Part shown: piece after piece, positions 1 to 61,287 of the stretch | Position numbering within the stretch: the first letter of the stretch is position 1 | Layout of the letters: every line of letters starts with the position of its first letter | Origin: an uncultured Alphaproteobacteria bacterium | GTDB taxonomy: Bacteria > Pseudomonadota > Alphaproteobacteria > JAAXGF01 | Direction of reading: 5' to 3' | NCBI GenBank assembly: GCA_964475385.1 | Contig: CAYYWV010000001.1 | Span: 1-61,287 of the forward strand | DNA: 61,287 nt | Translations under genes and position numbers: made by a program | The notes under the pieces: generated by a model | Seen by the model: the letters and a program-made list of their open reading frames with translations, nothing else | Told to the model about the DNA's origin: nothing | Databases searched by the model: none

Positions 1-1
1 G

Positions 2-718
2 GGCGACGTGCGGCGGGTGTTCTGGATCGCCGTCGTTCCGGCGGCGCTCGCGGTCGTCGTGCTGTGGACGCTGGTCCGCGAGCCGGCCCGGCCGCGACGC
101 GCGGAACCGCGCGACGAGGCCGACCGCGTTTCCTTGCGGCTCGCCGAGCTCGGCGATTTTCCCGCCGTCTTCTGGATCGTGCTCGGCGTCGGCGTCCTGC
201 TCGCGCTCGCCCGGTTCAGCGAGGCGTTTCTCCTTTTGCGCGCGAACGACGTCGGGCTCGGGGCCGGGCTGGTGCCGCTCGCGCTCGTGGTGATGAACGT
301 CGCCTACGCCGCTTCGTCCTATCCGGCGGGCGCGCTCTCCGACCGCATGGGGCGGCGCGGCATCCTCGCTCTCGGCGTCGCGCTTCTGATCGCCGCCGAT
401 ACCGCGCTCGCGCTCGCCGGCGGTCTCGGCGCGGTGGCGCTCGGCGTGGCGCTCTGGGGGCTGCACATGGGGCTCAGCCAGGGCCTGGTCGCGGCGCTGG
501 TCGCCGATGCGGCGCCGCTTGCGCGACGGGGCGCGGCATTCGGCCTTTACAACCTTGCGAGCGGGCTTGCGCTGTTCGTCGCGAGCGCCATGGCCGGGCT
601 TCTGTGGGATCGCGTCGGCCCGGCGGCCACCTTCACGATTGGCGGCGCGGTCGCGGCCGCGACGCTGGCCTCGCTTGCCGCGCTGCCCCGCTCGCCCGAA
701 TCGAACGACCCCGGCTGA
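2..718 (+). CDS. MFS-type transporter, C-terminal portion (5' end lies outside the window)
   Basis: The frame of ORF 8..718 is open to the window edge. The product is a run of hydrophobic helices with a cytoplasmic loop SDRMGRRG resembling the MFS motif-A-like loop. Confidence 0.55.
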   Translation, partial: GDVRRVFWIAVVPAALAVVVLWTLVREPARPRRAEPRDEADRVSLRLAELGDFPAVFWIVLGVGVLLALARFSEAFLLLRANDVGLGAGLVPLALVVMNVAYAASSYPAGALSDRMGRRGILALGVALLIAADTALALAGGLGAVALGVALWGLHMGLSQGLVAALVADAAPLARRGAAFGLYNLASGLALFVASAMAGLLWDRVGPAATFTIGGAVAAATLASLAALPRSPESNDPG

Positions 719-805
719 GCCAAGGGCCCTTTCGCCGCCGCCTTGTCCTATGGCCCGCTTTGTCGCGCGATGCGGGGATAAGACGAAAAAAAACGTGTGG
801 ATACC

Positions 806-836
806 TTGACCTTCCAGTAAAGGGAATGTCTATATC
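806..836 (+). promoter_or_regulatory. MerR/CueR-type promoter: TTGACC, 19-bp spacer, TATATC, with an imperfect dyad ACCTTCC-N7-GGAATGT
   Basis: Read directly: ttgacc (806-811), ttccagtaaagggaatgtc (19 nt), tatatc (831-836). An overlong 19-bp spacer with a dyad overlapping the -35 box is the hallmark of MerR-family (CueR/HmrR) operators. It lies about 140 nt upstream of the Met-rich ORF. Confidence 0.5.
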
Positions 837-977
837 TCCGCGTGGCGACGGCCCTTGTTCTAATGTCGGTTCCGATGCTGGCGCGGTTCAGGGATCAACC
901 GCGACGAACCGGCCCCGGCGGACCGCCGAGCGCAATGCAAGAGATGCTTGGCGGATGCGAAGGAGGCCATAGAGAGG

Positions 978-1292
978 ATGCGCAAGATGTCGAAAAGCAA
1001 TAAGATTGCCGTAGCAGCGGTCGCAGCTCTGCTCATGGCCACGCCGACCGTTTACGCCAATGCGCATGGCGCCGGTTCGGAGGCCGCCCAGCCCGGCGCG
1101 ATGCAAGGCGGTCAGGGCGCTATGATGCAGGACAGCCAGCCCGGCGCGATGCAAGGCGGCCAGCGCGGCATGGGAATGATGAACATGATGGCCCAGATGA
1201 ACCAGATGATGGCCGCCTGCGCCCAGATGATGAAGACCATGAGTGAGCATTTCGAGAAGGAGGCCGCCCCCGACGCGGGCACGACCAACTAA
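978..1292 (+). CDS. Small secreted methionine-rich protein (putative periplasmic Cu(I)/metal-binding or Met-sacrificial protein)
   Basis: ATG at 978 follows AAGGAGG/GAGAGG; the track start at 948 is TTG. Signal peptide MRKMSKSNKIAVAAVAALLMATPTVYA. The mature 77 aa contain 15 Met (MGMMNMMAQMNQMM, AQMMKTM), two QPGAMQGGQ repeats and His residues. Confidence 0.6.
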   Translation: MRKMSKSNKIAVAAVAALLMATPTVYANAHGAGSEAAQPGAMQGGQGAMMQDSQPGAMQGGQRGMGMMNMMAQMNQMMAACAQMMKTMSEHFEKEAAPDAGTTN

Positions 1293-1430
1293 CGGTCTTG
1301 TCCGGCGATAGCGCGCTCTTGAGGGCGGTTTTCTGTCTTTCGTGGGCGGTGTGACCGCTACTGTGGGGTTGCGCGATCGCCGCTTCCGACGCTAGCCCCG
1401 GAAAGAGCAAACTCTGGGAAGGAAAGACCC

Positions 1431-2057
1431 ATGTCCACTCCCGGATCAACCGAAGCAGGGCCCTCCGTAAAGGCGACGCCAGGCGGCCCCGATACCGATG
1501 AGGCCCGAGGCCTGTGGGGGCTCTTGCGGCGCGGAGGCTATCTGCTTCCGGTCATCGTTTTTATCGGGATCGGCATTGCTTTTGCGGTCGGGCTCACGCT
1601 CAGGCCCGATATCATTCCTTCGGCGCTGATCGGCAAACCGGTTCCAGAATTCTCGTTGCCGCCGGTCAAGGGCCGCACGCTCGGGTTGTCGTCCGCCGAT
1701 CTCAAGGGCCAGGTCTCGGTGGTCAATGTGTTCGCGTCCTGGTGCACCGAATGCCGCGTAGAGCACCCGATTCTGATGAAGTTCGCCGAATCGGGCATTG
1801 CGCCTCTCTACGGGATTAATTACAAGGATCGCCCCGACGATGCGGCGAATTGGCTCGACCGAATGGGCGACCCCTATACGCGCACGGGCGCCGACATTCA
1901 GGGCCGCGTCGCCATCGAGTGGGGCGTCTACGGCGTGCCCGAGACCTTTGTGGTCGATCGCGAAGGCCGCATCGCTTACAAACACATCGGAGCGTTATCG
2001 TCCAAGCTCATGCGCGAGGAAGTTGTCCCCCTGATTGAACGGCTGAAAAAGCAATGA
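1431..2057 (+). CDS. Membrane-anchored periplasmic thiol:disulfide oxidoreductase, DsbE/CcmG/TlpA family
   Basis: N-terminal TM anchor. Thioredoxin motif VFASWCTECRVEH (WCxxC). GVYGVPETFVVDREGRIAYKHIG is typical of CcmG/DsbE. Confidence 0.85.
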   Translation: MSTPGSTEAGPSVKATPGGPDTDEARGLWGLLRRGGYLLPVIVFIGIGIAFAVGLTLRPDIIPSALIGKPVPEFSLPPVKGRTLGLSSADLKGQVSVVNVFASWCTECRVEHPILMKFAESGIAPLYGINYKDRPDDAANWLDRMGDPYTRTGADIQGRVAIEWGVYGVPETFVVDREGRIAYKHIGALSSKLMREEVVPLIERLKKQ

Positions 2058-3313
2058 CCGGGGCGCAGCTTCTTCGCCGCGCGGGGCGGACGGGCGCCGC
2101 CGCCCTTGTGGCTGCGGTCGTTTCGACTGCGCCCGCCGTCGCCGAAGCGCCGATCCTGATCGACGAGATGCCCCCCGTGCACCGCATCGCGCTCGATCCC
2201 GGTGCGTCGGATCGGTTGATCGTCGCCACCCACGCAGGGCTCTATCGCGCCGCCGCCGATGGCAGCGCCCGCCTTGTCAGCGAGGCGGGCGAGGATCTGA
2301 TCTCTCTTGCCCCTGTTCCAGGAGCCTCCGGCGCGTTTGTCGCGGGCGGGCGCTCGGCGCTCGGCGAAAACCTTGGTCTTCTTCGTTCGGACGACGGCGG
2401 CCAGACCTGGACGCGCGTCGGCGATGGGGCCAAGGGGCCAGCCGCCTTTTACGCGCTCGACGTGAGCCCCGCCGATTCCAAGACCATCTATGGTCTCGGC
2501 CTCAAGCAAGGCTTTCAGGCGAGCCATGACGGCGGCCGGACCTGGAGCGCGTATACCGTTCCGACCGGGCCCGTTTATGATATCGCGGCCTCGACCGTTG
2601 ACCCGGCGCGCGTGTACGCGGCGACGCGCAACGGCCTGATGGTCAGTCGCGACGGCGGCGAGACCTGGCAAGCGGCGTATCCGCGCCCGCGTCGGCCGGC
2701 GACGGCCGTAGAGGTCGCGCCCGATGGACGGCTTTACGCCTTTGTCTGGCGCGAGGGCCTCGTCATGGCCAAGGACGAGGCCGAGGATGGGGCGCTGTCC
2801 TGGACGGTGGTTGCGAACGATTTCGTGGATCGTTTGCTGATTGACATCGCGGCCGACCCGGCGCGGCCCCAGTGGATCTATGGGCTCGCCGATACGGGGG
2901 CCCTCATGGCGAGCGATGACGGCGGGCGTTCCTGGACGACCTTCGAAGGGAGCGGCGCGGGGCGCAAGGCCGCGATCGCGCGCGGCGAGGCTCTCTACCG
3001 CGATACCTGCCAGGCTTGCCATGGCGTGCGCGCCGTGGGAGAGCGGCCCGACGACATGTACGCCAGGGACGAGTTCGGTTTTGTCGCGCCTCCTCTCGAT
3101 AATTCGGCCCACGGCTGGCATCACTCGGACAGCGACCTGGTTGCGACGATCCTCAACGGGTCGCCGCGCAACGAGCGCATGCGGGGCTGGAAGGACGAGA
3201 TGACCGAGGCTCAGGCGCGGGATATCGTCGCCTATATCAAGAGCCTGTGGAACTTTCGCAGCCTTGCCTGCCAAGGCCCGCGCCATATGATCTGTAACCA
3301 GCAGCAGCAGTAG
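2054..3313 (+). CDS. Secreted BNR/Asp-box beta-propeller protein fused to a C-terminal class I cytochrome c domain
   Basis: Signal peptide. Four SxDxGxTW boxes (SDDGGQTW, SHDGGRTW, SRDGGETW, SDDGGRSW). C-terminal CQACHG heme motif with a downstream Met. The start overlaps the DsbE stop (ATGA). Confidence 0.75.
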   Translation: MTGAQLLRRAGRTGAAALVAAVVSTAPAVAEAPILIDEMPPVHRIALDPGASDRLIVATHAGLYRAAADGSARLVSEAGEDLISLAPVPGASGAFVAGGRSALGENLGLLRSDDGGQTWTRVGDGAKGPAAFYALDVSPADSKTIYGLGLKQGFQASHDGGRTWSAYTVPTGPVYDIAASTVDPARVYAATRNGLMVSRDGGETWQAAYPRPRRPATAVEVAPDGRLYAFVWREGLVMAKDEAEDGALSWTVVANDFVDRLLIDIAADPARPQWIYGLADTGALMASDDGGRSWTTFEGSGAGRKAAIARGEALYRDTCQACHGVRAVGERPDDMYARDEFGFVAPPLDNSAHGWHHSDSDLVATILNGSPRNERMRGWKDEMTEAQARDIVAYIKSLWNFRSLACQGPRHMICNQQQQ

Positions 3314-3360
3314 CGGGCCGCGAGCCGAGCCGCAGCATAAGCCGAGACGCAGGGTGAGCG

Positions 3361-4104
3361 ATGCTTGAAATAGCCGGCGTGAGTGGCGCGATGGCGTTTC
3401 TCGCCGGCGTCGTGTCTTTTCTTTCGCCCTGCGTCCTTCCGCTCGTTCCGGGCTATCTCGCTTATGTCGCGGGAGAATCGCTCGATGATCTCGTAGGCGG
3501 CGCCTCTGCGCGGGCGCGCGCCTCGGCGGCGGGGCTTGGGCTCTGCTTCGTGATCGGCTTCTCGGTGGTGTTCGTTGCGCTCGGGGCGAGCGCTTCGGTG
3601 TTGGGGCGCGTTCTGCTCTCTTTCCGCTACGAGGCCAACATCGCCGCGGGGGTGATCGTCATCCTGTTCGGTTTGGTGCTCGCCGGCGCGTTGCGGATTC
3701 CCGGGCTTGATCGCGAATTCCGTTTCGCTACCCGGGCGAAGGGAGGACGCCCGGTCGGCGCCTTCGTGTTGGGGACCGCCTTCGCTTTCGGCTGGACCCC
3801 GTGCATCGGCCCTATCTTGGGCACGATTCTCACCATCGGTGCGACCACGGCGAGCGTAAGCCAAGGCGCGCTGTTGCTTGCAATCTACGCTTCGGGGCTT
3901 GCGGTTCCCTTCTTGCTGGTCGCTCTGTTCACGGGCAGTTTCGTAGCGCGTTTGCCAAAGTTGCGGAAACTCGGCCGGCCGCTTCAGGTCGGCGCCGGCG
4001 GGCTGATGGTGGTGATGGGAGTCGCCATCATCACAGGGTATCTCTCGACCTTCGGCTTCTGGCTTCTCGACACCTTCCCGATCCTTAACACCGTCCTCCT
4101 CTAA
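3361..4104 (+). CDS. ccdA: Cytochrome c biogenesis / thiol-reductant transporter, CcdA (DsbD-core) family
   Basis: Six TM helices. The two conserved Cys are in [14 protein letters not shown] and [11 protein letters not shown]. Confidence 0.85.
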
Positions 4105-4199
4105 GCGCGTTTCCGCGATTGACGCCGGCCCCTCCTTTGCCCGACGATCCGACGGGTCGGGCGACCGCGCAGACCGGACAAGGGAAGGGCTCGGACGAG

Positions 4200-5102
4200 A
4201 TGAACAGAGAGGTCATCATCACCTGTGCGGTGACCGGCAGCGCCGACACCGTAGGCAAGCACCCGGCGATCCCGGTGACGCCCGAAGAGATCGCCGCCGC
4301 CGCCATCGACGCGGCCAAGGCCGGGGCGGCGATCGCCCATATCCACGTCCGCGATCCCGAGACCGGACAGACGAGCCGCGATCCCTCTCTGTTTCGCGAG
4401 GTGGTCGCCCGGCTGCGCGAGTCCGAAACCGATATCATCATCAACCTGACGACCGGAAGCGGGGGGCGCTGGATGCCCGGCGCCGACGACCCCATCGTCG
4501 GCGATCCGGCGAGCACGCTCGCGCGTCCCGAGGAGCGCGTCGCCCATGTCGAGGAGCTCCTGCCCGAGATTTGCAGCCTCGACTGCGCGACCCTCAACTT
4601 CGGCGAGCAGGTGTTCGTGAACACGCCGGCGCATCTTCGCGTCATGGCGCGGCGTATCCGCGATTGCGGCGTCAAGCCCGAGCTCGAGGTGTTCGACGCC
4701 GGCCATGTCCGGCTCGCCTGTCGCCTGATCGAAGAAGGGTTGATCGAACGTCCGCCGCTGTTCCAGATCTGTCTCGGCATTCCGTGGGGCGCGCCGGCCG
4801 AGACTCGGGTCATGACCATGCTTCGCGATCTTCTGCCGACGGATGCGATCTGGGCGGGCTTTGGGATCTCGCGCATGGAGATGCCGATGGTCGCGCAAGC
4901 CGTGTTGCTCGGCGGCCATGTGCGCGTCGGGCTCGAGGACAACCTCTATCTCGATCGTGGGGTGTTCGCGTCCAACGCTCAGCTCGTCGAACGCGCGGTC
5001 GAGATCGTCGAGCGGCTGGGGGCGCGGGTGGTCGGCCCGGCCGAGGCGCGCGAGATCCTCGGCCTTTCCCCGCGCGAAGCGACGACCGTTCAAGAGGGAT
5101 AG
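4200..5102 (+). CDS. Beta-keto acid cleavage enzyme (BKACE / 3-keto-5-aminohexanoate cleavage, DUF849) family
   Basis: [53 protein letters not shown] is the typical BKACE N-terminus. The start is trimmed to the ATG at 4200, behind GGGAAGGG. Confidence 0.75.
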
Positions 5103-5103
5103 C

Positions 5104-6039
5104 ATGACGATGCGCGCCGTGTTCGTCGACTGCCCGCCGTTTCTGGCGGACCTGTACTCGCCCGAGCTGCAAGCGATCGTTCCCGGGCTCGAGGTCAACG
5201 TCGGCGATTCGGACGCCGAAAAGACCATCGCCCTTCTCGACGGCGCGGTCGCGGCGCTTAACGACCATTGCTATATGCCCGGAGACGTGCTCGCCGCCTG
5301 CCCGAGCCTCAAGGTCATCGTCTTCATGGGAACCGGCGCATCGAGCTACATCGACCTTGCGGCCGCCCGGCGGCTGGGGATTCGCGTGCGGACGTTTTCG
5401 GGCTACGGCGACCGTTCGATCGCCGAGCACGCGCTTGCGCTCATGTTCGCCGCCGGCCGTCAGATCGCGCGGATGGACCGCGGCATCCGCGCCGGCGATT
5501 GGGTGGTGCGCGACGGCATCGAGTTCGCGGGCAAGACGCTGGGCGTCGTCGGCGTAGGCGGGATCGGGCGCGAGATGGTCCGGCTCGGCGCGGCGCTCGG
5601 CATGGACGTGATCGCGTGGAACCGCTCGGGCGTGCCCGAAGACCTGCCGTGTCGCGCGGTTGGGCTCGACGATCTGCTCGCGCGCGCGGATGTGGTCTCG
5701 CTTCACCTCGCGCTCAACGAGGAGACCGAGGGCATCATCGACCGCCGTCGCATCGGGCTGATGCGCAAGACCGCGATCCTCGTCAACACCGCGCGCGGCG
5801 CTCTGGTGGACGAGGCGGCGCTCGCCGAAGCGCTCGCCGCGGGCGCGATCCGCCACGCCGCCCTCGACGTTTTCGGCGAGGAGCCGCTCGCCCTCGACCA
5901 TCCGTTCTGTCGGCTCGACAACGTGACGCTTTCGGCGCACGCCGCCTTCATGACCGCCGAGGCCTCGGTCCGGCTGTGGCGACGCGCGCTCGGCATCCTC
6001 AAGGAGGAGCTCGCCGTTCTCGCCGCGGCTGACGGATAG
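5104..6039 (+). CDS. D-isomer-specific 2-hydroxyacid dehydrogenase family, NAD-binding
   Basis: Rossmann motif GVVGVGGIGREM. NTARG, and an HxA-type catalytic His near the C-terminus (LSAHAAF). The ATG lies 1 nt after the BKACE stop. Confidence 0.8.
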   Translation: MTMRAVFVDCPPFLADLYSPELQAIVPGLEVNVGDSDAEKTIALLDGAVAALNDHCYMPGDVLAACPSLKVIVFMGTGASSYIDLAAARRLGIRVRTFSGYGDRSIAEHALALMFAAGRQIARMDRGIRAGDWVVRDGIEFAGKTLGVVGVGGIGREMVRLGAALGMDVIAWNRSGVPEDLPCRAVGLDDLLARADVVSLHLALNEETEGIIDRRRIGLMRKTAILVNTARGALVDEAALAEALAAGAIRHAALDVFGEEPLALDHPFCRLDNVTLSAHAAFMTAEASVRLWRRALGILKEELAVLAAADG

Positions 6040-6054
6040 GGCAGCCGCCGCGCG

Positions 6055-6079
6055 GCGGCCTCCGATGGTCGGAGGCCGC
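6055..6079 (+). terminator. Perfect 11-bp stem / 3-nt loop hairpin after the dehydrogenase gene
   Basis: gcggcctccga-tgg-tcggaggccgc, followed by an A/T-rich stretch (cacaaaaaattt). Confidence 0.5.
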
Positions 6080-6265
6080 GGAGTTCACAAAAAATTTACC
6101 TTAGAGCCTTTCCACGAAAGATTGGGCCGACGCCGGTTCGTCTGCGCGCTCGCCGGCTGTTTGACGCCTTTAATTCCGCGCCTGCGCGCCTGTGCTGAGG
6201 CGCAGGCGGCTGCTTGCCCAGAGGCCCTTACGGCGCTTCCGAAAGCCCGAGTTATGGGCATTGTC

Positions 6266-6282
6266 TTGTATACCAGATATGG
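6266..6282 (+). promoter_or_regulatory. GntR/FadR-type operator candidate TTGTATACCAGATATGG upstream of tctC
   Basis: Palindromic GTATAC core inside TTGTATACCA. 15 of 17 nt are identical to a second copy at 9632-9648. It lies about 125 nt upstream of the tctC start. Confidence 0.45.
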
Positions 6283-6406
6283 CATATCGTATTTGCGGTA
6301 CCGGACAGGGTCCGCCCAAGGGGGAATGGCGGCGGCTCGACCGGTCGCCGGCGACCCGGGAAGGCGAGGGCTCAGGCGTCCGGTATCGTCAAGCAGGGAG
6401 GAAAAG

Positions 6407-7399
6407 ATGGACCTCGCACGCAGAACAGTGGTCACCGGGTTTGGCGCGTTGGCGATGCTGGCGCTTGGGTTTTCGGCCGCGCCAACGGCGGCCGTCGCAG
6501 GCTGGCAGCCGCAGAAACCCGTCGAGTTCATCATCATGGCCGGCCAAGGCGGCGGCGCCGACCGGCTCGCCCGTCTGATCCAAAGCATCATCGAAAAGAA
6601 CAAGCTTTCGCCCCAGCCGTTCATTCCGATCAACAAGCCGGGCGGCTCGGGCGCCGAAGCGCTGCGCTATCTCAAGGACAATGCGGGCAACCCGCACATC
6701 ATCATGGCGACGCTGAACAGCTACTACACGACGCCGTTGCGCAACCCCGGGCTTGGCGTCGACATCGCCGAGTTCACGCCGATCGCGCGGCTTGCGGAAG
6801 ACACCTTCCTTCTCTGGGTGAACGCCGACACCGACATCAAGACGGTCGACGATTTCGTCGCCGCGGTGAAAAAGGCCGGTCCCAAGAACTGGATCATGGG
6901 CGGCACCGGCAAGGGGCAGGAGGATTCGCTGGTCACCGCCATGCTCGAGAAGGCCTACGGGATCAGCATGACCTACGTGCCGTTCAAGGGCGGCGGAACC
7001 GTGGCCAAGAACCTGATCGGCAAACATATCAACTCGACCGTCAACAACCCATCCGAGCAGATCGGCTTCTACCAGGCCGGAAAGTCGCGGCCGTTGGCCG
7101 CTTTCACGCCCGAGCGGCTCGACGCCTTTCCGGACGTGCCCACCTTCCGCGAGCTCGGCAAAGACCTCGTCTACTTCATGCAGCGCAGCATCGTCGCGCC
7201 GCCTGACATGCCCAAGGAGGCCCAGGCCTTTTATGTGGACCTGTTCCGCAAGGTCTACGATTCGGACGAGTGGGTCTCGTACTCGAAGAAGAAGTCGCTC
7301 AAGCGCGCCTGGCTTACGGGCGATGCGCTCACCCAGTATTTCCTCGCCGAGCGCGAGAAGCACCGGGCGTTGCTCAAAGCGATGGGCGAGATCAAGTAG
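6407..7399 (+). CDS. tctC: Tripartite tricarboxylate transporter substrate-binding protein (Bug/TctC family)
   Basis: Signal peptide MDLARRTVVTGFGALAMLALGFSAAPTAAVA. Bug-family body (PVEFIIMAGQGGGAD, VPFKGGG). It is followed by tctB and tctA. The upstream 114 codons of the track ORF look non-coding. Confidence 0.85.
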   Translation: MDLARRTVVTGFGALAMLALGFSAAPTAAVAGWQPQKPVEFIIMAGQGGGADRLARLIQSIIEKNKLSPQPFIPINKPGGSGAEALRYLKDNAGNPHIIMATLNSYYTTPLRNPGLGVDIAEFTPIARLAEDTFLLWVNADTDIKTVDDFVAAVKKAGPKNWIMGGTGKGQEDSLVTAMLEKAYGISMTYVPFKGGGTVAKNLIGKHINSTVNNPSEQIGFYQAGKSRPLAAFTPERLDAFPDVPTFRELGKDLVYFMQRSIVAPPDMPKEAQAFYVDLFRKVYDSDEWVSYSKKKSLKRAWLTGDALTQYFLAEREKHRALLKAMGEIK

Positions 7400-7450
7400 G
7401 CCGCCGCGGGCGAGCGACAAGAGCGGGCGTAAAGCGAGGAGGCTGGCGGC

Positions 7451-7948
7451 ATGCGCAGGGCCGAGCTGGTCACCGCCGCGGTGCTTGCGGTCTTCTCGCT
7501 CTACCTTATGTGGAAGAGCGCCGAGCTGCCCATCGGCTGGATTCCCGACGAAGGACCGGGGGGCGGCGCGTTCCCGTTCTGGCTTTCGGTTGGAATGCTG
7601 GTGTGCAGCGTGGTGATCTTTTATCGCGCGCTGAAAGGGCAGACCCCGGCTTCCGTCTCGACCGAGCCGTTCATGGACGGCCCCGGGCTCAAGCTCTTTC
7701 TGGTCGCGGCGGGCTCGCTCACCGTCATGATCGGGCTCATTCAGGTGGTCGGCGTCTATGTCGCGGTGCCCCTGTTCCTCGTCTTTTACGTCCGCGTGTT
7801 CGGAGGGCATTCGTGGCTGACCGCCGGGTTGCTCGCTCTCGCGACCCCGGTGGTCACCTTCTTCTTCTTCGAGATCGGGCTCAAGATCCTGCTGCCTAAA
7901 GGCGTGACCGAGCCCTTGTTCTACCCGCTCTTCCAGTACTTCCTCTGA
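7451..7948 (+). CDS. tctB: Tripartite tricarboxylate transporter small membrane subunit (TctB family)
   Basis: A 165-aa four-helix membrane protein located between tctC and tctA. Confidence 0.75.
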   Translation: MRRAELVTAAVLAVFSLYLMWKSAELPIGWIPDEGPGGGAFPFWLSVGMLVCSVVIFYRALKGQTPASVSTEPFMDGPGLKLFLVAAGSLTVMIGLIQVVGVYVAVPLFLVFYVRVFGGHSWLTAGLLALATPVVTFFFFEIGLKILLPKGVTEPLFYPLFQYFL

Positions 7949-8008
7949 CGCCGTTTCGGCGCTCTGGCGGTTCGGGTTCGGCGGAGGAAGCAGGAGCGAC
8001 TGGAAACG

Positions 8009-9541
8009 ATGGAAATTCTTTCGCATCTGATCGACGGCTTCGTCACCGCGTTCCTGCCGATGAACCTGATGCTCATCATTCTCGGCTGCGTGGTCGGGCT
8101 GTTCGTGGGCGCCATGCCGGGGCTGGGCTCGGTCAATGGAGTGGCGATTCTGCTGCCGGTGACCTTTCTGGTCCCGCCGACCTCGGCGATCATCTTTCTC
8201 GCCGCGATCTACTACGGCGCGATGTACGGGGGCGCGATCTCGTCGGTGATGCTCGGCATCCCGGGGGCCTCGACCGCGGTCGCGACCGTGTTCGACGGCC
8301 GACCGCTCGCGCTCAAGGGCAAGGCCGATCTCGCGCTGACCGCGGCGGCGGTGGCCTCGTTCACGGGCGGCACGATCTCGGTCGTCCTGTTCACCCTTTT
8401 CGCGCCCCCGCTCGCCGACTTCGCGCTTGCGTTCGGTCCCGCCGAGGAGTTCGCGCTCATGATCGTCGCCTTCGCGACCTTCATCGGGCTCGGCGGCGAC
8501 GACGTCGCCAAGACCTTCTTTTCGATTTTCGTCGGTCTGGTGCTGAGCGCGGTCGGCCTCGACGTGGTGAGCGGAATGCCGCGCCTGATCTTCATGGACC
8601 TGCCGGGGTTTTACCACGGCATCAACTTCCTTGTGCTTGCCATCGGCATCTACGGCATCGGCGAGATTCTGTGGACCATCGAGCAGAGCCGCGGCAAGGT
8701 CAGCCTTATCCAGGCTCGCGTCACGCCGGGGCGGATCGTGAAGGCGCTGGGTTCGCTCAAGTCCACGTTCGGCGCCATGACGATGGGCTCGTTCCTCGGC
8801 TACTTCGTCGGCATTTTGCCGGCGGCCGGCGCGACCCCGGGCTCGCTCATGGCCTACGGCATGGCGAAAAGCATGTCGCGGCACCCCGAGCGCTACGGGA
8901 CCGGCGAGGTCAGCGGCGTGGTCGCGCCCGAATCGGCCAACAACGCGGCGAGCACCGGCTCGATGCTGCCCATGCTGACGCTGGGCATCCCGGGCTCGCC
9001 GACCACCGCGATCTTGCTCGGCGGCATGATCATCTGGGGGCTCGAGCCCGGGCCGCTCCTGTTCATCGACCAGCAGGAATTCGTCTGGGGCCTGATCGCG
9101 AGCCTCTATGCCGCCAATCTCTTCACCCTGATCGTGAATCTCGCTTTCATCCCCTTGTTCATCTGGGTGCTCAAGCTGCCGTTCACGATCCTCGCGCCGA
9201 TCATCTTCGTGCTTTGCGTCATCGGCGGCTATGCGCCCACCAACTCGATGCACGACGTCTGGTTGATGCTGATCTTCGGCATCGCGGGCTTTCTATTGCG
9301 TAAGCTCGACTACCCGATGGCCCCCGCGGTGCTCGCCATCGTGCTCGGTCCGCTGGCCGAAAAGGCGCTTCGTCAATCGCTGATCATCTCGCAGGGCTCG
9401 ATGAGCATCTTCGTCGAGCGTCCGCTTTCGGCGATCTTCCTCGCGCTCGCCGCATTGATGTTCATCTATCCGTTGCTTCGCGGACGGCTGCGGGCGGCGC
9501 GCCGGCGGGCCGCGGCCGCAGGCGATGGGAGCGGCTCGTGA
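8009..9541 (+). CDS. tctA: Tripartite tricarboxylate transporter large permease (TctA family)
   Basis: A 510-aa polytopic membrane protein. GAMPGLGSVNGVAILLP and GIPGSPTTAILLGG are typical TctA segments. Confidence 0.85.
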   Translation: MEILSHLIDGFVTAFLPMNLMLIILGCVVGLFVGAMPGLGSVNGVAILLPVTFLVPPTSAIIFLAAIYYGAMYGGAISSVMLGIPGASTAVATVFDGRPLALKGKADLALTAAAVASFTGGTISVVLFTLFAPPLADFALAFGPAEEFALMIVAFATFIGLGGDDVAKTFFSIFVGLVLSAVGLDVVSGMPRLIFMDLPGFYHGINFLVLAIGIYGIGEILWTIEQSRGKVSLIQARVTPGRIVKALGSLKSTFGAMTMGSFLGYFVGILPAAGATPGSLMAYGMAKSMSRHPERYGTGEVSGVVAPESANNAASTGSMLPMLTLGIPGSPTTAILLGGMIIWGLEPGPLLFIDQQEFVWGLIASLYAANLFTLIVNLAFIPLFIWVLKLPFTILAPIIFVLCVIGGYAPTNSMHDVWLMLIFGIAGFLLRKLDYPMAPAVLAIVLGPLAEKALRQSLIISQGSMSIFVERPLSAIFLALAALMFIYPLLRGRLRAARRRAAAAGDGSGS

Positions 9542-9631
9542 GCGCGGCCCGACGCGATCCGATGCGAACCGCCCTTCGACGGGAACCGATGCGGAGGATG
9601 AGGCCCTTGCGCGGATGGTTTTGGTGGGATA

Positions 9632-9648
9632 TTGTATACCACAAATGG
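9632..9648 (+). promoter_or_regulatory. Second copy of the GntR/FadR-type operator candidate, TTGTATACCACAAATGG
   Basis: It sits in the only AT-richer patch of the 480-bp tctA-gntR spacer. 15 of 17 nt match 6266-6282. Confidence 0.4.
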
Positions 9649-10022
9649 AAGCAACGGCTTGGAACGAATGCGCGGCGGCCTTCGACGTCGGGAAAAAGGC
9701 GGCGATCGCCCCTGGGCCGTCGCGCGCGCGGGAGCGGCGGCCGCAACGCGCAAAGGCCGGGCGCGGGCGTCGCTTCGGCGCGCCCGGGGCGTCTTTCGCC
9801 CGGCTGGGGCCGCGAATCGTCGCGCCCGTCGCGCCCGCGGCGAGCGGCGGCATTGACGAAAGGGGGCGCGGCGGGCTAAGGCCCCGGGCCAGAAGAGGCG
9901 CGGCGCTCGGGCCGATCGAGCCGCCCGGAGCCCGACGCCTTCTAGGCCCGCGAGAGGCCGGCGCGCCGCAAGGCGAAGCTCGGGAGGGAGGCGCCGGCGC
10001 AACGGAGAGATGGAAACACGGG

Positions 10023-10718
10023 ATGAATGTCATACGCGCAGCCGTTCAGCCGATCGACGTCAACTTCAGCCTTAAGGACAAGACCTACGAGGCGCTCAAG
10101 CAGGCCATCGCCGCGATGAACATCTACGCCCACCCCGGCGAGCCGCGGCTCGACGAGCGCCAGCTCGCCAAGGATCTCGGGGTCTCGCGCACGCCGATCC
10201 GCGAGGCGATCGCGCGTCTCGAGCAGGAGGGCTTCGTCCGCATCGTGCCGCGGCGCGGCGTGTTCATCGTGCGCAAGTCGAAGCGCGAGATCATCGAGAT
10301 GATCACGGTCTGGGCGGCGCTCGAAAGCATGGCCGCGCGGCTGATCACGCTGCACGCCAGCGACGAGGAGATCGCGAGCCTGCGCCGCATGTTCGCAACC
10401 TTCGACGACGACAAGGACAAGGTGAACGCCGAGATCGACGAATATTCGGAGACCAACATTCGGTTCCATCAGGCGCTTCTCAAGATGAGCCATAGCGCGC
10501 TGTTGAACCAGATGACCGAGAACCTGTTCATCCACATGCGTTCGATCCGTCAGCAGACGATCTCCGAGGACAACCGCGCGAGCCGGTCGATCATCGACCA
10601 CATGAACATCATCGAGGCGCTCGAGCAGCGCGACACCGAGCTCGCCGAGCGGCTCACTCGGCAACACACCCTCGATCTCGCGGCCCATGTGGAGAAGAAC
10701 GTCGATTATCTGGACTGA
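10023..10718 (+). CDS. GntR-family transcriptional regulator, FadR (FCD) subfamily
   Basis: Winged-HTH segment LDERQLAKDLGVSRTPIREAIARLEQEGFV, followed by an all-helical FCD-like domain. The start is trimmed to MNVIRAAV; the upstream 166 codons are Arg/Gly/Ala-rich non-coding-looking sequence. Confidence 0.85.
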   Translation: MNVIRAAVQPIDVNFSLKDKTYEALKQAIAAMNIYAHPGEPRLDERQLAKDLGVSRTPIREAIARLEQEGFVRIVPRRGVFIVRKSKREIIEMITVWAALESMAARLITLHASDEEIASLRRMFATFDDDKDKVNAEIDEYSETNIRFHQALLKMSHSALLNQMTENLFIHMRSIRQQTISEDNRASRSIIDHMNIIEALEQRDTELAERLTRQHTLDLAAHVEKNVDYLD

Positions 10719-10806
10719 ACCGGCCGGCGGAATGCGCGACCAAGGGAAAAGGAACGATGTCCGGGCAAGGCGCGACGCGCAACCGACAGTAATTTAGGAG
10801 GAGGTC

Positions 10807-12537
10807 ATGGCAGAAGCGGCGAAGCGCGATCACGCGAACGATCCCACGCCTGAGGGCGCGAACGCGACCATCTCGGGCGGACATCTCGTGGCCAAGGCGC
10901 TCAGGAACGAAGGCATCGACGTCATCTTCACCCTGTGCGGGGGCCACATCATCGACATCTACGACGGCTGCCTCGACGAAGGCATCAAGATCATCGACGT
11001 GCGCCACGAGCAGGTCGCGGCCCACGCGGCCGACGGCTATGCGCGCATGACCGGGCGACCGGGCTGCGCCGTGGTGACCGCAGGTCCGGGCACGACGGAT
11101 GCGGTGACCGGCATCGCCAACGCCTTCCGCGCCGAGAGCCCGATGCTGATGATCGGCGGCCAGGGCGCGCATTCGCAGCACAAGATGGGCTCGCTCCAGG
11201 ATCTGCCGCACGTCGACATCCTGCGCCCGATCACCAAGTTCGCCGCCACCGTGCCGACGACCGAGCGCGTCGCCGACATGGTGTCGATGGCCTTCCGCGA
11301 GTGCTTCCTCGGCGCCCCGGGGCCGTCGTTCCTCGAGATTCCGCGCGACGTGCTCGACGCCAAGGTCGATCTGGCCAAGGCGCGCATCCCCGAGGCCGGC
11401 CGTTACCGCGCTTCGACCCGGGTGCTCGCCGATCCGGACGATATCGAGCGCGCGGCCGACCTTCTGGTGCGTTCCGAACGGCCCTGCATCCTGCTCGGCA
11501 CCCAGGTCTGGACCTGCCGGGCGGCCGCGGCCGCCGCCTCGCTGGTGCGCAAGCTCAACATTCCGGCCTATATGAACGGGGCCGGGCGGGGCACGTTGCC
11601 GCCGGGCGATCCGCACCACTTCCACCGCACCCGGCGCTACGCTTTCGACAAGGCCGACGTGATCGTGATCGTCGGCACCCCCTTCGACTTCCGAATGGGC
11701 TACGGCAAGCGCCTGCGCGCCGACGCCACCGTGATCCAGATCGACATGGACTATCGCACCGTCGGCAAGAACCGCGACATCTCGCTCGGGCTCGTCGGCG
11801 ACGTCGGCCGCATCCTCGAAGCGATCGAGGCCGCCGCTTCGGGCCGCGCCGATAACGGCGCGCAGGCCCGCAAGGGCTGGCTCGAGGAGCTGCGCGCCGA
11901 GGAGGCGGTCCGCTACGAGAAGCTCCTGCCTCAGTTCCGCTCCGACGCGACCCCGATCAGTCCGTATCGGGTCGCCTGGGAGATCAACGAGTTCCTGACC
12001 GAGGACACGATCTACATCGGCGACGGCGGCGATGTGGTCACGATCTCGGCCCAGGCGGTGCAGCCTCGCGCGCCCGGCCACTGGATGGACCCGGGACCGC
12101 TCGGCACCTTGGGCGTCGGCGTCCCCTTCGCCATGGCGGCCAAGCACGTCCATCCCGAGAAGGAGATCTTCTGCTACTTCGGCGACGGCGCCTTCGCGCT
12201 CACCGGCTGGGACTTCGAGACCTGCGTGCGCTTCGGCCTGCCGTTCCTGGGCGTGATCGGGAACAACTCGGCGATGAACCAGATCCGCTTCGGCCAGATC
12301 GCCAAGTATGGGCCCGAGCGCGGGAACGTCGGCAACAAGCTCGGCGACGTGCCGTTCGAGAAGTTCGCCGAGATGCTCGGCGGCCACGGCGAGGCGGTGC
12401 GCGAGCCCAAGGACATCCGCCCGGCGCTCGAGCGCGCCCGCGAGGCGGTGAAATCGGGCGTGCCGGCGCTGGTCAACATCTGGGTCAACCCGGACGAGTA
12501 CGCGCCCGGGACCAAGAACCAGACCATGTACAAGTGA
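10807..12537 (+). CDS. Thiamine-diphosphate enzyme of the acetolactate synthase / oxalyl-CoA decarboxylase / 2-hydroxyacyl-CoA lyase superfamily (probable formyl-CoA-forming decarboxylase or lyase)
   Basis: N-terminal Pyr domain (VRHEQVAAHAADGYARMTGRPGCAVVTAGPG). ThDP motif GDGAF-x25-NN. It lies directly upstream of frc. Confidence 0.7.
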   Translation: MAEAAKRDHANDPTPEGANATISGGHLVAKALRNEGIDVIFTLCGGHIIDIYDGCLDEGIKIIDVRHEQVAAHAADGYARMTGRPGCAVVTAGPGTTDAVTGIANAFRAESPMLMIGGQGAHSQHKMGSLQDLPHVDILRPITKFAATVPTTERVADMVSMAFRECFLGAPGPSFLEIPRDVLDAKVDLAKARIPEAGRYRASTRVLADPDDIERAADLLVRSERPCILLGTQVWTCRAAAAAASLVRKLNIPAYMNGAGRGTLPPGDPHHFHRTRRYAFDKADVIVIVGTPFDFRMGYGKRLRADATVIQIDMDYRTVGKNRDISLGLVGDVGRILEAIEAAASGRADNGAQARKGWLEELRAEEAVRYEKLLPQFRSDATPISPYRVAWEINEFLTEDTIYIGDGGDVVTISAQAVQPRAPGHWMDPGPLGTLGVGVPFAMAAKHVHPEKEIFCYFGDGAFALTGWDFETCVRFGLPFLGVIGNNSAMNQIRFGQIAKYGPERGNVGNKLGDVPFEKFAEMLGGHGEAVREPKDIRPALERAREAVKSGVPALVNIWVNPDEYAPGTKNQTMYK

Positions 12538-12582
12538 CGGAGACGATCCGCTTCAGGCGATTGGCCAACGGGGAAGACCATC

Positions 12583-13815
12583 ATGAGTAAAGCGTTGGAG
12601 GGAATCCGCGTCCTCGACATGACCCACGTCCAGTCGGGGCCGTCGTGCACCCAGATCCTGGCTTGGTTCGGCGCCGACGTCATCAAGGTCGAGATGCCCG
12701 GGCGCGGCGACATCACGCGCCAGCAGCTTCGCGATCTGCCCGACGTCGACAGCCTCTACTTCACGATGCTGAACTGCAACAAGCGCAGCATCACCGTGAA
12801 CACCAAGACCGACCGCGGCAAGGAGATCTTCCGGCGGCTTCTCAAGGCCTGCGACGTGATCGTCGAGAACTTCGCCCCCGGCGCGCTCGCCCGCCAGGGC
12901 TTCCCCTGGGAGGTCATCCACGAGATCAACCCGCGTATCGTCTACGCCTCGATCAAGGGGTTCGGCCCCGGTCCTTTCGCCGACTTCAAGGCCTACGAGA
13001 CCATCGCCCAGGCCATGGGCGGGGCGATGAGCACCACCGGCTGGGAGGACGGGCCGCCGACCTCGACCGGGGCGCAGATCGGCGATTCGGGCACCGGAAT
13101 CCACTGCGTGGCCGGGATTCTCGCCGCGCTCCTGCATCGCGAGCGCACCGGCCTCGGCCAGCGGGTCGAGGTCGCCATGCAGGACGCCGTGCTCAACCTG
13201 TGCCGGGTCAAGCTGCGCGACCAGCAGCGCCTCGCCCACGGGCCGCTCAAGGAATATCCCAACAAGACCTTCGGCGATGCGGTTCCGCGCTCGGGCAACG
13301 CCTCGGGCGGCGGCCAGCCCGGCAATGCGCTGCGCTGCGCGCCGGGCGGCCCCAACGATTACATCTACGTCATCATCCAGCCCCAGGGCTGGGCGCCGCT
13401 GATGAAGCTGATCGGGCGCGAGGATCTGATCGAGCACCCAGACTATGCGACGCCCGAGGCCCGGCTCGACCGGCTCGACGAGTGCTTCGCCCTGATCGAG
13501 GAATGGACCAGCCAGCGTCATAAGACCGAGGTGATGGCCGCGCTCAATGCGCTCAACGTGCCTTGCGGGCCGATCCTCGACATGAAGGAGCTGATCGAGG
13601 ACGAATCGCTCGCCCAGCGCGGCGCGGTGGTCACGGTCGAGCACCCCGAGCGCGGGCCGTTCAAGACCGTGGGCTGCCCGATCAAGCTCTCGGCCTCGCC
13701 GGTCGAGGTCACCACCTCGCCGCTTCTCGGCGAGCACACGGAAGAGATCCTGCGCGAGATCGTGGGCTATGGCGACGACGAGATCGCCGCCGCCCGCGAG
13801 GAGGGCGCGATCTGA
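12583..13815 (+). CDS. frc: Formyl-CoA:oxalate CoA-transferase (class III CoA-transferase)
   Basis: Colinear with Frc as I remember it: [63 protein letters not shown], glycine loop [18 protein letters not shown]. Confidence 0.85.
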
Positions 13816-13848
13816 TCCGGGAGGGGCGCATTTGGAAGGGGAGACAGC

Positions 13849-14769
13849 ATGCGGATCGTCGTCAACGGCCAACAGGCCTTCGGCAAAGCGGTGCTCGACG
13901 CCCTCGTCGAGCGCGGCGAGAACGTGGTCGCCGTCTATTGCGCGCCCGACAAGCCGGGCGGGAAGATCGACCCATTGAAGGAGGCGGCGCTTGGGCACGG
14001 GATTCCCGTCCATCAGCCGGCGTCGTTCAAAAGCCCTGAGGTGCTCGAAGAGTTCAAGGCGCTCGCGCCCGACCTCGCGGTGATGGCCTATGTGGTTCTT
14101 CTGGTGCCCGAAAGCGTGCTCAATGCGCCGCGGCTCGGCACCATCCAGTATCACCCCTCGCTGCTTCCCCGCCACCGCGGGCCGAGCTCGATCAACTGGC
14201 CCATCATCCAGGGCGAGACCGAGACCGGGCTCACCATCTTCTGGCCCGACAAGGGGCTCGATACGGGGCCGATCCTGTTGCAGAAGAAGGTGCCCATCGG
14301 CCCCGACGACACGCTCGGCAGCCTTTACTTCGACCATCTCTTCCCGCTCGGCGTCGAAGCGATGATTGAGGCGGTGGATCTCGTCCGCGCCGGCCGCGCG
14401 CCGCGAGTCCCGCAGGACGAAAGCCAAGCCACCTACGAGGGCTGGTGCCGCCGCGAGGACGTCGAGATCGACTGGGCCAAGCCCGCGCGCCAGGTCTACA
14501 ACCTGATCCGCGGCGCCAACCCACAGCCCGGCGCCTGGACCCGGCAGGCGGGGCGCATGGTCCAGATCTACGATTCGGCGCTTCAGGCCGAGGCCGCGCC
14601 CGACGCCGCGCCCGGTACGGTCACGGCGGTCGGCGACGATGGCGTCACGGTGGCCGCCAAGGATGGCCAGATCCTCGTCAAACGCGTTCGTCCCGAAGGC
14701 GCGGGCAAGATACCGGCGGCCGAGTTCGCCGCCGAAGCGGGAATAGAGGCGGGAGCGGTCTTCGGCTGA
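13849..14769 (+). CDS. Stand-alone formyltransferase resembling the N-terminal formyl-transfer domain of 10-formyl-THF dehydrogenase (not a typical Fmt/PurN)
   Basis: MRIVVNGQQAFG. IQYHPSLLPRHRGPSSINW (Tyr-His rather than Asn-x-His). FWPDKGLDTGPILLQK. GRAPRVPQDESQATYEGW. A C-terminal Formyl_trans_C-like subdomain. Confidence 0.7.
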   Translation: MRIVVNGQQAFGKAVLDALVERGENVVAVYCAPDKPGGKIDPLKEAALGHGIPVHQPASFKSPEVLEEFKALAPDLAVMAYVVLLVPESVLNAPRLGTIQYHPSLLPRHRGPSSINWPIIQGETETGLTIFWPDKGLDTGPILLQKKVPIGPDDTLGSLYFDHLFPLGVEAMIEAVDLVRAGRAPRVPQDESQATYEGWCRREDVEIDWAKPARQVYNLIRGANPQPGAWTRQAGRMVQIYDSALQAEAAPDAAPGTVTAVGDDGVTVAAKDGQILVKRVRPEGAGKIPAAEFAAEAGIEAGAVFG

Positions 14770-14816
14770 TTCGCGACGCGCCCGCCTTTCCACATCGCGA
14801 ACGGAGGCTTGGTGCC

Positions 14817-15257
14817 ATGAATGTACAATCGGTTTTGGAGCGCGCCGCCGGTCCGCCCCTGACCACGCGCCCCGATGCGCCCGTGGCCGAGGTCGCCGAG
14901 ACCTTGGCCGACGACGGCACTGGCGCGGTCGTCGCCTGCGATCCCAACGGCTCTATCGCCGGCATCGTCTCGGAGCGCGATCTCGTCCGCGGTCTGCGTG
15001 AGCACGGCGAGCGATTGCTCGCCATGCGGGTGGGCGATTTGATGACCCGTTCGGTGGTCACCTGCTCGCCCGAGCACAGCGTCGAGGACGCGCTTCGGCT
15101 GATGACCGAGAATGGCGTCCGCCATGTCCCCGTGGTCGGGGACGACGGCGCGCTCGCCGGCGTGGTCAGCATTCTCGACCTCGTGCGCACGCGCCTCGCC
15201 GAGGTCGAAAGCGATTACGGCGCGCTCCGCACCTTCATGGAGACGCGGATCGAGTAG
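14817..15257 (+). CDS. Stand-alone CBS-pair domain protein
   Basis: Two CBS repeats (GIVSERDLVRGL, VRHVPVVGDDGALAGVVSILDLV). The start is trimmed to MNVQSV; the rest of the track ORF overlaps the previous gene out of frame. Confidence 0.8.
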   Translation: MNVQSVLERAAGPPLTTRPDAPVAEVAETLADDGTGAVVACDPNGSIAGIVSERDLVRGLREHGERLLAMRVGDLMTRSVVTCSPEHSVEDALRLMTENGVRHVPVVGDDGALAGVVSILDLVRTRLAEVESDYGALRTFMETRIE

Positions 15258-15279
15258 AGGGCGCGCCTCGGCCCGGCCG

Positions 15280-16887
15280 TCAGACGGCAAGCGCCATGCC
15301 GTCGCGCCCCGGGTCCGCGCCGCCGACGAGCCGCCCGTCCTGGACCGCGATGGCGTGAACGGCCGCGGTCGTGTAGCTGAGGTGGCTGCGCGCGACCGCG
15401 TATCCTTGCGCTTCGACCGCGCGGGTCACGTAGTTCGGAATCCGGTTGCACACGTCGATGACGTCCGAGGTCGCCGAGAAGCGCGGCGCGCCGACGGCGT
15501 CCGACATGCTCATGCCGAAGTCGACCACGTTGAGAATCGCCTGAAGAATTCCCATGACGATCTGGGTGCCGCCCGGCGCGCCGATGACCATGAAGGGATC
15601 GTCGCCCCGGAACAGGATCGTCGGCGCGATCGAGCTGAAGCGGCTCTTGCCCGGCGCGATCGAGCCGATGCGCCCGGGGCGGGGGTCGAACACCGCCATG
15701 CAGCCGTTGTACATGAAGCCGAGCCCGTCGGTGATGACCCCCGACGGCATCCCGAGCGAATGCGTCATCGAGACCGCGCCGCCGTCGCGGTCGATCACCG
15801 AGACATGGGTGGTGTTGGCGGGCTCGGGCGTCCGGCCGAGACGCGGCACCCGGACCACCTCGCCGCGCTCGATCGCGTCCGCGGCTTCGCGCGCGTAGGT
15901 CTTGGAGGTCAGGCGCTCGACCGGCACGTCGACGAAGGCGGGGTCGCCGACGAAGGCGTCCTTGTCCACGGTCGCGCGTTTCATCGCCTCGCAGACGATG
16001 CGGATGTAGTCGGGCGTGTTGTGGCCGAGCGCGGCGAGATCGAAGTTCTCGAGGATGTTGAGCATCTCGATCAGCATGACGCCGCCGCCCGGCGGGTGGT
16101 TGGTGGCGATGCGCAGGCCCCGGTAGCTGCCCCATAACGGCGCGCAATGCCGGGTGCGGTAGGCGGCGAGGTCCGCGCCGCGCAGGAGCCCGCCGCCCCG
16201 GCGCATGTCGGCGTCGATGGCCTCGGCGATCTCGCCCTGATAGAACGTCTCGATCCCTTCTTCGGCGATCCGGCGCAAGGTCTGCGCGAGGTCGGGGTTG
16301 GCGATCCAGCTTCCCGGTTTCAAGGGCGCCCCATTGGCGTCGCAGTAGAGCCGCCGTCCGCTCGGCGTCAGGCGCAAGCGCTCGACGTTGGGCGCGCGGC
16401 CCATGTCGTCGTCCTCGGTCCAGAAGCGGTAGACATGGGGGCGAACCGCGAAGCCGCGCTCGGCGCGTTCGATCGCCGGCTCGACGAGCGCGCGCCAGGG
16501 CATGGCGCCGAACGCCTCGGCCGCCTCCCAGTAGGCGCGCAGGCTGCCCGGGACCGCGATCGCCTGATAGCCGAGATCGTTCACCCGCCCTCGAAGGATG
16601 AAGCCGAAGCCGTCGCGGGTCTCGCCCTCGATCCGGTCGGCCCACATCTCGGGCGTCGCCGCCGCCGGGGCCTGGGCGTGGAAGTCGATGAAACGGTGGA
16701 TGCCGCGTTCCGGCAGGTAGACCTGGAGGCTGCCGAAGCCCGCGATCCCGGTCATCAAGGGGTCGACCACCCCTTGGACGAGCCCGCAGGCGATCGCCGC
16801 ATCGACGCAGTTGCCGCCCGCCTTGAGAACCAGCGCGCCGGCCTCGACCGCCTCGGGCTGGGGCGCGACGATCATTCCTTGGGCCAT
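15280..16887 (-). CDS. ggt: Gamma-glutamyltransferase family protein
   Basis: MAQGMIVAPQPEAVEAGALVLKAGGN. Nucleophile region NTTHVSVIDRDGGAVSMTHSLG. ATG at 16887 verified in the DNA. Confidence 0.85.
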   Translation of the reverse strand: MAQGMIVAPQPEAVEAGALVLKAGGNCVDAAIACGLVQGVVDPLMTGIAGFGSLQVYLPERGIHRFIDFHAQAPAAATPEMWADRIEGETRDGFGFILRGRVNDLGYQAIAVPGSLRAYWEAAEAFGAMPWRALVEPAIERAERGFAVRPHVYRFWTEDDDMGRAPNVERLRLTPSGRRLYCDANGAPLKPGSWIANPDLAQTLRRIAEEGIETFYQGEIAEAIDADMRRGGGLLRGADLAAYRTRHCAPLWGSYRGLRIATNHPPGGGVMLIEMLNILENFDLAALGHNTPDYIRIVCEAMKRATVDKDAFVGDPAFVDVPVERLTSKTYAREAADAIERGEVVRVPRLGRTPEPANTTHVSVIDRDGGAVSMTHSLGMPSGVITDGLGFMYNGCMAVFDPRPGRIGSIAPGKSRFSSIAPTILFRGDDPFMVIGAPGGTQIVMGILQAILNVVDFGMSMSDAVGAPRFSATSDVIDVCNRIPNYVTRAVEAQGYAVARSHLSYTTAAVHAIAVQDGRLVGGADPGRDGMALAV

Positions 16888-17006
16888 TTCCGTCTTCCCT
16901 TGTCCCGGCCTTCCTGCGCCCAGTATGGGCGCGGCGGCCGGTCCGCGCAATCGACGGACGCGGACGCGAGCGGAGCTAGGTATGGGAAGCGCAAGAGGAA
17001 AGAAAA

Positions 17007-17083
17007 TGGTCGGAGTGAGTGGATTCGAACCACCGGCCCCCGCCTCCCGAAGACGGTGCTCTACCAGGCTGAGCTACACTCCG
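17007..17083 (-). tRNA. tRNA-Pro (anticodon CGG)
   Basis: Folded by hand: acceptor CGGAGTG/CACTCCG, D-arm GCTC/GAGC, anticodon arm CCGTC-TTCGGGA-GGCGG, T-arm GGTGG-TTCGAAT-CCACT, encoded CCA. Confidence 0.9.
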
Positions 17084-17167
17084 ACGCGTCCTGGGCCGGA
17101 CACGTATAACGCCATCGCGCCCGGGCCGCAAGCCGTCCGAACCCTCGTTCGGAAGGGGCCTGCGCGC

Positions 17168-18190
17168 CTAGTAGGCCCGCTCGATGCAGAAGTCGACGAC
17201 CTCGCGCAGCACCGCCCGGGCCTCGTTGTCGGGGAAGATGTCGAGGGCGTCGCGGGCCACCTTGCCGTAGTGGCGCGCGCGCTCGACCGTATCGCGCAGC
17301 GCGCCCCGGCGTTGCATGAGCTCGACCGCGCGTTCGAGATCGCCCGGCCGGCGCTCGCCGTCCTCGAGCGTGCGCCGCCAGAAGGCGCGCTCCTCGGCAT
17401 TGCCGCGCCGAAAGGCGAGGACCACGGGAAGCGTGATCTTGCCGTCCTCGAAGTCGTCGCCCACGTGCTTGCCGAGGGTCGCTTGCTGGGCCGAGTAGTC
17501 GAGCACGTCGTCGATGAGCTGGAAGGCGATGCCGAGGTTCATGCCGTAGCTTTCGAGCGCCTCCTCCTCGAGCGTGGGGCGCTCGGCGACCACCGCGCCG
17601 AGCCGGCTCGCGGCGGCGAACAGGGTCGCGGTCTTCGAACGGATAACCTCGAGGTAAGCGGCCTCGCTGGTTTCGGTGTCGTTCGAGGTGACGAGTTGGA
17701 GCACCTCGCCTTCGGCGATCACCGCCGCGGCGTCCGAGAGGATCTTGAGCACCTTGAGCGAGCCGTCGCCGACCATGAGCTGAAAGGAGCGGCTGAACAG
17801 AAAGTCGCCGACCAGCACGCTCGGCTTGTTGCCCCAAAGCGCGTTGGCGGTCGCGGCGCCGCGCCGGAGGTCGCTCTTGTCGACCACGTCGTCGTGCAGC
17901 AGCGTCGCGGTGTGGATGAACTCGACGCAGGCGGCGAGCGCGATATGGCGGTCGCCATGGTAGCCGCAAAGGTTCGCCGCCGCGAGCGTCAGCATGGGTC
18001 TGAGGCGCTTCCCCCCCGAGGCGATGATGTGCCCCGCAAGGTGGGGGATGAGCGCGACCGGCGACTGCATGCGCTCGAGGATGAGCTGGTTGACGCGCGT
18101 CAGCTCTTCGGACACGAGAGCGTTGAGCCGATCCAGGGTGGGGCGTGGTCCTTTCGTATGCTCGCGCTCGAAATCGACGACAACCGCCAC
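17168..18190 (-). CDS. ispB: Polyprenyl (octaprenyl-type) diphosphate synthase
   Basis: Two Asp-rich motifs, LLHDDVVDKSDLRRG and FQLIDDVLDY. The GTG start at 18190 lies 5 nt behind GGGAGGA and gives 340 aa. Confidence 0.85.
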   Translation of the reverse strand: MAVVVDFEREHTKGPRPTLDRLNALVSEELTRVNQLILERMQSPVALIPHLAGHIIASGGKRLRPMLTLAAANLCGYHGDRHIALAACVEFIHTATLLHDDVVDKSDLRRGAATANALWGNKPSVLVGDFLFSRSFQLMVGDGSLKVLKILSDAAAVIAEGEVLQLVTSNDTETSEAAYLEVIRSKTATLFAAASRLGAVVAERPTLEEEALESYGMNLGIAFQLIDDVLDYSAQQATLGKHVGDDFEDGKITLPVVLAFRRGNAEERAFWRRTLEDGERRPGDLERAVELMQRRGALRDTVERARHYGKVARDALDIFPDNEARAVLREVVDFCIERAY

Positions 18191-18363
18191 GGTATCCTCC
18201 CTCACGTCGGGCGCATGCGCCCGATGGTCCCTACAAAACCGGTCCCATTGCCCGTCACACGCTTGGTGAAGCTGCTTGACGCAGTCGCTGCACGAGGCGA
18301 GCATGGATGCGCGTTGCGCGCTAGTCTATCAGACTGTTGCCCTTAGGAAAGCGCCGAATACCT

Positions 18364-18582
18364 ATGGTCGAGATCCTGCGGACCAACGATGCGGTCGAAT
18401 TGTCTTGGGCGATGGCGCTGCTCGCCGACGCGGCGATCCCGGCGGTCGTGCTCGACGGACACACCAGCGTGCTCGAAGGCAGCATCGGCGCGTTGCCCCG
18501 GCGGCTGATGGTGGACGACGCCGATCTCATTCGGGCCCGGCGCCTGCTCAGCGATGCCGGGATCGCGCTCTCCCACGGCTGA
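18364..18582 (+). CDS. DUF2007-type small protein (putative signal-transducing protein fold)
   Basis: MVEILRTNDAVELSWAMALLADAAIPAVVLD...DDADLIRARRLL matches the family. The ispB / DUF2007 / methyltransferase arrangement is recurrent in Alphaproteobacteria. Confidence 0.65.
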   Translation: MVEILRTNDAVELSWAMALLADAAIPAVVLDGHTSVLEGSIGALPRRLMVDDADLIRARRLLSDAGIALSHG

Positions 18583-19360
18583 TCCCCCTCTGCCCGCCGT
18601 GACCGAGACTCCGGCCCCGCCCGCAACCACCGAGGACAGGCTGCTCGATGGTCGGGTGCGGCTGATCCAACCGGCGAAAGGCTTCCGCGCGGCGATCGAT
18701 TCGGTCCTGCTCGCGGCCGCCGTTCCGGCGCGGGCGGGGGAAACCGTGCTCGACGTCGGCGCCGGCGTAGGCGCGGCCTCGCTCTGTTTGGCCGCGCGGG
18801 CGCCCGACTGCCGCATCTTCGGCATCGAGATCGCCCGCGATCTTGTCCGGCTCGCGGGCGAGAACGCGCGTCTTAACGGTTGGAACCAGCGGGTTACGAT
18901 CATGACGGGCGACCTGACGAACCCGCCGCCCCGGCTTGCCGCCGGAAGCTTTCAGCACGTCATGGCCAACCCGCCTTATCTTGCGCCCGAGCGGGCCGAT
19001 CCCTCGCCGGTCGCGGCCCGGGCGACGGCGGCGGTCGAAGGGCGCGGCCGGCTCGCCGATTGGATCGGCTTCTGCCTTGCGATGCTGGCCCCGCGCGGCA
19101 GCGTCACCATTATTCACCGCGCCGATCGTTTGGCCGAGCTTCTCGCGCTTCTCGGCCCGCGCACGGGCGGGATCGTCGTTTTTCCCTTGTGGCCCGGCCG
19201 CGACGGCGACCGCCCGGCCAAAAGAGTGATCGTTCAGGCGCGCAAAGGCTCGTCCGCGCCGCTCAAGCTTCTGCCCGGCCTGGCTCTCCACGACGCCGCC
19301 GGGAGCTATACCGACGAAGCCGAGGCGATCCTGCGCCACGGGGCGGCGCTTGCCCTATGA
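18554..19360 (+). CDS. SAM-dependent N6-adenine-type methyltransferase (NPPY motif; TrmN6/YfiC-like)
   Basis: SAM motif VLDVGAGVGAASL and catalytic MANPPY. The start is uncertain: the ATG at 18554 overlaps the previous gene by 29 nt, and a GTG near 18599 is possible. Confidence 0.7.
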   Translation: MPGSRSPTADPPLPAVTETPAPPATTEDRLLDGRVRLIQPAKGFRAAIDSVLLAAAVPARAGETVLDVGAGVGAASLCLAARAPDCRIFGIEIARDLVRLAGENARLNGWNQRVTIMTGDLTNPPPRLAAGSFQHVMANPPYLAPERADPSPVAARATAAVEGRGRLADWIGFCLAMLAPRGSVTIIHRADRLAELLALLGPRTGGIVVFPLWPGRDGDRPAKRVIVQARKGSSAPLKLLPGLALHDAAGSYTDEAEAILRHGAALAL

Positions 19361-19402
19361 CAGCGAAGGGAAAGCGGGAAAGGGTTTGAACCCGACCGAG
19401 GT

Positions 19403-20851
19403 TTAAGCGGCCGGGCGGGTGTCGAGCTCGGACTGGGCGCTGTCTGCCGGCCGGGATGAAGGGGTCTGGGCCGAGCTCGGCCAGAAGACGACGCGGACCG
19501 TCTGGAGGAGAATAAGAATGTCGAGCATGATGTTGAAGTTCTTCATGTAATAAAGATCATACTCGAGCTTGCGCCGAGCGTCCTCGACCGAAGCGCCGTA
19601 CGGGTACTTGATCTGGGCCCAGCCGGTGATCCCCGGCTTCACCCGATGCCGTTCCGCGTAATAGGGGATCTCCTTGGCGAGCTGCTCGACGAAGTAGGGG
19701 CGCTCGGGCCGCGGCCCGACGCAGCTCATCTCCCCTTTGAGGACGTTGATGACCTGAGGGATCTCGTCGATCCGCGTCTTGCGAATGAAGGCGCCGACCC
19801 GCGTGATGCGACCGTCGTTCTCCGTCGCCCAGCGCGGCGTGCCATCGCTTTCGGCGTCGAGGGCCATGCTCCGGAACTTGAGAAGCATGAACCGCCGTCC
19901 GCCAAGGCCGACGCGCTCCTGGCGGTAGAAGATCGGCCCTGGGCTGTCGAGGCGAATCGCGATCGCGGTCGCGATCAGAAGCGGCAGGGTGAACAGAAGG
20001 AGCGACGCGCTCACGGTCAGATCGCAAAGGCGCTTGAGCGCGGTCCTGAGCAGGTTGTCGGAGAAACCGTCGGAGAAGATCAGCCAGCTCGGGTTCAACG
20101 ACTCGATATCGACCCGTCCGGTCTCGCGCTCCCAGAAGGTCGAGTACTGAATCACATTGAGGCCGTTGAGCTTGCAAGCGAGCAACGCCTCGGTCGGAAG
20201 CTGACGGCGGCAGTCGTCGACCGCGACGAGAATCTGGTCGACATGACGCTTTCGGGCGAAGGCGGCGAGATTGGGGACCGCCGAAATCACCCGTGTCTGC
20301 GAGACGCAAAGGGGTTCACCGTCGCCGGTCGCCAGGAACCCGACCACGGTAAAGCTTGCGCCATTCTGAGCTTCGAGCGCCTCGATCCGCGCCGCCCGTT
20401 TCCCCGCCCCGATGACCAAGACGCGCTGTTTGAAGCGGTCGAAGCGAATGAACCGTTCGGCGACGAGGCGGGAGGTCGCGATCCCGACCGAGGCGAGCAT
20501 GAGCGCGATTAAAAGCGCGCTCCGCCAGATCGTGATCGTTGGAAACAGGTAGAAGATCAGCGAGAAGACGATCAGCGCTAGCACCGTAGCGGTGGCAAGC
20601 CGAATAAAAACGGCGCGCAGGTTGTGGAGGAACTCGCGCTGATAAAGCCCGAGCGCAAGCAATATCACCCCGAAGACGCTGGTGAAGAGCGCGATCTCGG
20701 GCAGGAACGAAGCCGTTTCCCATGTCATGTTGGCGGCCACGACATATCGGATGAGAAGGGCCGCCGTGATCGCGGCGAGGAGAATCGCAAATTCGCCCGC
20801 GACGAGCAGCAGGATCGAGATCGGGATGTACTGTTTGAAGACCCGTATCAT
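19403..20851 (-). CDS. Polyprenyl-phosphate glycosyl-1-phosphate (priming) sugar transferase, exopolysaccharide / PEP-CTERM-associated type
   Basis: N-terminus MIRVFKQYIPISILLLVAGEF with about 5 TM helices. C-terminal bacterial sugar transferase domain (LLKFRSM, RIDEIPQVINVLKGEMSCVGPRPERP, KPGITGWAQI). The 128 upstream codons of the track ORF are Arg-rich and look non-coding. Confidence 0.85.
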   Translation of the reverse strand: MIRVFKQYIPISILLLVAGEFAILLAAITAALLIRYVVAANMTWETASFLPEIALFTSVFGVILLALGLYQREFLHNLRAVFIRLATATVLALIVFSLIFYLFPTITIWRSALLIALMLASVGIATSRLVAERFIRFDRFKQRVLVIGAGKRAARIEALEAQNGASFTVVGFLATGDGEPLCVSQTRVISAVPNLAAFARKRHVDQILVAVDDCRRQLPTEALLACKLNGLNVIQYSTFWERETGRVDIESLNPSWLIFSDGFSDNLLRTALKRLCDLTVSASLLLFTLPLLIATAIAIRLDSPGPIFYRQERVGLGGRRFMLLKFRSMALDAESDGTPRWATENDGRITRVGAFIRKTRIDEIPQVINVLKGEMSCVGPRPERPYFVEQLAKEIPYYAERHRVKPGITGWAQIKYPYGASVEDARRKLEYDLYYMKNFNIMLDILILLQTVRVVFWPSSAQTPSSRPADSAQSELDTRPAA

Positions 20852-21235
20852 ACCGCGCGCGCCATGTGCGCCCCACTCTCCAGCGTCGTCATCTCCCGCG
20901 TCTTCGGCTCTATTTCTGGCGGGACGACCGAATGCCGAGGCGACAGACGTCGCCGGCTCGACATATCGCGATCTTCTCGACAGTCGAAAACCGGATCGAA
21001 CACGCTGTGCGCCTCCCCCTCTACTGCGCAAGCTCTTCAGGCCGTATGGCCTCTTAAACGCGAAACGATGCCGCCGGCGCTCGATTCCGCGCGCGGCTGA
21101 CAGTGTGGTCTTTCCAACCTGGCGAGGTCCGTATCCGTTCCCGGTATCGGGAGCGTGTGTCCTCCGTCCCTCGTGCCTTCGGGGCCTACGCCCGATCGCT
21201 TCGTCGAGCGCCCTCCGGCTTCTCAACGAAAGCAA

Positions 21236-21251
21236 TGCAAGAATCGCGCCA
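21236..21251 (-). promoter_or_regulatory. Sigma-54 (-24/-12) promoter TGGCGCGATTCTTGCA upstream of the sugar transferase gene
   Basis: The reverse complement of gcaagaatcgcgcca-type + strand sequence reads TGGCGCG-ATTC-TTGCA. It matches TGGCACG-N4-TTGCW at all but one position. Confidence 0.6.
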
Positions 21252-21324
21252 GACGACGGCTTTGGCCTGATTTCAAGAGGTTATGTCTTGGCGCCGACTG
21301 GAATGATGCCGAGGTTCCGCAAAA

Positions 21325-21341
21325 CTGTAAAGTATTCCGAC
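21325..21341 (-). promoter_or_regulatory. Repeated 17-mer GTCGGAATACTTTACAG (candidate enhancer/UAS), 74 nt upstream of the sigma-54 promoter
   Basis: One of three copies of GTCGGAAWANTTTACAR in the window (see 21535 and 23702). Confidence 0.45.
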
Positions 21342-21534
21342 TCATGGGCTGTCGGGATGTCTATTCTTGATGGCAATAAATACAGAGAAAGCATATAGAT
21401 ATGGAACTTATTCGATGTGTTCTCATATTAACCATATCTGAGAGGAGATGGCGTCCTGGCGGCCCAGGAACGGCTGCGGGCGCGAATCGGGGTGCGGGTC
21501 CAATCAGTTAGACCGATTGGGTCGATCCCTGGAA

Positions 21535-21551
21535 TTGTAAAATTTTCCGAC
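21535..21551 (-). promoter_or_regulatory. Repeated 17-mer GTCGGAAAATTTTACAA (candidate distal enhancer/UAS)
   Basis: Third copy of the motif, same orientation as the 21325 copy, about 285 nt upstream of the minus-strand sigma-54 promoter. Confidence 0.4.
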
Positions 21552-21574
21552 ACCTGGGCGATGCGGCGCGTGTT

Positions 21575-22192
21575 TTACGAGGTCGGCTTCGCGATTTGGA
21601 TGTGATTCACCACCCGCTCGACCCCGTCGGTCTTCCGGATTTGGGCGAGCACGCGTTCGAGCTCGCTGCGGTCCCGGGCGGCGCCGATCAGATAGACGAC
21701 CCCGTTGACCGAGCGCACCCGGTAGTTCGCGGACCGAATGCGTTCGTCAAGGAACAGCGCCGACTGGATCGTCTTCTCGATCAGGACATCGTTGACGAAG
21801 CCCATGATCCCGTTGCCGTCGGCCACCTGGATGTCGTTGATGAGCTCGCGCACGCCTTCGATGCCGGCGGCGAGCGTGGCCGCCCGCGCCTTCGCCGCCG
21901 GGGTTTCGACGCTGCCCAGAAGCAGCACGCGCCCCTTGTAGACCACCGTCGAGACGTTCTTGAACAGATCGATGTCGGCTTCGAACAGGGCCTGGTTGAG
22001 CTTGATCTTGATCGCGTTGTCGCTGATCACCTCGTCGGCGGTCCGCTTTTCGCTTGCCGTGTACCCGGCGTCGGCCACGAGCCCGGTCGCGGTCGAGAAC
22101 GGAACGCAGGCGCCCGCCATCGGCGCGAGCGCGAGCGCGACGAGAAGCATCCGGAATTTCTTAACAGAATTTTTCCCCATCTGGCCGACCAT
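21575..22192 (-). CDS. BON-domain (OsmY-like) periplasmic/lipoprotein, two BON repeats
   Basis: Signal/lipobox-like MLLVALALAPMAGAC. Two BON repeats (VVYKGRVLLLGSVETP..., VNGVVYLIGAARD...). The start is ambiguous: TTG 22219, or ATG at 22192, 22180 or 22150. Confidence 0.75.
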   Translation of the reverse strand: MVGQMGKNSVKKFRMLLVALALAPMAGACVPFSTATGLVADAGYTASEKRTADEVISDNAIKIKLNQALFEADIDLFKNVSTVVYKGRVLLLGSVETPAAKARAATLAAGIEGVRELINDIQVADGNGIMGFVNDVLIEKTIQSALFLDERIRSANYRVRSVNGVVYLIGAARDRSELERVLAQIRKTDGVERVVNHIQIAKPTS

Positions 22193-22311
22193 CACGTAAG
22201 GTTGTTTGCGTTTTTTCAAGGCCTGGACCGCAAATGCGGCGATCGCATCGCGGAACCGGGAAGGGATCGTAGCGAAAGAGGCCTGAAAGCAGGGTATCGA
22301 AGAGGTGCGAC

Positions 22312-22884
22312 ATGGCCGAGGTCAGACGTTGGCTCGTTCTCATCCTTCTCGCCGCCGGGCTGGCGCTCGGCCCAGGCTTGCGCGCCGGCGCGGCCGAGGA
22401 TGGCACCTTCGACAAGAACGAGATCTACGACGAGGCCGCTCGGTTCTTCGGCGAAACCACCGAAGGGCTCGCCAAGGTCATCGAGAAGATCTTCGAAGAC
22501 GAAGGACGCCCCAACGCCTTCATCACCGGCGAAGAGGGATCGGGCGCGATCGGGATCGGCCTCCGCTACGGCAAGGGCAAGCTCCATCGCAAGGGCGGTC
22601 CCGCCGTACCGGTCTACTGGCAGGGGCCGTCGATCGGCTTCGACGTCGGCGGCGACGCCTCCAAGGTCTTCGTGCTGGTGTACAACCTCGAACGCACCGC
22701 CGATCTCTTCCAGCGTTTCCCGTCGGTCGACGGGCGGCTCTACTTCATCGCAGGCGTCAGCGCGAACATCCAGCGCGCGGGCGAGATTACGCTGGCGCCG
22801 ATCCGCACCGGCGTCGGCCTGCGCGCGGGCGCGAACGTCGGCTACACCCACTACACCCGCAAGCATTCCTGGGTGCCGTTTTGA
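22312..22884 (+). CDS. DUF1134-family secreted protein (EipA-like envelope-integrity protein)
   Basis: Signal peptide, then ITGEEGSGAIGIGLRYGKGKL, YWQGPSIGFDVGGDASKVFVLVYNL, PIRTGVGLRAGANVGY. Colinear with DUF1134 proteins as I remember them. Confidence 0.75.
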   Translation: MAEVRRWLVLILLAAGLALGPGLRAGAAEDGTFDKNEIYDEAARFFGETTEGLAKVIEKIFEDEGRPNAFITGEEGSGAIGIGLRYGKGKLHRKGGPAVPVYWQGPSIGFDVGGDASKVFVLVYNLERTADLFQRFPSVDGRLYFIAGVSANIQRAGEITLAPIRTGVGLRAGANVGYTHYTRKHSWVPF

Positions 22885-22940
22885 TCGGAATTTGATCGGC
22901 GCGCAAGAGGCCATCGCGCACAAGTTCTCGTTTCAATCAG

Positions 22941-22964
22941 GAGGGCGCGGCGCGCCGCGCCCTC
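22941..22964. terminator. Perfect 24-nt GC palindrome after the DUF1134 gene (terminator-like hairpin)
   Basis: gagggcgcggcg/cgccgcgccctc. No clear U-tract follows. Confidence 0.4.
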
Positions 22965-23152
22965 GGCATCCGGAAGCCTACTCAAGAACAATTAACCTAT
23001 AGTTTACTTCCACACAGATCATTAATTGTATTTTTTATGGCATTTCAACTTAATTTTCAACAATAAATATTGATGTTGTTCTTTCTTCCTGGGCATGGCG
23101 GACAAGGACGCAGCTTGGCCCTCCGACGGCCGGACGCGAGACGGATGAGCGA

Positions 23153-23452
23153 ATGAGAGACGGGGCGGAAACCGGCCTCGGCCCGGGCGCGGGCGCGCGC
23201 GGAACGCTTACGAAGGCCGTGCGCGGGCCGCTGCTCGCCGGCGGTCTTGCGCTTCTCGCGCTGCTCGGGGCCTGCGCGTCCGGGGTGGTCTCGGCCGATT
23301 CGTCTGGGATCGCGATCGAGCACGACGAGACCAGCCCCGACCCGGCGATCGCCGCCGACAAGCACTGCGCGCAGTTCGGCAAGAAGGCGCAGCTCATCGC
23401 GGTCGAGCCGATGACCTTCGTCAGCCAGATCTACTACTTCGGCTGCGTCTGA
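23153..23452 (+). CDS. Small putative lipoprotein
   Basis: Lipobox LALLALLGAC followed by a roughly 55-aa mature part ending in YYFGCV. No family recognised. The start is uncertain. Confidence 0.4.
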   Translation: MRDGAETGLGPGAGARGTLTKAVRGPLLAGGLALLALLGACASGVVSADSSGIAIEHDETSPDPAIAADKHCAQFGKKAQLIAVEPMTFVSQIYYFGCV

Positions 23453-23701
23453 TACCTGCGGCTGCACTGGACGAGAGGGCAAGCCTGCTTCCCCGGCGCC
23501 GCGCCTCGGCTTCGACTTCAAAAGCCGGTCCCCCGGTTGCCTGGGGCCCGGGCGCCGGGAGGCGGGTGTCGAAATCCTTTACAAGGGGTGGTGTCGCGTC
23601 GGACATGCCGCGGCCGCAAATAACCATACAAAAATAAAAGAGAAAAGCGCTGTCCGCTGCTCTCGAGGGGGATTTTCCTCCGGCGACTGGGGCAATGGAC
23701 T

Positions 23702-23718
23702 GTCGGAAAAGTTTACAG
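23702..23718 (+). promoter_or_regulatory. Repeated 17-mer GTCGGAAAAGTTTACAG (candidate enhancer/UAS), 62 nt upstream of the sigma-54 promoter
   Basis: Same motif as 21325 and 21535, oriented towards the PEP-CTERM gene. Confidence 0.45.
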
Positions 23719-23779
23719 GTTCTCTCGTCCTTATGCGACGTTCTTCGATAACCCTTTGAGAAAAAAGAGAGACCAAAAT

Positions 23780-23795
23780 TGGCCCGATTCTTGCA
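23780..23795 (+). promoter_or_regulatory. Sigma-54 (-24/-12) promoter TGGCCCGATTCTTGCA upstream of the PEP-CTERM protein gene
   Basis: Read directly as ttggcccgattcttgca. One mismatch to TGGCACG-N4-TTGCW. It lies 155 nt before the ATG at 23950. Confidence 0.6.
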
Positions 23796-23949
23796 AGGGT
23801 TAATGTGGGGGCTTTGTCCGCGACGAAGGGCACTCCGGGAGCGGGGAGAGAGAGCAGGGAGAACGCCCGTCGGGTGAAGGCTTCGCTTCGAAACGATGGC
23901 AATGGCCGGGTCCATGGCGAGAGACAATGATCTTTCGGAGGGAACGGAT

Positions 23950-25059
23950 ATGCGTGCGACGAGGATTTTTAGAGACCTGCGTGTATTCGTCGGGGTCGTC
24001 TTGGGGGCGTTCATCGCCCTACCTGCGCAGGCAGGGCCCATAGACGCCGCCGCCGATTGGCTTCTTACTCAGCAAACGGCCTCGGGCGGATTCCCTTGGA
24101 CGCCGGGGGGCGCGGTCACCAACAACACGCAAGGCGCTACGGCGCTCGGGCTCATCGGCGCGTATCAGGCGACCGGCAACGCCGCCTATCTCAATGCGGC
24201 CAAGAGCAACGGCGACTACATTTTGTCGCCCGCTTACAGCCATTATTCGGACGGCGATCCGCGTTTCTCGACTCACGATCCGATGTTTCTTGAGGTTCTC
24301 AGCGCGGTGACGGGCGATTCGAGCTACGCCGATTTCACGCAAACCAACTTCTGGGACAAGCTGTCGGCCGGCGTGTACGGGGAAGGAAACGACCTCGATG
24401 CGGCGGGCTTCGCCAACGCCGTGATCACCGGGCGAACGAACCAGGGAATCGTCGAGCTTTCGCCTTGGGATTTGTCCAAGGCCGCGATCGGCGCTCACAT
24501 CGCCGGCGAGACCGCGGCCCGAGACGCCTTCATGAACGGCATTCTGACCGGCCTCGAATCGACGACGGCGAGCGACAACACCTATGATCTTTTCGGTCTT
24601 TCGGGCGCCATCTGGGCCTCGGCCGTGACCGGGATCGACCTCGACCCGACCGCCGGGCGCTGGGCGGCTGCGAACTCGACCGCCGATCTCGCCGCCGAGT
24701 TGATCAACTACATCAACGCCGACGGCGGATGGATTTGGGGCACGGCCGCCGATATTAACGATCTGTCCAACGGGGACGTCCAACAGACCGCGTTTTCGAT
24801 CCTGGCCCTGGCCGCGCTTGATCCGGCGGCTTACGCCTCTCAGATCAGCGGCGGCAGGGCTTTCATCGCGGGGTTGCAGCAGCCGTCCGGACAAATCCTG
24901 ATCTATCCGGGCGCCGCGCCCGGAGCCTCGGGAAGCGTCGAGGTCCAAGGCGAAGCGCTCTACGCCCTGGCGGTTACGGTCCCTGAGCCCGCGACGGTCG
25001 CGCTCTTCGTCGTCGGCCTTGCGGGTCTCGGTTTCCTGCGGCGTCGCGGCGACGCCTGA
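23950..25059 (+). CDS. PEP-CTERM-anchored secreted protein with prenyltransferase/squalene-cyclase-like (alpha/alpha toroid) repeats
   Basis: Signal peptide. Repeats of the type DWLLTQQTASGGFPW, YINADGGWIWG, AGLQQPSGQILIYPG. C-terminal sorting signal VPEPATVALFVVGLAGLGFLRRRGDA. The ATG at 23950 is preceded by GGAGGG. Confidence 0.8.
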   Translation: MRATRIFRDLRVFVGVVLGAFIALPAQAGPIDAAADWLLTQQTASGGFPWTPGGAVTNNTQGATALGLIGAYQATGNAAYLNAAKSNGDYILSPAYSHYSDGDPRFSTHDPMFLEVLSAVTGDSSYADFTQTNFWDKLSAGVYGEGNDLDAAGFANAVITGRTNQGIVELSPWDLSKAAIGAHIAGETAARDAFMNGILTGLESTTASDNTYDLFGLSGAIWASAVTGIDLDPTAGRWAAANSTADLAAELINYINADGGWIWGTAADINDLSNGDVQQTAFSILALAALDPAAYASQISGGRAFIAGLQQPSGQILIYPGAAPGASGSVEVQGEALYALAVTVPEPATVALFVVGLAGLGFLRRRGDA

Positions 25060-25087
25060 GAGGGTCCGTCTCCAAAGGGAAGGGCGG

Positions 25088-25117
25088 CCTTATCCGTTCC
25101 GCCCTTATCCGTTCCGC
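25088..25117. repeat. Perfect 15-bp tandem duplication (ccttatccgttccgc x2)
   Basis: Read directly, in the spacer between the PEP-CTERM gene and tRNA-Asn. Confidence 0.9.
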
Positions 25118-25172
25118 AGTGTCGCCGGGCCTTCGCCGGCGCTCTCGCGCTGGGCCGAAGGCGAACTGCGAA

Positions 25173-25199
25173 GGGGTTGGATCGCGGCGATCCAACCCC
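25173..25199. terminator. Long perfect inverted repeat (13-nt arms) between convergent PEP-CTERM gene and tRNA-Asn; bidirectional terminator candidate
   Basis: ggggttggatcgc-g-gcgatccaacccc, 10 nt from the tRNA 3' end. Confidence 0.5.
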
Positions 25200-25209
25200 T
25201 CGCGAAATC

Positions 25210-25285
25210 TGGCTCCCCGGGCCGGACTCGAACCAGCGACCTAGTGGTTAACAGCCACCCGCTCTACCAACTGAGCTACCGGGGA
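25210..25285 (-). tRNA. tRNA-Asn (anticodon GTT)
   Basis: Folded by hand: acceptor TCCCCGG/CCGGGGA, D-arm GCTC/GAGC, anticodon arm GGTGG-CTGTTAA-CCACT, T-arm GCTGG-TTCGAGT-CCGGC, encoded CCA. Confidence 0.9.
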
Positions 25286-25424
25286 TCGGGGCGCGCATAA
25301 CGCGCGCGCTTGCGCGGGCTATATAGCAAAGCCTGTTCGCCCGCACCAGCCTTTCATCTATCCATCTATAGCCCCGTGGGCCATGATCCGTAAGAACTGG
25401 GCCCGAGGGAGGGAAGCGGCGACC

Positions 25425-26603
25425 ATGACGATCGACATCGACCGCGCGCGGCGCGAGACGCCGGGGTGCGAGGCCGTCGTCCACTTCAATAACGCGGGCG
25501 CGGCGCTGATGCCGGCGCCGGTGCTGGAGGCGGTGATCGGCCATCTTCGGCGCGAGGCGGAGATCGGCGGCTACGAGGCCGCGGAACATGCGGGGCGTCG
25601 CCTGGAAGGGGTCTATCGGTCGGCCGCCCGGCTTCTCAACTGCGAGGCCCGCGAGATCGCCGTCGTCGAGAACGCGACCCGGGCCTGGGACATGGCGTTC
25701 TACGCGCTTTCGTTCCGCCCCGGAGACCGCATTCTCACCTCGCGCGCCGAGTACGCGAGCAACTACATCGCCTTTCTTCAGGTGGCCAAGCGCACGGGCG
25801 CGATCGTGACGCCGATTCCCGACGACGCCGACGGGGGGCTGTCGATCTCCGCCCTCGCCGATATGATCGATGAGAAGACGCGGCTGATCGCGATCACCCA
25901 CGTGCCCACCAACGGCGGGCTCGTCAACCCGGCCGCCGAGGTCGGGCGTCTCGCGCGCGCGGCCGGCGTTCCTTTTCTGCTCGACGCCTGCCAGTCGGTC
26001 GGCCAGATGCCGATCGACGTGCGCGCGATCGGCTGCGATATGCTCTCGACCACCGGGCGGAAGTACCTGCGCGGCCCGCGTGGAACCGGCCTGCTCTACG
26101 TTCGTCGCGAGATGATCGAACGGCTGGAGCCGCCGTTCCTCGATCTCCACGCGGCGACCTGGACCGCGCCCGACCGCTATGCGGTGCGCGACGACGCCCG
26201 CCGGTTCGAGAACTGGGAAGGCAATGTGGCCGGCAAGATCGGCCTCGGCGTCGCCATCGACTATGCGCTCGGCTGGGGACTCGATGCGATCGCCGCGCGC
26301 GTGCGCGCGCTCGCCGAACGCCTGCGCGCCGAACTCGCCGCCATTCCCGGCGTGCGGCTGCGCGATCTCGGCCGAGAGCGTTGCGGGATCGTGAGCTTCG
26401 AAGTCGCGGGCCTCGCGCCGGACGCGGTGCGGCGCGCGCTCGCCGAAAAGCGCATCAACGTCGAGACCTCGTCGGCCGCGGCGACGCGGCTCGACATGAC
26501 CGCTCGCGGGCTCGAATGCCTGGTGCGCGCCTCGGTTCACTACTACAACACCGACGACGAGATCGCGCGGTTGTGCGAGGCGGTCGCTTCCCTTCGCCGT
26601 TAA
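25425..26603 (+). CDS. Class V aminotransferase / cysteine-desulfurase-like PLP enzyme
   Basis: [31 protein letters not shown], and the PLP-lysine segment [19 protein letters not shown]. Confidence 0.75.
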
Positions 26604-26708
26604 GGCTGAGCCGGGATGCGATTTCGTCAGCCCAGGGTTGCGCGCGGCGACCCTTTCGCGGGCGGTCGCGTTCGTCCATAATGCCGCGCCCCAAGGAAGA
26701 AAGATTTT

Positions 26709-27686
26709 ATGGCCTTGCGTATTCTCCCCGTCTTTCCGCTCCTTATCCTGGCCCTTGCGCCCATCGCCGCGCAGGGGGCCGAGCATTTCGTCGTCCGTCC
26801 GGTCGAGGTCGACGACCGCAAGGCGGTGCTGGCGACGGTGGAAAGCGTCGACGTCGCCCGGGCGCGGGCGCGCATCCCCGGCACCATCGCCAAGCTCGTG
26901 ATCGACGAAGGCAGCCGGGTTCGCGCCGGCGAGGTCATCGCCGTGATCGACGACCCTAAGCTCGAGCTGCGCATCGCGGCGATCGATGCGCGCATCGCCG
27001 CGCTCAAGGCCCGCGAGAAACTCGCGCTCACCGAGCTCGAGCGCACCCGAGAACTGCGTCGCAAGGGCGCCGTCAGCCAGGCGCGGCTCGATACCGCGCA
27101 GACCCGGGCCGACGTGGTCAAGGCCGAGATCGCCGTGGCCAAGGCGGAGCGCGCGGTGGCGGTTCAGCAGCGCCGCGACGGCGAGGTCCACGCCCCGGGC
27201 GCGGGCCGGGTGCTCAAGGTGCCGGTGACCGAGGGCAGCGTGGTGCTCGCCGGCGACGTGATCGCGACCATCGCGACCGAATCCTATATCCTTCGCCTCA
27301 AGCTGCCGGAACGCCACGCCCGTTTCATTCGCGAAGGGGACACCGTGCTGATCGGCCCCCGCGGGCTGGCGGCGGACATGACGGCGTTGGGCGAGGGAAA
27401 GGTGCGTCAGGTCTATCCCGAGCTCGACCGGGGGCGCGTTGTCGCCGACGTCGAAGCCAAAGGGCTTGGCGATTACTTCGTAGGCGAGCGGACCCGGGTC
27501 TATGTGGCGACCGGCAAGCGCACCACCATGCGGGTGCCGCGGGCCTTTATCCGACGGCGGTTCGGGGTCTCTTTCGTCCGCCTTGAAAGCGGCGCCGAGG
27601 TGGCCGTGCAGACCGGCGCCGTCCTTGGCGATGAGGTCGAGGTTCTCTCGGGCCTGCGCGACGGCGACGTGCTCGTCCGGCCATGA
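26709..27686 (+). CDS. RND efflux periplasmic adaptor (membrane fusion protein, HlyD/AcrA family)
   Basis: Signal peptide. Lipoyl-hairpin segments (IPGTIAKLVIDEGSRVRAGEVIAVID ... APGAGRVLKVPVTEGSVV) flank a coiled coil. The stop overlaps the RND pump start (ATGA). Confidence 0.8.
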   Translation: MALRILPVFPLLILALAPIAAQGAEHFVVRPVEVDDRKAVLATVESVDVARARARIPGTIAKLVIDEGSRVRAGEVIAVIDDPKLELRIAAIDARIAALKAREKLALTELERTRELRRKGAVSQARLDTAQTRADVVKAEIAVAKAERAVAVQQRRDGEVHAPGAGRVLKVPVTEGSVVLAGDVIATIATESYILRLKLPERHARFIREGDTVLIGPRGLAADMTALGEGKVRQVYPELDRGRVVADVEAKGLGDYFVGERTRVYVATGKRTTMRVPRAFIRRRFGVSFVRLESGAEVAVQTGAVLGDEVEVLSGLRDGDVLVRP

Positions 27687-30600
27687 AGCTCGGCATCTCG
27701 GGCCGGATTACGCAGGCCTTTATCGAATCGCCGCTGACGCCTCTGTTCCTGCTCGCCGCGGTGGCGCTCGGCGTGATCGCGCTCCTCAACCTCCCGCGGG
27801 AAGAGGAACCGCAGATCAGCGTGCCGATGGTCGATATCCACGTTCGCGCCGACGGGCTCAAGGCGGAGGACGCGGTCGAGCTGGTGACCAAGCCGCTCGA
27901 GGATATCGTCAAGGGAATCGACGGGGTCGAGCATACTTACTCTCAGACCCTCGACGATCAGGTGATTGTGACCGCGCGGTTCTTTGTCGGCACCGACGCC
28001 GACGACGCGATCCTCAGGGTGCATGAAAAGCTGCGCGCCAACTTCGACCGCATCCCCCAAGGAATCCCCGAGCCTTTGGTGGTCGCGCGGGGCATCAACG
28101 ACGTTCCCATCGTGGTTCTCACCCTGTCGCCTCGGCCGGACCGAGCGACGCGCTGGGACGACCGGGCCCTCTATGAGATCGCCGAGGAACTGCGCAACGA
28201 GCTCGCCAAGACCGAGAACGTCGGCCTGACCTTCATCGTCGGCGGCCGTCCGACCCAGGTGCGGATCGAACCCGACCCCGAGCGGCTTGCGCTCTACGGC
28301 GTGACCCTCAACCAACTCGTCGACAAGATCGCCAACGCCAACCGCTCGTTCGAGGTCGGCGCGATCCGCGACAACGACAAGGCGCTCACCGTGATCGCCG
28401 GGCAGTCCCTGATCGGGGTGCCCGACATCGGTCTTCTGCTCGTGACCACCCGCGACGGCCGCCCGGTCTACGTCAAGGACGTGGCGCGGGTGGTGGTCGG
28501 CGGGCGGCCCGACGAGCATCGGGTCTGGCAGATCGAGCGCGCCGAGGACGGCAGCCTGCGCCGACTGCCCGCGGTGAGCGTCGCGCTCGCCAAGCGCAAA
28601 GGCACCAACGCGGTGGAGGTGGCCAACGACGTCCTGGCCCGGGTCGAGACCCTGCGCGGGCGGCTGATCCCCGACGACGTCGAGGTGACGGTCGCGCGCA
28701 ACTACGGCGAGACCGCGCGCGAGAAGGCGCAGTCGCTGCTTGGCCATCTCGCGGGGGCGACCGCGACCATCGTGCTGCTGATCGCGATCTTCGTGGGTTG
28801 GCGCGAAGGCGTGGTCACCTTCGTCGTCGTGCCCGCGACGATCCTGCTCACCTTCTTCGCCTCTTGGTTGATGGGCTACACCATCAACCGGGTCAGCCTG
28901 TTCGCGCTCATCTTCTCGATCGGGATTCTGGTCGACGACGCCATCGTGGTGGTCGAGAACATCGGCCGCCACTGGCGCCTCAAGCCCGACGCCAATCCGG
29001 TGAGAAGCGCCATCGAGGCGGTCGCCGAGGTCGGCAACCCGACCATCATCGCGACCCTGACCATCATCGCGGCGCTTCTGCCAATGATGTTCGTGACCGG
29101 GCTGATGGGGCCGTACATGAGCCCGATTCCGGCCAACGCGTCGGCGGCGATGCTGTTCTCGTTCTTCGTCGCGGTCATCATTACGCCTTGGCTTCTCCTG
29201 GGCCTCCGCACCCGGTTCCCGGGCCGGGCGAAAGGCGCAGCCGCGCATCCTCACCGCGGCGATGGGATTTTGGCTTGGATCTACCGCAAGGCGGCGCGGC
29301 CCCTGATCGCGACCCGGGCGCGGGCGATCGCCTTTCTGATCGTGGTCACGGCGGCGACGCTGGCCGTCACCGTTCTGTTCTTCACCAAGGACGTGACGGT
29401 CAAGCTTTTGCCTTTCGACAACAAGTCCGAGTTCCAGGTCGTCGTCGACCTGCCGGAGGGCTCCAGCCTCGAGGCCACCGAGCGGGTGTTGATGGCGGCC
29501 GCCGCCCGCCTCGCCGATCTTCCCGAACTCGACACGCTTCAGGCCTACGCGGGCACGGCCGCGCCGTTCAACTTCAACGGCCTGGTGCGGCATTACTACC
29601 TGCGCCAACGGCCCGAGCTCGGCGATCTTCAGGTCAACCTGGTCGCCAAGGGCGCGCGCGATCGGACCAGCCACGAGATCGCGCTTGACGCCCGGCAGCG
29701 GCTTCAGGGGCTGGATGCGCCTGCGGGGACGGCGATCAAGGTGGTCGAGGTGCCGCCCGGCCCGCCGGTTCTCGCCACTCTGATGACAGAGGTTTACGGT
29801 CCCAGCGCTGAGGCCCGGCGGGCGGCGGCGCGCAAGCTGCGCGACATCTACGAGAACATCGACTTCATCGTCGATGTGGACGATTCCTTCGGCCAGCCGG
29901 CCGAGCGGGTGCACTTCAAGATCAACCAGGAAAACCTGGAGTTCTTCGGGGTCGAGCAACAGGCCGTCTACGACACCATCGCGGCTCTGCTGGGCGGGGT
30001 GCGGGTCGGCTACTCCCAGCGCGGCGGCGGCACCAACCCGATCGAGATCACGATCGCCCTGCCCAAGGAAGCGAAGTACCTGAGCGAACGACTGCTCGCC
30101 ACCCCGGTCCCGTCGGCTTCGGGCACCGTCGATCTTGGCGACGTGGTGACCGTTCATCGCATTCGCGCCTCCTACCCGATCTTCCGTCGCGACGGGCTTC
30201 CCACCGAGATGGTGACCGCCGATCTCGCCGGCCGTTTCGAGGCCCCGATCTATGGCATGCTCGCGGTGGACAAGGCGGTGGCCGCCGCCGATGATTGGGG
30301 CGCGGCTGGTCCGCCCACCATCCGGTTTCACGGCCAGCCCCGCGACGAATCGAAGCTCACCTTCCTTTGGGACGGCGAGTGGGAGGTGACCTATGTCACT
30401 TTCCGCGATATGGGCGCGGCCTTCGCGGTCGCCCTTCTTGGGATCTATCTCCTCGTGGTCGGGCAGTTCGGCAGCTTCAAATTGCCGCTCGTAATCCTGG
30501 TCCCGGTGCCGCTCACCTTCATTGGGATCGTGCTCGGCCACTGGCTTCTCAATGCTCCCTTTACCGCGACCTCGATGATCGGGTTCATCGCGCTCGCCGG

Positions 30601-30910
30601 GATCATCGTGCGCAACTCGATCCTGTTGGTCGATTTCATCCGCGCCCGGCGCGAGACCGGGGCCTGCCTCAGGGCCTGTCTTCTCGACGCCGGCGCGGTG
30701 CGCTTTCGGCCGATCTTTCTGACCGCCGCCGCGGCCATGGTGGGCGCGGCCTTCATCCTGCCCGACCCGATCTTCCAAGGGCTTGCGATCTCGCTTCTGT
30801 TCGGTCTGATCTCCTCGACGTTGCTCACCGTCCTCGTCATTCCGGCGCTATACATCTGGCTCCGCGACGACGGCCGCGGGTTCGAGGACGCGCCCGCCGG
30901 CGGCGGCTGA
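27683..30910 (+). CDS. RND efflux permease (AcrB/AcrD/AcrF family)
   Basis: 1075 aa with a 12-TM architecture and two large periplasmic loops. Typical segments FSIGILVDDAIVVVENI and ALAGIIVRNSILLVDF. Confidence 0.9.
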   Translation: MKLGISGRITQAFIESPLTPLFLLAAVALGVIALLNLPREEEPQISVPMVDIHVRADGLKAEDAVELVTKPLEDIVKGIDGVEHTYSQTLDDQVIVTARFFVGTDADDAILRVHEKLRANFDRIPQGIPEPLVVARGINDVPIVVLTLSPRPDRATRWDDRALYEIAEELRNELAKTENVGLTFIVGGRPTQVRIEPDPERLALYGVTLNQLVDKIANANRSFEVGAIRDNDKALTVIAGQSLIGVPDIGLLLVTTRDGRPVYVKDVARVVVGGRPDEHRVWQIERAEDGSLRRLPAVSVALAKRKGTNAVEVANDVLARVETLRGRLIPDDVEVTVARNYGETAREKAQSLLGHLAGATATIVLLIAIFVGWREGVVTFVVVPATILLTFFASWLMGYTINRVSLFALIFSIGILVDDAIVVVENIGRHWRLKPDANPVRSAIEAVAEVGNPTIIATLTIIAALLPMMFVTGLMGPYMSPIPANASAAMLFSFFVAVIITPWLLLGLRTRFPGRAKGAAAHPHRGDGILAWIYRKAARPLIATRARAIAFLIVVTAATLAVTVLFFTKDVTVKLLPFDNKSEFQVVVDLPEGSSLEATERVLMAAAARLADLPELDTLQAYAGTAAPFNFNGLVRHYYLRQRPELGDLQVNLVAKGARDRTSHEIALDARQRLQGLDAPAGTAIKVVEVPPGPPVLATLMTEVYGPSAEARRAAARKLRDIYENIDFIVDVDDSFGQPAERVHFKINQENLEFFGVEQQAVYDTIAALLGGVRVGYSQRGGGTNPIEITIALPKEAKYLSERLLATPVPSASGTVDLGDVVTVHRIRASYPIFRRDGLPTEMVTADLAGRFEAPIYGMLAVDKAVAAADDWGAAGPPTIRFHGQPRDESKLTFLWDGEWEVTYVTFRDMGAAFAVALLGIYLLVVGQFGSFKLPLVILVPVPLTFIGIVLGHWLLNAPFTATSMIGFIALAGIIVRNSILLVDFIRARRETGACLRACLLDAGAVRFRPIFLTAAAAMVGAAFILPDPIFQGLAISLLFGLISSTLLTVLVIPALYIWLRDDGRGFEDAPAGGG

Positions 30911-30918
30911 GGCGGCCA

Positions 30919-30948
30919 TACGCCATTGACATATGCGTCGATGGCGTA
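30919..30948 (+). promoter_or_regulatory. Inverted repeat TACGCCAT-N14-ATGGCGTA overlapping a TTGACA box; candidate operator/promoter of toxin-antitoxin module 1
   Basis: Read directly, 12 nt upstream of the toxin ATG at 30960. Confidence 0.4.
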
Positions 30949-30959
30949 CATATGAGTAT

Positions 30960-31301
30960 ATGGCCATCGTGACCGTCGTCGAGATGCCCGAGTTTCGGCG
31001 CCGCGCTTCTGCCATCATGAGCGAGGCCGAACGCATGGAGCTGATCGATTACATCGCTCGTAATGCGACGAGAGGGGTGTCCCTTGGAGGAGGCGTCCGG
31101 AAGGTCCGGTTCGCACGTTCCGGTAGCGGCAAGAGCGCTGGCTACCGGGTAATCTACGTCTTTGCGCCCGGTGTGGACATGCCGGTTTTCCTGATCACGG
31201 CCTTCGCCAAGAATGAGAAGGCCAACCTGAGCAGATCCGAAACCGAAGCAGTGAAGGCCCTTGGCAAGAAACTCGTCGACACCTATAGGAGAAAGCCATG
31301 A
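30960..31301 (+). CDS. Type II toxin, RelE/HigB-like (toxin-first module)
   Basis: EMPEFRR... GGGVRKVRFARSGSGKSAGYRVIYVF...FLITAFAKNEKANLS is the pattern of the RelE-like 'addiction module killer' family. The stop overlaps the antitoxin start (ATGA). Confidence 0.7.
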   Translation: MAIVTVVEMPEFRRRASAIMSEAERMELIDYIARNATRGVSLGGGVRKVRFARSGSGKSAGYRVIYVFAPGVDMPVFLITAFAKNEKANLSRSETEAVKALGKKLVDTYRRKP

Positions 31302-31603
31302 GCAAGGCATTCAAGAGCATCGAACGGGGTCTGGAGGAGGCGCTTGCCCATGCTCGGGACAAGGGCGCTTCGGAAGCTTTGGGAGCCGTCATTCACCGGA
31401 TCGAAGTCCCCGACCCGGACGTGCGGGTGATCCGCGCCCGGACCGGGCTTTCGCAGTCCGCGTTTGCGCGCAGCATCGGGGTCGCCAAGGGGACGCTGCT
31501 GCAGTGGGAACAGCGGCGTCGGCGTCCCCAGGGCCCAGCGCGGGTTCTTCTCGCTCTGATCGACAAAGATCCAGGGATCGTGCAGCGCATGCTGCGTGGC
31601 TGA
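31298..31603 (+). CDS. Type II antitoxin, XRE-type HTH (HigA/NadS-like)
   Basis: IRARTGLSQSAFARSIGVAKGTLLQWEQRRRRPQGPARVLLALIDKDP. Confidence 0.7.
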   Translation: MSKAFKSIERGLEEALAHARDKGASEALGAVIHRIEVPDPDVRVIRARTGLSQSAFARSIGVAKGTLLQWEQRRRRPQGPARVLLALIDKDPGIVQRMLRG

Positions 31604-31794
31604 GGCGCCTCGAAGGAACTCGGCAAATCCTGCGTCCCCAAGCTGATCGCCCGCGCCATCTCTTTTTGTCGGTTGCAAGATGTTGAACGGGCTCCCGTCA
31701 CGAAGCCTTGACCGCCCGTGAAGGCGGGCTGCGCTATCATGGCCGCATCAATCGCGCGAAGGGGGGCGCCTCTGGGCGGTCGGGAGACGGACCG

Positions 31795-32484
31795 ATGGCA
31801 AACCCTTTCCGGCGGCGGGCTCTCTTGGCTTTCGGCCTCGGTATGGCGCTGGCTTTGATCGGGATCGGGGCGCATCCCGAGGAACCCGCCGCCCAGCGCG
31901 GGGACGGTTTGTCGAGGGCCGATGCGGTTCAGATCGCCGATATCAGCGGCAACCCCAACCGACCCCGGCGCCATTTCCGGGTTCCCAACCCGAAGTTTCT
32001 GGATTCCGCCGCCGCCGAGACGATCTATCAGCGCCTGCTTGGGCGGATGGCGGCGGGCTACGCCCTTTCGGGCCGAACCGTCTACAAGGGGTGGAAGCGC
32101 TACAACCGCGCGCCCTATATCTCGGCGACCCACGGCCGGCGCTATGTCAACAACTACGCCAACGCGCGCGGCGCGGCGTATGGCCGGTTCGAAGCCGCCG
32201 GCCGGCTCCCGGTCGGCGCCCTGATCGCCAAGGACAGCTTCACCGTGACCGAGGACGGCGCGATCGCGCCCGGGCCTTTGTTCCTGATGGAGAAGATGCC
32301 CAGAGGCTTCAACTATGCGAGCGGGGACTGGCGCTATGCGGTCGTCATGCCCGACGGTTCGGTTCTCGGCGTGACCCGGGGCGAGAACGCCGAGGCGGTC
32401 GAGTACTGCGTCGGCTGCCATCTCGCCGCCGAGGCTCACGACCATCTCTATTTCCCGCCGCCGGCGATGCGAACCGGAAAATAG
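31795..32484 (+). CDS. Cytochrome P460-family-like periplasmic monoheme protein
   Basis: Signal peptide RRRALLAFGLGMALALIG. Single C-terminal heme motif YCVGCH preceded by SGDWRYAVVMPDG and followed by DHLYF. Confidence 0.5.
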   Translation: MANPFRRRALLAFGLGMALALIGIGAHPEEPAAQRGDGLSRADAVQIADISGNPNRPRRHFRVPNPKFLDSAAAETIYQRLLGRMAAGYALSGRTVYKGWKRYNRAPYISATHGRRYVNNYANARGAAYGRFEAAGRLPVGALIAKDSFTVTEDGAIAPGPLFLMEKMPRGFNYASGDWRYAVVMPDGSVLGVTRGENAEAVEYCVGCHLAAEAHDHLYFPPPAMRTGK

Positions 32485-32574
32485 CCCTGGCATGAACGCT
32501 TTTTTCTTTGCCGGCTGCGGCGCGTCAACTTGCCCGAAAGGATTAACCAGCTACAGTAAGCATATGGAAGGGGC

Positions 32575-33678
32575 GTGGGTTCGCCGCCCCTCCCGGCTCC
32601 GCCTCGAAAGCCGGGTCGGGGCCAGCGCGAAAGGGCCGAGAGCGTGGAACTCGCCGTAGACAACGCCGCAGTCCGAGACGCCGCCGTAAGCCGCGCGGCG
32701 GCGCGCGGCCTGCCCGAGATTCCGGTGGTCGACGTCGGGACCGGCGGGCCGGTCGCGCTGTTCGAAGCCCGGCGCGCGGCGGCGGCGGCCCTGCTTTCGA
32801 CCGGTTGCGAGACCTACGGCCGGCTCGCGATCGCGCTCGGGGACCGGATCTCGCGACGCTGGCTTGCGCGCGCGGCCAACCCCTATCTCGGCGAGATCGA
32901 TCGGATCGCGGCCACCGGCGATCGACCCGGCGTCTATACGCTCAACTTGAGCTACGAGTGGTTCTGCACCTCGGGCGTCGCGCCCGATCCGGAAGGGCGC
33001 GGCAACCGCATGCTGCGGACCCTCGATTGGTCGCTCGACGGGCTCGGCCGCCACGCGGTCGTGGCCCGGTTCGAAGGGGCGGCGGGGGCCTACTACAACA
33101 TCACCTGGCCGGGCTTCGTGGGCGTGGTCACCGCGATGGCCCCGGGTCGGTTCTCGGCCGCGCTCAACCAAGCGCCGATGGCGCGCAAGACCCCGTTTCT
33201 CGCGCTCGATTGGGCGCAGGCGCGGCTCGACGTGTGGCGCGGCCGCGGGTTGCCGCCGGTGCATCTTCTGCGCCGCGTCTTCGACAACTGCGAGACCTTC
33301 GCCGAGGCCCGCGCGATGCTGTGCGAGGTGCCGGTCAGCCTGCCCGGCTTCTTCACGCTCAGCGGGGTGGAGGCGGACGAGGGCTGCGTGATCGAGCGCT
33401 TCGACCATCGCGCGGTGGTCCACGATTCGCCGATCGCGGTCGCCAACCACTGGCTCACGCCCGGGCTTGGCGGGGAGCCGCGCGGCGTCGACAGCTATGA
33501 GCGCCGGGTTCTGATGGAGGCCGCGCTCGGCCGCCGTCACGCTGGCTTCCGTTGGCTGCGCGCGCCGGTGTTGAACGAGTGCACGCGGCTCGCCGTGATC
33601 GCCAACGCGGCGACCGGCCGCCTGACGGTCCAGGGGTTCGAAGGGGGCGCGCCGGCGACCGCCGTACGCAGGCTCTGA
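32575..33678 (+). CDS. Ntn-hydrolase of the acid-ceramidase/NAAA/choloylglycine-hydrolase-like type
   Basis: Putative nucleophile Cys in EWFCTSG. RTLDWS. ITWPGFVGVVTAMAPGRFSAALNQ parallels the acid-ceramidase segment FAGYVGMLTG..PG.FS.. as I remember it. The start is uncertain (GTG 32575 or GTG 32644). Confidence 0.45.
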   Translation: MGSPPLPAPPRKPGRGQRERAESVELAVDNAAVRDAAVSRAAARGLPEIPVVDVGTGGPVALFEARRAAAAALLSTGCETYGRLAIALGDRISRRWLARAANPYLGEIDRIAATGDRPGVYTLNLSYEWFCTSGVAPDPEGRGNRMLRTLDWSLDGLGRHAVVARFEGAAGAYYNITWPGFVGVVTAMAPGRFSAALNQAPMARKTPFLALDWAQARLDVWRGRGLPPVHLLRRVFDNCETFAEARAMLCEVPVSLPGFFTLSGVEADEGCVIERFDHRAVVHDSPIAVANHWLTPGLGGEPRGVDSYERRVLMEAALGRRHAGFRWLRAPVLNECTRLAVIANAATGRLTVQGFEGGAPATAVRRL

Positions 33679-33723
33679 TCTCCCGCGCTTGACCCGAGTG
33701 CGACCGGCCCACTAAAAGGGATC

Positions 33724-33996
33724 ATGCTCGGGTTCAGCCTTCAGAAGCTCATCGTTCTCGCCGCGGTCATCGCCGCGGTCTGGTACGGGTTCAAGTTCAT
33801 CGGCCGGCTCGATCAGGCGCGCAAGCAGGCCGAACGCGCCTCGCCGGCCGCCGTCGGCCGAAAAGGCCGCGCGGCGCGCCCGCGCGATCCCGCGCCCGCG
33901 GCCGAGGACATGGTCCGCTGCGACGCCTGCGGCGCTTATGTGGCGCAGAACGGCGCGGCCGCCTGCGGGCGCGACGACTGCCCTTATCCCGGCTGA
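33724..33996 (+). CDS. Small membrane-anchored protein with a C-terminal 4-Cys ribbon
   Basis: One TM helix (LIVLAAVIAAVWYGFKFI). Basic linker. CDACGAYV...CGRDDCPYP. Confidence 0.45.
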   Translation: MLGFSLQKLIVLAAVIAAVWYGFKFIGRLDQARKQAERASPAAVGRKGRAARPRDPAPAAEDMVRCDACGAYVAQNGAAACGRDDCPYPG

Positions 33997-34139
33997 TATT
34001 GCATTGGCTGGGGCCTTGCCCAGCCCCGCCTTGACCCCGCCCCGGCGGCCCCTTACCTTGCGCCGCAACATCGCGAGCGGCGGGAACCCCGCCAGCGCCG
34101 GGCGCGCGGTCCGGCCGGAAGAGGGAAACGAGCGGACGG

Positions 34140-35057
34140 ATGACGGCATCGGGCGGGAAAGCCCCGTCATTTCAGGATCTTATACTGACGCTCCAGCGCT
34201 TCTGGGCGGAGCGCGGCTGCGTCATCCTTCAGCCCTATGACATGGAGGTGGGGGCGGGCACCTTCCACCCGGCCACCACGCTGCGCGCGCTGGGGCCCGA
34301 GCCCTGGAACGCGGCCTATGTCCAGCCCTCGCGCCGGCCCCAGGACGGCCGCTACGGCGAGAACCCCAACCGGCTCCAGCACTACTACCAGTTCCAGGTC
34401 ATCCTGAAGCCCTCGCCCGACGACATTCAGGACCGCTACCTCGCGAGCCTCGAAGCGCTCGGGATCGTTCCCAGCATGCACGACATCCGCTTCGTCGAGG
34501 ACGACTGGGAGAGCCCGACGCTCGGCGCCTGGGGGCTCGGCTGGGAGGTCTGGTGCGACGGCATGGAGGTCTCGCAGTTCACCTACTTCCAGCAGGTCGG
34601 CGGGATCGACTGCGACCCGGTCTCGGGCGAGATCACCTATGGGCTCGAACGGCTGGCCATGTACGTCCAGGGGATCGAGAACGTCTACGATCTCGACTGG
34701 AACGGGTTGCCTCGGAACGCGGGCGGCGTGCGCTACGGCGACGTGTTCCTTCAGGCCGAGCGCGAGTTCTCGGCCTACAACTTCGAGTACGCCGATACGT
34801 CCACGCTCGAACGGCACTTCGCCGACGCCGAGCGCGCCTGCGCGGCGCTGCTCGACGAGGGGCTCGCGCTGCCGGCCTATGACCAGTGCCTGAAGGCGAG
34901 CCATCTGTTCAATCTTTTGGACGCGCGCGGGGTGATCAGCGTGACCGAGCGCGCCGCCTACATCGCCCGGGTGCGCGCGCTCGCCAAGGGGTGCTGCGCC
35001 AAGTGGCTGGAAAGCCGCGGCGCGAAGGCGGGCGCAGGCGAAAGCGCGGGCGGCTGA
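34140..35057 (+). CDS. glyQ: Glycine--tRNA ligase alpha subunit
   Basis: [46 protein letters not shown] and the rest are colinear with GlyQ. Confidence 0.95.
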
Positions 35058-35059
35058 CC

Positions 35060-37237
35060 GTGGCGGAGCTCCTTCTCGAACTGTTGTCTGAGGAGATTCC
35101 GGCGCGCATGCAGGACCGCGCCGCCGCCGATCTCAAGCGCCTCGTCTGCGCGGGCCTCGACGAGGCCGGGCTCGCCTACGCCAGCGCCGACGCCTTCGCC
35201 ACCCCGCGCCGGCTCGCGCTCGTCGTCGACGGCCTGCCCGAACGCCAGCCCGACAGCCGGATCGAGCGCAAAGGCCCGCGCGTCGGCGCGCCCGAGAAGG
35301 CGGTCGAGGGCTTTTGCAAAAGCGTCGGCCTCACCCTCGACCAGCTCGAGGTCCGCGAGACGCCCAAGGGCAAGACGTACTATGCGGTTGAGCTGCGGTC
35401 CGGGTTGCCCACCGAACGCGTTCTGCCGGAAATCATCGAGCGCGCGCTCGACGGATTCCCGTGGCCGAAGTCGATGCGGTGGGGGGCGACCGAGGTGCGC
35501 TGGGTGCGGCCGTTGCGCAACATTCTCGCAGTCTTCAACGGCAAGCCGCTTGCTTTCGATTACGACCTCATTCGCGGAAAAGCGCTCACGAGCAACGAGC
35601 CGGAACGGGAAGCCCTCGAAATTCGGGCGCTGCCGAAGGCCGAGGTCGAAAAGATTCATGGCACGTTGAAGGCGACCAACGTTACGTATGGCCACCGCTT
35701 CCTCGCGCCCGAGCCCATCGACGAAGTCCAGAATTTTACCGACTACCGCGCGCGCCTGGACGCGGCCCGTGTGATGCTGGATGCGGCCGAGCGGCGGGCG
35801 GCGATCGAAGATAAAGCCGCCAGCCTCGCCGCCGCCGAAGGGCTGAGGCTCAGGCCCGATCCCGCGCTCGTGGCCGAGAACGCGGGGCTCGTCGAGTGGC
35901 CGGAAGTATATCTGGGCTCGATCGATCCCGCGTTCATGGCGCTGCCGCCCGAGGTGCTGACCACGGCCATGCGGGCGCATCAGAAGTACTTCGCGCTCGA
36001 AGACGAGACGGGCGCGCTCGCGCCGCGGTTCGCGCTGGTCGCCAACATGCGCCGCGACCACGGAGAACGCGACAAGCGGATTGTCGCCGGCAACGAGCGG
36101 GTGCTGCGCGCGCGGCTGGCCGACGCCCGTTTCTTCTGGGACCAGGACCGCAAGCGGACGCTCGAGAGCCGCGTCCCGGCGCTCGATTCGGTGGTGTTCC
36201 ACGCCCGCCTCGGCAGCCTCGGCGACAAGGCGCGGCGGATCGCGAAGCTCGCGCGCGCGCTCGCCGCCCGCGTTCCGGGGGCCGATGCGGACCGGGCCGA
36301 GCGGGCCGGGCTCTTGTGCAAGGCCGACCTCACGACCGAGATGGTCGGCGAGTTCCCCGAGCTTCAGGGCGTCATGGGGCGGTACTATGCGGCCCACGAC
36401 GGCGAGCCGGAGGCGGTCGCGGACGCGATCGCCGCGCACTACGCGCCCCAGGGGCCGAACGACGCCTGCCCCAAGGCGCCGGTGAGCGTCTGCGTCGCGC
36501 TCGCCGACAAGATCGACACCCTGGTCGGGTTCTGGACCATCGACGAGAAGCCGACCGGCTCCAAAGACCCCTTCGCGCTCCGCCGCGCGGCGCTCGGCGT
36601 CATCCGTCTGATCGTCGAGAACGGGCTCCGGATCAGTCTGCTTTCGTTCTTCGAGACGGCGGCGGCCGGCTATGCGGGCGTGGCCGAGGCCGACGATCCC
36701 GCCGCCGTGGCCGACGACCTTCTCGCCTTTTTCGCCGACCGGCTCAAGGCGCACCTGCGCGAGAAGGGCGTGCGGCACGATCTCATCTCGGCGGTGTTCG
36801 CGCTCGGCGGCGAGGATGATCTGGTGCGGCTCTTGGCGCGGGTCGAGGCGCTTCAAAGCTTCCTCGCCAGCGACGACGGCGAACGCCTGCTCACCGCCTA
36901 TCGGCGCGCCGCCAACATCGTGCGCATCGAGGAGAAGCGCGATGGCCTGCGCTACGACGGCGAGCCCGACCCGGCGCTCTTCGAGGCCGAGGACGAGCGC
37001 ATGCTCGCCGACCGCCTCGCCGAGGTCGACCGGGAGGCCGGCGAGGCGCTCGGCCGCGAGGACTTCGAGGGCGCGATGGCGGCGCTCGCCGCGCTGCGCG
37101 CGCCGGTCGATGCGTTCTTTGAGCATGTGACCGTGAACTGCGACGACCCGCCCGTGCGCCGCAACCGGCTCTTTCTTCTCGGCCGGATTCGCGCGGCGCT
37201 CGACGCGGTCGCCGACTTCTCTAAGATCGAGGGCTAA
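35060..37237 (+). CDS. glyS: Glycine--tRNA ligase beta subunit
   Basis: The GTG start lies 3 nt after the glyQ stop. (M)[17 protein letters not shown] is the typical GlyS N-terminus. The earlier part of the track ORF overlaps glyQ out of frame. Confidence 0.9.
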
Positions 37238-37268
37238 TCTTCAAAGGCTGATCGAGGGCTAGGGGACG

Positions 37269-39947
<2,679 letters not shown>

Positions 39948-39970
39948 GCCATCGGGAGGAAGGACAGGCC

Positions 39971-40411
39971 ATGACCGACACGCCCGTTCAATCCGACTGC
40001 ATCTTCTGCAAGATCGTCGCCGGCGAGATTCCCTGCTTCAAGCTCTACGAGGACGAGGCGACGCTCGCCTTCATGGACATCAACCCGGTGAGCGAAGGCC
40101 ACGCGCTGATCATTCCCAAGGCCCATGCGGAGGACGTCTACGCGGTTTCGGACGAGGCCATCGCCGCGGCGGCGAAGACCGCCGCCCGGATCGCCCGCGC
40201 CGTGCGCGCCGCCTTCGACCCCGACGGGCTCAACCTCCTCCAGTGCAACGGGCCCGCCGCCGCCCAATCGGTCCAGCACTTCCACATGCACGTGATTCCG
40301 CGGCGCATGGACGACGGCCTCGCCATGAACTGGGAGATCGTCCCCGGCGACATGGACGCCATCGGCAAGGCCGCCGAACGCATCCGGGCCGAGATCGAAA
40401 AGGCGCCGTAA
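39971..40411 (+). CDS. HIT-family (histidine triad) nucleotide hydrolase/transferase
   Basis: CIFCKIVAGEIP and the triad QHFHMHVIPR. Only the last 441 nt of track ORF 37919..40411 are real. Confidence 0.85.
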   Translation: MTDTPVQSDCIFCKIVAGEIPCFKLYEDEATLAFMDINPVSEGHALIIPKAHAEDVYAVSDEAIAAAAKTAARIARAVRAAFDPDGLNLLQCNGPAAAQSVQHFHMHVIPRRMDDGLAMNWEIVPGDMDAIGKAAERIRAEIEKAP

Positions 40412-40431
40412 CCCCCCGCGCCCGACGACCG

Positions 40432-40749
40432 TCAGGCTAGCGCGTCGAGTCCTTTGCGCTCGACGAGGTTCAACAGCTTCATCGCCGGGCCGCGGGGCTT
40501 CTTCTCACCCTGCTCCCATTGCGCGACCGTCGATTTGCTGACATTGAGATAGGCGGCGAAGACCGGTTGGCTCACGCGTTGGCTGAGCCTGATGCGCCTG
40601 ATTTCATCCGCCGTATAGGTCTTGACCGGCGGAAGGCACAGAGCATCGAATTCCCGCATCGTCGTCGCCTTCATGACGCCGGCGTCGTGAAGGTCTTTTG
40701 CCTGCTGGCGGACCGCATTCAGGATACGGTTACGTCTGGTTCTGTTCAT
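40432..40749 (-). CDS. Type II antitoxin, XRE-type HTH (HigA/NadS-like), paralogue of 31298..31603
   Basis: IRRIRLSQRVSQPVFAAYLNVSKSTVAQWEQGEKKPRGPAMKLLNLVERKG. Confidence 0.7.
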   Translation of the reverse strand: MNRTRRNRILNAVRQQAKDLHDAGVMKATTMREFDALCLPPVKTYTADEIRRIRLSQRVSQPVFAAYLNVSKSTVAQWEQGEKKPRGPAMKLLNLVERKGLDALA

Positions 40750-41119
40750 CGTCGTTCCCGAGTTCCCTTAGAGCGTTCGCCTGGACCGCTTTCGCAATCT
40801 TGCGTTCGTCGTAGGCGAACAGCTCATCGGCAAGCATCTTGAGAGCGCGATACGCAACCTTGTCGATGTCATCTCTTTCGCGTTTCGCAAACCCATAGAC
40901 GAAAAACGCTCTCTTGCCTGCGCGAAAGGCGATCAGCGTTCGATAACCGCCCCGCTTGCCTTTTGTTTGGGTGGCAATCCGTTTCTTGTAAAGGCCCCCG
41001 CCGAGCCGGACATCGACCAACCCACGCTCTATTTCGTGGATAGCTGCGCGTAGAGAGTGATCGGCGATGCCCTCCTTGCGCGCCCAGCGGTCGAACCATT
41101 TGGTCACAAAGATGCGCAA
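40730..41119 (-). CDS. Type II toxin, RelE/HigB-like, paralogue-type of 30960..31301 (TTG start)
   Basis: (M)RIFVTKWFDRWARKEGI ... GGGLYKKRIATQTKGKRGGYRTLIAFRAGKRAFFVYGFAKRERDDI. The start codon in the DNA is TTG. It overlaps the antitoxin gene by 20 nt. Confidence 0.7.
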   Translation of the reverse strand: MRIFVTKWFDRWARKEGIADHSLRAAIHEIERGLVDVRLGGGLYKKRIATQTKGKRGGYRTLIAFRAGKRAFFVYGFAKRERDDIDKVAYRALKMLADELFAYDERKIAKAVQANALRELGNDDEQNQT

Positions 41120-41153
41120 TCGCCCATCCCATTCGTACCCGGAGCGGCATAAT

Positions 41154-41174
41154 ATATATCACTTTGTGATATAT
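41154..41174. promoter_or_regulatory. Perfect palindrome ATATATCAC-TTT-GTGATATAT upstream of toxin-antitoxin module 2 (operator candidate)
   Basis: Read directly, 35 nt upstream of the toxin start, in an AT-rich patch. Confidence 0.5.
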
Positions 41175-41239
41175 TTCGCAAAGAGAAGCTGGGGTTTGTT
41201 CACGCCGCTTTGTCGCCTGCGAACGGCCGAAAGAAAAAT

Positions 41240-42136
41240 TCAGGCCTGCGCCCACGGGGGCGGGAAGGGGCGAAGGCGGGCCTCGCCCGCGGTCATGGGC
41301 GCGTTCGCCCGCGCCGCGTTCTCGACCTGATCGAGGCGCAGCACGGCGAGGCCGCGATCGAGGCCGACCGAGCGCATCTCGCCCGCTTCTCGTCCGTCGA
41401 AGGTTACGCTTGCGCCGGGCGCGGGCGCAGGGCCTTCGATCGCGACCCCGAACAGGCGCTTGCGCAAGCGTCCGCGGTGATAGCTGCGGGCGGTGACCTC
41501 CTGGCCGACGAAGCAGCCTTTCTTGAGGTCGAGCCCGTTCAGATCCTCGATCCTGGCTTCTGCGAGAATCGACTTCTCGATCCGGATATCGCGGCTGCCG
41601 TCGGGAAGCGCGAGCGCGAGCCGGTGGCGGTCGTAATCGGCGGCGTCCGAGGGCGCGAAGCCGGCCGCTTCGGCCTCGGTCCGGGCGCGCGCCGCGGGCA
41701 GAATCGCGCGGGCGCCGGCGGCCGCGAGCCGGGGATCGACGTAGGCGATGCCGCCGCCGAAAGGCGCGGCCGCCCCTTCCGTCGCGTCGAGGCCGAGCGC
41801 CTCGGCCGCGCCTTCGCCATAGAGCGCGAGAATCGCGAGATCGTCGCGCCGGGCGATCTCGACCCGGGCGCGCAGCCGGTAAAAAGCGAAGCGCCGCGCG
41901 AGGTCGTCGATGCGCGCGGCCTCGCAGTCGAACAGAAGCGCGCCTTCGCGCTCGGCGATGAAGAAGTCGTGCAGGAACTTGCCCTGCGGGGTGAGCAGGG
42001 TGGCGTAAAGCGCGCGCGCAGGCGAGAGCCTGCGGATATCGTTCGAGATCAGGCCCTGAAGAAAGGCGCGGACGTCGTCCCCGGAAAGGGCGAGGATCGC
42101 GCGCTCTTCGATGACAGCATAGCGTCGCTTGGTCAT
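41240..42136 (-). CDS. ygfZ: Folate-binding YgfZ/CAF17-family protein (Fe-S cluster repair/tRNA modification associated)
   Basis: Aminomethyltransferase-like fold with the signature KGCFVGQEVTARSYHRGRLRKRL. Confidence 0.8.
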   Translation of the reverse strand: MTKRRYAVIEERAILALSGDDVRAFLQGLISNDIRRLSPARALYATLLTPQGKFLHDFFIAEREGALLFDCEAARIDDLARRFAFYRLRARVEIARRDDLAILALYGEGAAEALGLDATEGAAAPFGGGIAYVDPRLAAAGARAILPAARARTEAEAAGFAPSDAADYDRHRLALALPDGSRDIRIEKSILAEARIEDLNGLDLKKGCFVGQEVTARSYHRGRLRKRLFGVAIEGPAPAPGASVTFDGREAGEMRSVGLDRGLAVLRLDQVENAARANAPMTAGEARLRPFPPPWAQA

Positions 42137-42265
42137 CGCCTGGTGTCGTCTCCTCTGTGGTTCGCCTCTGCCCCGATCTAGAATACCCGCCGATCACGTG
42201 GGGCGCGCGGGGCCTGAAGGCAATCCCTGGCCATGATCGGGGCGATTGCGTATAACCGTCGCCCG

Positions 42266-43297
42266 ATGCGTATTCTCCTGGTCGACGACTCGTTGCCTTT
42301 TGACGGCTACACGCCTTCGAGCCAGCCTCTCGGCGGCGTCGAGAAGGCGTTCGCTTCTCTGCCCGCGGCGCTGCGCCGGCGCGGCCACGAGGTCGAAGCG
42401 ATCAATCGGTGCCGTTTCCCGATCACCGCCGACGGGGTGCAGTGGCGGCCGTGGGAGGCCCCGCGGCCCGAAAGCTGCGACGTTCTGATCGCTTACCGCA
42501 AACCGGCGCTCCTCGACTTCGAGGTCGAGGCGAAGCGGCGCATCCTTTGGCTCGCGAGTCCGGCGGACTATCTCGACCGGGGGCCGAACCCGGCGATCCT
42601 CGCCCGCCACGCCTCGGCCCCGATCGTGGTGGCGGGAGAGCGCCACGCGGCGACCGTGCCGGCCGCCTTCGCCGACCGCGTGGTCCAAATCCCGCCCGGC
42701 GTGACCGCGCCCTTTCGCGAGGCCGAGCCGATGGCGCCGGCCACGCCGCCGCGCGCCGTGGTCACGACCCATCCGCTGATGGATCTCGGCTGGTTGATCG
42801 CGCTTTGGACGCGGGCGATCCGGCCTGAGGCCGAAGGGGCCGAGCTCCACGTCTACTCGGCCATGCTCGACAAAGGGCAGCTCGGCGGCGACGTGCCCGA
42901 AGCGGTCCGCCCCGTGCTGGATCAGGCGCTCTCCGCGCGCGAGCACGGCGTGGTCGTGCTCAGACCCCGCGGCGATCCCGATATGGCCGAAGCCTACCGC
43001 GCGGCGCGGGTCCACCTCTATCCCGGCGCGGCCGCCGAGGTCTATTGCGCGACGCTCGCCGAGTCCCAGGCCGTCGGTCTGCCCGCGGTGGCGCGACCGT
43101 TCGCCGCAACCCGCGAGCGGATAATCGACGGCGAGACCGGCTTCATCGCGCCCGACGACGAAGCTTTCGCGAGCTGCGCTATTCTGCTGTTGGTGAACGA
43201 TAGCATCTTCGCGAGCCGCAGCGAGGCGGCGCGGACCATGCAGCGCAAACGAAGCTGGGACGAGGCGGCGGCCGCATTCGAGGCTCTGTTCTCGTGA
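42266..43297 (+). CDS. Glycosyltransferase, family 4 (GT-B) like
   Basis: MRILLVDDSLPFDGYTPSSQPLGGVEKAF. C-terminal E-x7-E-like region (ESQAVGLPAV ... IIDGETG). Confidence 0.7.
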   Translation: MRILLVDDSLPFDGYTPSSQPLGGVEKAFASLPAALRRRGHEVEAINRCRFPITADGVQWRPWEAPRPESCDVLIAYRKPALLDFEVEAKRRILWLASPADYLDRGPNPAILARHASAPIVVAGERHAATVPAAFADRVVQIPPGVTAPFREAEPMAPATPPRAVVTTHPLMDLGWLIALWTRAIRPEAEGAELHVYSAMLDKGQLGGDVPEAVRPVLDQALSAREHGVVVLRPRGDPDMAEAYRAARVHLYPGAAAEVYCATLAESQAVGLPAVARPFAATRERIIDGETGFIAPDDEAFASCAILLLVNDSIFASRSEAARTMQRKRSWDEAAAAFEALFS

Positions 43298-44325
43298 GGA
43301 TCCTGTTCATCACCTCGACCCGGATCGGCGACGCGGTGCTGACCACGGGGCTTCTCAATCACCTCGTCGAACGTTACCGAAGGGCGCGAATCACGGTCGC
43401 TTGCGGGCCGGCGGCCGCGCCCCTGTTCGCCGCCGCGCCTAAGGTCGAACGCGTGATCGTGCTCAACAAGCGCAAATGGGCCGGCCACTGGTTCGACCTG
43501 TGGCGGACCTGCATCAAGGTGTGGTGGGGCTGGGACATGATCGTGGACCTGCGCGGCTCGCTGATCTCCTATTTTCTCCTCGCCCGCAGCCGCAGGGTCT
43601 ATTGGGGCGAGCTCGGCGGGCGGCACCGCGTGATCGCGCTCGCCCGCGTTCTGCGCCTGCCCCGGCCTCCGACCCCTCGCGTTTGGACGACCCCCGCACA
43701 GGAAGCCGCGGCTGCGGACCGGGTTCCTTCCGGCTCTCCGGTGCTCGGCATCGGGCCGACCGCCAACTGGCGGGGCAAGATCTGGCCGGCCGAGAACTTC
43801 GCGACCCTCGTCGAGCGCTTGACCGCGGCGAACGGAATCCTGCCCGGCGCGCGCGTGGCCGTGTTCGGCGCCGCCAACGAGCGCGAGACCGCGCGGCCGC
43901 TTCTTGAAGCGATGCCCAAGGGCCGGCTGATCGATCTCGTCGGCGGGACCGACCTGATGACCGCGGCGGCCGCGCTCAAGCGTTGCGCGCTTTACGTCGG
44001 CAACGATTCGGGCCTCATGCACCTCGCCGCCGCGGCCGGCGCGCCGACCCTCGGCCTGTTCGGGCCGAGCCGCCCCGAGATCTACGCGCCCTGGGGGCCG
44101 CGCGCCGCCTATGCGCAGACCGCGATACCCTACGCCAAGCTGTTCCCGCGGGGCTACGATCACCGCACGACGGAAAGCCTGATGGGGAGCCTTTCGGTCG
44201 ACGCCGCCGCAAACGCGGCGGAAGCGTTGTGGGAGCGCTGCGGGGAGGAGCGGCTCGAGGAGCTGGAAGAGCGGGGCGTGATCCGGTGGGATGCGGCCGA
44301 ACTGGAAGGCGAAGGGCTGGCATGA
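43294..44325 (+). CDS. Glycosyltransferase family 9 (heptosyltransferase-like)
   Basis: (M)RILFITSTRIGDAVLTTGLLNHL and YVGNDSGLMHLAAAAGAPTLGLFGP. The GTG start overlaps the upstream stop (GTGA). Confidence 0.8.
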   Translation: MRILFITSTRIGDAVLTTGLLNHLVERYRRARITVACGPAAAPLFAAAPKVERVIVLNKRKWAGHWFDLWRTCIKVWWGWDMIVDLRGSLISYFLLARSRRVYWGELGGRHRVIALARVLRLPRPPTPRVWTTPAQEAAAADRVPSGSPVLGIGPTANWRGKIWPAENFATLVERLTAANGILPGARVAVFGAANERETARPLLEAMPKGRLIDLVGGTDLMTAAAALKRCALYVGNDSGLMHLAAAAGAPTLGLFGPSRPEIYAPWGPRAAYAQTAIPYAKLFPRGYDHRTTESLMGSLSVDAAANAAEALWERCGEERLEELEERGVIRWDAAELEGEGLA

Positions 44326-45077
44326 ACGCGCCTCGGCTCAGCGCCCTGGTCGTCGCCCATAACGAAGAGGCCCAGCTCGCCGACTGCCTCGAGACGCTTT
44401 CCTTCGCCGACGAGATCGTGGTCGTGCTCGACCGTTGCACCGACAACTCGAAGGCGGTCGCGGCGCGGTTCGCCGACCGCATCGTCGAAGGCGCTTGGGA
44501 GATCGAAGGGCCGCGCCGCAACGCCGGGATCGCCGCCTGTTCGGGCGACTGGATTCTCGAGGTCGACGCCGACGAGCGCGTTCCGCCGGCGCTCGCCGCC
44601 GAGATCCGCGCGGCGATCGTCGACGCCGCGCCGGGCTACTTCCTCGTCCCTTACGACAACTACATCGGCGATCGGCTGGTGCGCTACGGCTGGGGCGCGT
44701 CCTGGGGCGTGTCGGCGACGGCGCGACTGTTCTCGCGCGGCGCCAAGCGCTGGGGCGATCAGCGCATCCATCCCAAGGTCGCGCTCGAAGGGGAACGTCG
44801 CTGGCTGAACGCGCGCATGATCCACTACGTCGACCGCGACATCTCGGACATGATCCGCCGCCTCGACCGCTACACCACGCTAAGAGCGCGCGATCTGCGC
44901 GAATCGGGGGCGCGCGAGAGCTTGGCCAACAACCTGCGCCGATTGTTCTCGCGCTTCTTTAAGTGTTACATCAAACGAAAAGGCTACCGCGAGGGCGGAT
45001 ATGGGTTTCTGATCGCACTGTTCGCGGGGCTGTACCCCTTGATCGCTTACTTCAAGGCGACGCTGGAGGACGAATGA
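44322..45077 (+). CDS. Glycosyltransferase family 2 (KdtX/WaaE-like core glycosyltransferase)
   Basis: LSALVVAHNEEAQLADCLETLSFADEIVVVLDRCTDNS and ILEVDADER (DxD-type). The start overlaps the upstream stop (ATGA). Confidence 0.75.
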   Translation: MNAPRLSALVVAHNEEAQLADCLETLSFADEIVVVLDRCTDNSKAVAARFADRIVEGAWEIEGPRRNAGIAACSGDWILEVDADERVPPALAAEIRAAIVDAAPGYFLVPYDNYIGDRLVRYGWGASWGVSATARLFSRGAKRWGDQRIHPKVALEGERRWLNARMIHYVDRDISDMIRRLDRYTTLRARDLRESGARESLANNLRRLFSRFFKCYIKRKGYREGGYGFLIALFAGLYPLIAYFKATLEDE

Positions 45078-45105
45078 ACGCCCGCCTGCGTCGCAGTTGC
45101 GCCTG

Positions 45106-46128
45106 ATGCGCGTTCTCCAGGTCATGGCCGGCGCGCGCCACGGCGGGGCGGAGGCGTTCTTTACGCGGCTGGTGCCGGCGCTCGCCCGCGCGGGGCTCGA
45201 CCAGCACGCCGCGATCCGCCGCAACCCTGCGCGCGCCGCGGCCCTGCGCGCCGCCGGGGTGCCGGTGACCGAGCTCCGCTTCGGCGGGCGGCTCGACCTT
45301 GCGACCGGGCCGCGCCTTCGCCGGCTGGCGGCGGCGTTTCGGCCCGCGATCGTGCTCTCCTGGATGAACCGGGCGAGCCGGGCCGTCCCCGCGGGCGCTT
45401 ATGTCCATGTCGGCAGGCTCGGCGGCTACTACGATCTCAAGTACTACCGACGTTGCGACTGGCTGGTCGCCAACACCGAGGACATCGCCGATTACGTAAT
45501 CGACGCGGGCTGGCCGCGGGACCGGGTGCGCTGTCTGCCGAACTTCGTCGCCGATGCGGCCAGCCCGCCGGCCTCTCGCGCCGAGCTCGATACGCCCGAG
45601 GACGCGCCGCTTCTGCTCGCGCTCGGTCGGCTTCACCGCAACAAGGCGTTCGACGTCCTGATCGAGGCGCTCGCGGCGCTGCCGGGGGTCTGGCTCTGGC
45701 TCGCGGGCGCAGGGCCCGAAGAAAGCGCCTTGCGCGCGGCGGCGGCCCGCCTTGGCGTCGCGGAGCGGCTGCGCTTTCTCGGCTGGCGCGAGGATGCGCC
45801 GGCGTTGCTCGCCGCCTGCGACGTCTTCGTCTGCCCCTCGCGGCACGAGCCGCTCGGCAATGTGGTGATCGAGGCCTGGGCGCAGCGTCGCCCGGTGGTC
45901 GCGGCGGCGGCGCAAGGGCCGCGGGCGTTGATCGAAGACGGCGAAACCGGACTTCTCGCGCCGGTGGACGACGCGGACGCGCTCGCCCGCGCGATTCGCC
46001 GCCTGATCGACGACCCGGCGTTTGCCGCCGGGCTCGCGCGCGCCGGGCGCGCCGCGTTCGAGGCGCGGTTCTCCGAGCCCGTGGTGATCGGGCGCTGGCT
46101 CGACTTCTTCGCCGAGGTCGCGGGCTGA
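45106..46128 (+). CDS. Glycosyltransferase family 4 (RfaG-like)
   Basis: MRVLQVMAGARHGGAEAFF. C-terminal PSRHEPLGNVVIEAWAQRRPVVA...IEDGETG. The track start at 45097 is TTG; the ATG at 45106 is preferred. Confidence 0.75.
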   Translation: MRVLQVMAGARHGGAEAFFTRLVPALARAGLDQHAAIRRNPARAAALRAAGVPVTELRFGGRLDLATGPRLRRLAAAFRPAIVLSWMNRASRAVPAGAYVHVGRLGGYYDLKYYRRCDWLVANTEDIADYVIDAGWPRDRVRCLPNFVADAASPPASRAELDTPEDAPLLLALGRLHRNKAFDVLIEALAALPGVWLWLAGAGPEESALRAAAARLGVAERLRFLGWREDAPALLAACDVFVCPSRHEPLGNVVIEAWAQRRPVVAAAAQGPRALIEDGETGLLAPVDDADALARAIRRLIDDPAFAAGLARAGRAAFEARFSEPVVIGRWLDFFAEVAG

Positions 46129-47894
46129 TGTGCGGGATCGCCGGGATCTGGCGGAGCGACGGCGCGGCGCCCGACGAGGCGGCGCTCGATGCGCTCGAGA
46201 CCGCGCTCGGCCACCGCGGCCCCGACGGCGCGGGACGGTTCCGCGCCGGCGGGCTTGCGCTCGTTCATACCCGGCTTGCGATCATCGACCTCGCCGGCGG
46301 CGATCAGCCGCTCTTCGGCCCGGGCGGCGCGGCGCTCGTCGCCAACGCCGAGATCTACGACTATATCGAGCAACGCGCGGCGCTTGGGGTCGAGCGCTTC
46401 GCCACCGACTCGGACTGCGAGGCGCCGCTTCACCTTTACGCTCGGGACGGGGCGCGCTTCGCCGAGTCCTTGCGGGGCATGTACGCGATCGCGCTCTTCG
46501 ACGCGCAGGCGGGGCGGCTTCTGCTCGCGCGCGATCCTTTCGGCATCAAGCCGCTCTACTACGTCGAGCGCGCCGACGGCATCGCCTTCGCCTCCGAGCC
46601 CCAGGCCCTGATCGCGGCGGGGCTCGCCGGGCGCCGGCTGGAGCCGCGCGCGCGCGACGAACTCCTCCAGCTTCAGTTCTCGACCGGGCGCGAGACCGTC
46701 TTCGCGGGCGTCAACCGGGTGCTGCCGGGCGAGACCCTGGTCGTCTCGCAAGGCCGGATCGTCGAGCGGCTCCACCGCTCGGCGCTGCCCGACGGCGGCC
46801 CCGCCGACTGGGACGAGGCCGAGGCGCTGGAGCGGCTCGACGCGGCGCTCGCCGACAGCGTCACCGTCCATCAGCGCGCCGACGTCGATTACGGGATGTT
46901 CCTCTCGGGCGGGATCGACAGCGCGGCCCTTCTCGCGCTCATGGCGCGGACCGGCGGGCGCAGGGTCCGGGCCTACACGGTGGGCTTTCCGGGCTCGGCC
47001 GCCCACGACGAGCGCGCGCACGCCCGCCGGCTCGCCGCCGAAGTCGGGGCCGAGCACGTGGAGGTTGCATTCGACGAAGGCGACTTCTGGCGGCTGTTGC
47101 CGGCGGTCGCCGCCGCGCTCGACGACCCGGCGGCCGACTATGCGGCCCTGCCGAGTTACAAGCTCGCCGCGCGCGCCGCCGCCGAGGTCAAGGTGGTGCT
47201 GACCGGCGAAGGGGGGGACGAGCTGTTCGCGGGCTACGGCCGCTACCGGTCGGCCATGCGGCCATGGTGGCGCGGCGGCAAGGCGTTCCGCCGCCGCGGG
47301 CTCCTCGAAGGGCTCGGCCTGTTGCGCGCGCCGAGGCCCGGCTGGCGCGACGGGATCGGGGCCGCCGAGGCCCGCGCGCTGCGTCCCGGCCGCAGCCGGC
47401 TTCAGACCCTTCAGGCGGTCGATTGCGCCGACTGGCTCGCCCACGACCTTCTGCTCAAGGTCGATCGCTGCCTGATGGCCCATGGCCTCGAAGGGCGGAC
47501 GCCGTTTCTCGATCCGGTCGTGGCCCGGGTCGCCTTTCGTCTTCCCGACCGGCTCAAGGTCGAGCGCGGGCTCGGCAAGTGGCTCCTGCGCCGCTGGCTC
47601 GACCGCCACTTGCCTGCGGCGCAGCCGTTCGCCCGCAAGCGCGGGTTCACGGTGCCGGTCGCCGAGTGGATCGCGGGCAAGGGCGCGGCGCTCGGCCCTC
47701 TGGTCGCGGCCCAGGCGGGCGTCAACGAGGTCTGCGATGGGGACGCGGTGCGCGCGCTCTATCGCGCGCCCATGGACAAGCGGCGCGGCTTCGCGGCCTG
47801 GACGCTCTTGTTCTATGCGCTGTGGCACCGCCGCCACATCGAAGGCGGCGCGCCCGCGGGCGACGTCATCGAGACTCTTTCGAGTCCTGCGTGA
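46128..47894 (+). CDS. Asparagine synthase (glutamine-hydrolysing) family amidotransferase
   Basis: Ntn Cys in MCGIAGIW, HRGPDG, the PP-loop segment MFLSGGIDSAAL. The start overlaps the upstream stop (TGATG). The first 675 nt of the track ORF are an out-of-frame shadow. Confidence 0.85.
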   Translation: MCGIAGIWRSDGAAPDEAALDALETALGHRGPDGAGRFRAGGLALVHTRLAIIDLAGGDQPLFGPGGAALVANAEIYDYIEQRAALGVERFATDSDCEAPLHLYARDGARFAESLRGMYAIALFDAQAGRLLLARDPFGIKPLYYVERADGIAFASEPQALIAAGLAGRRLEPRARDELLQLQFSTGRETVFAGVNRVLPGETLVVSQGRIVERLHRSALPDGGPADWDEAEALERLDAALADSVTVHQRADVDYGMFLSGGIDSAALLALMARTGGRRVRAYTVGFPGSAAHDERAHARRLAAEVGAEHVEVAFDEGDFWRLLPAVAAALDDPAADYAALPSYKLAARAAAEVKVVLTGEGGDELFAGYGRYRSAMRPWWRGGKAFRRRGLLEGLGLLRAPRPGWRDGIGAAEARALRPGRSRLQTLQAVDCADWLAHDLLLKVDRCLMAHGLEGRTPFLDPVVARVAFRLPDRLKVERGLGKWLLRRWLDRHLPAAQPFARKRGFTVPVAEWIAGKGAALGPLVAAQAGVNEVCDGDAVRALYRAPMDKRRGFAAWTLLFYALWHRRHIEGGAPAGDVIETLSSPA

Positions 47895-47900
47895 GCCCGT

Positions 47901-48716
47901 TCAGGGCGCGAGCGTCAGTCCTTCGCGGGCGACGATGGCGCCGGGCGCGATGGTCTCGGCCTCGTCGGCGATGCGGTCGAGCGCCTCGTCGTCCCAGTCG
48001 GGCTCGTGACGGGCGAGCGCCGCGGTCCCGACCCCGGCCTCGCGGGCGAGGCGCAGGGCCGCCCGCCATTCGGCGGTGCCGTCCAGGCCCGCGCCCGCGC
48101 CGAGGATCGCGAGATCGGCTCCGGCGATCAGGTTGCGGACGCCGTTCGCCGTCTCGGCCCCCGCCTCGGGCAGCGCGAAGTCCGAGAGATAACAAACGCT
48201 GCGCCCTTCGGCCTCGATCCTGAAGCCCGAGATTCCGACGCAAGGGTGGACTCGCGCCGTGCGCACAGTGATCCCCGAAGCGGGGGCGAGGGCCGCGCCC
48301 GGGGTGAAGTCCTCGTAGCAGAAGCAGGCGTCGAAGATGGCGACCGGCACCGGAAAGACGGGGTCGTTCATCAGCGCCGCGAGCACCTCGCGGAGCGCGC
48401 GTCCCTCGGCGTCGCGCCCGGCCCAGAGCCGGAAGGCGTTGGCCCCGTCGTAGGCCGGGCTGAAGAAAGGGATGCCCGCGATGCACTCGCGCCCGGTATA
48501 GCTGAGAAACAGCTCGGCCTTGACCGGCGCGGCGGCCGACAGGGCTTCGCCGAGCGGGCGAAGACCGGTTCCGGCGTCGAAAACGAGGCATGAGTCCGCG
48601 ATCCGGACCTCGATGCAGCGGGTGTTGCCGCCGTAGCGCGCCGTCGCCGGGCCGGGGCAGGGGATTCGGCCCCGCACGCCCCAGAACCTCACCTCGAAGC
48701 GTTTCCGTTCGGCCAT
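47901..48716 (-). CDS. MBL-fold (metallo-beta-lactamase superfamily) protein with a degenerate HxHxDH motif
   Basis: VRFWGVRGRIPCPGPATARYGGNTRCIEV and LVFDAGTGLRPLG are typical of the PhnP-like MBL subgroup. The metal motif position reads LFLSYTGRECIAGIPFF. Confidence 0.65.
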   Translation of the reverse strand: MAERKRFEVRFWGVRGRIPCPGPATARYGGNTRCIEVRIADSCLVFDAGTGLRPLGEALSAAAPVKAELFLSYTGRECIAGIPFFSPAYDGANAFRLWAGRDAEGRALREVLAALMNDPVFPVPVAIFDACFCYEDFTPGAALAPASGITVRTARVHPCVGISGFRIEAEGRSVCYLSDFALPEAGAETANGVRNLIAGADLAILGAGAGLDGTAEWRAALRLAREAGVGTAALARHEPDWDDEALDRIADEAETIAPGAIVAREGLTLAP

Positions 48717-48876
48717 CGTCCATTCGCTCGGTGCGAAAGAGTACTGTGCCCCAGCGCCCGCGCGAGCGGAAGCCGAAACTGCGCAGGCTTCGGGGCCGCG
48801 CGTGGGCGCGCGCCGCGCTCGACGGCCCGACGAGCGCGCGCTAGCATCAGGGCCCCCACCGCGCGAGGGAACCGAT

Positions 48877-50931
48877 ATGGCCGCAGAGATCGTCTATTCC
48901 GCTTGTCCGCATGACTGTCCGAGCACCTGCGCGCTCGCCGTCGAGCGCCTGGACGCGCGCCGGATCGGCCGGGTTCGCGGGGCCGCCGAGCAGACCTACA
49001 CCGACGGCGTGATCTGCGCCAAGGTCGCGCGCTACGCCGAGCGCGTCCATCACCCTGACCGGCTGACCACGCCTTTGCGCCGTGTCGGCCCCAAGGGAAG
49101 CGGCGCTTTCGCGCCGATCTCTTGGGACGAGGCGCTGGATACGGTCGCCGAAGCCTTTCGCCGCGCCGCCGACGCGTATGGCCCGGAATCGGTCTGGCCC
49201 TACTATTACGCGGGCACCATGGGGCTCGTGCAGCGCGACGGGATCAACCGGCTGCGCCATGTCATGCGGTACTCGGGCGAGACGACCACCATCTGCACCG
49301 CGCTGGTCGACGCCGGCTGGCTCGCGGGCGTCGGCGCTTTTCGCGGCCCCGACCCGCGCGAGATGGCCGACTCCGACCTTATCGTCATCTGGGGCACCAA
49401 CGCGGCCTCGACCCAGGTCAACGTCATGAACCACGTCTCCAAGGCCCGCAAGACGCGCGGGGCGAAGCTCGTGGTGGTCGATCCCTACCGCAACCGGACC
49501 GCGGCGGTCGCCGACATGCACCTCGCGCTTCGCCCGGCCACCGACGGCGCGCTCGCTTGCGCGGTCATGCACGTGCTCTTCGCCGAAGGCTACGCCGACC
49601 GCGACTACATGGCCCGCTACGCCGACTGCCCGGACCGGCTGGAGGCTCATCTCGCGACCCGGACCCCGGCCTGGGCGGCCGGGATCACGGGGCTTTCCGA
49701 GGACGAGATCGTGGCCTTCGCCCGGCTCTACGGCGCGACGAAGCGGAGCTACATCCGGGTCGGCTATGGGTTCTCGCGGGTCCGCAACGGCGCCGCCAAC
49801 GTTCACGCGGTCACTTGCCTGCCGACGGTGACCGGCGCCTGGCGCCATAAAGGCGGCGGCGCGTTCTATAACAACAAGGGCATCTACGGCTGGGACAAGA
49901 CGCTGATCGAAGGGCTGGACGCGCGCGATCCTGCGGTGCGCTCCCTCGACCAGTCGCGGATCGGTCCGGTGCTCATGGGCGATCCGGCCGACATCGGCGA
50001 CGGGCCGCCGGTCAAAGCGATGCTGATCCAGAACACCAATCCGATGGCGGTCGCGCCCGAGCACGCCCGCGTTCGCGAGGGCTTCGCCCGCGAGGATCTG
50101 TTCGTCTGCGTCCACGAGCAGTTCATGACCGAGACCGCGCGGATGGCGGATGTGGTTCTGCCGGCGACCACCTTCCTCGAGCACGACGACGTCTATCAGG
50201 CGGGCGGCAATCAGCACATCATCCTCGGCCCCCGCGTGATCGAACCTTTGCCCGAGGCGCGCTCGAACCACGAGGTGATCTCTGCGCTCGCGGCCCGGCT
50301 CGGCGCTCGGCATCGGGGGTTCGAGATGACCGCGCTCGAGATCATCGACGAGACGCTGCGCGCGTCGGGCAAGCCGGGGGTCGAGGAGCTGCGGCGCTTG
50401 CGTTGGATCGACTGCCAGCCCGACTTCGAGACCGCGCATTTCATCAACGGCTTCGGCGCGCCCGACGGCCGTTTCCGCTTCGCCCCCGACTGGGCGAGCT
50501 TGGGGGCCGATCACGCGGCGATGCCGCCGCTTCCCGACCACCTCGCAGTGATCGAGGAGAGCGACGCCGAGCACCCCTTCCGGCTGGTCACCCCGCCCGC
50601 GCACGACTTCCTGAACACCACCTTCACCGAGACCCCGACCTCGCGGGCGCGGCTGGGCCGTCCGCGCGCGCTGGTCCACCCCGAAGACCTCGACGCCGCG
50701 GGCGTTGCGGACGGCGCGCGTCTGCGCGTCGGCAATCGGCGCGGCGACATCGTGGTCGAGGCGCGCGCCTTCGACGGCCTTCAGCGCGGCGTCGTGGTGA
50801 TCGAGAGCATCTGGCCCAACGAGGCCTTCGAGGAAGGCGCGGGCGTCAACCTCTTGATCGGGGCCGACGCCGCGCCGCCGCGCGGCGGGGCCGCCTTTCA
50901 CGACACCGCCGTCTGGCTGCGTCCGGCCTGA
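48877..50931 (+). CDS. Molybdopterin (bis-MGD) oxidoreductase family protein
   Basis: N-terminal Cys cluster CPHDCPSTCA...C. Mo-oxidoreductase body (IVIWGTNAASTQ, LVVVDPYRN). C-terminal molybdopterin-binding barrel (FRLVTPPAHDFLNTTF ... VHPEDL). Substrate unknown. Confidence 0.8.
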   Translation: MAAEIVYSACPHDCPSTCALAVERLDARRIGRVRGAAEQTYTDGVICAKVARYAERVHHPDRLTTPLRRVGPKGSGAFAPISWDEALDTVAEAFRRAADAYGPESVWPYYYAGTMGLVQRDGINRLRHVMRYSGETTTICTALVDAGWLAGVGAFRGPDPREMADSDLIVIWGTNAASTQVNVMNHVSKARKTRGAKLVVVDPYRNRTAAVADMHLALRPATDGALACAVMHVLFAEGYADRDYMARYADCPDRLEAHLATRTPAWAAGITGLSEDEIVAFARLYGATKRSYIRVGYGFSRVRNGAANVHAVTCLPTVTGAWRHKGGGAFYNNKGIYGWDKTLIEGLDARDPAVRSLDQSRIGPVLMGDPADIGDGPPVKAMLIQNTNPMAVAPEHARVREGFAREDLFVCVHEQFMTETARMADVVLPATTFLEHDDVYQAGGNQHIILGPRVIEPLPEARSNHEVISALAARLGARHRGFEMTALEIIDETLRASGKPGVEELRRLRWIDCQPDFETAHFINGFGAPDGRFRFAPDWASLGADHAAMPPLPDHLAVIEESDAEHPFRLVTPPAHDFLNTTFTETPTSRARLGRPRALVHPEDLDAAGVADGARLRVGNRRGDIVVEARAFDGLQRGVVVIESIWPNEAFEEGAGVNLLIGADAAPPRGGAAFHDTAVWLRPA

Positions 50932-50985
50932 ACGGTCGGCCGGCCCGCAGTCGGGTCGGTTCGGGGTGAGAGGGGAAAAGCCGCG

Positions 50986-51921
50986 ATGACCGAGCCCGCG
51001 CCGCCGCCCGCGCCCGAGCCCGCGCCCGAGTTCGCGCCCGCGCGCGCCGAACGGATTCGGGCCAACGCCTGTCTTTTCGCGACCTCCGTGATCTGGGGCT
51101 CGTTCTTTCCCTTGCTCGACAGGCTGCTCATGGGCTGGGACTCGCTAAGCCTCGCCGCCGCCCGCCTCTGGATCGCCGCGCTCGGGCTGATGGTCGTGCT
51201 CGTGCTGCGCGAGGGCTGGCGCGCGCTCGCCGGGCCTTTGCCGTGGCGGCGCATCTGGCTCGCCGGGGGCTGCGGGCTCGCCGGATTCACGTTGTTCATC
51301 ACTATCGGCGTCAACGCCTCGGGCCCGGTGCCGGCGGCCGTGATCTCGACCGCGAGCCCGGTGATCGCCATGCTCATGGCCTGGGCGCTCGGGCGGATGC
51401 GTCTCAAGCGACAGACCCTGGTCGGGGTCGGCTTCGCGGTCGGCGGCGGCCTGCTCGTGGTCTTCGATCCCGAGGGCGCAAGCGGGTTTCGCGGCGGCGA
51501 GATCTTCGTGCTCATCGCGGCCGTCGCCTGGGTCTGGCAGTCGCTGATGTCGCAGGTCTGGCTCGCCGAGTTCTCGCGACTGCGCGTCGCCGCCCTTCTG
51601 GCGACGACCGGCGCGACGGCGCTGACGGCGGCTGCGCTCGCCGCCGCGTTCGCCGGCTTTACGACCCCGGCGGCCGATCTTTCGCCCGGCGCGCTCGCCA
51701 TCCTGGCCTATCTCGGCCTGGTTGGGGCCGGGCTCGGAAACTTCCTCTGGTACTTCGGGGTCGGGCGGCTCGGCGTGACGGTGGCCAGCATGTACAACAA
51801 CCTGATCCCGGTCTTCGCCGTTCTGGTCGCGCTCGCTCTCGGCACCGTGGCGACCTGGTATCAGCTTGCGGGCGGCGTTCTGGTCCTTATCGGCGTCGCC
51901 TGGGCGCAGCGACGCGGTTGA
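50986..51921 (+). CDS. DMT-superfamily (EamA-type) transporter
   Basis: Ten predicted TM helices arranged as two EamA repeats. Confidence 0.7.
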   Translation: MTEPAPPPAPEPAPEFAPARAERIRANACLFATSVIWGSFFPLLDRLLMGWDSLSLAAARLWIAALGLMVVLVLREGWRALAGPLPWRRIWLAGGCGLAGFTLFITIGVNASGPVPAAVISTASPVIAMLMAWALGRMRLKRQTLVGVGFAVGGGLLVVFDPEGASGFRGGEIFVLIAAVAWVWQSLMSQVWLAEFSRLRVAALLATTGATALTAAALAAAFAGFTTPAADLSPGALAILAYLGLVGAGLGNFLWYFGVGRLGVTVASMYNNLIPVFAVLVALALGTVATWYQLAGGVLVLIGVAWAQRRG

Positions 51922-51936
51922 ACGGCCGGCGCGGTT

Positions 51937-52551
51937 TCAGGCGCGGGCGGCGGGGGCGCGCGCGGTCGCGGTCTCGAACCGAAAGGCGCGAATCCCAACC
52001 GGCCACTCGTCCGGGTCGAGGCCGGCCTTGATCTTGAGCTGGGCGACGAACGCGCGCGGATCGGGCAGCGTCTTCCACACCGCGGGCAGGAACAGCCCCT
52101 GGCGATCGGCGCACTTCAGGATAAGGCCATCGACGCCGGGGCGGAGGGCGGCGATCAGCGCGTCTTCGTCCGCTGCGGCGATGGGCTCGGGCGGGCCGAG
52201 GACCGAGACCTCGATCGCAAGGCGGTCGAACTCGGATCGATCGAGCGGCGGAAACCGCGGATCTTCGAACGCGGCCGCGAAGGCGTTCTCGGCCACGTCC
52301 ACGACCAACGGCAGCCGGGCCTGCGCCTTGCCGATGCAGCCGCGCAGGCGGTCTTCGTTCTTGAGGGTGACGAAGCTCGCCATCTGCTTTCGCAGGTTTT
52401 CCGGGTAGGTCGACTCCTCGACCGCGAGTGGCTCGTGCGCGGCGAGGCCGTGGGCGATCGAATCGCGGGCGATTGCGGTCAGAACATGCCCGTAGCGCTC
52501 GGCGATCTCGATCGGCGCGAGCTTCCGTTCAGGCAAAGGCCCAAGCCCCAT
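51937..52551 (-). CDS. AmmeMemoRadiSam system protein A (AMMECR1 domain)
   Basis: FVTLKNEDRLRGCIG, AAFEDPRFPPL, GLILKCADRQGLFLPAVW. The ATG at 52551 overlaps the upstream gene by 23 nt. Confidence 0.8.
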   Translation of the reverse strand: MGLGPLPERKLAPIEIAERYGHVLTAIARDSIAHGLAAHEPLAVEESTYPENLRKQMASFVTLKNEDRLRGCIGKAQARLPLVVDVAENAFAAAFEDPRFPPLDRSEFDRLAIEVSVLGPPEPIAAADEDALIAALRPGVDGLILKCADRQGLFLPAVWKTLPDPRAFVAQLKIKAGLDPDEWPVGIRAFRFETATARAPAARA

Positions 52552-53311
52552 AGCCAACCACTTGGTCGCGCGGACCCGCCGTGTCGCCCGAGTTGCGGAG
52601 ATCGAGCGTGGCCGCGGCGAGCCCCCGGGCGCGGGCGCGCTCCAAAAGCCCTTGGATGGCGCGATAGCCGCAGGCCTGCTCAGGCCCGAGACGGTCGCCT
52701 TCGAGCGCCTCGATAGCGCGCGCCGTCGCGGCGTCGATCCGCCGCGCGGTCTCATAGTCGAGATAGTGGCTGAGGTCCGAGCTGATGACGATCAGGGTCT
52801 CGTCGTCGTCGAGGGCCGCGATCACGGCCGCCACCTCCGACGGCCGCGCCGCGCTGACCAGAAGCGGGACGATCGCAAACCGCCCGAACAGGCATTGCAG
52901 GAAGGGGAGATGGACCTCGATGCAGTGCTCGAGCCGGTGCGGCGAATCGCTCACCACCACGGCGTCCTCTGCGACGAGCCGGTCGATCGCCTTGCGGTCG
53001 AGCGGCACCGCGCCGAGCGGCGTTGCGAAGCCGTCCACGCTGGGGGCGGCGATGCCATAGAAGGCTTCGCGATGGGCCGGTCCGATCAGAACTACCCGTC
53101 GGATATCGTCGCTCAAGCCCTCGATCGTCCGATAGGCCGAGGCCGCGACCGGCCCCGAGTAGACATAGCCCGCATGGGGCGCGATCAGCGCGCGCGGGCG
53201 CGCGTCGAGGGCCTTCGCCTCGGCGAGATAGCCTTCCACCGCGGATTGGAGAGCCGCCGCATCTTCGGGGTAGAACAACCCGGCGACGGCGGCCGGTCGC
53301 AGGGTGGTCAT
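52529..53311 (-). CDS. AmmeMemoRadiSam system protein B (Memo-like)
   Basis: MTTLRPAAVAGLFYP, IAPHAGYVYSG, LIGPAH, EHCIEVHLPFLQ, VISSDLSHY. The ATG at 53311 was verified in the DNA. Confidence 0.85.
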   Translation of the reverse strand: MTTLRPAAVAGLFYPEDAAALQSAVEGYLAEAKALDARPRALIAPHAGYVYSGPVAASAYRTIEGLSDDIRRVVLIGPAHREAFYGIAAPSVDGFATPLGAVPLDRKAIDRLVAEDAVVVSDSPHRLEHCIEVHLPFLQCLFGRFAIVPLLVSAARPSEVAAVIAALDDDETLIVISSDLSHYLDYETARRIDAATARAIEALEGDRLGPEQACGYRAIQGLLERARARGLAAATLDLRNSGDTAGPRDQVVGYGAWAFA

Positions 53312-53449
53312 GGCCTCGTTGCGTCGTTGCAAGTCTTGACGCCTTTAACTTGGGTTTTCGAAGCGGCGGTTTAAAGAGCGCGGCGCTTCGGCCGAAGAGC
53401 GTTGAAGGGGTCTGCGACGGACCCCAAATGGTTGATGGAAAGCATCGCC

Positions 53450-54601
53450 ATGATGACGGTCTCGCGCAAAAAGCAGGAACGCATTCCGAACGACGGCGCC
53501 GTCGTGGCCGCGCGTTATTGGCGGCGGCTCGACGACGGGCGCATTCAGTGCGATCTCTGCCCGCGCTACTGCAAGCTGCGCGATGGCCAACGCGGGCTCT
53601 GTTTCGTTCGCGCCCGCGACGGCGACCGGCTGGTGCTCACCACCTACGGTCGGTCGAGCGGGTTCTGCGTCGATCCCATCGAGAAGAAGCCGCTCAACCA
53701 TTTTCTGCCCGGCACGCCGGTGTTGTCCTTCGGCACCGCGGGCTGCAACCTCGCTTGCCGGTTCTGCCAGAACTGGGACATCAGCAAGTCGCGCGAGATC
53801 GACACCCTCGCCGATGAGGCCGCGCCCGAGACCATCGCCCGGGCGGCGCGCGCGCTCGATTGCCGGAGCGTCGCCTTCACCTACAACGATCCGGTCATCT
53901 TCCACGAGTACGCCATCGACGTGGCCGAGGCCTGCCATGCGGTCGGCATCAAGACCGTGGCGGTGAGCGCGGGCTATGTCTGCGCCGAGCCGCGGGCCGA
54001 GTTCTACCGCCACATCGACGCCGCGAACATCGACCTCAAAGCGTTCACCGAGCGCTTTTACAAGACGCTGTGCGGGGGCTCGCTCGGCGCGGTTCTGGAC
54101 ACGCTTCTCTACATTCGCCACGAAACCCGGACCTGGCTCGAGATCACCACGCTTTTGATCCCCGGCGAGAACGATTCGGAGGCCGAGATCGAGGCGCTCG
54201 CGGGCTGGATCGCGGACCGGCTCGGCGTCGACGTGCCTTTGCATTTCACCGCCTTTCACCCCGACTGGCGGATGCGCGACCATCGCCCGACGCCGCCCGA
54301 GACCCTGGTCCGCGCCCGCCGGATCGCGATGGAGCGGGGGCTTCGTTACGTTTACACGGGCAACGTCCACGACCGCGAAGGCGGGAGCACCTACTGCCAC
54401 GGCTGCGGCGCGCGGCTGATCGGGCGCGACTGGTATGTGCTGACCGACTGGGCGCTCGCGGCGGACGGCCGCTGCGCGTCCTGCGGGACGCCCCTTGCAG
54501 GCGTTTTCGAGCCCCGCCCCGGCGACTGGGGGCCGCGGCGGTTGCCGGTCCGACTCGCCGATTTCGCGAAGCGCGGCGCGGCGCGCTTTGCCAATTGTTA
54601 A
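53450..54601 (+). CDS. AmmeMemoRadiSam system radical SAM enzyme
   Basis: CxxxCxxC in GCNLACRFCQNWDIS. N-terminal CDLCPRYC...C cluster. C-terminal CHGCG...CASCG ribbon. Divergent from the Memo/AMMECR1 pair. Start is one of ATG 53435, 53450 or 53453 (the track start at 53402 is TTG). Confidence 0.85.
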   Translation: MMTVSRKKQERIPNDGAVVAARYWRRLDDGRIQCDLCPRYCKLRDGQRGLCFVRARDGDRLVLTTYGRSSGFCVDPIEKKPLNHFLPGTPVLSFGTAGCNLACRFCQNWDISKSREIDTLADEAAPETIARAARALDCRSVAFTYNDPVIFHEYAIDVAEACHAVGIKTVAVSAGYVCAEPRAEFYRHIDAANIDLKAFTERFYKTLCGGSLGAVLDTLLYIRHETRTWLEITTLLIPGENDSEAEIEALAGWIADRLGVDVPLHFTAFHPDWRMRDHRPTPPETLVRARRIAMERGLRYVYTGNVHDREGGSTYCHGCGARLIGRDWYVLTDWALAADGRCASCGTPLAGVFEPRPGDWGPRRLPVRLADFAKRGAARFANC

Positions 54602-54660
54602 TCGTATCTTCCTACCGTTCTGCGATCGACCGGGTGTAGAGCGATCGCAGGAATCCAGCA

Positions 54661-57600
54661 GTGCCTATCAGGCACGTTATTTTGCTCATTGTCGGGGTGC
54701 TTGTCGCGCTGTTGACCGCGATGAGCGGCGTCATGGCGTTCAAGGCCTGGCGGTATTGGACCGCGGCCCAAGAGCAACAGATCGCCAATGCGTACTCGGC
54801 CAAATTGCTCGACGCGGCAGAGCAGCTCGCGGTCGAACGAGGGCTTACCTATGTCGCCCTCGAAGGCCCGGGTCCGATCGCCGGCGACGCACGGCGCGCG
54901 CTCGATGAGGCGCGCGGCGCGGTTGATCGAACATGGAAGCAGGTGCTTGCGGTTCGGACCCGCGCGATTCGCATCCTGGGCAACGAACACGACGCGATCG
55001 GTTCGCTCGAGGCGCGGCTCGCAGAGGCTCGCCAAGCGGCCGATCGGATGCTCGCCAATCCGCAAAGCGAACGGATGCCGAAGGCGTCTGCGCATTGGTT
55101 CTCGATCGTGACCGGGATCATCGACGAGATCTCGGATCGATACGCCGTCTTGCGGACCGCGATCGGCGAAGGCCAGGCGGATGAAAACCTGAAACGGAGC
55201 CTTCGCCTTCAAGATTTCGCTTGGCGGGCAAGCGAGCTTGCGGGGCGTGAGCGCGCGCTTATCGCCGGCGCCATCGCCGCGCGCGCGCGTCCAGAGCCGG
55301 CGTTGGTCGAAAAGATTGCGCATCTGAACAGCCAGCTCGAGCTGATTTGGGAGCTCATCGACGAGCTTGCGCCCCAACCGGCAGGGAACGCGCGCGCCGG
55401 CGCCGAAGGTGATCTTGGCTCTCTGGTGGCCGCGGCCCGGAGCATGTTTTCCGGCGACTTTGAAAGCGCCCGCAGTCTGGCCGAGCGCAGTCTTCGAGCC
55501 GGTCGCGAGGTTCCGTTGAGCGCAGTGCATTGGTGGACCGTGGCGACGACGGCGATCGACCGCTTGCGCGACGTTCAGCAGGCCGTGAGTCAGCGCATCG
55601 ACCGCTTCCTTGCGGCGGAGGCGCAGGCGTCGAAGGCCAGCCTGCTCGGCGTTTCGCTTCAGCTTGCCCTCGTGCTCGTGATCGGGGCGTTCTCGCTTGT
55701 CTTCGTCAATCGACGCATCGGCCGACCCTTGGAAGAGCTCAGCCGGGCGATGGAGCGCTACGTCAAGGGCGATCGGGCCGTTACCGTGCCCCAGTTCGGA
55801 CGAAACGACGAGTTCGGCACGCTCAGCAAGACCTTCGAGGCCTTGATAGAGGCCCAGCGCCGCTGGCGGAGCAGGCTCGAAGAGCTTGTCGAGACGCGGA
55901 CCGAAGAGATCAGAGAACGCGAACGCGCCTTGCGCGAAAGCGAGACCCAGCTCCGCTTGATCACCGACAATCTGCCCGGCCTCGTTTCCTATATCGACCG
56001 GGATCGCCGCTACCGTTTCGTCAACAGGGTCTACGAGACGTGGTACGGCATTCCGCGAGGGCAGATCGTCGGCATGCGCGTCGCGGATCTTGTCGGCGAA
56101 AGCAACTACCAGGCGATTCGCTCGAAGATCGACCGGGCTTTTTCGGGCAAAACGGTGCGCTACGCGGTCCGATTCCGCTTCAGGGACGGCCAGGAGCGCG
56201 ACCTCGACGTCACCTATGTTCCGCACTTCGGGGACGACTGCGAGATTCAGGGGCTATTTTTCCTGATCACCGACATCACCGAGTACAAACGGATCGAAGA
56301 GGCCCTTCGGGCTTCGGAAAGCCGGCTCTCCGGCATTCTCGAAAACGCTCAGGACGCCATCATCTCGGTCGACGAGCGCGCCCAGATCACGCTGTTCAAT
56401 CGCGGCGCCGAGAAGATCTTTGGCTATGACGCGCGCGAGGTCTTGGGAAAGCCGCTCGACATCCTTCTCCCGCCCCGGTTCCACGAGCGCCATCGCCAAC
56501 ATCTCGAAGCGTTCGTTAAGGGGGAAAGAACCGCCCAGTCGATGGGCGAGCAATCTCCGATCACCGGACGCCGCAAGGACGGCTCCGAGTTCCCCGCCGA
56601 AGCCTCGATCTCGAAGCTCGTGCTTGCCGGAGAGACGGTCATGACCGTCATGCTGCGCGACATTACGAAGCGCCTCGAAGCCTATGCGGAAGCGAAGGTC
56701 CGCGCCTGCCAGCAGGAGGTGGTGGGAACCCTGGGCCAGCAGGCGCTTGTCGCCAATGGGTTTTCGACGCTTCTCGACCATACCGTCCGCGAGGTCGCCG
56801 AGACCCTCGAAGCCGAGTTCTGCGAGGTCTTCGAGCTTCTGCCCGACGGCGGAACGCTGCTGCTGCGCGCCGGCGTCGGTTGGGACGATGCGCTCGTCGG
56901 TCACGCGACGACGGAGATCGGCGTCGACGCCGAAGGCAAGTTCAGCCTTTTGTCCGCCGCCTCGGTCATCATCGAGAACCTGGAGACCGAGACGCGGTTC
57001 GTCGTTCCGCCGCTGCTCCGCGACCATGGCGTGGTCAGCGTGATGAGTGTGGTGATCCAGGGCGACGAGCGCCCGTTCGGCATTCTCGGGGTTCATACGA
57101 CGAAGCCCAGGCGGTTCACCGAGGCCGACATGCATTTCCTGCAGGCGGTGGGGAACGTGCTGAGCGTGGCCTACGCCCGCGCCGAGGCCGAGAAGGAGCG
57201 CGAGAGCCTGATCGAGCAGTTCCACCAGGCCCAGAAGATGGAGGCCGTGGGCACGCTGGCCGGCGGCCTCGCCCACGACTTCAACAACATCCTCGGCATC
57301 ATCATCGGTTACGTGGATCTCGCGCTGATGGATCTCGGAGAGGACCATCCCGCGCACGCGAGCCTTTCCGAGACCCTCAAGGCGAGCCTGCGGGCGAAGG
57401 AGCTGGTCGAGAAGCTCCTGACCTTCAGCCGTCAAAACGAGAAAGAAATCGGTCCGGTGCGAATCGACCGCGTCGTCAAGGAGACGGTCGAGATGCTGCG
57501 CGCCACCCTGCCGCCGCGGATCAAGATCCGCGAGACCATCCGGTCCGACGATCCGTTGGTGCTCGGCGATCCCACCCAGATCCAGCAAGTGCTTCTCAAC

Positions 57601-58095
57601 CTCTGCTTCAACGCGGGCCACGCGATCGGCGACGAGCCGGGCGTTCTGGAAATCGTGGTCGAAGAAGTCGAGATCGATGGCGGCTGCGCAGAGGGCCTGT
57701 CGGCGACCGTGCATCAGCGAGCCGAAAAGGTGTTTCGGATTCTCCCTTCGGAAGACGAGCGCGGATGGCGGCTGTGGGCGGGTTTGCTCGAACCCGGGCC
57801 GCATGTGAAGCTGGCGGTGAAGGATACCGGTTGCGGCATGGACGGCGCTACGCTGAACCGGATCTTCGAGCCCTTCTTTACGACCAAGGGCGTGGGCGAG
57901 GGCACCGGGCTCGGCATGGCCACCGTCCATGGCGCCGTGATCGGGCACGGCGGCGCGATCATGATCGAGACCACGCCGGGCGAAGGCACGGTCTTTCAGG
58001 TCTTCTTCCCCCGCGCCGAGGCCTGTCGGATCGAAGCCGATGCGCCGTGCCGGATCGCCGATTTTCCAGACAAACTGGCGATAGGAGCGGGATAG
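54661..58095 (+). CDS. Large membrane sensor histidine kinase: NIT-like helical periplasmic domain, HAMP, two PAS, GAF, HisKA, HATPase
   Basis: GTG start. TM1, then a roughly 300-aa helical domain containing [12 protein letters not shown] and [11 protein letters not shown], then TM2 and HAMP. PAS segments ([27 protein letters not shown]). A GAF-like region. H-box [14 protein letters not shown]-boxes DTGCGMD and GTGLGMA. Confidence 0.8.
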
Positions 58096-58151
58096 CGGGA
58101 GACGGTCGCTCGGGCGTCCGGCTCCGTTCAAGGCAAAAGGAGAAACCGCCG

Positions 58152-58532
58152 ATGGCATCTATTTTGGTGATCGACGACGAACCGCAAATGCGCAGCATGC
58201 TCCGCCTGGTTCTGGAGCGGGCGGGCCACCGCGTCTACGACGCGCCGAACGGTCACGCCGGCGCGGTCGTCTTTCGTCAGAACCGGATCGATCTCACGAT
58301 CACCGACATCCTCATGCCCGAGCGGGAAGGCATCGAGACCATCTCGGAGCTGAAACGGATCACGCCCAAGGCCAAGATCATCGCCATCTCCGGAGGCGGG
58401 CGGACCAAGAATCTCGATTTTCTCAAGGTCGCGAGAAAGATCGGCGCCGATCGCACCCTCGCCAAACCCTTCCGCCCCCAGGAGCTCGTCGACACGGTCG
58501 ACGATTTGCTCGGGGCGGGCGGTGAAAACTGA
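58152..58532 (+). CDS. Single-domain (CheY-like) response regulator
   Basis: ILVIDDEP, the phospho-Asp in LTITDILMPE, IAISGGG, LAKPF. AAGGAG lies 9 nt upstream of the ATG. Only the 3' end of track ORF 56880..58532 is real. Confidence 0.85.
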   Translation: MASILVIDDEPQMRSMLRLVLERAGHRVYDAPNGHAGAVVFRQNRIDLTITDILMPEREGIETISELKRITPKAKIIAISGGGRTKNLDFLKVARKIGADRTLAKPFRPQELVDTVDDLLGAGGEN

Positions 58533-58559
58533 GATGAATTTCAGGGCTGGCCAGAACCG

Positions 58560-59933
58560 ATGACAAGTCCGCAGGACCCCATCCGCCGCGCCCGGAAATG
58601 GTTGGCGCATCTTCTCGATCCCGACGGCGACGAGCGAGCGGCCGCGCCGGCCGCCGGCGCGGCGACGAGCGCCAGACAAACCATTGCGCCAGCGCCGAGG
58701 CCGGTCCCCAACACCCAGTTCGCAGAGCTGGAAAAGCGGTTGGCGCGATTCCTTGCGGCCGTCAACCGTGACGGCGAACCGGTCACGACGGGAGCCATTC
58801 AGCTCGTCGGACTAGCCAATATTCGCGACCGCCTCGGGGACAAGTGGGAGCGGTTCTCCGACCGGGTCCACGCCACCGCCCGAAACGTGATCGAGCAGCA
58901 CCTGTCGGACTCGGACGTCTACTCGCTGTACAAGAACGAGTCCTACATCATCCTCTTCGCCCAGGCGACCGAGGAGCAAGGGCGGTTCAAGGCCAAGGTC
59001 ATCGGCGACGAAATCGCGCACCGCTTGTTTGGAGGCAACGGCGCGGCCGACGCCATCACCGTCAAGACCCTGGTCTATCAGGTCGACGGCCGCCTCGGCC
59101 TCGAGGACGCCGACGACGGAACGCTTCTCGATCGCCTTTTCACCCAGGCCCACGACCGTTTCGAAGAGAAGATCGGGGGCGCTTCCGCCCCGGCCATGCG
59201 GTCGGAGGCGGCCCCCGCCGCCGCTTCGTCTCCGTTCAGACTCGTCTACCGGCCGATATGGAACGTGCGCAAGAACGTGGTCTCGGGCTTTCTCGCGACT
59301 CTGTGGCATGACAAGGCGGCGTTCGCCGACGGCGTTCCGCCCGCGACCAAGGACGTCGACCTTTTCATTCTCAAGGACGTTATTCGTGGGGTGAAAGAGA
59401 TCGAAAAAGGAGCCGCGAAGAAGGTCTTCGTGGCGCCGGTCCATCTGTGCACGCTTTCGATCCCCCATACTCGGCGCGAGTATTTCGCCTTGTGCCGGAC
59501 CGTGGACGAAAAGGCGCGGCGGTACATGGCGTTCGAGCTGATCCTTCCCGACGACCGGACAGTGCTTTCCCGGCTCGACAGCGTTTCGCTGCAACTGCGG
59601 TCCTTCGCCCGCTCCTTGATGTGCCGGGTGGGGCTCGACTTCGACAGCTTCGGGTTCTTCCAGAACAGCCGGTTCTTCGCGATCGGGATATCGCTGCCGT
59701 CGTCCAGGTATAAGGAAAGCGACATCATGGCGCGGCTCGAGACGTTCTCGGCCAAGGCCGAGCGCCACGGGGTCGGGAGCTACCTTCACAACGTCCCGTC
59801 CCTGAGCCTGATGTCGTTCGCCATCGCCGCCGGGTTCGACTATCTGTCCGGCGAGCCGATCGGCTCGATCATGCGGGCGCAGGTCGGCGCCTACCGCTTC
59901 AGCATCGAGGATCTTTACTCCAGGACGGCGTAG
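58560..59933 (+). CDS. Cytoplasmic protein with degenerate GGDEF-like and degenerate EAL-like domains (candidate signalling adaptor or c-di-GMP receptor)
   Basis: N-terminal half follows the GGDEF layout (IQLVGLANIRDRLGDKWERFSD...DVYSLYKNESYIILF, with KNESY in place of GGDEF). C-terminal half follows the EAL layout (FRLVYRPIWNVRKNVVSGFLATLW, FELILPDD, GLDFDSFG, GFDYLSGEPIG) with most catalytic residues replaced. Confidence 0.5.
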   Translation: MTSPQDPIRRARKWLAHLLDPDGDERAAAPAAGAATSARQTIAPAPRPVPNTQFAELEKRLARFLAAVNRDGEPVTTGAIQLVGLANIRDRLGDKWERFSDRVHATARNVIEQHLSDSDVYSLYKNESYIILFAQATEEQGRFKAKVIGDEIAHRLFGGNGAADAITVKTLVYQVDGRLGLEDADDGTLLDRLFTQAHDRFEEKIGGASAPAMRSEAAPAAASSPFRLVYRPIWNVRKNVVSGFLATLWHDKAAFADGVPPATKDVDLFILKDVIRGVKEIEKGAAKKVFVAPVHLCTLSIPHTRREYFALCRTVDEKARRYMAFELILPDDRTVLSRLDSVSLQLRSFARSLMCRVGLDFDSFGFFQNSRFFAIGISLPSSRYKESDIMARLETFSAKAERHGVGSYLHNVPSLSLMSFAIAAGFDYLSGEPIGSIMRAQVGAYRFSIEDLYSRTA

Positions 59934-59965
59934 GCGCGCCGCCGAAACGGTCGGGCGCCTCTGCG

Positions 59966-60928
59966 TTAAGAACTATCGGTGAAATCGACCGGGTTCTGGG
60001 CCTTTCGGTTGACCTCGAGACGGAAGACGTCGGGCCGTGCGTAGTGTCCGGCGACGTCGAGAGAGCGTCGGGCGGCTGCGGCCGCGGCGAGGTCGATCTC
60101 GGCGAAAAGGGTTCCCTTCTCGCGGGTCATGGGGCCGGCGATCGGGCCGCCGAAAGGCCTGACGACCATCGCGTCGCCGTCGCAGAGCCATTCGTTCTCG
60201 CGGGCGAAGAGCGCCTCGCGATGGGGGAAATCTTCGGGGACGTCCGAGGCTTGAATCGCGGTCGCCGTTCCGATCACCCAACACCCGCCTTCGCGGGCGA
60301 TGTGGCGCATGGTCGCAAGCCAACCTTCGCCGGCGTCCCAGGTCGGCGCGACATAGACCTCGACGTTCTGGGCGAACAGGGCGTAGCGCGCAAGCGGCAT
60401 GTAGTTCTCCCAGCAGATCAGGCCCCCGATTCGGCCCGCCGGCGTCTCGACCACCCGTAGCCCGCGGGCGTCTCCGCGGCCCCAGATCATCCGTTCCGGA
60501 TTGGTCGGGACGAGCTTGCGGTGCCGGTTCAGAATCGCACCGTCAGGGCCGATGACGACGAGCGTGTTGAACAAGGTGCTGCCGCTGAACGCGCTGTCGA
60601 TTTCGTGGAGGCCGCATACGACCGTCACCCCGGCCTCGGCCGCCGCGGCGCAAAGCGGCTTGAGCCCTCCGCCCGCAAGGTCGACCGCGTTCTCTCTGAG
60701 GCGGCTGTGAATCGCGCTCGCCGCCGCCATATCGCCGCCCGGGCGCAGACGCCAGATCCAAGTCGGGTAGCCGGGAAAATAGGCCTCCGGAAACACGATC
60801 AGCGTGGCGCCTGCGTCGGCGGCCTCCTTCAGATCCGCAACGGCGTTCGCCATCGTGGCGTCGAGATCGAGAAGGACAGGCGGCTTTTGGACAACGGCGA
60901 CTTTGACGTTCTTGCGGTCGGCAGTCAT
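59966..60928 (-). CDS. Nitrilase / carbon-nitrogen hydrolase superfamily enzyme
   Basis: Glu in LIVFPEAYFPGYP, catalytic Cys in GGLICWENYMP, Lys region HRKLVPT. The ATG at 60928 follows AAGGAG. Confidence 0.85.
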   Translation of the reverse strand: MTADRKNVKVAVVQKPPVLLDLDATMANAVADLKEAADAGATLIVFPEAYFPGYPTWIWRLRPGGDMAAASAIHSRLRENAVDLAGGGLKPLCAAAAEAGVTVVCGLHEIDSAFSGSTLFNTLVVIGPDGAILNRHRKLVPTNPERMIWGRGDARGLRVVETPAGRIGGLICWENYMPLARYALFAQNVEVYVAPTWDAGEGWLATMRHIAREGGCWVIGTATAIQASDVPEDFPHREALFARENEWLCDGDAMVVRPFGGPIAGPMTREKGTLFAEIDLAAAAAARRSLDVAGHYARPDVFRLEVNRKAQNPVDFTDSS

Positions 60929-61119
60929 ACGATCTCCTTTGCGTTCGAGATCGGATGCCGACCCCGGCGGCGTATTCACATGGCGCGGGCCGGCATACGG
61001 ACCGCAAAGTCGAACGATACCACATCGCAGCTTGCGAAGGGCCAAAGATCGCCGGGCCTCGATCTTTCGACGGCGCGCGCCGGCGCGAGAAGCCGGCTTT
61101 CCGGAGCGCGCCCGAGGGC

Positions 61120-61287
61120 TCAGCGCGACAGGAGCTTTCGCTTCTCTTCGAACTCGTCCTTGTCGATCTCGCCCTTGGCGAAGCGCTCCTCGAGGATCTC
61201 GAGCGCGGTGGACTTGCTCCGATGCTCGGCCGGCGGCGTTGGACCGGCGGAGGAGCCGCCCGCGAGCCAGCGCACGATGATGACGAC
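61120..61287 (-). CDS. C-terminal end of a protein with a SHOCT domain (5' part outside the window)
   Basis: Reverse-strand translation reads ...VVIIVRWLAGGSSAGPTPPAEHRSKSTALEILEERFAKGEIDKDEFEEKRKLLSR-stop. The frame is open to the window edge. Not in the supplied ORF track. Confidence 0.55.
   Translation of the reverse strand, partial: VVIIVRWLAGGSSAGPTPPAEHRSKSTALEILEERFAKGEIDKDEFEEKRKLLSR

Follow-up and report, generated by a model that had tools for sequence, protein, structure and literature searches.

A stand-alone formyltransferase encoded behind formyl-CoA transferase: a candidate bridge between formyl-CoA and the folate C1 pool

Introduction

What does a stand-alone formyltransferase (FT) do directly behind formyl-CoA transferase (Frc)? 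The question is raised by a 61,287-nucleotide stretch of DNA (hereafter, the window) from an uncultured alphaproteobacterium (GenBank assembly GCA_964475385.1, contig CAYYWV010000001.1), where four plus-strand open reading frames at positions 10807-15257 encode, in the same orientation and in this order, a ThDP enzyme, Frc, FT and a CBS-pair protein. The original prediction for this locus held that the third gene product moves formyl groups from formyl-CoA to tetrahydrofolate (THF), bypassing the ATP-dependent formate-THF ligase (Fhs). We consider the best explanation of the sequence evidence, to which we give about an even chance, to be that gene 3 encodes a formyl-CoA/10-formyl-THF formyltransferase, which is accessory to a formyl-CoA cycle and would serve to prime it.

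The operon and its neighborhood

The gaps between genes 1-2, 2-3 and 3-4 are 45, 33 and 47 bp, and a plausible Shine-Dalgarno sequence lies ahead of each of the four genes. Between 10718 and 15257, no terminator-like site was found. A GntR/FCD (FadR-type) transcriptional regulator (10026..10718, plus strand; Pfam GntR and FCD) ends 88 bp upstream of gene 1. The coordinates, the spacing and the regulator are thus as originally described, and every peptide motif quoted at that time is present in the sequence. Regulator orthologs (55-79% identity) are located immediately 5' of the ThDP gene in both types of operon, that is, those with the HACL-like ThDP enzyme of the window and those with oxalyl-CoA decarboxylase (Oxc).

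The regulator is preceded by plus-strand genes for a tripartite tricarboxylate transporter. These are the TctC-type periplasmic solute receptor (6065..7399; Pfam TctC, E=2e-27), the small membrane subunit TctB (7451..7948; Pfam TctB, E=3e-18) and the large membrane subunit TctA (8009..9541; Pfam TctA, E=4e-144). The true start of TctC is probably further downstream, because the domain spans only residues 180-440 of the reading frame. TctC orthologs (cluster 7) precede the operon in many related loci, TctB is conserved across related loci as cluster 6, and TctA orthologs (49-78% identity) are found upstream of HACL-like-type and Oxc-type operons alike. Further upstream, and serving here as context only, is a gene of the D-isomer 2-hydroxyacid dehydrogenase family (4843..6039, plus strand; Pfam 2-Hacid_dh_C, E=5e-56), the start codon of which is uncertain. 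Its homologs adjoin FT in loci L011, L026 and L029, and also in L086. A reading of this gene as formate dehydrogenase was rejected, as it scores under every NCBIfam cutoff (NAD-FDH, 112 bits vs 329).

At the other end of the operon, gene 4 (14817-15257, plus strand, 146 aa) encodes a stand-alone protein with two CBS domains (E=3e-29). It is probably co-transcribed with the operon in the window. Its inclusion in the operon unit could not be upheld beyond the window: a CBS homolog is near FT in only 2/80 loci, on the opposite strand in one of the two, and none was found in 33 ThDP-centred loci, which places the gene outside the conserved module.

Gene 3 belongs with the N-terminal domains of ALDH1L1

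Gene 3 (13849-14769, plus strand) encodes a 306-aa protein with Formyl_trans_N and Formyl_trans_C domains, an architecture shared with methionyl-tRNA formyltransferase (Fmt, about 35% identity). The closest proteins in the PDB, by both sequence and structure, are the hydrolase domains at the N-terminus of 10-formyl-THF dehydrogenase (ALDH1L1/FDH; 1S3I, 2BW0, 4QPD, 7RLU), with 236 bits, E=5e-69 and about 40-44% identity; Fmt (176 bits), ArnA (128) and HypX (60) follow. The AF2 model of gene 3 has a pLDDT of 92.4 and the two-subdomain fold of the ALDH1L1 domain, but the fold does not discriminate, since Fmt superposes on gene 3 as well as FDH does (TM 0.88-0.91).

Discrimination comes from motifs and phylogeny. 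Gene 3 carries QYHPSLLP, SSINW, IFWPD and ATYEG, corresponding to the motifs YHPSLLP, SxINW, IFWxD and ATYEG that it has in common with the ALDH1L1 domain. The His-Ser-Asp triad, also common to both, is invariant in the gene 3 family (His102, Ser104, Asp138), and the catalytic Asn of Fmt, absent from both, is replaced by Gln in gene 3. The GRG tRNA-recognition motif of Fmt loop 1 is found in 0/40 family-type sequences as against 45/55 Fmt-class proteins, and the loop is about 6 residues shorter in the former. Gene 3 also falls under the fmt cutoff TIGR00460 (185.4 bits vs 201.5). In the phylogeny, gene 3 and the ALDH1L N-domains form one superclade with 99-100% bootstrap support and Fmt outside, the internal branching order being without resolution. 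Gene 3 is therefore not nested in Fmt, and the proposal that it is no ordinary Fmt or PurN and is instead of the FDH N-terminal type is borne out. Its family is widespread in bacteria and mislabelled as methionyl-tRNA formyltransferase. The superclade includes a member on S. meliloti pSymB that is located among polysaccharide genes, so the missing Asn is no proof of a thiol acceptor.

Frc and the ThDP enzyme

Gene 2 (12583-13815, plus strand, 410 aa; CoA_transf_3) is, as predicted, a bona fide Frc of the family III CoA-transferases, which scores above the Frc equivalog cutoff TIGR03253 (649 bits vs 504) and above NF003809 (684 vs 442). Equivalents of the catalytic Asp169, Gln17, Tyr59 and Tyr139, placed by what we take to be the residue numbering of Frc, are kept together with the GGGQ loop in all Frc copies, whichever ThDP enzyme is the partner.

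Gene 1 (10807-12537, plus strand, 576 aa; TPP_enzyme_N, M and C) belongs to the Oxc/HACL clade of ThDP enzymes. Its best PDB matches are HACL/HACS (272 bits), with Oxc at 172-198. The expected superfamily is thus correct, but gene 1 matches neither curated model (Oxc, 233 against a cutoff of 739; HACL, 350 against 600), and the equivalents of Oxc Tyr-Glu, Tyr483 and Ser553/Arg555 that were sought in it are absent. It has conserved motifs of its own (MGSLQDLPHV, NNSAMNQIR[YF]GQ, EYAPGTKxQTMYK), and judged by its sequence it is a distinct subfamily within the clade. Gene 1 holds the position that Oxc takes in otherwise orthologous operons, and it is presumed to be the source of formyl-CoA.

Conservation of the gene neighborhood

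Frc is directly upstream of FT in 31/80 FT-family loci, paired there with the HACL-like ThDP enzyme of the window or with a validated true Oxc; the median distance from bona fide Frc to FT downstream is 37 bp (47 loci). The Frc-linked FTs come from several phyla and are dispersed over the FT family tree. The predicted association with frc therefore recurs across phyla and beside two different ThDP partners, but it is partial: the other 49/80 family members are not adjacent to frc and have no recurrent neighbor. Distant subclades show unrelated gene contexts, with neighbors including SDR, 2-hydroxyacid dehydrogenase and polysaccharide genes. The recurrent neighbors of FT are limited to Frc, ThDP enzymes, Fhs and FDH, and no gene for an ACP-like carrier protein was found near FT in the 80 loci or in the window.

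Viewed from the ThDP gene, Frc comes next in 50/55 loci and FT in only 10/43 (23% of ThDP-Frc operons). FT is thus an accessory to these operons, and because so few carry it, the ThDP-Frc cycle must work without it. The most faithful neighbor of FT is Fhs, which is found in 25/160 loci; FT is present in 25/25 of these (median FT-Fhs gap, 51 bp) and the alternative ligase in none. The window contains no Fhs. Plasmid pLA6_002 of the cultured Paracoccaceae strain La 6 carries oxc-frc-'fmt_2'-fhs within an island bearing FDH, folA, folD, glyA, hprA and ppc.

The slot after Frc in ThDP-centred loci is occupied by FT or, in sister operons, by an acyl-CoA synthetase of the NDP-forming ACD type. When presence at any position in the locus is counted, 14 loci have FT, 16 have the synthetase and 0 have both (Fisher p=1.4e-4). 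This exclusivity is taken as support for a role of FT in thioester metabolism, because both proteins would make or spend a CoA thioester. Fhs and FT together would have the same net reaction as an NDP-forming ligase acting on formate and formyl-CoA. The synthetase differs in being a single, folate-independent ATP-grasp/CoA-ligase protein of about 711 aa, with formate, oxalate or another acid as candidate substrates.

Proposed reaction and its relation to known systems

We propose that FT catalyzes the reversible reaction formyl-CoA + THF <-> CoA + 10-formyl-THF, in which the formyl group passes between the CoA thiol and N10 of tetrahydrofolate. A thiol acceptor is proposed because the closest characterized relatives, the ALDH1L1 N-domains, transfer the formyl group from 10-formyl-THF to a 4'-phosphopantetheine thiol (PMC8748788); with no ACP-like gene near FT, free CoA is the likely thiol. 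Furthermore, FT is tied to Frc and to either the HACL-like enzyme or Oxc, so that formyl-CoA would be the sole metabolite common to all partners. In the cycle, Frc would move CoA from formyl-CoA onto an incoming acid, probably oxalate imported by TctABC, with release of formate, and the ThDP enzyme would cleave the resulting acyl-CoA and regenerate formyl-CoA. Such a cycle conserves the thioester pool and would not create it. Through FT, this pool would be connected with folate-bound C1 units and, given an adjacent Fhs, with formate and ATP.

The original prediction cited no earlier description of this folate-CoA link, but the reaction is already known. In vitro, LctF of lactacystin biosynthesis converts 10-formyl-THF to formyl-CoA (PMC11730586), and this transfer has also been proposed for the N-domain of HypX (HoxX) (PMC6802093). 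LctF, likened to gene 3 by description and not by sequence, is also stand-alone and Fmt-like; it belongs to the secondary metabolism of Streptomyces, where it provides a PKS/NRPS starter unit, whereas the gene 3 family, in its contexts with Frc, an Oxc or HACL-like enzyme and Fhs, would act in primary catabolism or assimilation. The HypX domain (PDB 6J0P and related) has the formyltransferase fold at a distant 21% identity or so; unlike gene 3, it is fused to an enoyl-CoA-hydratase-like decarbonylase, and HypX has its CoA as a bound prosthetic group and produces CO for hydrogenase maturation. Compared with ALDH1L1, gene 3 is a stand-alone bacterial protein that lacks the fused carrier and aldehyde dehydrogenase domains, and its formyl group would not be bound for CO2 oxidation on the same polypeptide. 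The proposed role resembles that of YfdE, the acetyl-CoA:oxalate CoA-transferase that primes the Oxc/Frc cycle of E. coli (PMC3720670), as an accessory encoded with oxc/frc that gives the initial CoA thioester in the absence of formyl-CoA. YfdE, however, is a family III CoA-transferase using acetyl-CoA, unrelated to gene 3 in protein family and chemistry.

Direction of flow and alternative readings

The same reaction may run physiologically from formyl-CoA to 10-formyl-THF, assimilating C1 units without free formate or Fhs, as originally predicted; we regard this as unlikely. This direction is favored by roughly 5-15 kJ/mol, an estimate based on generic hydrolysis energies for thioesters and 10-formyl-THF. 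FolD is directly 5' of FT in L044, and folD, glyA and hprA in the La 6 island suggest that folate-bound C1 units are assimilated there. Two loci (L041 and L062) have ThDP-FT without Frc, which this direction fits better than priming. However, loss of formyl-CoA is loss of the CoA donor that Frc needs, and the cycle would stop unless another activating enzyme were present; none accompanies FT. A bypass also fits poorly with Fhs as the most constant partner of FT rather than a dispensable one, and with a ligase as the alternative occupant of the slot. From these two observations we infer that Fhs and FT more likely act one after the other, with formyl-CoA as the probable product. The thermodynamic and stoichiometric case for direction is our own reasoning.

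A different acceptor for the formyl group is doubtful, whether an amine metabolite, a sugar nucleotide or the phosphopantetheine of a carrier protein; the adjacency of gene 3 to frc would then reflect no more than shared C1 regulation. The varied contexts of frc-unlinked members and distant superclade members would agree with this, as would the versatility of a superfamily in which Fmt, ArnA and sugar formyltransferases all match gene 3. But no acceptor-producing gene recurs near FT, and gene 3 lacks the catalytic Asn of the amine formyltransferase compared (Fmt).

Somewhat less probable still is a 10-formyl-THF hydrolase that keeps the folate pool in balance by releasing formate and THF, as the isolated ALDH1L1 N-domain does in vitro and in the manner of PurU. 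The name of that domain and the shared triad point this way (discussed in PMC6802093), but in ALDH1L1 the formyl group physiologically goes to a thiol, hydrolysis next to Fhs in 25 loci would amount to an ATP-wasting futile cycle, and neither the link to Frc nor the exclusivity with the CoA ligase would have a reason. Finally, public databases name many family members methionyl-tRNA formyltransferase, and gene 3 shares the two-domain fold of Fmt (TM about 0.9), but a second enzyme of that kind is highly improbable, given the failed cutoff, the Gln substitution, the missing loop motif and the separate clade.

Significance for the formyl-CoA cycle

With FT in its proposed role as a formyl-CoA/10-formyl-THF formyltransferase, Fhs and FT would jointly amount to an ADP-forming formyl-CoA synthetase. 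The likeliest physiological role of FT would be to start and top up the cycle by converting 10-formyl-THF to formyl-CoA, like LctF and HypX. The opposite flow, from formyl-CoA to folate, would be thermodynamically easy and may dominate in some conditions.

The operon and its surroundings

The four open reading frames of the original prediction are confirmed on the forward strand, separated by gaps of 45, 33 and 47 bp and each preceded by a Shine-Dalgarno sequence. They encode a ThDP enzyme (gene 1, 10807-12537, 576 aa, assigned by Pfam/NCBIfam), a formyl-CoA transferase (gene 2, Frc, 12583-13815, 410 aa), a formyltransferase (gene 3, FT, 13849-14769, 306 aa) and a CBS-pair protein (gene 4, 14817-15257, 146 aa). 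The unit is closed by a convergent gamma-glutamyltransferase gene. No terminator-like sites were found between genes 1 and 4, a riboswitch search of the window returned none, and the regulatory-element scan gave no match to the sigma-70 consensus. Gene 4 had been counted as part of the operon, but it is not conserved in the loci compared, whether these were centered on FT (80 loci) or on orthologs of gene 1 (160 loci together, numbered with L).

Upstream of gene 1 and on the same strand lie a GntR+FCD regulator gene (10026-10718) and the genes for TctC, TctB and TctA of a tripartite tricarboxylate transporter, preceded in turn by a generic D-isomer 2-hydroxyacid dehydrogenase gene (4843-6039, 398 aa). 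The product of the latter is ruled out as an NAD-formate dehydrogenase, as it scores 112 bits against a cutoff of 329. Genes of the same D-isomer type stand directly after FT in three loci in which FT is not linked to frc (L011, L026, L029), and another (L086:7995-8963) stands beside a distant FDH-like relative; a link to glyoxylate or hydroxypyruvate is possible. Two long open reading frames on the reverse strand, 12553-14793 and 6389-9253 (746 and 954 aa), overlap real genes and are artifacts of high G+C content, as shown by their codon-position pattern (GC1 > GC3). Genes in high-GC loci were called by a codon-position GC score, as choosing the longest frame favored antisense ones. Two tRNA genes on the reverse strand (17010-17083 and 25213-25285) are the sole Rfam matches in the window.

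Frc and its ThDP partner

The assignment of gene 2 as Frc holds: it scores 649 bits against the equivalog model TIGR03253 (cutoff 504), and the equivalents of the catalytic Asp169 and of Gln17, Tyr59 and Tyr139 are conserved together with the GGGQ glycine loop. Gene 1, as had been proposed, belongs to the clade of oxalyl-CoA decarboxylase (Oxc) and 2-hydroxyacyl-CoA lyase/synthase (HACL/HACS), and its best PDB matches, at 272 bits, are HACL/HACS. The chemistry of both Oxc and HACL yields formyl-CoA. It does not match the profile of a bona fide Oxc, as it misses the TIGR03254 cutoff (233 bits versus 739) and differs at every one of the Oxc-specific active-site positions Tyr120/Glu121, Tyr483 and Ser553/Arg555 (O. 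formigenes numbering), which the validated Oxc proteins of sister loci retain. The HACL/HACS model NF058623 gives 350 bits (cutoff 600).

On sequence grounds, gene 1 is a member of a distinct ThDP subfamily, with the motifs MGSLQDLPHV (aligned to MGAFQEERQV of HACS), NNSAMNQIR[YF]GQ and a C-terminal EYAPGTKxQTMYK. This subfamily takes the place of a bona fide Oxc in operons whose other genes are orthologous, with the same GntR, TctABC, Frc, FT and formate-THF ligase (Fhs) (loci L002-L080 and L090-L169), and the catalytic residues of Frc are identical in both operon types. Because of this replacement and the identical Frc residues, gene 1 may be an alternative oxalyl-CoA decarboxylase; alternatively, it could be a new 2-hydroxyacyl-CoA lyase.

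Gene 3 and the ALDH1L-type formyltransferases

Gene 3 has the two-domain architecture of methionyl-tRNA formyltransferase (Fmt), with Formyl_trans_N at E=1e-33 and Formyl_trans_C at E=4e-22, and falls below the Fmt equivalog cutoff of TIGR00460 (185.4 bits versus 201.5). Its closest solved relatives are the N-terminal domains of ALDH1L1/FDH (236 bits), followed by Fmt (176), ArnA (128) and HypX (60, at only ~21% identity). The confident AF2 model (pLDDT 92.4) has the FDH hydrolase domain as its top match in a Foldseek search. However, it superposes equally well on Fmt structures (TM-score 0.88-0.91), so that the fold alone is indecisive between the FDH type and the Fmt type, and motifs and phylogeny were therefore used.

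Motifs were compared among representatives of clusters at 50% identity, drawn from an exhaustive search. Gene 3 carries Q-Y-H-P-SLLP, with a Gln that is invariant in its family, where Fmt-class proteins have N-[VIL]-H. The family shares with the ALDH1L N-domains [Q/I/C]-[Y/F]-HPSLLP, in which the catalytic Asn is lost, as well as SxINW, IFWxD and ATYEG; the Fmt-class counterparts are N-x-H-[AGS]-SLLP, APIQ and ATYAP. Relative to Fmt, gene 3 has a loop 1 shortened by about six residues, and the G[RK]G motif of this loop occurs in 45/55 Fmt-class, 0/40 FDH-like and 0/5 ALDH1L sequences. In E. coli Fmt the loop 1 insertion carries the motif PDRPxGRGxK, which recognizes the tRNA acceptor stem. His102, Ser104 and Asp138, which correspond in the alignment to the FDH triad His106, Ser108 and Asp142, do not vary among 22 family members. 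In two neighbor-joining analyses of 100 bootstraps each, all Asn-less bacterial proteins form one clade with the ALDH1L N-domains (bootstrap 100/100 and 99/100), without resolution of the branch order inside this superclade, and gene 3 does not nest among Fmt proteins. Judged by these sequence features, gene 3 is not an ordinary Fmt, and its prediction as a protein of the FDH N-terminal type is borne out by the missed cutoff, the motifs, loop 1 and the separate clade. It shares the triad and motifs of the ALDH1L/FDH N-domain and differs from it in having no fusion partners, as neither a carrier (4'-PP) domain nor an aldehyde dehydrogenase domain is fused to it. No ACP-like genes were found near FT in the window or in the best 80 of at least 598 family loci; with no gene for a carrier protein close by, the thiol is likely to be that of free CoA.

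Members of the family are called methionyl-tRNA formyltransferase by NCBI, JGI and Prokka-type annotations (proteins P0005, P0021-P0024, P0037 and others; LA6_005544 as 'fmt_2'). This naming looks systematically wrong, given that the proteins score below the Fmt cutoff and are missing both the catalytic Asn and the tRNA-binding loop. In the trees, N-domains from eukaryotic fusions of the ALDH1L type (P0172, P0230, P0234, P0253) fall inside the otherwise stand-alone bacterial clade, which suggests a bacterial origin of that domain. Another Asn-less member of the superclade, annotated as Fmt, is found on S. meliloti pSymB (CP050512.1, L171:8001-8939). It carries the motif GFHPAALP and lies among polysaccharide biosynthesis genes; the different motif and this cluster exclude it from the subfamily of gene 3, and its function is probably different. 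Clade membership alone thus does not fix the acceptor.

Distribution and gene neighborhoods

A scan for the family motifs, with one genome per species, gave at least 598 loci in Alpha- and Gammaproteobacteria, Entotheonella, Methylomirabilota/Rokubacteria, Dehalococcoidia, Longimicrobiales and the SUP05 clade. The predicted synteny of ThDP enzyme, frc and formyltransferase is conserved in part. In 31 of the best 80 of these loci, FT is immediately preceded by a co-oriented Frc gene (25/63 when counted among loci with sufficient upstream sequence), with a median gap of 37 bp (n=47, FT-centered and ThDP-centered datasets), and the Frc-linked members are scattered across the whole family tree. 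The ThDP gene 5' of Frc is of two kinds, either an ortholog of gene 1 (66-84% identity) or a bona fide Oxc (TIGR03254, 1020 bits versus cutoff 739). Orthologs of GntR, TctABC and Frc are common to both operon types, which often also contain Fhs, a Usp protein and subunits of an NAD-linked formate dehydrogenase.

In the other 49 of the best 80 loci, FT does not stand beside frc. The most frequent Pfam family near these FT genes covers only 5/123 proteins, so that no recurrent neighbor offers a second functional lead. Distant FDH-like subclades, mostly on short contigs, have mixed contexts (one CoA-transferase, one MFS transporter, SDR, 2-hydroxyacid dehydrogenase, PNPOx). In L044, a locus without frc, FT is immediately preceded by a homolog of FolD (methylene-THF dehydrogenase/cyclohydrolase; 7136-7948), which ties it independently to folate metabolism. 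In two SUP05/TMED-type MAGs (L041, L062), FT comes straight after the ThDP gene, without an intervening frc, and is itself followed by a homolog of AceK (isocitrate dehydrogenase kinase/phosphatase); the related L071 retains frc.

A reciprocal test was seeded with gene 1 orthologs in metagenomes. Frc comes directly after the ThDP gene in 50/55 loci, whereas FT follows in only 10/43; the ThDP-Frc pair is thus the core and FT a recurrent accessory. The other occupant of the slot after Frc is an NDP-forming acyl-CoA synthetase of ~711 aa (ATP-grasp_5, CoA_binding_2, Succ_CoA_lig, Ligase_CoA_2; for example L166:9556-11688), and the slot is held by FT in 11 loci, by the synthetase in 16 and by both in 0. 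Counted anywhere in the ThDP-centered locus, FT occurs in 14, the synthetase in 16 (L090, L094, L120, L121, L124, L126, L128, L136, L138, L142, L151, L153, L156, L160, L162, L166), both in 0 and neither in 11 (Fisher p=1.4e-4). Fhs is present in 25/160 loci; all of these contain FT, at a median gap of 51 bp, and none contains the synthetase. Candidate substrates of the synthetase are formate, oxalate or another acid, and we read FT (with Fhs) and the ligase as alternative couplings of the thioester cycle to ATP.

The same coupling of Frc to FT as in the window is found in a cultured organism, Paracoccaceae strain La 6, whose plasmid pLA6_002 carries GntR-oxc-frc-'fmt_2'-fhs-Usp-TctBA. Its 'fmt_2' (CP031587.1, LA6_005544) has the Asn-less motif, and the island around the operon holds two FDH sets, folA, ppc, sucCD-like ligases, a PanE-like reductase, glyA, hprA and folD. 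The SucC/SucD-like genes adjoin ppc on this plasmid. Genes for such two-subunit CoA ligases recur within a few kb of the operons in L014, L038, L042, L067, L078, L090-L092, L100, L108, L119, L123, L124 and L156, and at L170:1893-4046; malate thiokinase is a possible product, as is some other acyl-CoA synthetase belonging to the pathway. A 2012 study by Schneider of oxalate in M. extorquens reportedly included an ADP-forming oxalyl-CoA synthetase and PanE2 as an oxalyl-CoA reductase.

Proposed role of the formyltransferase

In the proposed scheme, Frc and the ThDP enzyme would interconvert formyl-CoA and acyl-CoA, which would leave the total of both thioesters unchanged. This pool would shrink through hydrolysis of formyl-CoA or withdrawal of oxalyl-CoA for assimilation, for which the PanE-like reductase and serine-cycle genes of La 6 could serve, and such losses would call for net thioester synthesis. 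FT, converting 10-formyl-THF to formyl-CoA, would refill the pool in three steps: Fhs would form 10-formyl-THF from formate and ATP, FT would transfer the formyl group to CoA, and Frc would pass the CoA from formyl-CoA to oxalate, giving oxalyl-CoA. Fhs and FT would together catalyze formate + ATP + CoA <-> formyl-CoA + ADP + Pi, the reaction of an ADP-forming formyl-CoA synthetase.

The original prediction had FT working in the other direction, moving the formyl group from formyl-CoA to folate. This drain would be thermodynamically favored by our rough estimate, and it fits L041 and L062, where the ThDP gene and FT occur without Frc. However, it would deprive Frc of the CoA donor and leave the tight FT-Fhs pairing harder to explain, and for these two reasons we consider supply from 10-formyl-THF somewhat more likely. 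FT may also simply equilibrate the CoA-bound and folate-bound formyl pools. A wider form of the supply reading is offered as a tentative proposal that may well prove wrong: Fhs, FT and Frc would constitute a folate- and formate-catalyzed, ATP-driven route to CoA thioesters that starts and refills an otherwise closed formyl-CoA cycle in primary metabolism, and the widespread bacterial family labeled "Fmt" would be a natural formyl-CoA synthase as well as the stand-alone bacterial counterpart, and perhaps the ancestor, of the animal ALDH1L1 N-domain.

Known systems and significance

The original prediction knew of no description of the link between folate-bound and CoA-bound formyl groups, but such descriptions exist. 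LctF forms formyl-CoA from 10-formyl-THF and CoA in vitro (PMC11730586, 2025), and transfer of the formyl group of 10-formyl-THF to CoA has been proposed for the HypX N-domain (PMC6802093, 2019). The reaction proposed for FT is the same; FT is in addition coupled to a user of formyl-CoA, Frc (in the 31/80 loci and the window). E. coli makes up its thioester loss with YfdE (PMC3720670). The ALDH1L/FDH N-domain passes the formyl group of 10-formyl-THF to a phosphopantetheine thiol; in the cryo-EM paper on ALDH1L1 the contacts of the N-domain with the phosphopantetheine arm are not resolved. A full-text literature search, of incomplete coverage and hence no proof of absence, found no description of FT in frc/oxc operons. 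Within the literature searched, three features appear to be undescribed: a large, separate ALDH1L-N-type family annotated as Fmt, the placement of FT, with frc and fhs on either side, within primary-metabolism operons of the oxalate type, and FT as a proposed feeder or valve of a formyl-CoA cycle.

The naming of members as methionyl-tRNA formyltransferase in the genomes of at least several hundred species would be corrected, and free-living bacterial relatives of the ALDH1L1 N-domain are identified. The ThDP subfamily that replaces Oxc is a second subject of interest beside FT. If confirmed, FT would connect the formyl pools carried by CoA and by folate, as the first enzyme in central metabolism to do so. 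This would account for the start and upkeep of cycles of the Oxc/Frc type, which are unable to generate a thioester of their own, and for the possibility of drawing off oxalyl-CoA for assimilation. Synthetic C1 pathways built on formyl-CoA, such as formate and formaldehyde assimilation through HACL/HACS, would acquire a natural and reversible means of turning formate into formyl-CoA by way of Fhs.

Follow-up and report, generated by a model that had tools for sequence, protein, structure and literature searches.

The locus analyzed here raises the question of whether two nearly identical 16-nt sequences, each resembling the -24/-12 promoters that are recognized by sigma-54, drive the expression of two genes of the PEP-CTERM system, and if so, under the control of which activator. 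The window, that is, the whole stretch of DNA that was analyzed (61,287 nt), comes from an uncultured alphaproteobacterium. Among named organisms, the locus is closest to Alphaproteobacteria MAGs and Sphingomonadales, in agreement with a proteobacterial host.

The two -24/-12 elements and the genes they precede

Both elements are found where the original prediction had placed them and on the same strands. The first, TGGCGCGATTCTTGCA (21236..21251, minus strand), is supported by a motif match, a genome-wide matrix scan and orthologous loci, and the second, TGGCCCGATTCTTGCA (23780..23795, plus strand), by a motif match and the genome-wide matrix scan. Both contain GG at -24 and GC at -12 at the correct spacing. 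As had been noticed, the two 16-mers differ by a single mismatch, at position 5 (G vs C), share the spacer GATTC, and depart from the consensus TGGCACG-N4-TTGCW at that position only. When this position and the one after it are relaxed (TGGCNNG-N4-TTGCW), these two are the only matches in the 61-kb window, with 0.18 expected, and none of 100 shuffled windows contains two or more.

The minus-strand element precedes a gene (19403..20851, minus strand) for an XrtA/PEP-CTERM-system priming sugar transferase (TIGR03013, 538 bits, cut-off 393), with 385 nt between position 21236 and the ATG at 20851. The plus-strand element precedes a PEP-CTERM cargo gene (23950..25059, plus strand) encoding a 369-aa protein with a C-terminal PEP-CTERM domain (TIGR02595, 23.3 bits, cut-off 16; PF07589, 24.8 bits, cut-off 20.7); the distance from 23795 to its ATG, which has GGAGG 8 nt upstream, is 155 nt. 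These distances and both gene identities, the latter backed by profile matches above the cut-offs, agree with the prediction. The transferase gene has a convergent methyltransferase gene downstream and is therefore monocistronic, and so is the PEP-CTERM gene because it is followed by a convergent tRNA-Asn gene (25210-25285). No orthologue of the PEP-CTERM gene was found in the 12 nearest genomes. The predicted start sites are approximately 21225 for the transferase promoter and approximately 23806 for the PEP-CTERM gene promoter, which would yield leaders of approximately 374 and 144 nt, respectively.

Enhancer boxes and IHF-like sites

Upstream of each promoter, a 17-nt box, TGTCGG-N5-TTTACA, is present twice and always points the same way relative to the promoter (4 copies in the window vs 0.28 expected). 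The positions xGxCGG-N5-TTTACA of this box are invariant. At the transferase promoter, the proximal box AGTCGGAATACTTTACA (21326..21342, minus strand; motif 1 of Haft et al.) lies 74 nt upstream of the TGG and scores 28.4 bits, and the distal box TGTCGGAAAATTTTACA (21536..21552, minus strand) lies 284 nt upstream and scores 31.5 bits. At the PEP-CTERM promoter, the proximal box TGTCGGAAAAGTTTACA (23701..23717, plus strand; 28.2 bits) and the distal box TGTCGAAATCCTTTACA (23567..23583, plus strand; 27.1 bits) are located 62 and 196 nt upstream of the TGG, respectively.

Each promoter is also preceded by an IHF-like site of the form YAA-N4-TTGA, namely, TAACCTCTTGA (21273..21283, minus strand), 32 nt upstream of the TGG and kept in the alignment of orthologues, and TAACCCTTTGA (23749..23759, plus strand), 31 nt upstream. 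Genome-wide, this pattern occurs in 7 of the 14 promoters of the regulon described below, compared with 0.7% of shuffles, and in 6 of these it starts at -31 to -33. These sites may be occupied by IHF, the alpha subunit gene of which (himA) is encoded on another contig of the genome.

The genome-wide regulon

A box matrix that was built without 5 of the sites recovers 26 sites scoring 20 bits or more from the 2.7-Mb genome, compared with none at that score in five simulated genomes. All 26 are located 62-304 nt upstream of a -24/-12 element on the same strand (the single-site chance of this is 0.0026), and all are intergenic, although one overlaps an ORF whose crude call is doubtful. The 26 sites belong to 14 promoters, 11 of which carry more than one copy of the box, including one with three. 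The distances from the proximal box to the TGG fall into the ranges of 62-65 and 71-76 nt and a single value of 83 nt (mean 68.6), with steps of approximately 10.5 nt that are consistent with helical phasing (P ~0.003).

The scan of the genome with a sigma-54 matrix, proposed along with the original prediction, places such an element in front of each of the 7 complete PEP-CTERM genes whose contig extends upstream of them (hypergeometric P = 6e-17), and all 7 elements belong to the 14 promoters with boxes; altogether, 10 matches to TIGR02595 in the genome exceed the cut-off. At 13 bits or more, the genome contains 56 -24/-12 matches, 31 of them inside genes. We approximated the published sigma-54 consensus with a weight matrix of our own and called genes with a simple GC3-based ORF picker, so that all counts resting on either of these are approximate. 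The box is missing at other strong sigma-54 sites in the genome (e.g., C61:5678, C8:23535 and C37:4261) and thus marks a single regulon. No boxes were found at the prsK-linked TIGR03013 paralogue or at the xrtA locus of the same genome.

The consensus of the -24/-12 elements across the regulon is TGGCAyGAwwCTTGCA. Position 5 is A in 12 of the 14 promoters, whereas both window promoters are non-consensus there and, at 14.3 and 14.9 bits, belong to the low end of the set (13.7-19.7 bits overall). That the two 16-mers are almost identical is mostly a consequence of this shared consensus and not of a special relation between the two promoters.

Regulators and sorting machinery

The window encodes no RpoN, enhancer-binding protein or exosortase, as had been noted; all matches to these families are on other contigs, the window's only one being a weak receiver-domain match at 58161-58499. 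The suggested search of the genome recovers all the components named, above the curated cut-offs: RpoN (426 bits, contig C17), PrsR (TIGR02915, 721 bits), PrsK (TIGR02916, 783 bits) and the exosortase XrtA with an EpsI domain (343 bits, outside the window contig). PrsT (TIGR02917, 800 bits) and the IHF alpha subunit also exceed their cut-offs. The prsK, prsR and prsT genes are arranged in tandem on contig C49, downstream of a TIGR03013 gene.

The sugar transferase gene and its leader

The transferase gene in the window is the second TIGR03013 paralogue of the genome; the other one (C49:9274-10674) adjoins prsK and is 54% identical. The start of the window transferase at 20851 (MIRVFKQYIP...) is kept in its orthologues, one from the same genus (L024; 74% aa identity) and one from another genus (L025; 58%). 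In both orthologous loci, the 16-mer is unchanged and the two boxes are retained along with the TAAC..TTGA site, whereas the leader diverges. The other TIGR03013 paralogues have no such promoter.

The original prediction singled out the leader of the transferase gene (20852..21235, minus strand) as unusually long. The length is real. Across the three orthologous loci, the leader measures 385, 360 and 241 nt and is not conserved in sequence, and no conserved element was found. A riboswitch or another RNA element was considered and rejected: no Rfam family matched the 385-nt leader, its folding is no better than that of shuffles (z = -0.99), and neither a terminator nor a sigma-70 site was detected within it. 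The one sigma-70-like match in the scanned region overlies the proximal box, upstream of the promoter. A 38-codon upstream frame, the end of which overlaps the transferase ATG, was also rejected; it is not conserved because the region is absent in genome G004. A longer transferase ORF starting from a TTG at 21235 was rejected as well: it would overlap the promoter, and the TIGR03013 model and the orthologues support a start at MIR/MVR (20851). Thus, the leader looks like a plain spacer.

Alternative explanations

In our preferred reading, to which we assign a probability of approximately 0.88, both 16-mers function as enhancer-dependent promoters within the PrsK/PrsR (PEP-CTERM) regulon. That the two look-alike sequences are real sigma-54 promoters is very probable in itself. 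It is true that both are among the weakest of the set, that GG..GC pairs arise easily in GC-rich genomes, and that more than half of the genome-wide matches (31 of 56) fall inside genes. Nevertheless, it is very unlikely that the 16-mers resemble each other by chance, or are left over from a duplication, and have no promoter function: chance alone would give 0.18 such matches per window, each 16-mer comes with two boxes and an IHF-like site at the distances fixed across the regulon, and one of the 16-mers has stayed the same across genera although its flanks have not. Another scenario holds that the minus-strand promoter gives rise to a short RNA of its own within the 385-nt region, the transferase being transcribed from a different promoter closer to the gene. 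A closer second promoter is conceivable because 385 nt exceeds the 23-221 nt given for this class of promoters (PMC1569441); furthermore, the same regulon drives one candidate non-coding RNA (contig C36), and the 38-codon frame ends over the transferase ATG. The lack of a terminator, a sigma-70-like site, an Rfam match or a fold beyond shuffles in this region argues against such a transcript, as does the combination of an unconserved leader and upstream frame with a link between promoter, boxes and transferase that is kept in three genomes from two genera, and the lack of such a promoter at the other TIGR03013 paralogues. This scenario therefore appears quite improbable.

The remaining alternative accepts the sigma-54 promoters but assigns the 17-nt boxes to an enhancer-binding protein other than PrsR. 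The genome encodes six further homologues of NtrC-type activators (on contigs C120, C186, C37 and C25, and two on C12), and we found no open-access paper that shows direct binding of PrsR to DNA. Of 41 related genomes, 8 have both PrsR and the composite pattern and 30 have neither; one genome (G018) has a single pattern match without PrsR, and two have PrsR without a strict pattern match, whereas the reversed control pattern yields 0 matches. Despite these exceptions, the pattern tracks PrsR (Fisher P = 4e-6), as it does in the 13 Proteobacteria of Haft et al. (PMC1569441), and the box is missing at the other strong sigma-54 sites of the genome, which points to a single regulon. A different activator is thus unlikely, even if somewhat less so than the other two alternatives, and we infer that PrsR is the probable binder of the box.

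A model of regulation

Under the preferred reading, in which both elements are PrsR-activated promoters, RNA polymerase containing sigma-54 (RpoN) would bind the -24 GG and -12 GC and form a closed complex that is unable to open alone. The membrane kinase PrsK, responding to a signal the nature of which we infer, would phosphorylate the NtrC-type response regulator PrsR, and PrsR would then occupy both 17-nt boxes, the proximal ones ending 62-74 nt from the TGG and the distal ones located 196-284 nt upstream. The AT-rich DNA at the YAA-N4-TTGA site would be bent, probably by IHF, so that the PrsR oligomer meets the closed complex, and ATP hydrolysis by PrsR would open the promoter. The leftward promoter would yield the second TIGR03013 priming transferase, and the rightward one the PEP-CTERM cargo, each as a monocistronic transcript. 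One signal would therefore turn on a surface or matrix protein and a glycan-priming enzyme; the exosortase XrtA would then sort the protein.

Comparison with known systems

Enhancer-dependent promoters such as glnAp2, nifH and Pu have tandem activator sites at least ~100 nt from the start, an IHF-type bend between these sites and the -24/-12 element, and a dependence on the face of the helix; the classical activator sites are TGT-N10-ACA (NifA) or a dyad (NtrC). The promoters described here resemble these in their tandem upstream boxes, the IHF-like site before the -24/-12 element and the helix-face phasing. Unlike the classical sites, the box is an asymmetric 17-mer (with a TGT-N11-ACA outline) that is always in one orientation, and unlike in glnAp2, nifH and Pu, the activator is probably PrsR and the output is cell-surface cargo.

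The closest precedent is the work of Haft et al. (BMC Biol 4:29, 2006), in which PrsK/PrsR were discovered via the same bipartite DNA motif (PMC1569441). A 17-nt motif that ends in TTTACA and is sometimes repeated, followed by a sigma-54 motif, was found upstream of 99 of 167 proteobacterial PEP-CTERM genes, motif 2 being separated from the 3'-most motif 1 by 62.8 +/- 10.6 nt (range 32-92); the sites were located 23-221 nt before the gene, a few of them before non-PEP-CTERM genes (PMC1569441). The present system is alike in the motif and its -24 GG/-12 GC element, the position in large intergenic regions ahead of single-gene PEP-CTERM operons, the restriction to genomes with PrsK, PrsR and PrsT, the few extra sites and the spacer (62 and 74 nt in the window, 62-83 nt genome-wide). 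It differs in that the box is doubled at most promoters rather than only sometimes, in the presence of the IHF-like site between the box and the promoter, and in the further targets, among them a gene for a DUF2336 protein and a candidate non-coding RNA. With respect to the distance to the gene, the plus-strand target, a PEP-CTERM gene at 154 nt, falls within the 2006 range and the minus-strand one, a TIGR03013 sugar transferase gene at 384 nt, falls outside it.

In the betaproteobacterium Aquincola tertiaricarbonis RN12, the start site of pepA maps to a -24/-12 promoter (TGGCAC ... CTGCTT) and transcription requires RpoN1, and the floc phenotype of Aquincola depends on epsB2 (TIGR03013), prsK, prsR and prsT (PMC9850573). 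Like the cargo gene in the window, pepA combines a -24/-12 promoter with a predicted enhancer sequence upstream, and Aquincola supplies the one experimental precedent. The Aquincola epsB2 gene adjoins prsK and has no reported sigma-54 control; here, it is a second epsB2 paralogue that has its own promoter with the box and a sigma-54 element.

Each of the computational checks suggested along with the original prediction turned out favourably, and the boxes, the genome scan and the trans factors all support the proposed assignment of the two promoters to the PrsK/PrsR regulon. The two promoters are not the first cis evidence for it, given that this motif defined PrsK/PrsR in 2006. The finding is correct and is already explained by the known PEP-CTERM control region; the case is solid rather than new because it is a textbook instance of that region.

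Implications

What is new compared with the 2006 description is the set of non-cargo targets, namely, the gene for the second TIGR03013 transferase, that for the DUF2336 protein and a conserved candidate sRNA on contig C36 (approximately 6981-6850, minus strand). The candidate sRNA (~130 nt) ends in a terminator, belongs to no Rfam family and contains an invariant CACUCCCUCCACACUCCUCC stretch with two anti-Shine-Dalgarno CCUCC motifs; when its duplex energies were compared across the regions around translation starts, none stood out clearly, in a genome that is rich in GC and with gene starts that were called crudely. In the alphaproteobacterial family of the host, the PrsK/PrsR-sigma-54 regulon may extend beyond cargo to these three targets, a possibility to which we assign slightly less than even odds.

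The locus provides a fully specified PEP-CTERM control circuit in an uncultured alphaproteobacterium, with 14 promoters and a fixed geometry of box, IHF-like site and -24/-12 element, and repeats the phylogenetic-profile result of 2006 in a new clade. The invariant positions, phased spacing and doubling of the box offer ready substrates for a test of PrsR binding. The non-cargo targets hint at the further reach of the PrsK signal: if the wider regulon is real, a single envelope signal would jointly adjust the synthesis of cargo, the priming of glycans and post-transcriptional repression.

Two probable sigma-54 promoters and their target genes

The two 16-mers named in the original prediction, TGGCGCGATTCTTGCA (minus strand, 21251-21236) and TGGCCCGATTCTTGCA (plus strand, 23780-23795), occur exactly at these positions and lie, as had been reported, 385 nt before the start codon of the sugar transferase gene and 155 nt before that of the PEP-CTERM protein gene. 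When the 61-kb window is searched with a relaxed sigma-54 pattern, TGGCNNG-N4-TTGCW, these two sites and no others match; the chance expectation is 0.18, and two matches were obtained in 0 of 100 shuffles. The promoters face away from each other, with predicted start sites at ~21225 (-) and ~23806 (+).

Profile searches confirm the identities of both predicted target genes. The transferase (19403-20851, minus strand) belongs to TIGR03013, the XrtA/PEP-CTERM-system family of priming sugar transferases (538 bits; cut-off 393), and the gene at 23950-25059 (plus strand) encodes a protein with a PEP-CTERM sorting domain at its end, its sole Pfam domain. No orthologue of the latter gene was found in the 12 nearest genomes, and this cargo looks lineage-specific. 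Judged from the gene order, both targets are monocistronic: the transferase gene is followed by a convergent methyltransferase gene, the PEP-CTERM gene by a convergent tRNA-Asn.

Each promoter is preceded by two 17-nt boxes of the form TGTCGG-N5-TTTACA, both oriented alike relative to the promoter (four copies in the window vs 0.28 expected). On the minus strand, the proximal box AGTCGGAATACTTTACA (21342-21326) ends 74 nt before the TGG of the -24/-12 element, and the distal box TGTCGGAAAATTTTACA occupies 21552-21536; on the plus strand, the proximal box TGTCGGAAAAGTTTACA (23701-23717) ends 62 nt before the TGG, with the distal box TGTCGAAATCCTTTACA at 23567-23583. Some 31 nt before the TGG, both promoters carry TAACC-N2-TTGA, in keeping with the IHF core in its reverse-complement form, YAA-N4-TTGAT. 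Three unrelated envelope genes separate the promoters, namely, those for a BON-domain/OsmY-like lipoprotein (21575-22219, minus strand) and EipA, envelope integrity protein A (22312-22884, plus strand; 235 bits), and a small lipoprotein-like ORF (23153-23452, plus strand); this envelope-related block has no boxes of its own.

The predicted genome-wide regulon

A box weight matrix built from 21 boxes and applied at a threshold of at least 20 bits identifies 26 sites in the genome and none in 5 simulated genomes. All 26 boxes are intergenic (one overlaps an ORF of the crude gene calling that is itself doubtful), and each is followed, 62-304 nt further on, by a -24/-12 element on its own strand. 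Five of the sites were not part of the matrix training; the probability of chance pairing with such an element is 0.0026 per site. The box is absent at strong sigma-54 sites of other regulons. Together, these pairs give 14 promoters, whose consensus is TGGCAyGAwwCTTGCA. Seven of these precede PEP-CTERM genes, that is, every complete one with upstream DNA on its contig (7/7, P = 6e-17); two precede genes truncated at contig ends, one of which begins a HAF-repeat protein, a kind usually with PEP-CTERM; the others precede the window transferase gene, a DUF2336 gene, two small membrane ORFs and a non-coding RNA. On contig C62 (554-4126), three PEP-CTERM genes with PepA-like C-termini lie in tandem, each behind its own promoter with two or three boxes, so that the regulatory unit recurs along 3.6 kb.

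Proximal box and TGG are separated by 62-65, 71-76 or 83 nt, three groups of spacings that fit helical phasing (P about 0.003). Seven of the 14 promoters contain the IHF-like motif YAA-N4-TTGR, compared with 0.7% of shuffles; in six of the seven, its start lies between -31 and -33.

Predicted non-cargo targets

In the region ~7100-6850 (minus strand) of contig C36, the promoter TGGCACGATTGTTGCG, with a box 76 nt upstream, has no ORF downstream. It is followed by a predicted RNA of ~130 nt, closed by a Rho-independent terminator. The RNA has an MFE of -64.3 kcal/mol (z = -4.4) and no match in Rfam. RNA and promoter are kept in two related genomes (G001, contig C107; G004, contig C19), the stems and terminator show compensatory changes across the orthologues, and an invariant stretch, CACUCCCUCCACACUCCUCCAGGGAUCC, carries two CCUCC anti-Shine-Dalgarno motifs. 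This RNA is a candidate PrsR/sigma-54-dependent sRNA; its duplex energies with translation start regions of this GC-rich genome, taken from crude gene starts, singled out no target.

The DUF2336 gene (C140:3500-4732) has its promoter at C140:3254-3349 (+); very similar promoter regions recur in G001 (C88:5754-5847) and probably also in G004 (C8:39156-39261), and therefore DUF2336 may belong to the regulon as a conserved component other than cargo. Downstream of the promoters at C41:9046-9031 (-) and C116:1138-1153 (+) are small ORFs for predicted membrane proteins, one of 54 aa with no Pfam match and one of 125 aa with only a weak, sub-threshold Mpo1-like match.

In Sphingomonadales and other Alphaproteobacteria, a single PrsR-type box, TGTCGG-N5-yTTACA, precedes the ATG of epsB2, a TIGR03013 gene, in 53 of 79 loci, oriented as the gene and 14-131 nt (mostly 23-29 nt) from the ATG. 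No -24/-12 element follows the box in these 53 loci; through it, PrsR may autoregulate or repress the epsB2-prsK-prsR operon.

Conservation and trans factors

Orthologues of the window transferase are encoded in a genome of the same genus (74% aa identity) and in one of another genus of the family, the MAG Alphaproteobacteria bacterium Maj_1_bin.23 (58%). At both loci the 16-mer TGGCGCGATTCTTGCA is unchanged, and the two boxes and the TAAC..TTGA site are retained; such a promoter was not found at the prsK-linked TIGR03013 paralogues. The transferase leader, noted earlier as unusually long, exceeds the reported range; from promoter to ATG it measures 385, 360 and 241 nt in the three loci and is not alignable. 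No element was detected in it (no Rfam match, no terminator, fold z = -1.0, no conservation).

Among 41 related genomes, the composite pattern of a box, 58-88 nt and TGGC-N7-TTGC is present in 9, PrsR in 10 and both in 8 (Fisher P = 4e-6); a reversed control pattern had 0 matches.

The trans factors had been expected outside the window, and all are encoded on other contigs of the assembly in which the window is contig C1 (2.71 Mb, 238 contigs, 91% complete), with scores above the curated cut-offs. Profile matches place rpoN on C17 and himA on C8; prsK and prsR, for which a search had been proposed, form a tandem with prsT and a TIGR03013 gene on C49, and xrtA, likewise proposed, is found on C65 with an EpsI domain, within a typical EPS locus.

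Proposed mechanism and relation to known control regions

By their sequence, the window promoters have the anatomy of a classical enhancer-dependent promoter, in which the -24/-12 element would be occupied by sigma-54 holoenzyme and the tandem upstream boxes by an activator of the NtrC type, with an IHF-type bend in the intervening DNA. PrsR is the most likely activator, given the co-occurrence profile and that of the 2006 study; we found no PrsR-box binding experiment in the open literature. The boxes, genome-wide pairing, conservation and trans factors all support the sigma-54 reading of the 16-mers, and we assign the promoters to a PEP-CTERM/sigma-54 regulon with high confidence.

The phenomenon itself is already described. 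Haft et al. (2006) reported a 17-nt motif 1 with TTTACA at its end, in some cases repeated, and a 17-nt motif 2 of the -24/-12 type, with a spacer of 62.8 +/- 10.6 nt between the two. [quoted passage not shown] For pepA of Aquincola tertiaricarbonis, the mapped start site belongs to a promoter of this kind, and RpoN1 is required for transcription (PMC9850573). The arrangement in the window is the same and therefore shares every sequence-level feature of the family, except at one target: the transferase gene does not encode a PEP-CTERM protein, and its distance from the promoter exceeds the reported range. Modestly new are a second TIGR03013 transferase under predicted, conserved sigma-54/box control, the near-universal box doubling, the phased spacing with an IHF-like site, and the non-cargo targets, chiefly the conserved candidate sRNA.

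Follow-up and report, generated by a model that had tools for sequence, protein, structure and literature searches.

In a metagenome contig, the same 17-mer recurs upstream of two sigma-54 promoters, which raises the question of what this element is and which regulator would act through it. The window, that is, the whole stretch of DNA analyzed, is 61,287 nt long, and the sequencing runs found were DNA only (microbial-mat and hydrothermal-vent metagenomes). A first-pass annotation had claimed three copies of the 17-mer with 14 of 17 positions invariant. Both statements held: GTCGGAAWANTTTACAR had three exact matches, at 21325–21341 (minus strand), 21535–21551 (minus strand), and 23702–23718 (plus strand), and 14 of the 17 positions were constant among them. 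Not one of 100 dinucleotide-preserving shuffles contained any match (0 expected versus 3 observed). The annotation had, however, overlooked a fourth, degenerate copy, TGTCGAAATCCTTTACA, and its frame needed adjustment. The 17-mer is real, but the informative block, TGTCGGAAWWYTTTACA, starts one base to the left, and the last position of the original frame (R) carries zero information across 147 sites from other organisms; in those sites, no information lies outside the 17 positions of the box. With the TGTCGGAAWWYTTTACA frame and up to two mismatches allowed, four matches were found in the window against 0.05 expected. All four boxes are intergenic, and they form two pairs, each facing one of the two best sigma-54 promoters of the window.

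The arrangement around these promoters was also much as first described. They are the sole TGGC-N7-TTGCW matches in 61 kb, and the copies are indeed oriented toward them. Measured from the end of the originally framed 17-mer up to the −24 GG, the proximal distances of 62 and 74 nt were confirmed, the distal minus-strand 17-mer is separated from TGGC by 283 nt (previously given as about 285), and an A-tract reported between box and PEP-CTERM promoter is present at about 23760–23767. Both promoters also carry a one-mismatch sequence match to the IHF consensus WATCAANNNNTTR, 31–32 nt before the −24 element. The coordinates of all features, in the corrected frame, are collected in Table 1.

Table 1. 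Features of the two box-bearing upstream regions and their genes, in order of position within the window
Feature	Position	Strand	Sequence	Remarks
epsB2, TIGR03013 family XrtA/PEP-CTERM system priming glycosyltransferase	19403..20851	−		profile matches
Leader, predicted start site to epsB2 start codon	20852..21224	−		about 373 nt
Sigma-54 promoter of epsB2	21236..21251	−	TGGCGCGATTCTTGCA	TGGC-N7-TTGCW match
IHF-like site	21271..21283	−	TAACCTCTTGAAA	starts 32 nt before TGGC
Proximal box before epsB2	21326..21342	−	AGTCGGAATACTTTACA	centre about −109; 74 nt to TGGC ("+1 turn" spacer class)
Distal box before epsB2	21536..21552	−	TGTCGGAAAATTTTACA	210 nt upstream of proximal box
Distal degenerate box	23567..23583	+	TGTCGAAATCCTTTACA	134 nt upstream of proximal box, same orientation
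Proximal PEP-CTERM box (motif 1)	23701..23717	+	TGTCGGAAAAGTTTACA	exact match; centre about −97 from predicted start site; 62 nt to T of TGGC (main spacer class, 61–65 nt)
IHF-like site	23749..23761	+	TAACCCTTTGAGA	one mismatch to YAANNNNTTGATW; begins 31 nt before TGGC; continues into A-tract
Sigma-54 promoter (−24/−12), motif 2	23780..23795	+	TGGCCCGATTCTTGCA	TGGC-N7-TTGCW match
PEP-CTERM protein gene, 369 aa	23950..25059	+		signal peptide; C-terminus VPEPATVALFVVGLAGLGFLRRRGDA

The plus-strand boxes lie upstream of a gene whose 369-aa product matched TIGR02595 with 23.3 bits (cut-off 16) and PF07589 with 24.8 bits (cut-off 20.7). On the minus strand, the downstream gene is epsB2, with its start codon at 20851 and a 482-aa product identical to called protein P0001; this matched TIGR03013 with 537 bits (cut-off 393), as well as PF02397 and PF13727. 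Folding of the 373-nt epsB2 leader was unremarkable (z-score −0.8), and an Rfam search of 19000–25500 at permissive thresholds revealed no known RNA elements in either leader. The only Rfam matches in that interval were a tRNA (25213–25285, minus strand) and a chance-level match to nuoG.

The 17-mer is the PEP-CTERM box published by Haft et al. in 2006 (BMC Biol 4:29, PMC1569441), so that the first-pass annotation had correctly rediscovered a known element and no new element class is involved. That study described a 17-nt motif 1 ending in TTTACA, sometimes repeated and predicted to be the site of the regulator PrsR (TIGR02915), followed after a spacer of 62.8 ± 10.6 nt (range 32–92) by motif 2, which is 17 nt long and contains the sigma-54 −24 GG and −12 GC. 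Of 167 proteobacterial PEP-CTERM genes, 99 were preceded by the motif, as were a few other genes, and across 13 proteobacteria the motif had exactly the phylogenetic profile of PrsK, PrsR, and PrsT (PMC1569441). Our window shares the repeated 17-nt motif with TTTACA as its 3′ end, all four copies matching TGTCGGAANNNTTTACA with at most one mismatch, as well as spacers of 62 and 74 nt leading to a sigma-54 −24/−12 element. It also shares the long intergenic region ahead of a lone PEP-CTERM gene (TIGR02595/PF07589) and the occasional placement before another system gene, here the TIGR03013 glycosyltransferase gene; nothing essential differs. RpoN dependence and a mapped −24/−12 start site have been shown for a PEP-CTERM gene of Aquincola, and a "previously predicted enhancer" was noted upstream (PMC9850573).

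Scans of public genomes and metagenomes placed the box in a wider context. The genome scan used the box alone as the query, unselected for promoter, and a strict promoter was found downstream in the same orientation in 28 cases and on the other side in 3, with both controls at 0. When one promoter mismatch was allowed, 38 of 77 Proteobacteria-like matches were followed within 135 nt by a sigma-54 promoter of the same orientation, versus 4 of 53 in other phyla. TIGR02595 was matched by 21 of 36 downstream open reading frames; others were of the VPLPA-CTERM or PEPxxWA-CTERM type, and four were ended by the locus end, such that PEP-CTERM-type proteins make up the majority of downstream genes readable to their end. 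At 117 independent metagenome sites, the spacers fell at 51–53, 61–65, and 73–75 nt, leaving the ranges 55–58 and 68–72 nt empty and a single site at 66–67 nt. The spacers are quantized at about 52, 63, and 74 nt, with the 62 and 74 nt of the window among these classes, and they are helically phased (Rayleigh p about 1e-28). IHF-like sequences are positioned as well: 54 of these 117 sites had a match with at most one mismatch, and the best matches lay 30–33 nt before TGGC in 41 of 57 position counts; 14 of 15 matches in the genome set occupied the same position. Extra boxes in the same orientation, within 400 nt upstream of 150 proximal boxes, numbered 46 against 1 in the control region, and one other locus had a box spacing of 135 nt, comparable to the 134 nt before the PEP-CTERM gene here.

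Conservation could be followed at the epsB2 side. In three syntenic epsB2 loci (L122, L123, and L124), the distal box is kept 209–213 nt upstream of the proximal box, and the promoter 15-mer TGGCGCGATTCTTGC is identical. A four-way alignment of the orthologous upstream regions shows that the IHF-like block is conserved, and the A at position 1 of the proximal box is common to L122 and L123. The genome containing L124 also encodes PrsK (776 bits), PrsR (712 bits), and PrsT, at another locus (L126). At the equivalent place, L122 has no PEP-CTERM gene, which confined phylogenetic footprinting to the epsB2 side. An epsB2 paralog adjoining prsKRT in a relative is without a box, so not all genes of the system would be under box control.

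Collectively, we consider it highly probable that the four copies are PEP-CTERM boxes serving as upstream activator sequences of the two sigma-54-dependent promoters, and that they are predicted PrsR sites. [quoted passage not shown] In the mechanism we propose, the kinase PrsK would phosphorylate PrsR, an NtrC/AtoC-type response regulator, which would then bind the 17-bp imperfect dyad TGTCGGAAWWYTTTACA (TGT-N11-ACA) with centers near −97 and −109. An additional box, located a further 134 or 210 bp upstream, would probably aid assembly of the active oligomer. IHF may bend the DNA at the site fixed 31–32 nt before the −24 element, after which the bound activator would contact sigma-54 RNA polymerase at TGGCSCGATTCTTGCA and use ATP for promoter opening. 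The predicted outcome is that the gene for a PEP-CTERM surface protein is switched on together with the gene for the glycosyltransferase that primes the associated exopolysaccharide pathway.

The box might instead serve a sigma-54 activator other than PrsR, such as another NtrC-family regulator of an exopolysaccharide locus. The assignment to PrsR rests on co-occurrence; PrsR, PrsK, PrsT, XrtA, and EpsH were all absent when about 40 open reading frames of the 61-kb window were compared against NCBIfam, and the searchable literature yielded no report of PrsR binding (EMSA, footprint, or ChIP). We nevertheless regard a different activator as unlikely, given that the profile of the motif in 13 proteobacteria exactly matches PrsK, PrsR, and PrsT (Haft et al., PMC1569441) and that PrsKRT is encoded by a relative in which the boxes before epsB2 have the same arrangement. 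Far less probable is that the box is itself an architectural site of the IHF or Fis type. Its AT-rich center and location upstream of sigma-54 promoters would suit such a role, but its sequence does not fit the IHF consensus, a distinct IHF-like element lies between box and promoter at a fixed position, and the box is confined to PEP-CTERM-type genes and to lineages with PEP-CTERM systems.

It is similarly improbable that the TTTACA end acts as a sigma-70 −35 hexamer from which the same genes would be transcribed constitutively or alternatively. TTTACA does resemble TTGACA, and the minus-strand proximal copy has one weak match (TTTACA, 17 nt, CATCAT; 9 of 12 positions). A sigma-70 promoter and terminator scan, however, yielded this single match where shuffles predict 0.8, and the reading was rejected; the other three copies are without a −10 partner, and the 147 sites have as their conserved partner a sigma-54 element at a distance of 52, 63, or 74 nt rather than a −10 box at 17 nt. 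The least credible reading takes the 17-mer for a dispersed repeat of a generic kind (REP or MITE-like) or for a recurrence by chance with no regulatory meaning, for which an AT-rich, short sequence repeated in intergenic DNA could be mistaken. Only four copies occur in 61 kb, all of them upstream of the two sigma-54 promoters, and information does not extend beyond the 17 positions. Across genomes, the orientation is fixed, the distance to sigma-54 promoters is phased, and PEP-CTERM genes lie downstream. A scattered REP-like repeat, which the first-pass annotation had named as the finding that would overturn its proposal, was excluded by the genome and metagenome scans.

The PrsR reading places these promoters among well-known sigma-54 systems. 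NtrC (NRI) at glnAp2 and AtoC at atoDAEB are response regulators in which a receiver is combined with an AAA+ domain for sigma-54 interaction and a Fis-type HTH; their dyad sites, usually two or more, measure ~17–20 bp and lie ~100 bp upstream or beyond, and activation proceeds by DNA looping. PrsR shares this domain architecture and, at its predicted sites, this layout; its scores are 413 bits for the AtoC model and 380 bits for the NtrC model. The NtrC site sequence, TGCACC-N5-GGTGCA, is unlike the box. The NtrC enhancer is active in both orientations and over varying distances; the PEP-CTERM box, in contrast, is strongly asymmetric and nearly always faces the promoter. By sequence statistics (orientation 28 versus 3, spacers of about 52, 63, and 74 nt), the box departs from a classical enhancer that is independent of orientation and helical face and acts at variable distance. 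Such a strong orientation bias is unusual for classical enhancer-like activator sites.

NifA/nifH and XylR/Pu are IHF-assisted sigma-54 promoters, and the NifA activator site is TGT-N10-ACA. The order of activator site, IHF site, and −24/−12 promoter is shared with both, as is a dependence on the face of the helix; here, the IHF site and the helical-face dependence are predicted. The outer half-sites TGT...ACA also recall those of NifA, though in the PEP-CTERM box they stand N11 rather than N10 apart. PrsR further differs from NifA and XylR in being a response regulator and not a GAF or V4R sensor, and IHF binding at the PEP-CTERM promoters is a prediction from sequence.

Many environmental and wastewater bacteria depend on the PEP-CTERM/exosortase system, as controlled by PrsK-PrsR, to form flocs and biofilm matrix, and recognition of the box allows the PrsR regulon to be read directly from sequence, metagenome contigs included. 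In the window, the isolated PEP-CTERM protein gene and epsB2 are probably co-regulated, though both lie outside the main exopolysaccharide locus. The orientation bias and the epsB2 target with its 373-nt leader add to the 2006 description, which has no mention of IHF or phasing (PMC1569441). Our literature searches likewise found nothing on either at PEP-CTERM promoters, and the quantized spacers, the positioned IHF-like site, and the conserved ~210-bp double box before epsB2 were not found in the papers searched. The phasing, IHF-like site, and double box are refinements that would be useful for the design of PrsR binding and reporter experiments, neither of which turned up in the literature searched.

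We give even odds to the idea that PEP-CTERM promoters are stereospecific enhancers rather than free-looping ones. This suggestion arises because the asymmetric box occurs in one orientation, the spacers form three helical-turn classes, the IHF-like site is fixed at 31–32 nt, and the second box of epsB2 lies ~20 helical turns upstream in divergent relatives. If true, PrsR would work within a rigid geometry set by IHF, and the architecture could strictly predict the PrsR regulon genome-wide, with the priming glycosyltransferase included.

We searched the window with the pattern GTCGGAAWANTTTACAR, which gave exactly three matches, and none of 100 dinucleotide-preserving shuffles contained one. 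These are the three 17-mer copies reported, with correct coordinates and strands, in the first-pass annotation, though that set was incomplete, a fourth, degenerate box having been overlooked. Moving the frame one base leftwards turns the pattern into TGTCGGAANNNTTTACA, an imperfect TGT-N11-ACA dyad, which had four window matches with ≤2 mismatches against 0.05 expected. The sigma-54 pattern TGGC-N7-TTGCW matched only twice in the whole window, once before a PEP-CTERM protein gene and once before epsB2. Counted from the TTTACA end of the box to the T of TGGC, the proximal boxes lie 62 nt from the + promoter and 74 nt from the − promoter, with a second box 134 nt (+ pair) or 210 nt (− pair) further upstream.

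Features of the two box-bearing promoters in the window
Feature	Position	Strand	Details
Fourth, degenerate box	23567-23583	+	TGTCGAAATCCTTTACA; found once mismatches were allowed
IHF-like site, PEP-CTERM promoter	23749-23761	+	TAACCCTTTGAGA; continues into A-tract
Sigma-54 promoter before PEP-CTERM gene	23780-23795	+	TGGCCCGATTCTTGCA; TGGC-N7-TTGCW match
PEP-CTERM protein gene	downstream of + promoter	+	369 aa, secreted, ends in VPEPATVALFVVGLAGLGFLRRRGDA; TIGR02595 and PF07589 above cut-offs
IHF-like site, epsB2 promoter	21271-21283	−	TAACCTCTTGAAA
Sigma-54 promoter of epsB2	21236-21251	−	TGGCGCGATTCTTGCA; TGGC-N7-TTGCW match
epsB2 leader	20852-21224	−	~373 nt
epsB2	downstream of − promoter, true start 20851	−	482 aa, same as called protein P0001; TIGR03013 XrtA/PEP-CTERM system glycosyltransferase, 537 bits

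The element is already known. Haft et al. 2006 (PMC1569441) described a 17-nt motif 1 at PEP-CTERM genes of Proteobacteria; it has the 3′ end TTTACA, is sometimes repeated, and is followed after a spacer (mean 62.8 nt, SD 10.6, range 32–92) by a 17-nt motif 2 fitting the sigma-54 −24/−12 consensus. The pair precedes 99 of 167 proteobacterial PEP-CTERM genes and a few other genes, never occurs in coding regions, and shares its phylogenetic profile with PrsK, PrsT, and the NtrC/AtoC-like activator PrsR (PMC1569441). In Aquincola, transcription of a PEP-CTERM gene is RpoN-dependent from a mapped −24/−12 promoter, a “previously predicted enhancer sequence” is noted upstream, and epsB2 adjoins prsK-prsR (PMC9850573). 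The first-pass observation and its interpretation as activator sites for the PEP-CTERM regulon are therefore a rediscovery; that interpretation is supported, matching the 2006 prediction (PMC1569441).

Public genomes, one per species, were then scanned with TGTCGGAANNNTTTACA alone, without requiring a promoter, yielding at least 120 loci. Among the matches listed, 28 of 130 boxes had a strict TGGC-N7-TTGC in the same orientation within 150 nt downstream, whereas three pointed away from a promoter on the other side and none turned up in two control configurations. When the promoter could carry one mismatch, it stood at 38 of 77 listed matches in Proteobacteria-like taxa versus 4 of 53 in other phyla, where box matches look like background. 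Among the matches listed, a VPEP...RRR terminus was usual in the first downstream ORF, and 21 of 36 such ORFs, the window's own included, matched TIGR02595; the rest included some VPLPA-CTERM or PEPxxWA-CTERM proteins, four ORFs truncated where the locus ends, and a single sugar transferase. Promoter association, orientation, and PEP-CTERM ORFs together exclude a chance or REP-like scatter, the scenario named at first pass as refuting, and with it the weak alternative of a generic repeat. Orientation is strongly preferred but not absolute, since the boxes of L059 (a Solirubrobacterales MAG), L074, and L119 point away from strict promoters at 64, 86, and 97 nt on the opposite side. L041 (Nitrospira MAG) and L067 (Actinomycetota MAG) carry a box, phased promoter, and PEP-CTERM ORF on contigs labelled non-Proteobacteria; for these and L059, the explanation is either mis-binning of the contigs or a PrsR system that extends past Proteobacteria, against the 2006 statement.

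Scanning metagenomes with box-N{45,75}-promoter, we obtained 117 distinct sites, whose spacers fell at 51–53, 61–65 (mode 62–64), and 73–75 nt, with 55–58 and 68–72 empty and one site at 66–67 (Rayleigh p ~1e-28 for a 10.5-bp period). Further classes of about 86, 96, and 106 nt occurred in the genome set. The earlier remark on a one-helical-turn offset is thus correct and general, the window's 62 nt being the main class and 74 nt the next. An IHF-like YAANNNNTTGATW with ≤1 mismatch was present in 15 of 36 spacers, against ~2.1 in shuffled spacers, and 14 of the 15 began 31–33 nt before TGGC; of the 57 position counts for such matches in the metagenomes, 41 fell at 30–33 nt. The A-tract previously noted at the PEP-CTERM gene is present. 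Across 147 sites, the flanks of the 17-mer were uninformative, and its central three positions were W, W, and Y. Additional same-orientation boxes within 400 nt upstream numbered 46 at 150 proximal boxes versus one in the control region. IHF and phasing do not come up in Haft et al. (PMC1569441), and we found no paper linking PEP-CTERM promoters with IHF in the literature searched, whose coverage falls short of all journals. The additions to the 2006 description are modest: spacers that fall into discrete classes, an IHF-like site at a set position, and, at epsB2, a long leader and a double box that is conserved.

Three syntenic loci of relatives (L122, L123, and L124; EpsB2 identity to the window's 57–74%) share the order EipA-(BON)-epsB2-methyltransferase-DUF2007-polyprenyl synthase. 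Their box-to-box distances are 211, 209, and 213 nt, and their spacers to TGGC 64, 64, and 75 nt, so that, with the window's 74 nt, the spacer toggles by one helical turn. The promoter TGGCGCGATTCTTGC is identical, and the IHF-like block kept, in all four. Boxes, IHF-like block, and promoter are the main conserved islands of the upstream alignment, together with ATATGGTTAA, which is conserved between the two boxes in three regions out of four (window 21428-21437, −; L122; L123; alignment columns about 251–262) and may be bound by some other factor. The L124 genome (GCA_046758065.1) has a second epsB2 paralogue followed directly by PrsK (776 bits), PrsR (712 bits), and PrsT (L126:6001-13389). 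The 677 nt upstream of this paralogue contain neither a box nor a sigma-54 promoter; the double box belongs to the stand-alone copy, the one in synteny with the window.

The best-supported scheme for both window promoters combines PrsR, IHF, and sigma-54. Phosphorylated PrsR would occupy two boxes per promoter, with centres at about −97 and −231 for the PEP-CTERM gene and about −109 and −319 for epsB2; IHF would bend the DNA between box and promoter, and the activator would then remodel sigma-54 RNA polymerase at the −24/−12 promoter. Beyond the observed motif statistics, association, orientation, phasing, and conservation, we infer PrsR as the binding protein, IHF binding, and a role for the distal boxes. 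PrsR being a predicted binder, binding by another activator instead is a weak but possible alternative. Reading the box end as a sigma-70 −35 element is a weak alternative, with one weak match against 0.8 expected, and a purely architectural site is likewise a weak one.

The window (67.6% G+C) is a metagenome contig from a microbial-mat or hydrothermal-vent sample, with sequencing runs for sample DNA only. The epsB2 leader is unusually long (in relatives it measures about 360 and 240 nt), had no Rfam match, and has an unexceptional predicted structure. Between the PEP-CTERM gene and epsB2 lie genes for a BON-domain lipoprotein and an EipA-family protein and a 99-aa lipoprotein-like ORF; the other ~40 ORFs are housekeeping or unrelated, and no PrsK, PrsR, PrsT, XrtA, or EpsH gene occurs within the 61 kb. 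The PEP-CTERM gene may be a local insertion, as syntenic L122 lacks it at the corresponding place. Sharp AT-rich islands occur at 23000-23099 (30% G+C), between the EipA-family gene and the 99-aa ORF with no box or sigma-54 promoter near, and at 21350-21449 (35% G+C), between the two epsB2 boxes. A tRNA gene (25213-25285, −) lies directly downstream of the PEP-CTERM gene.
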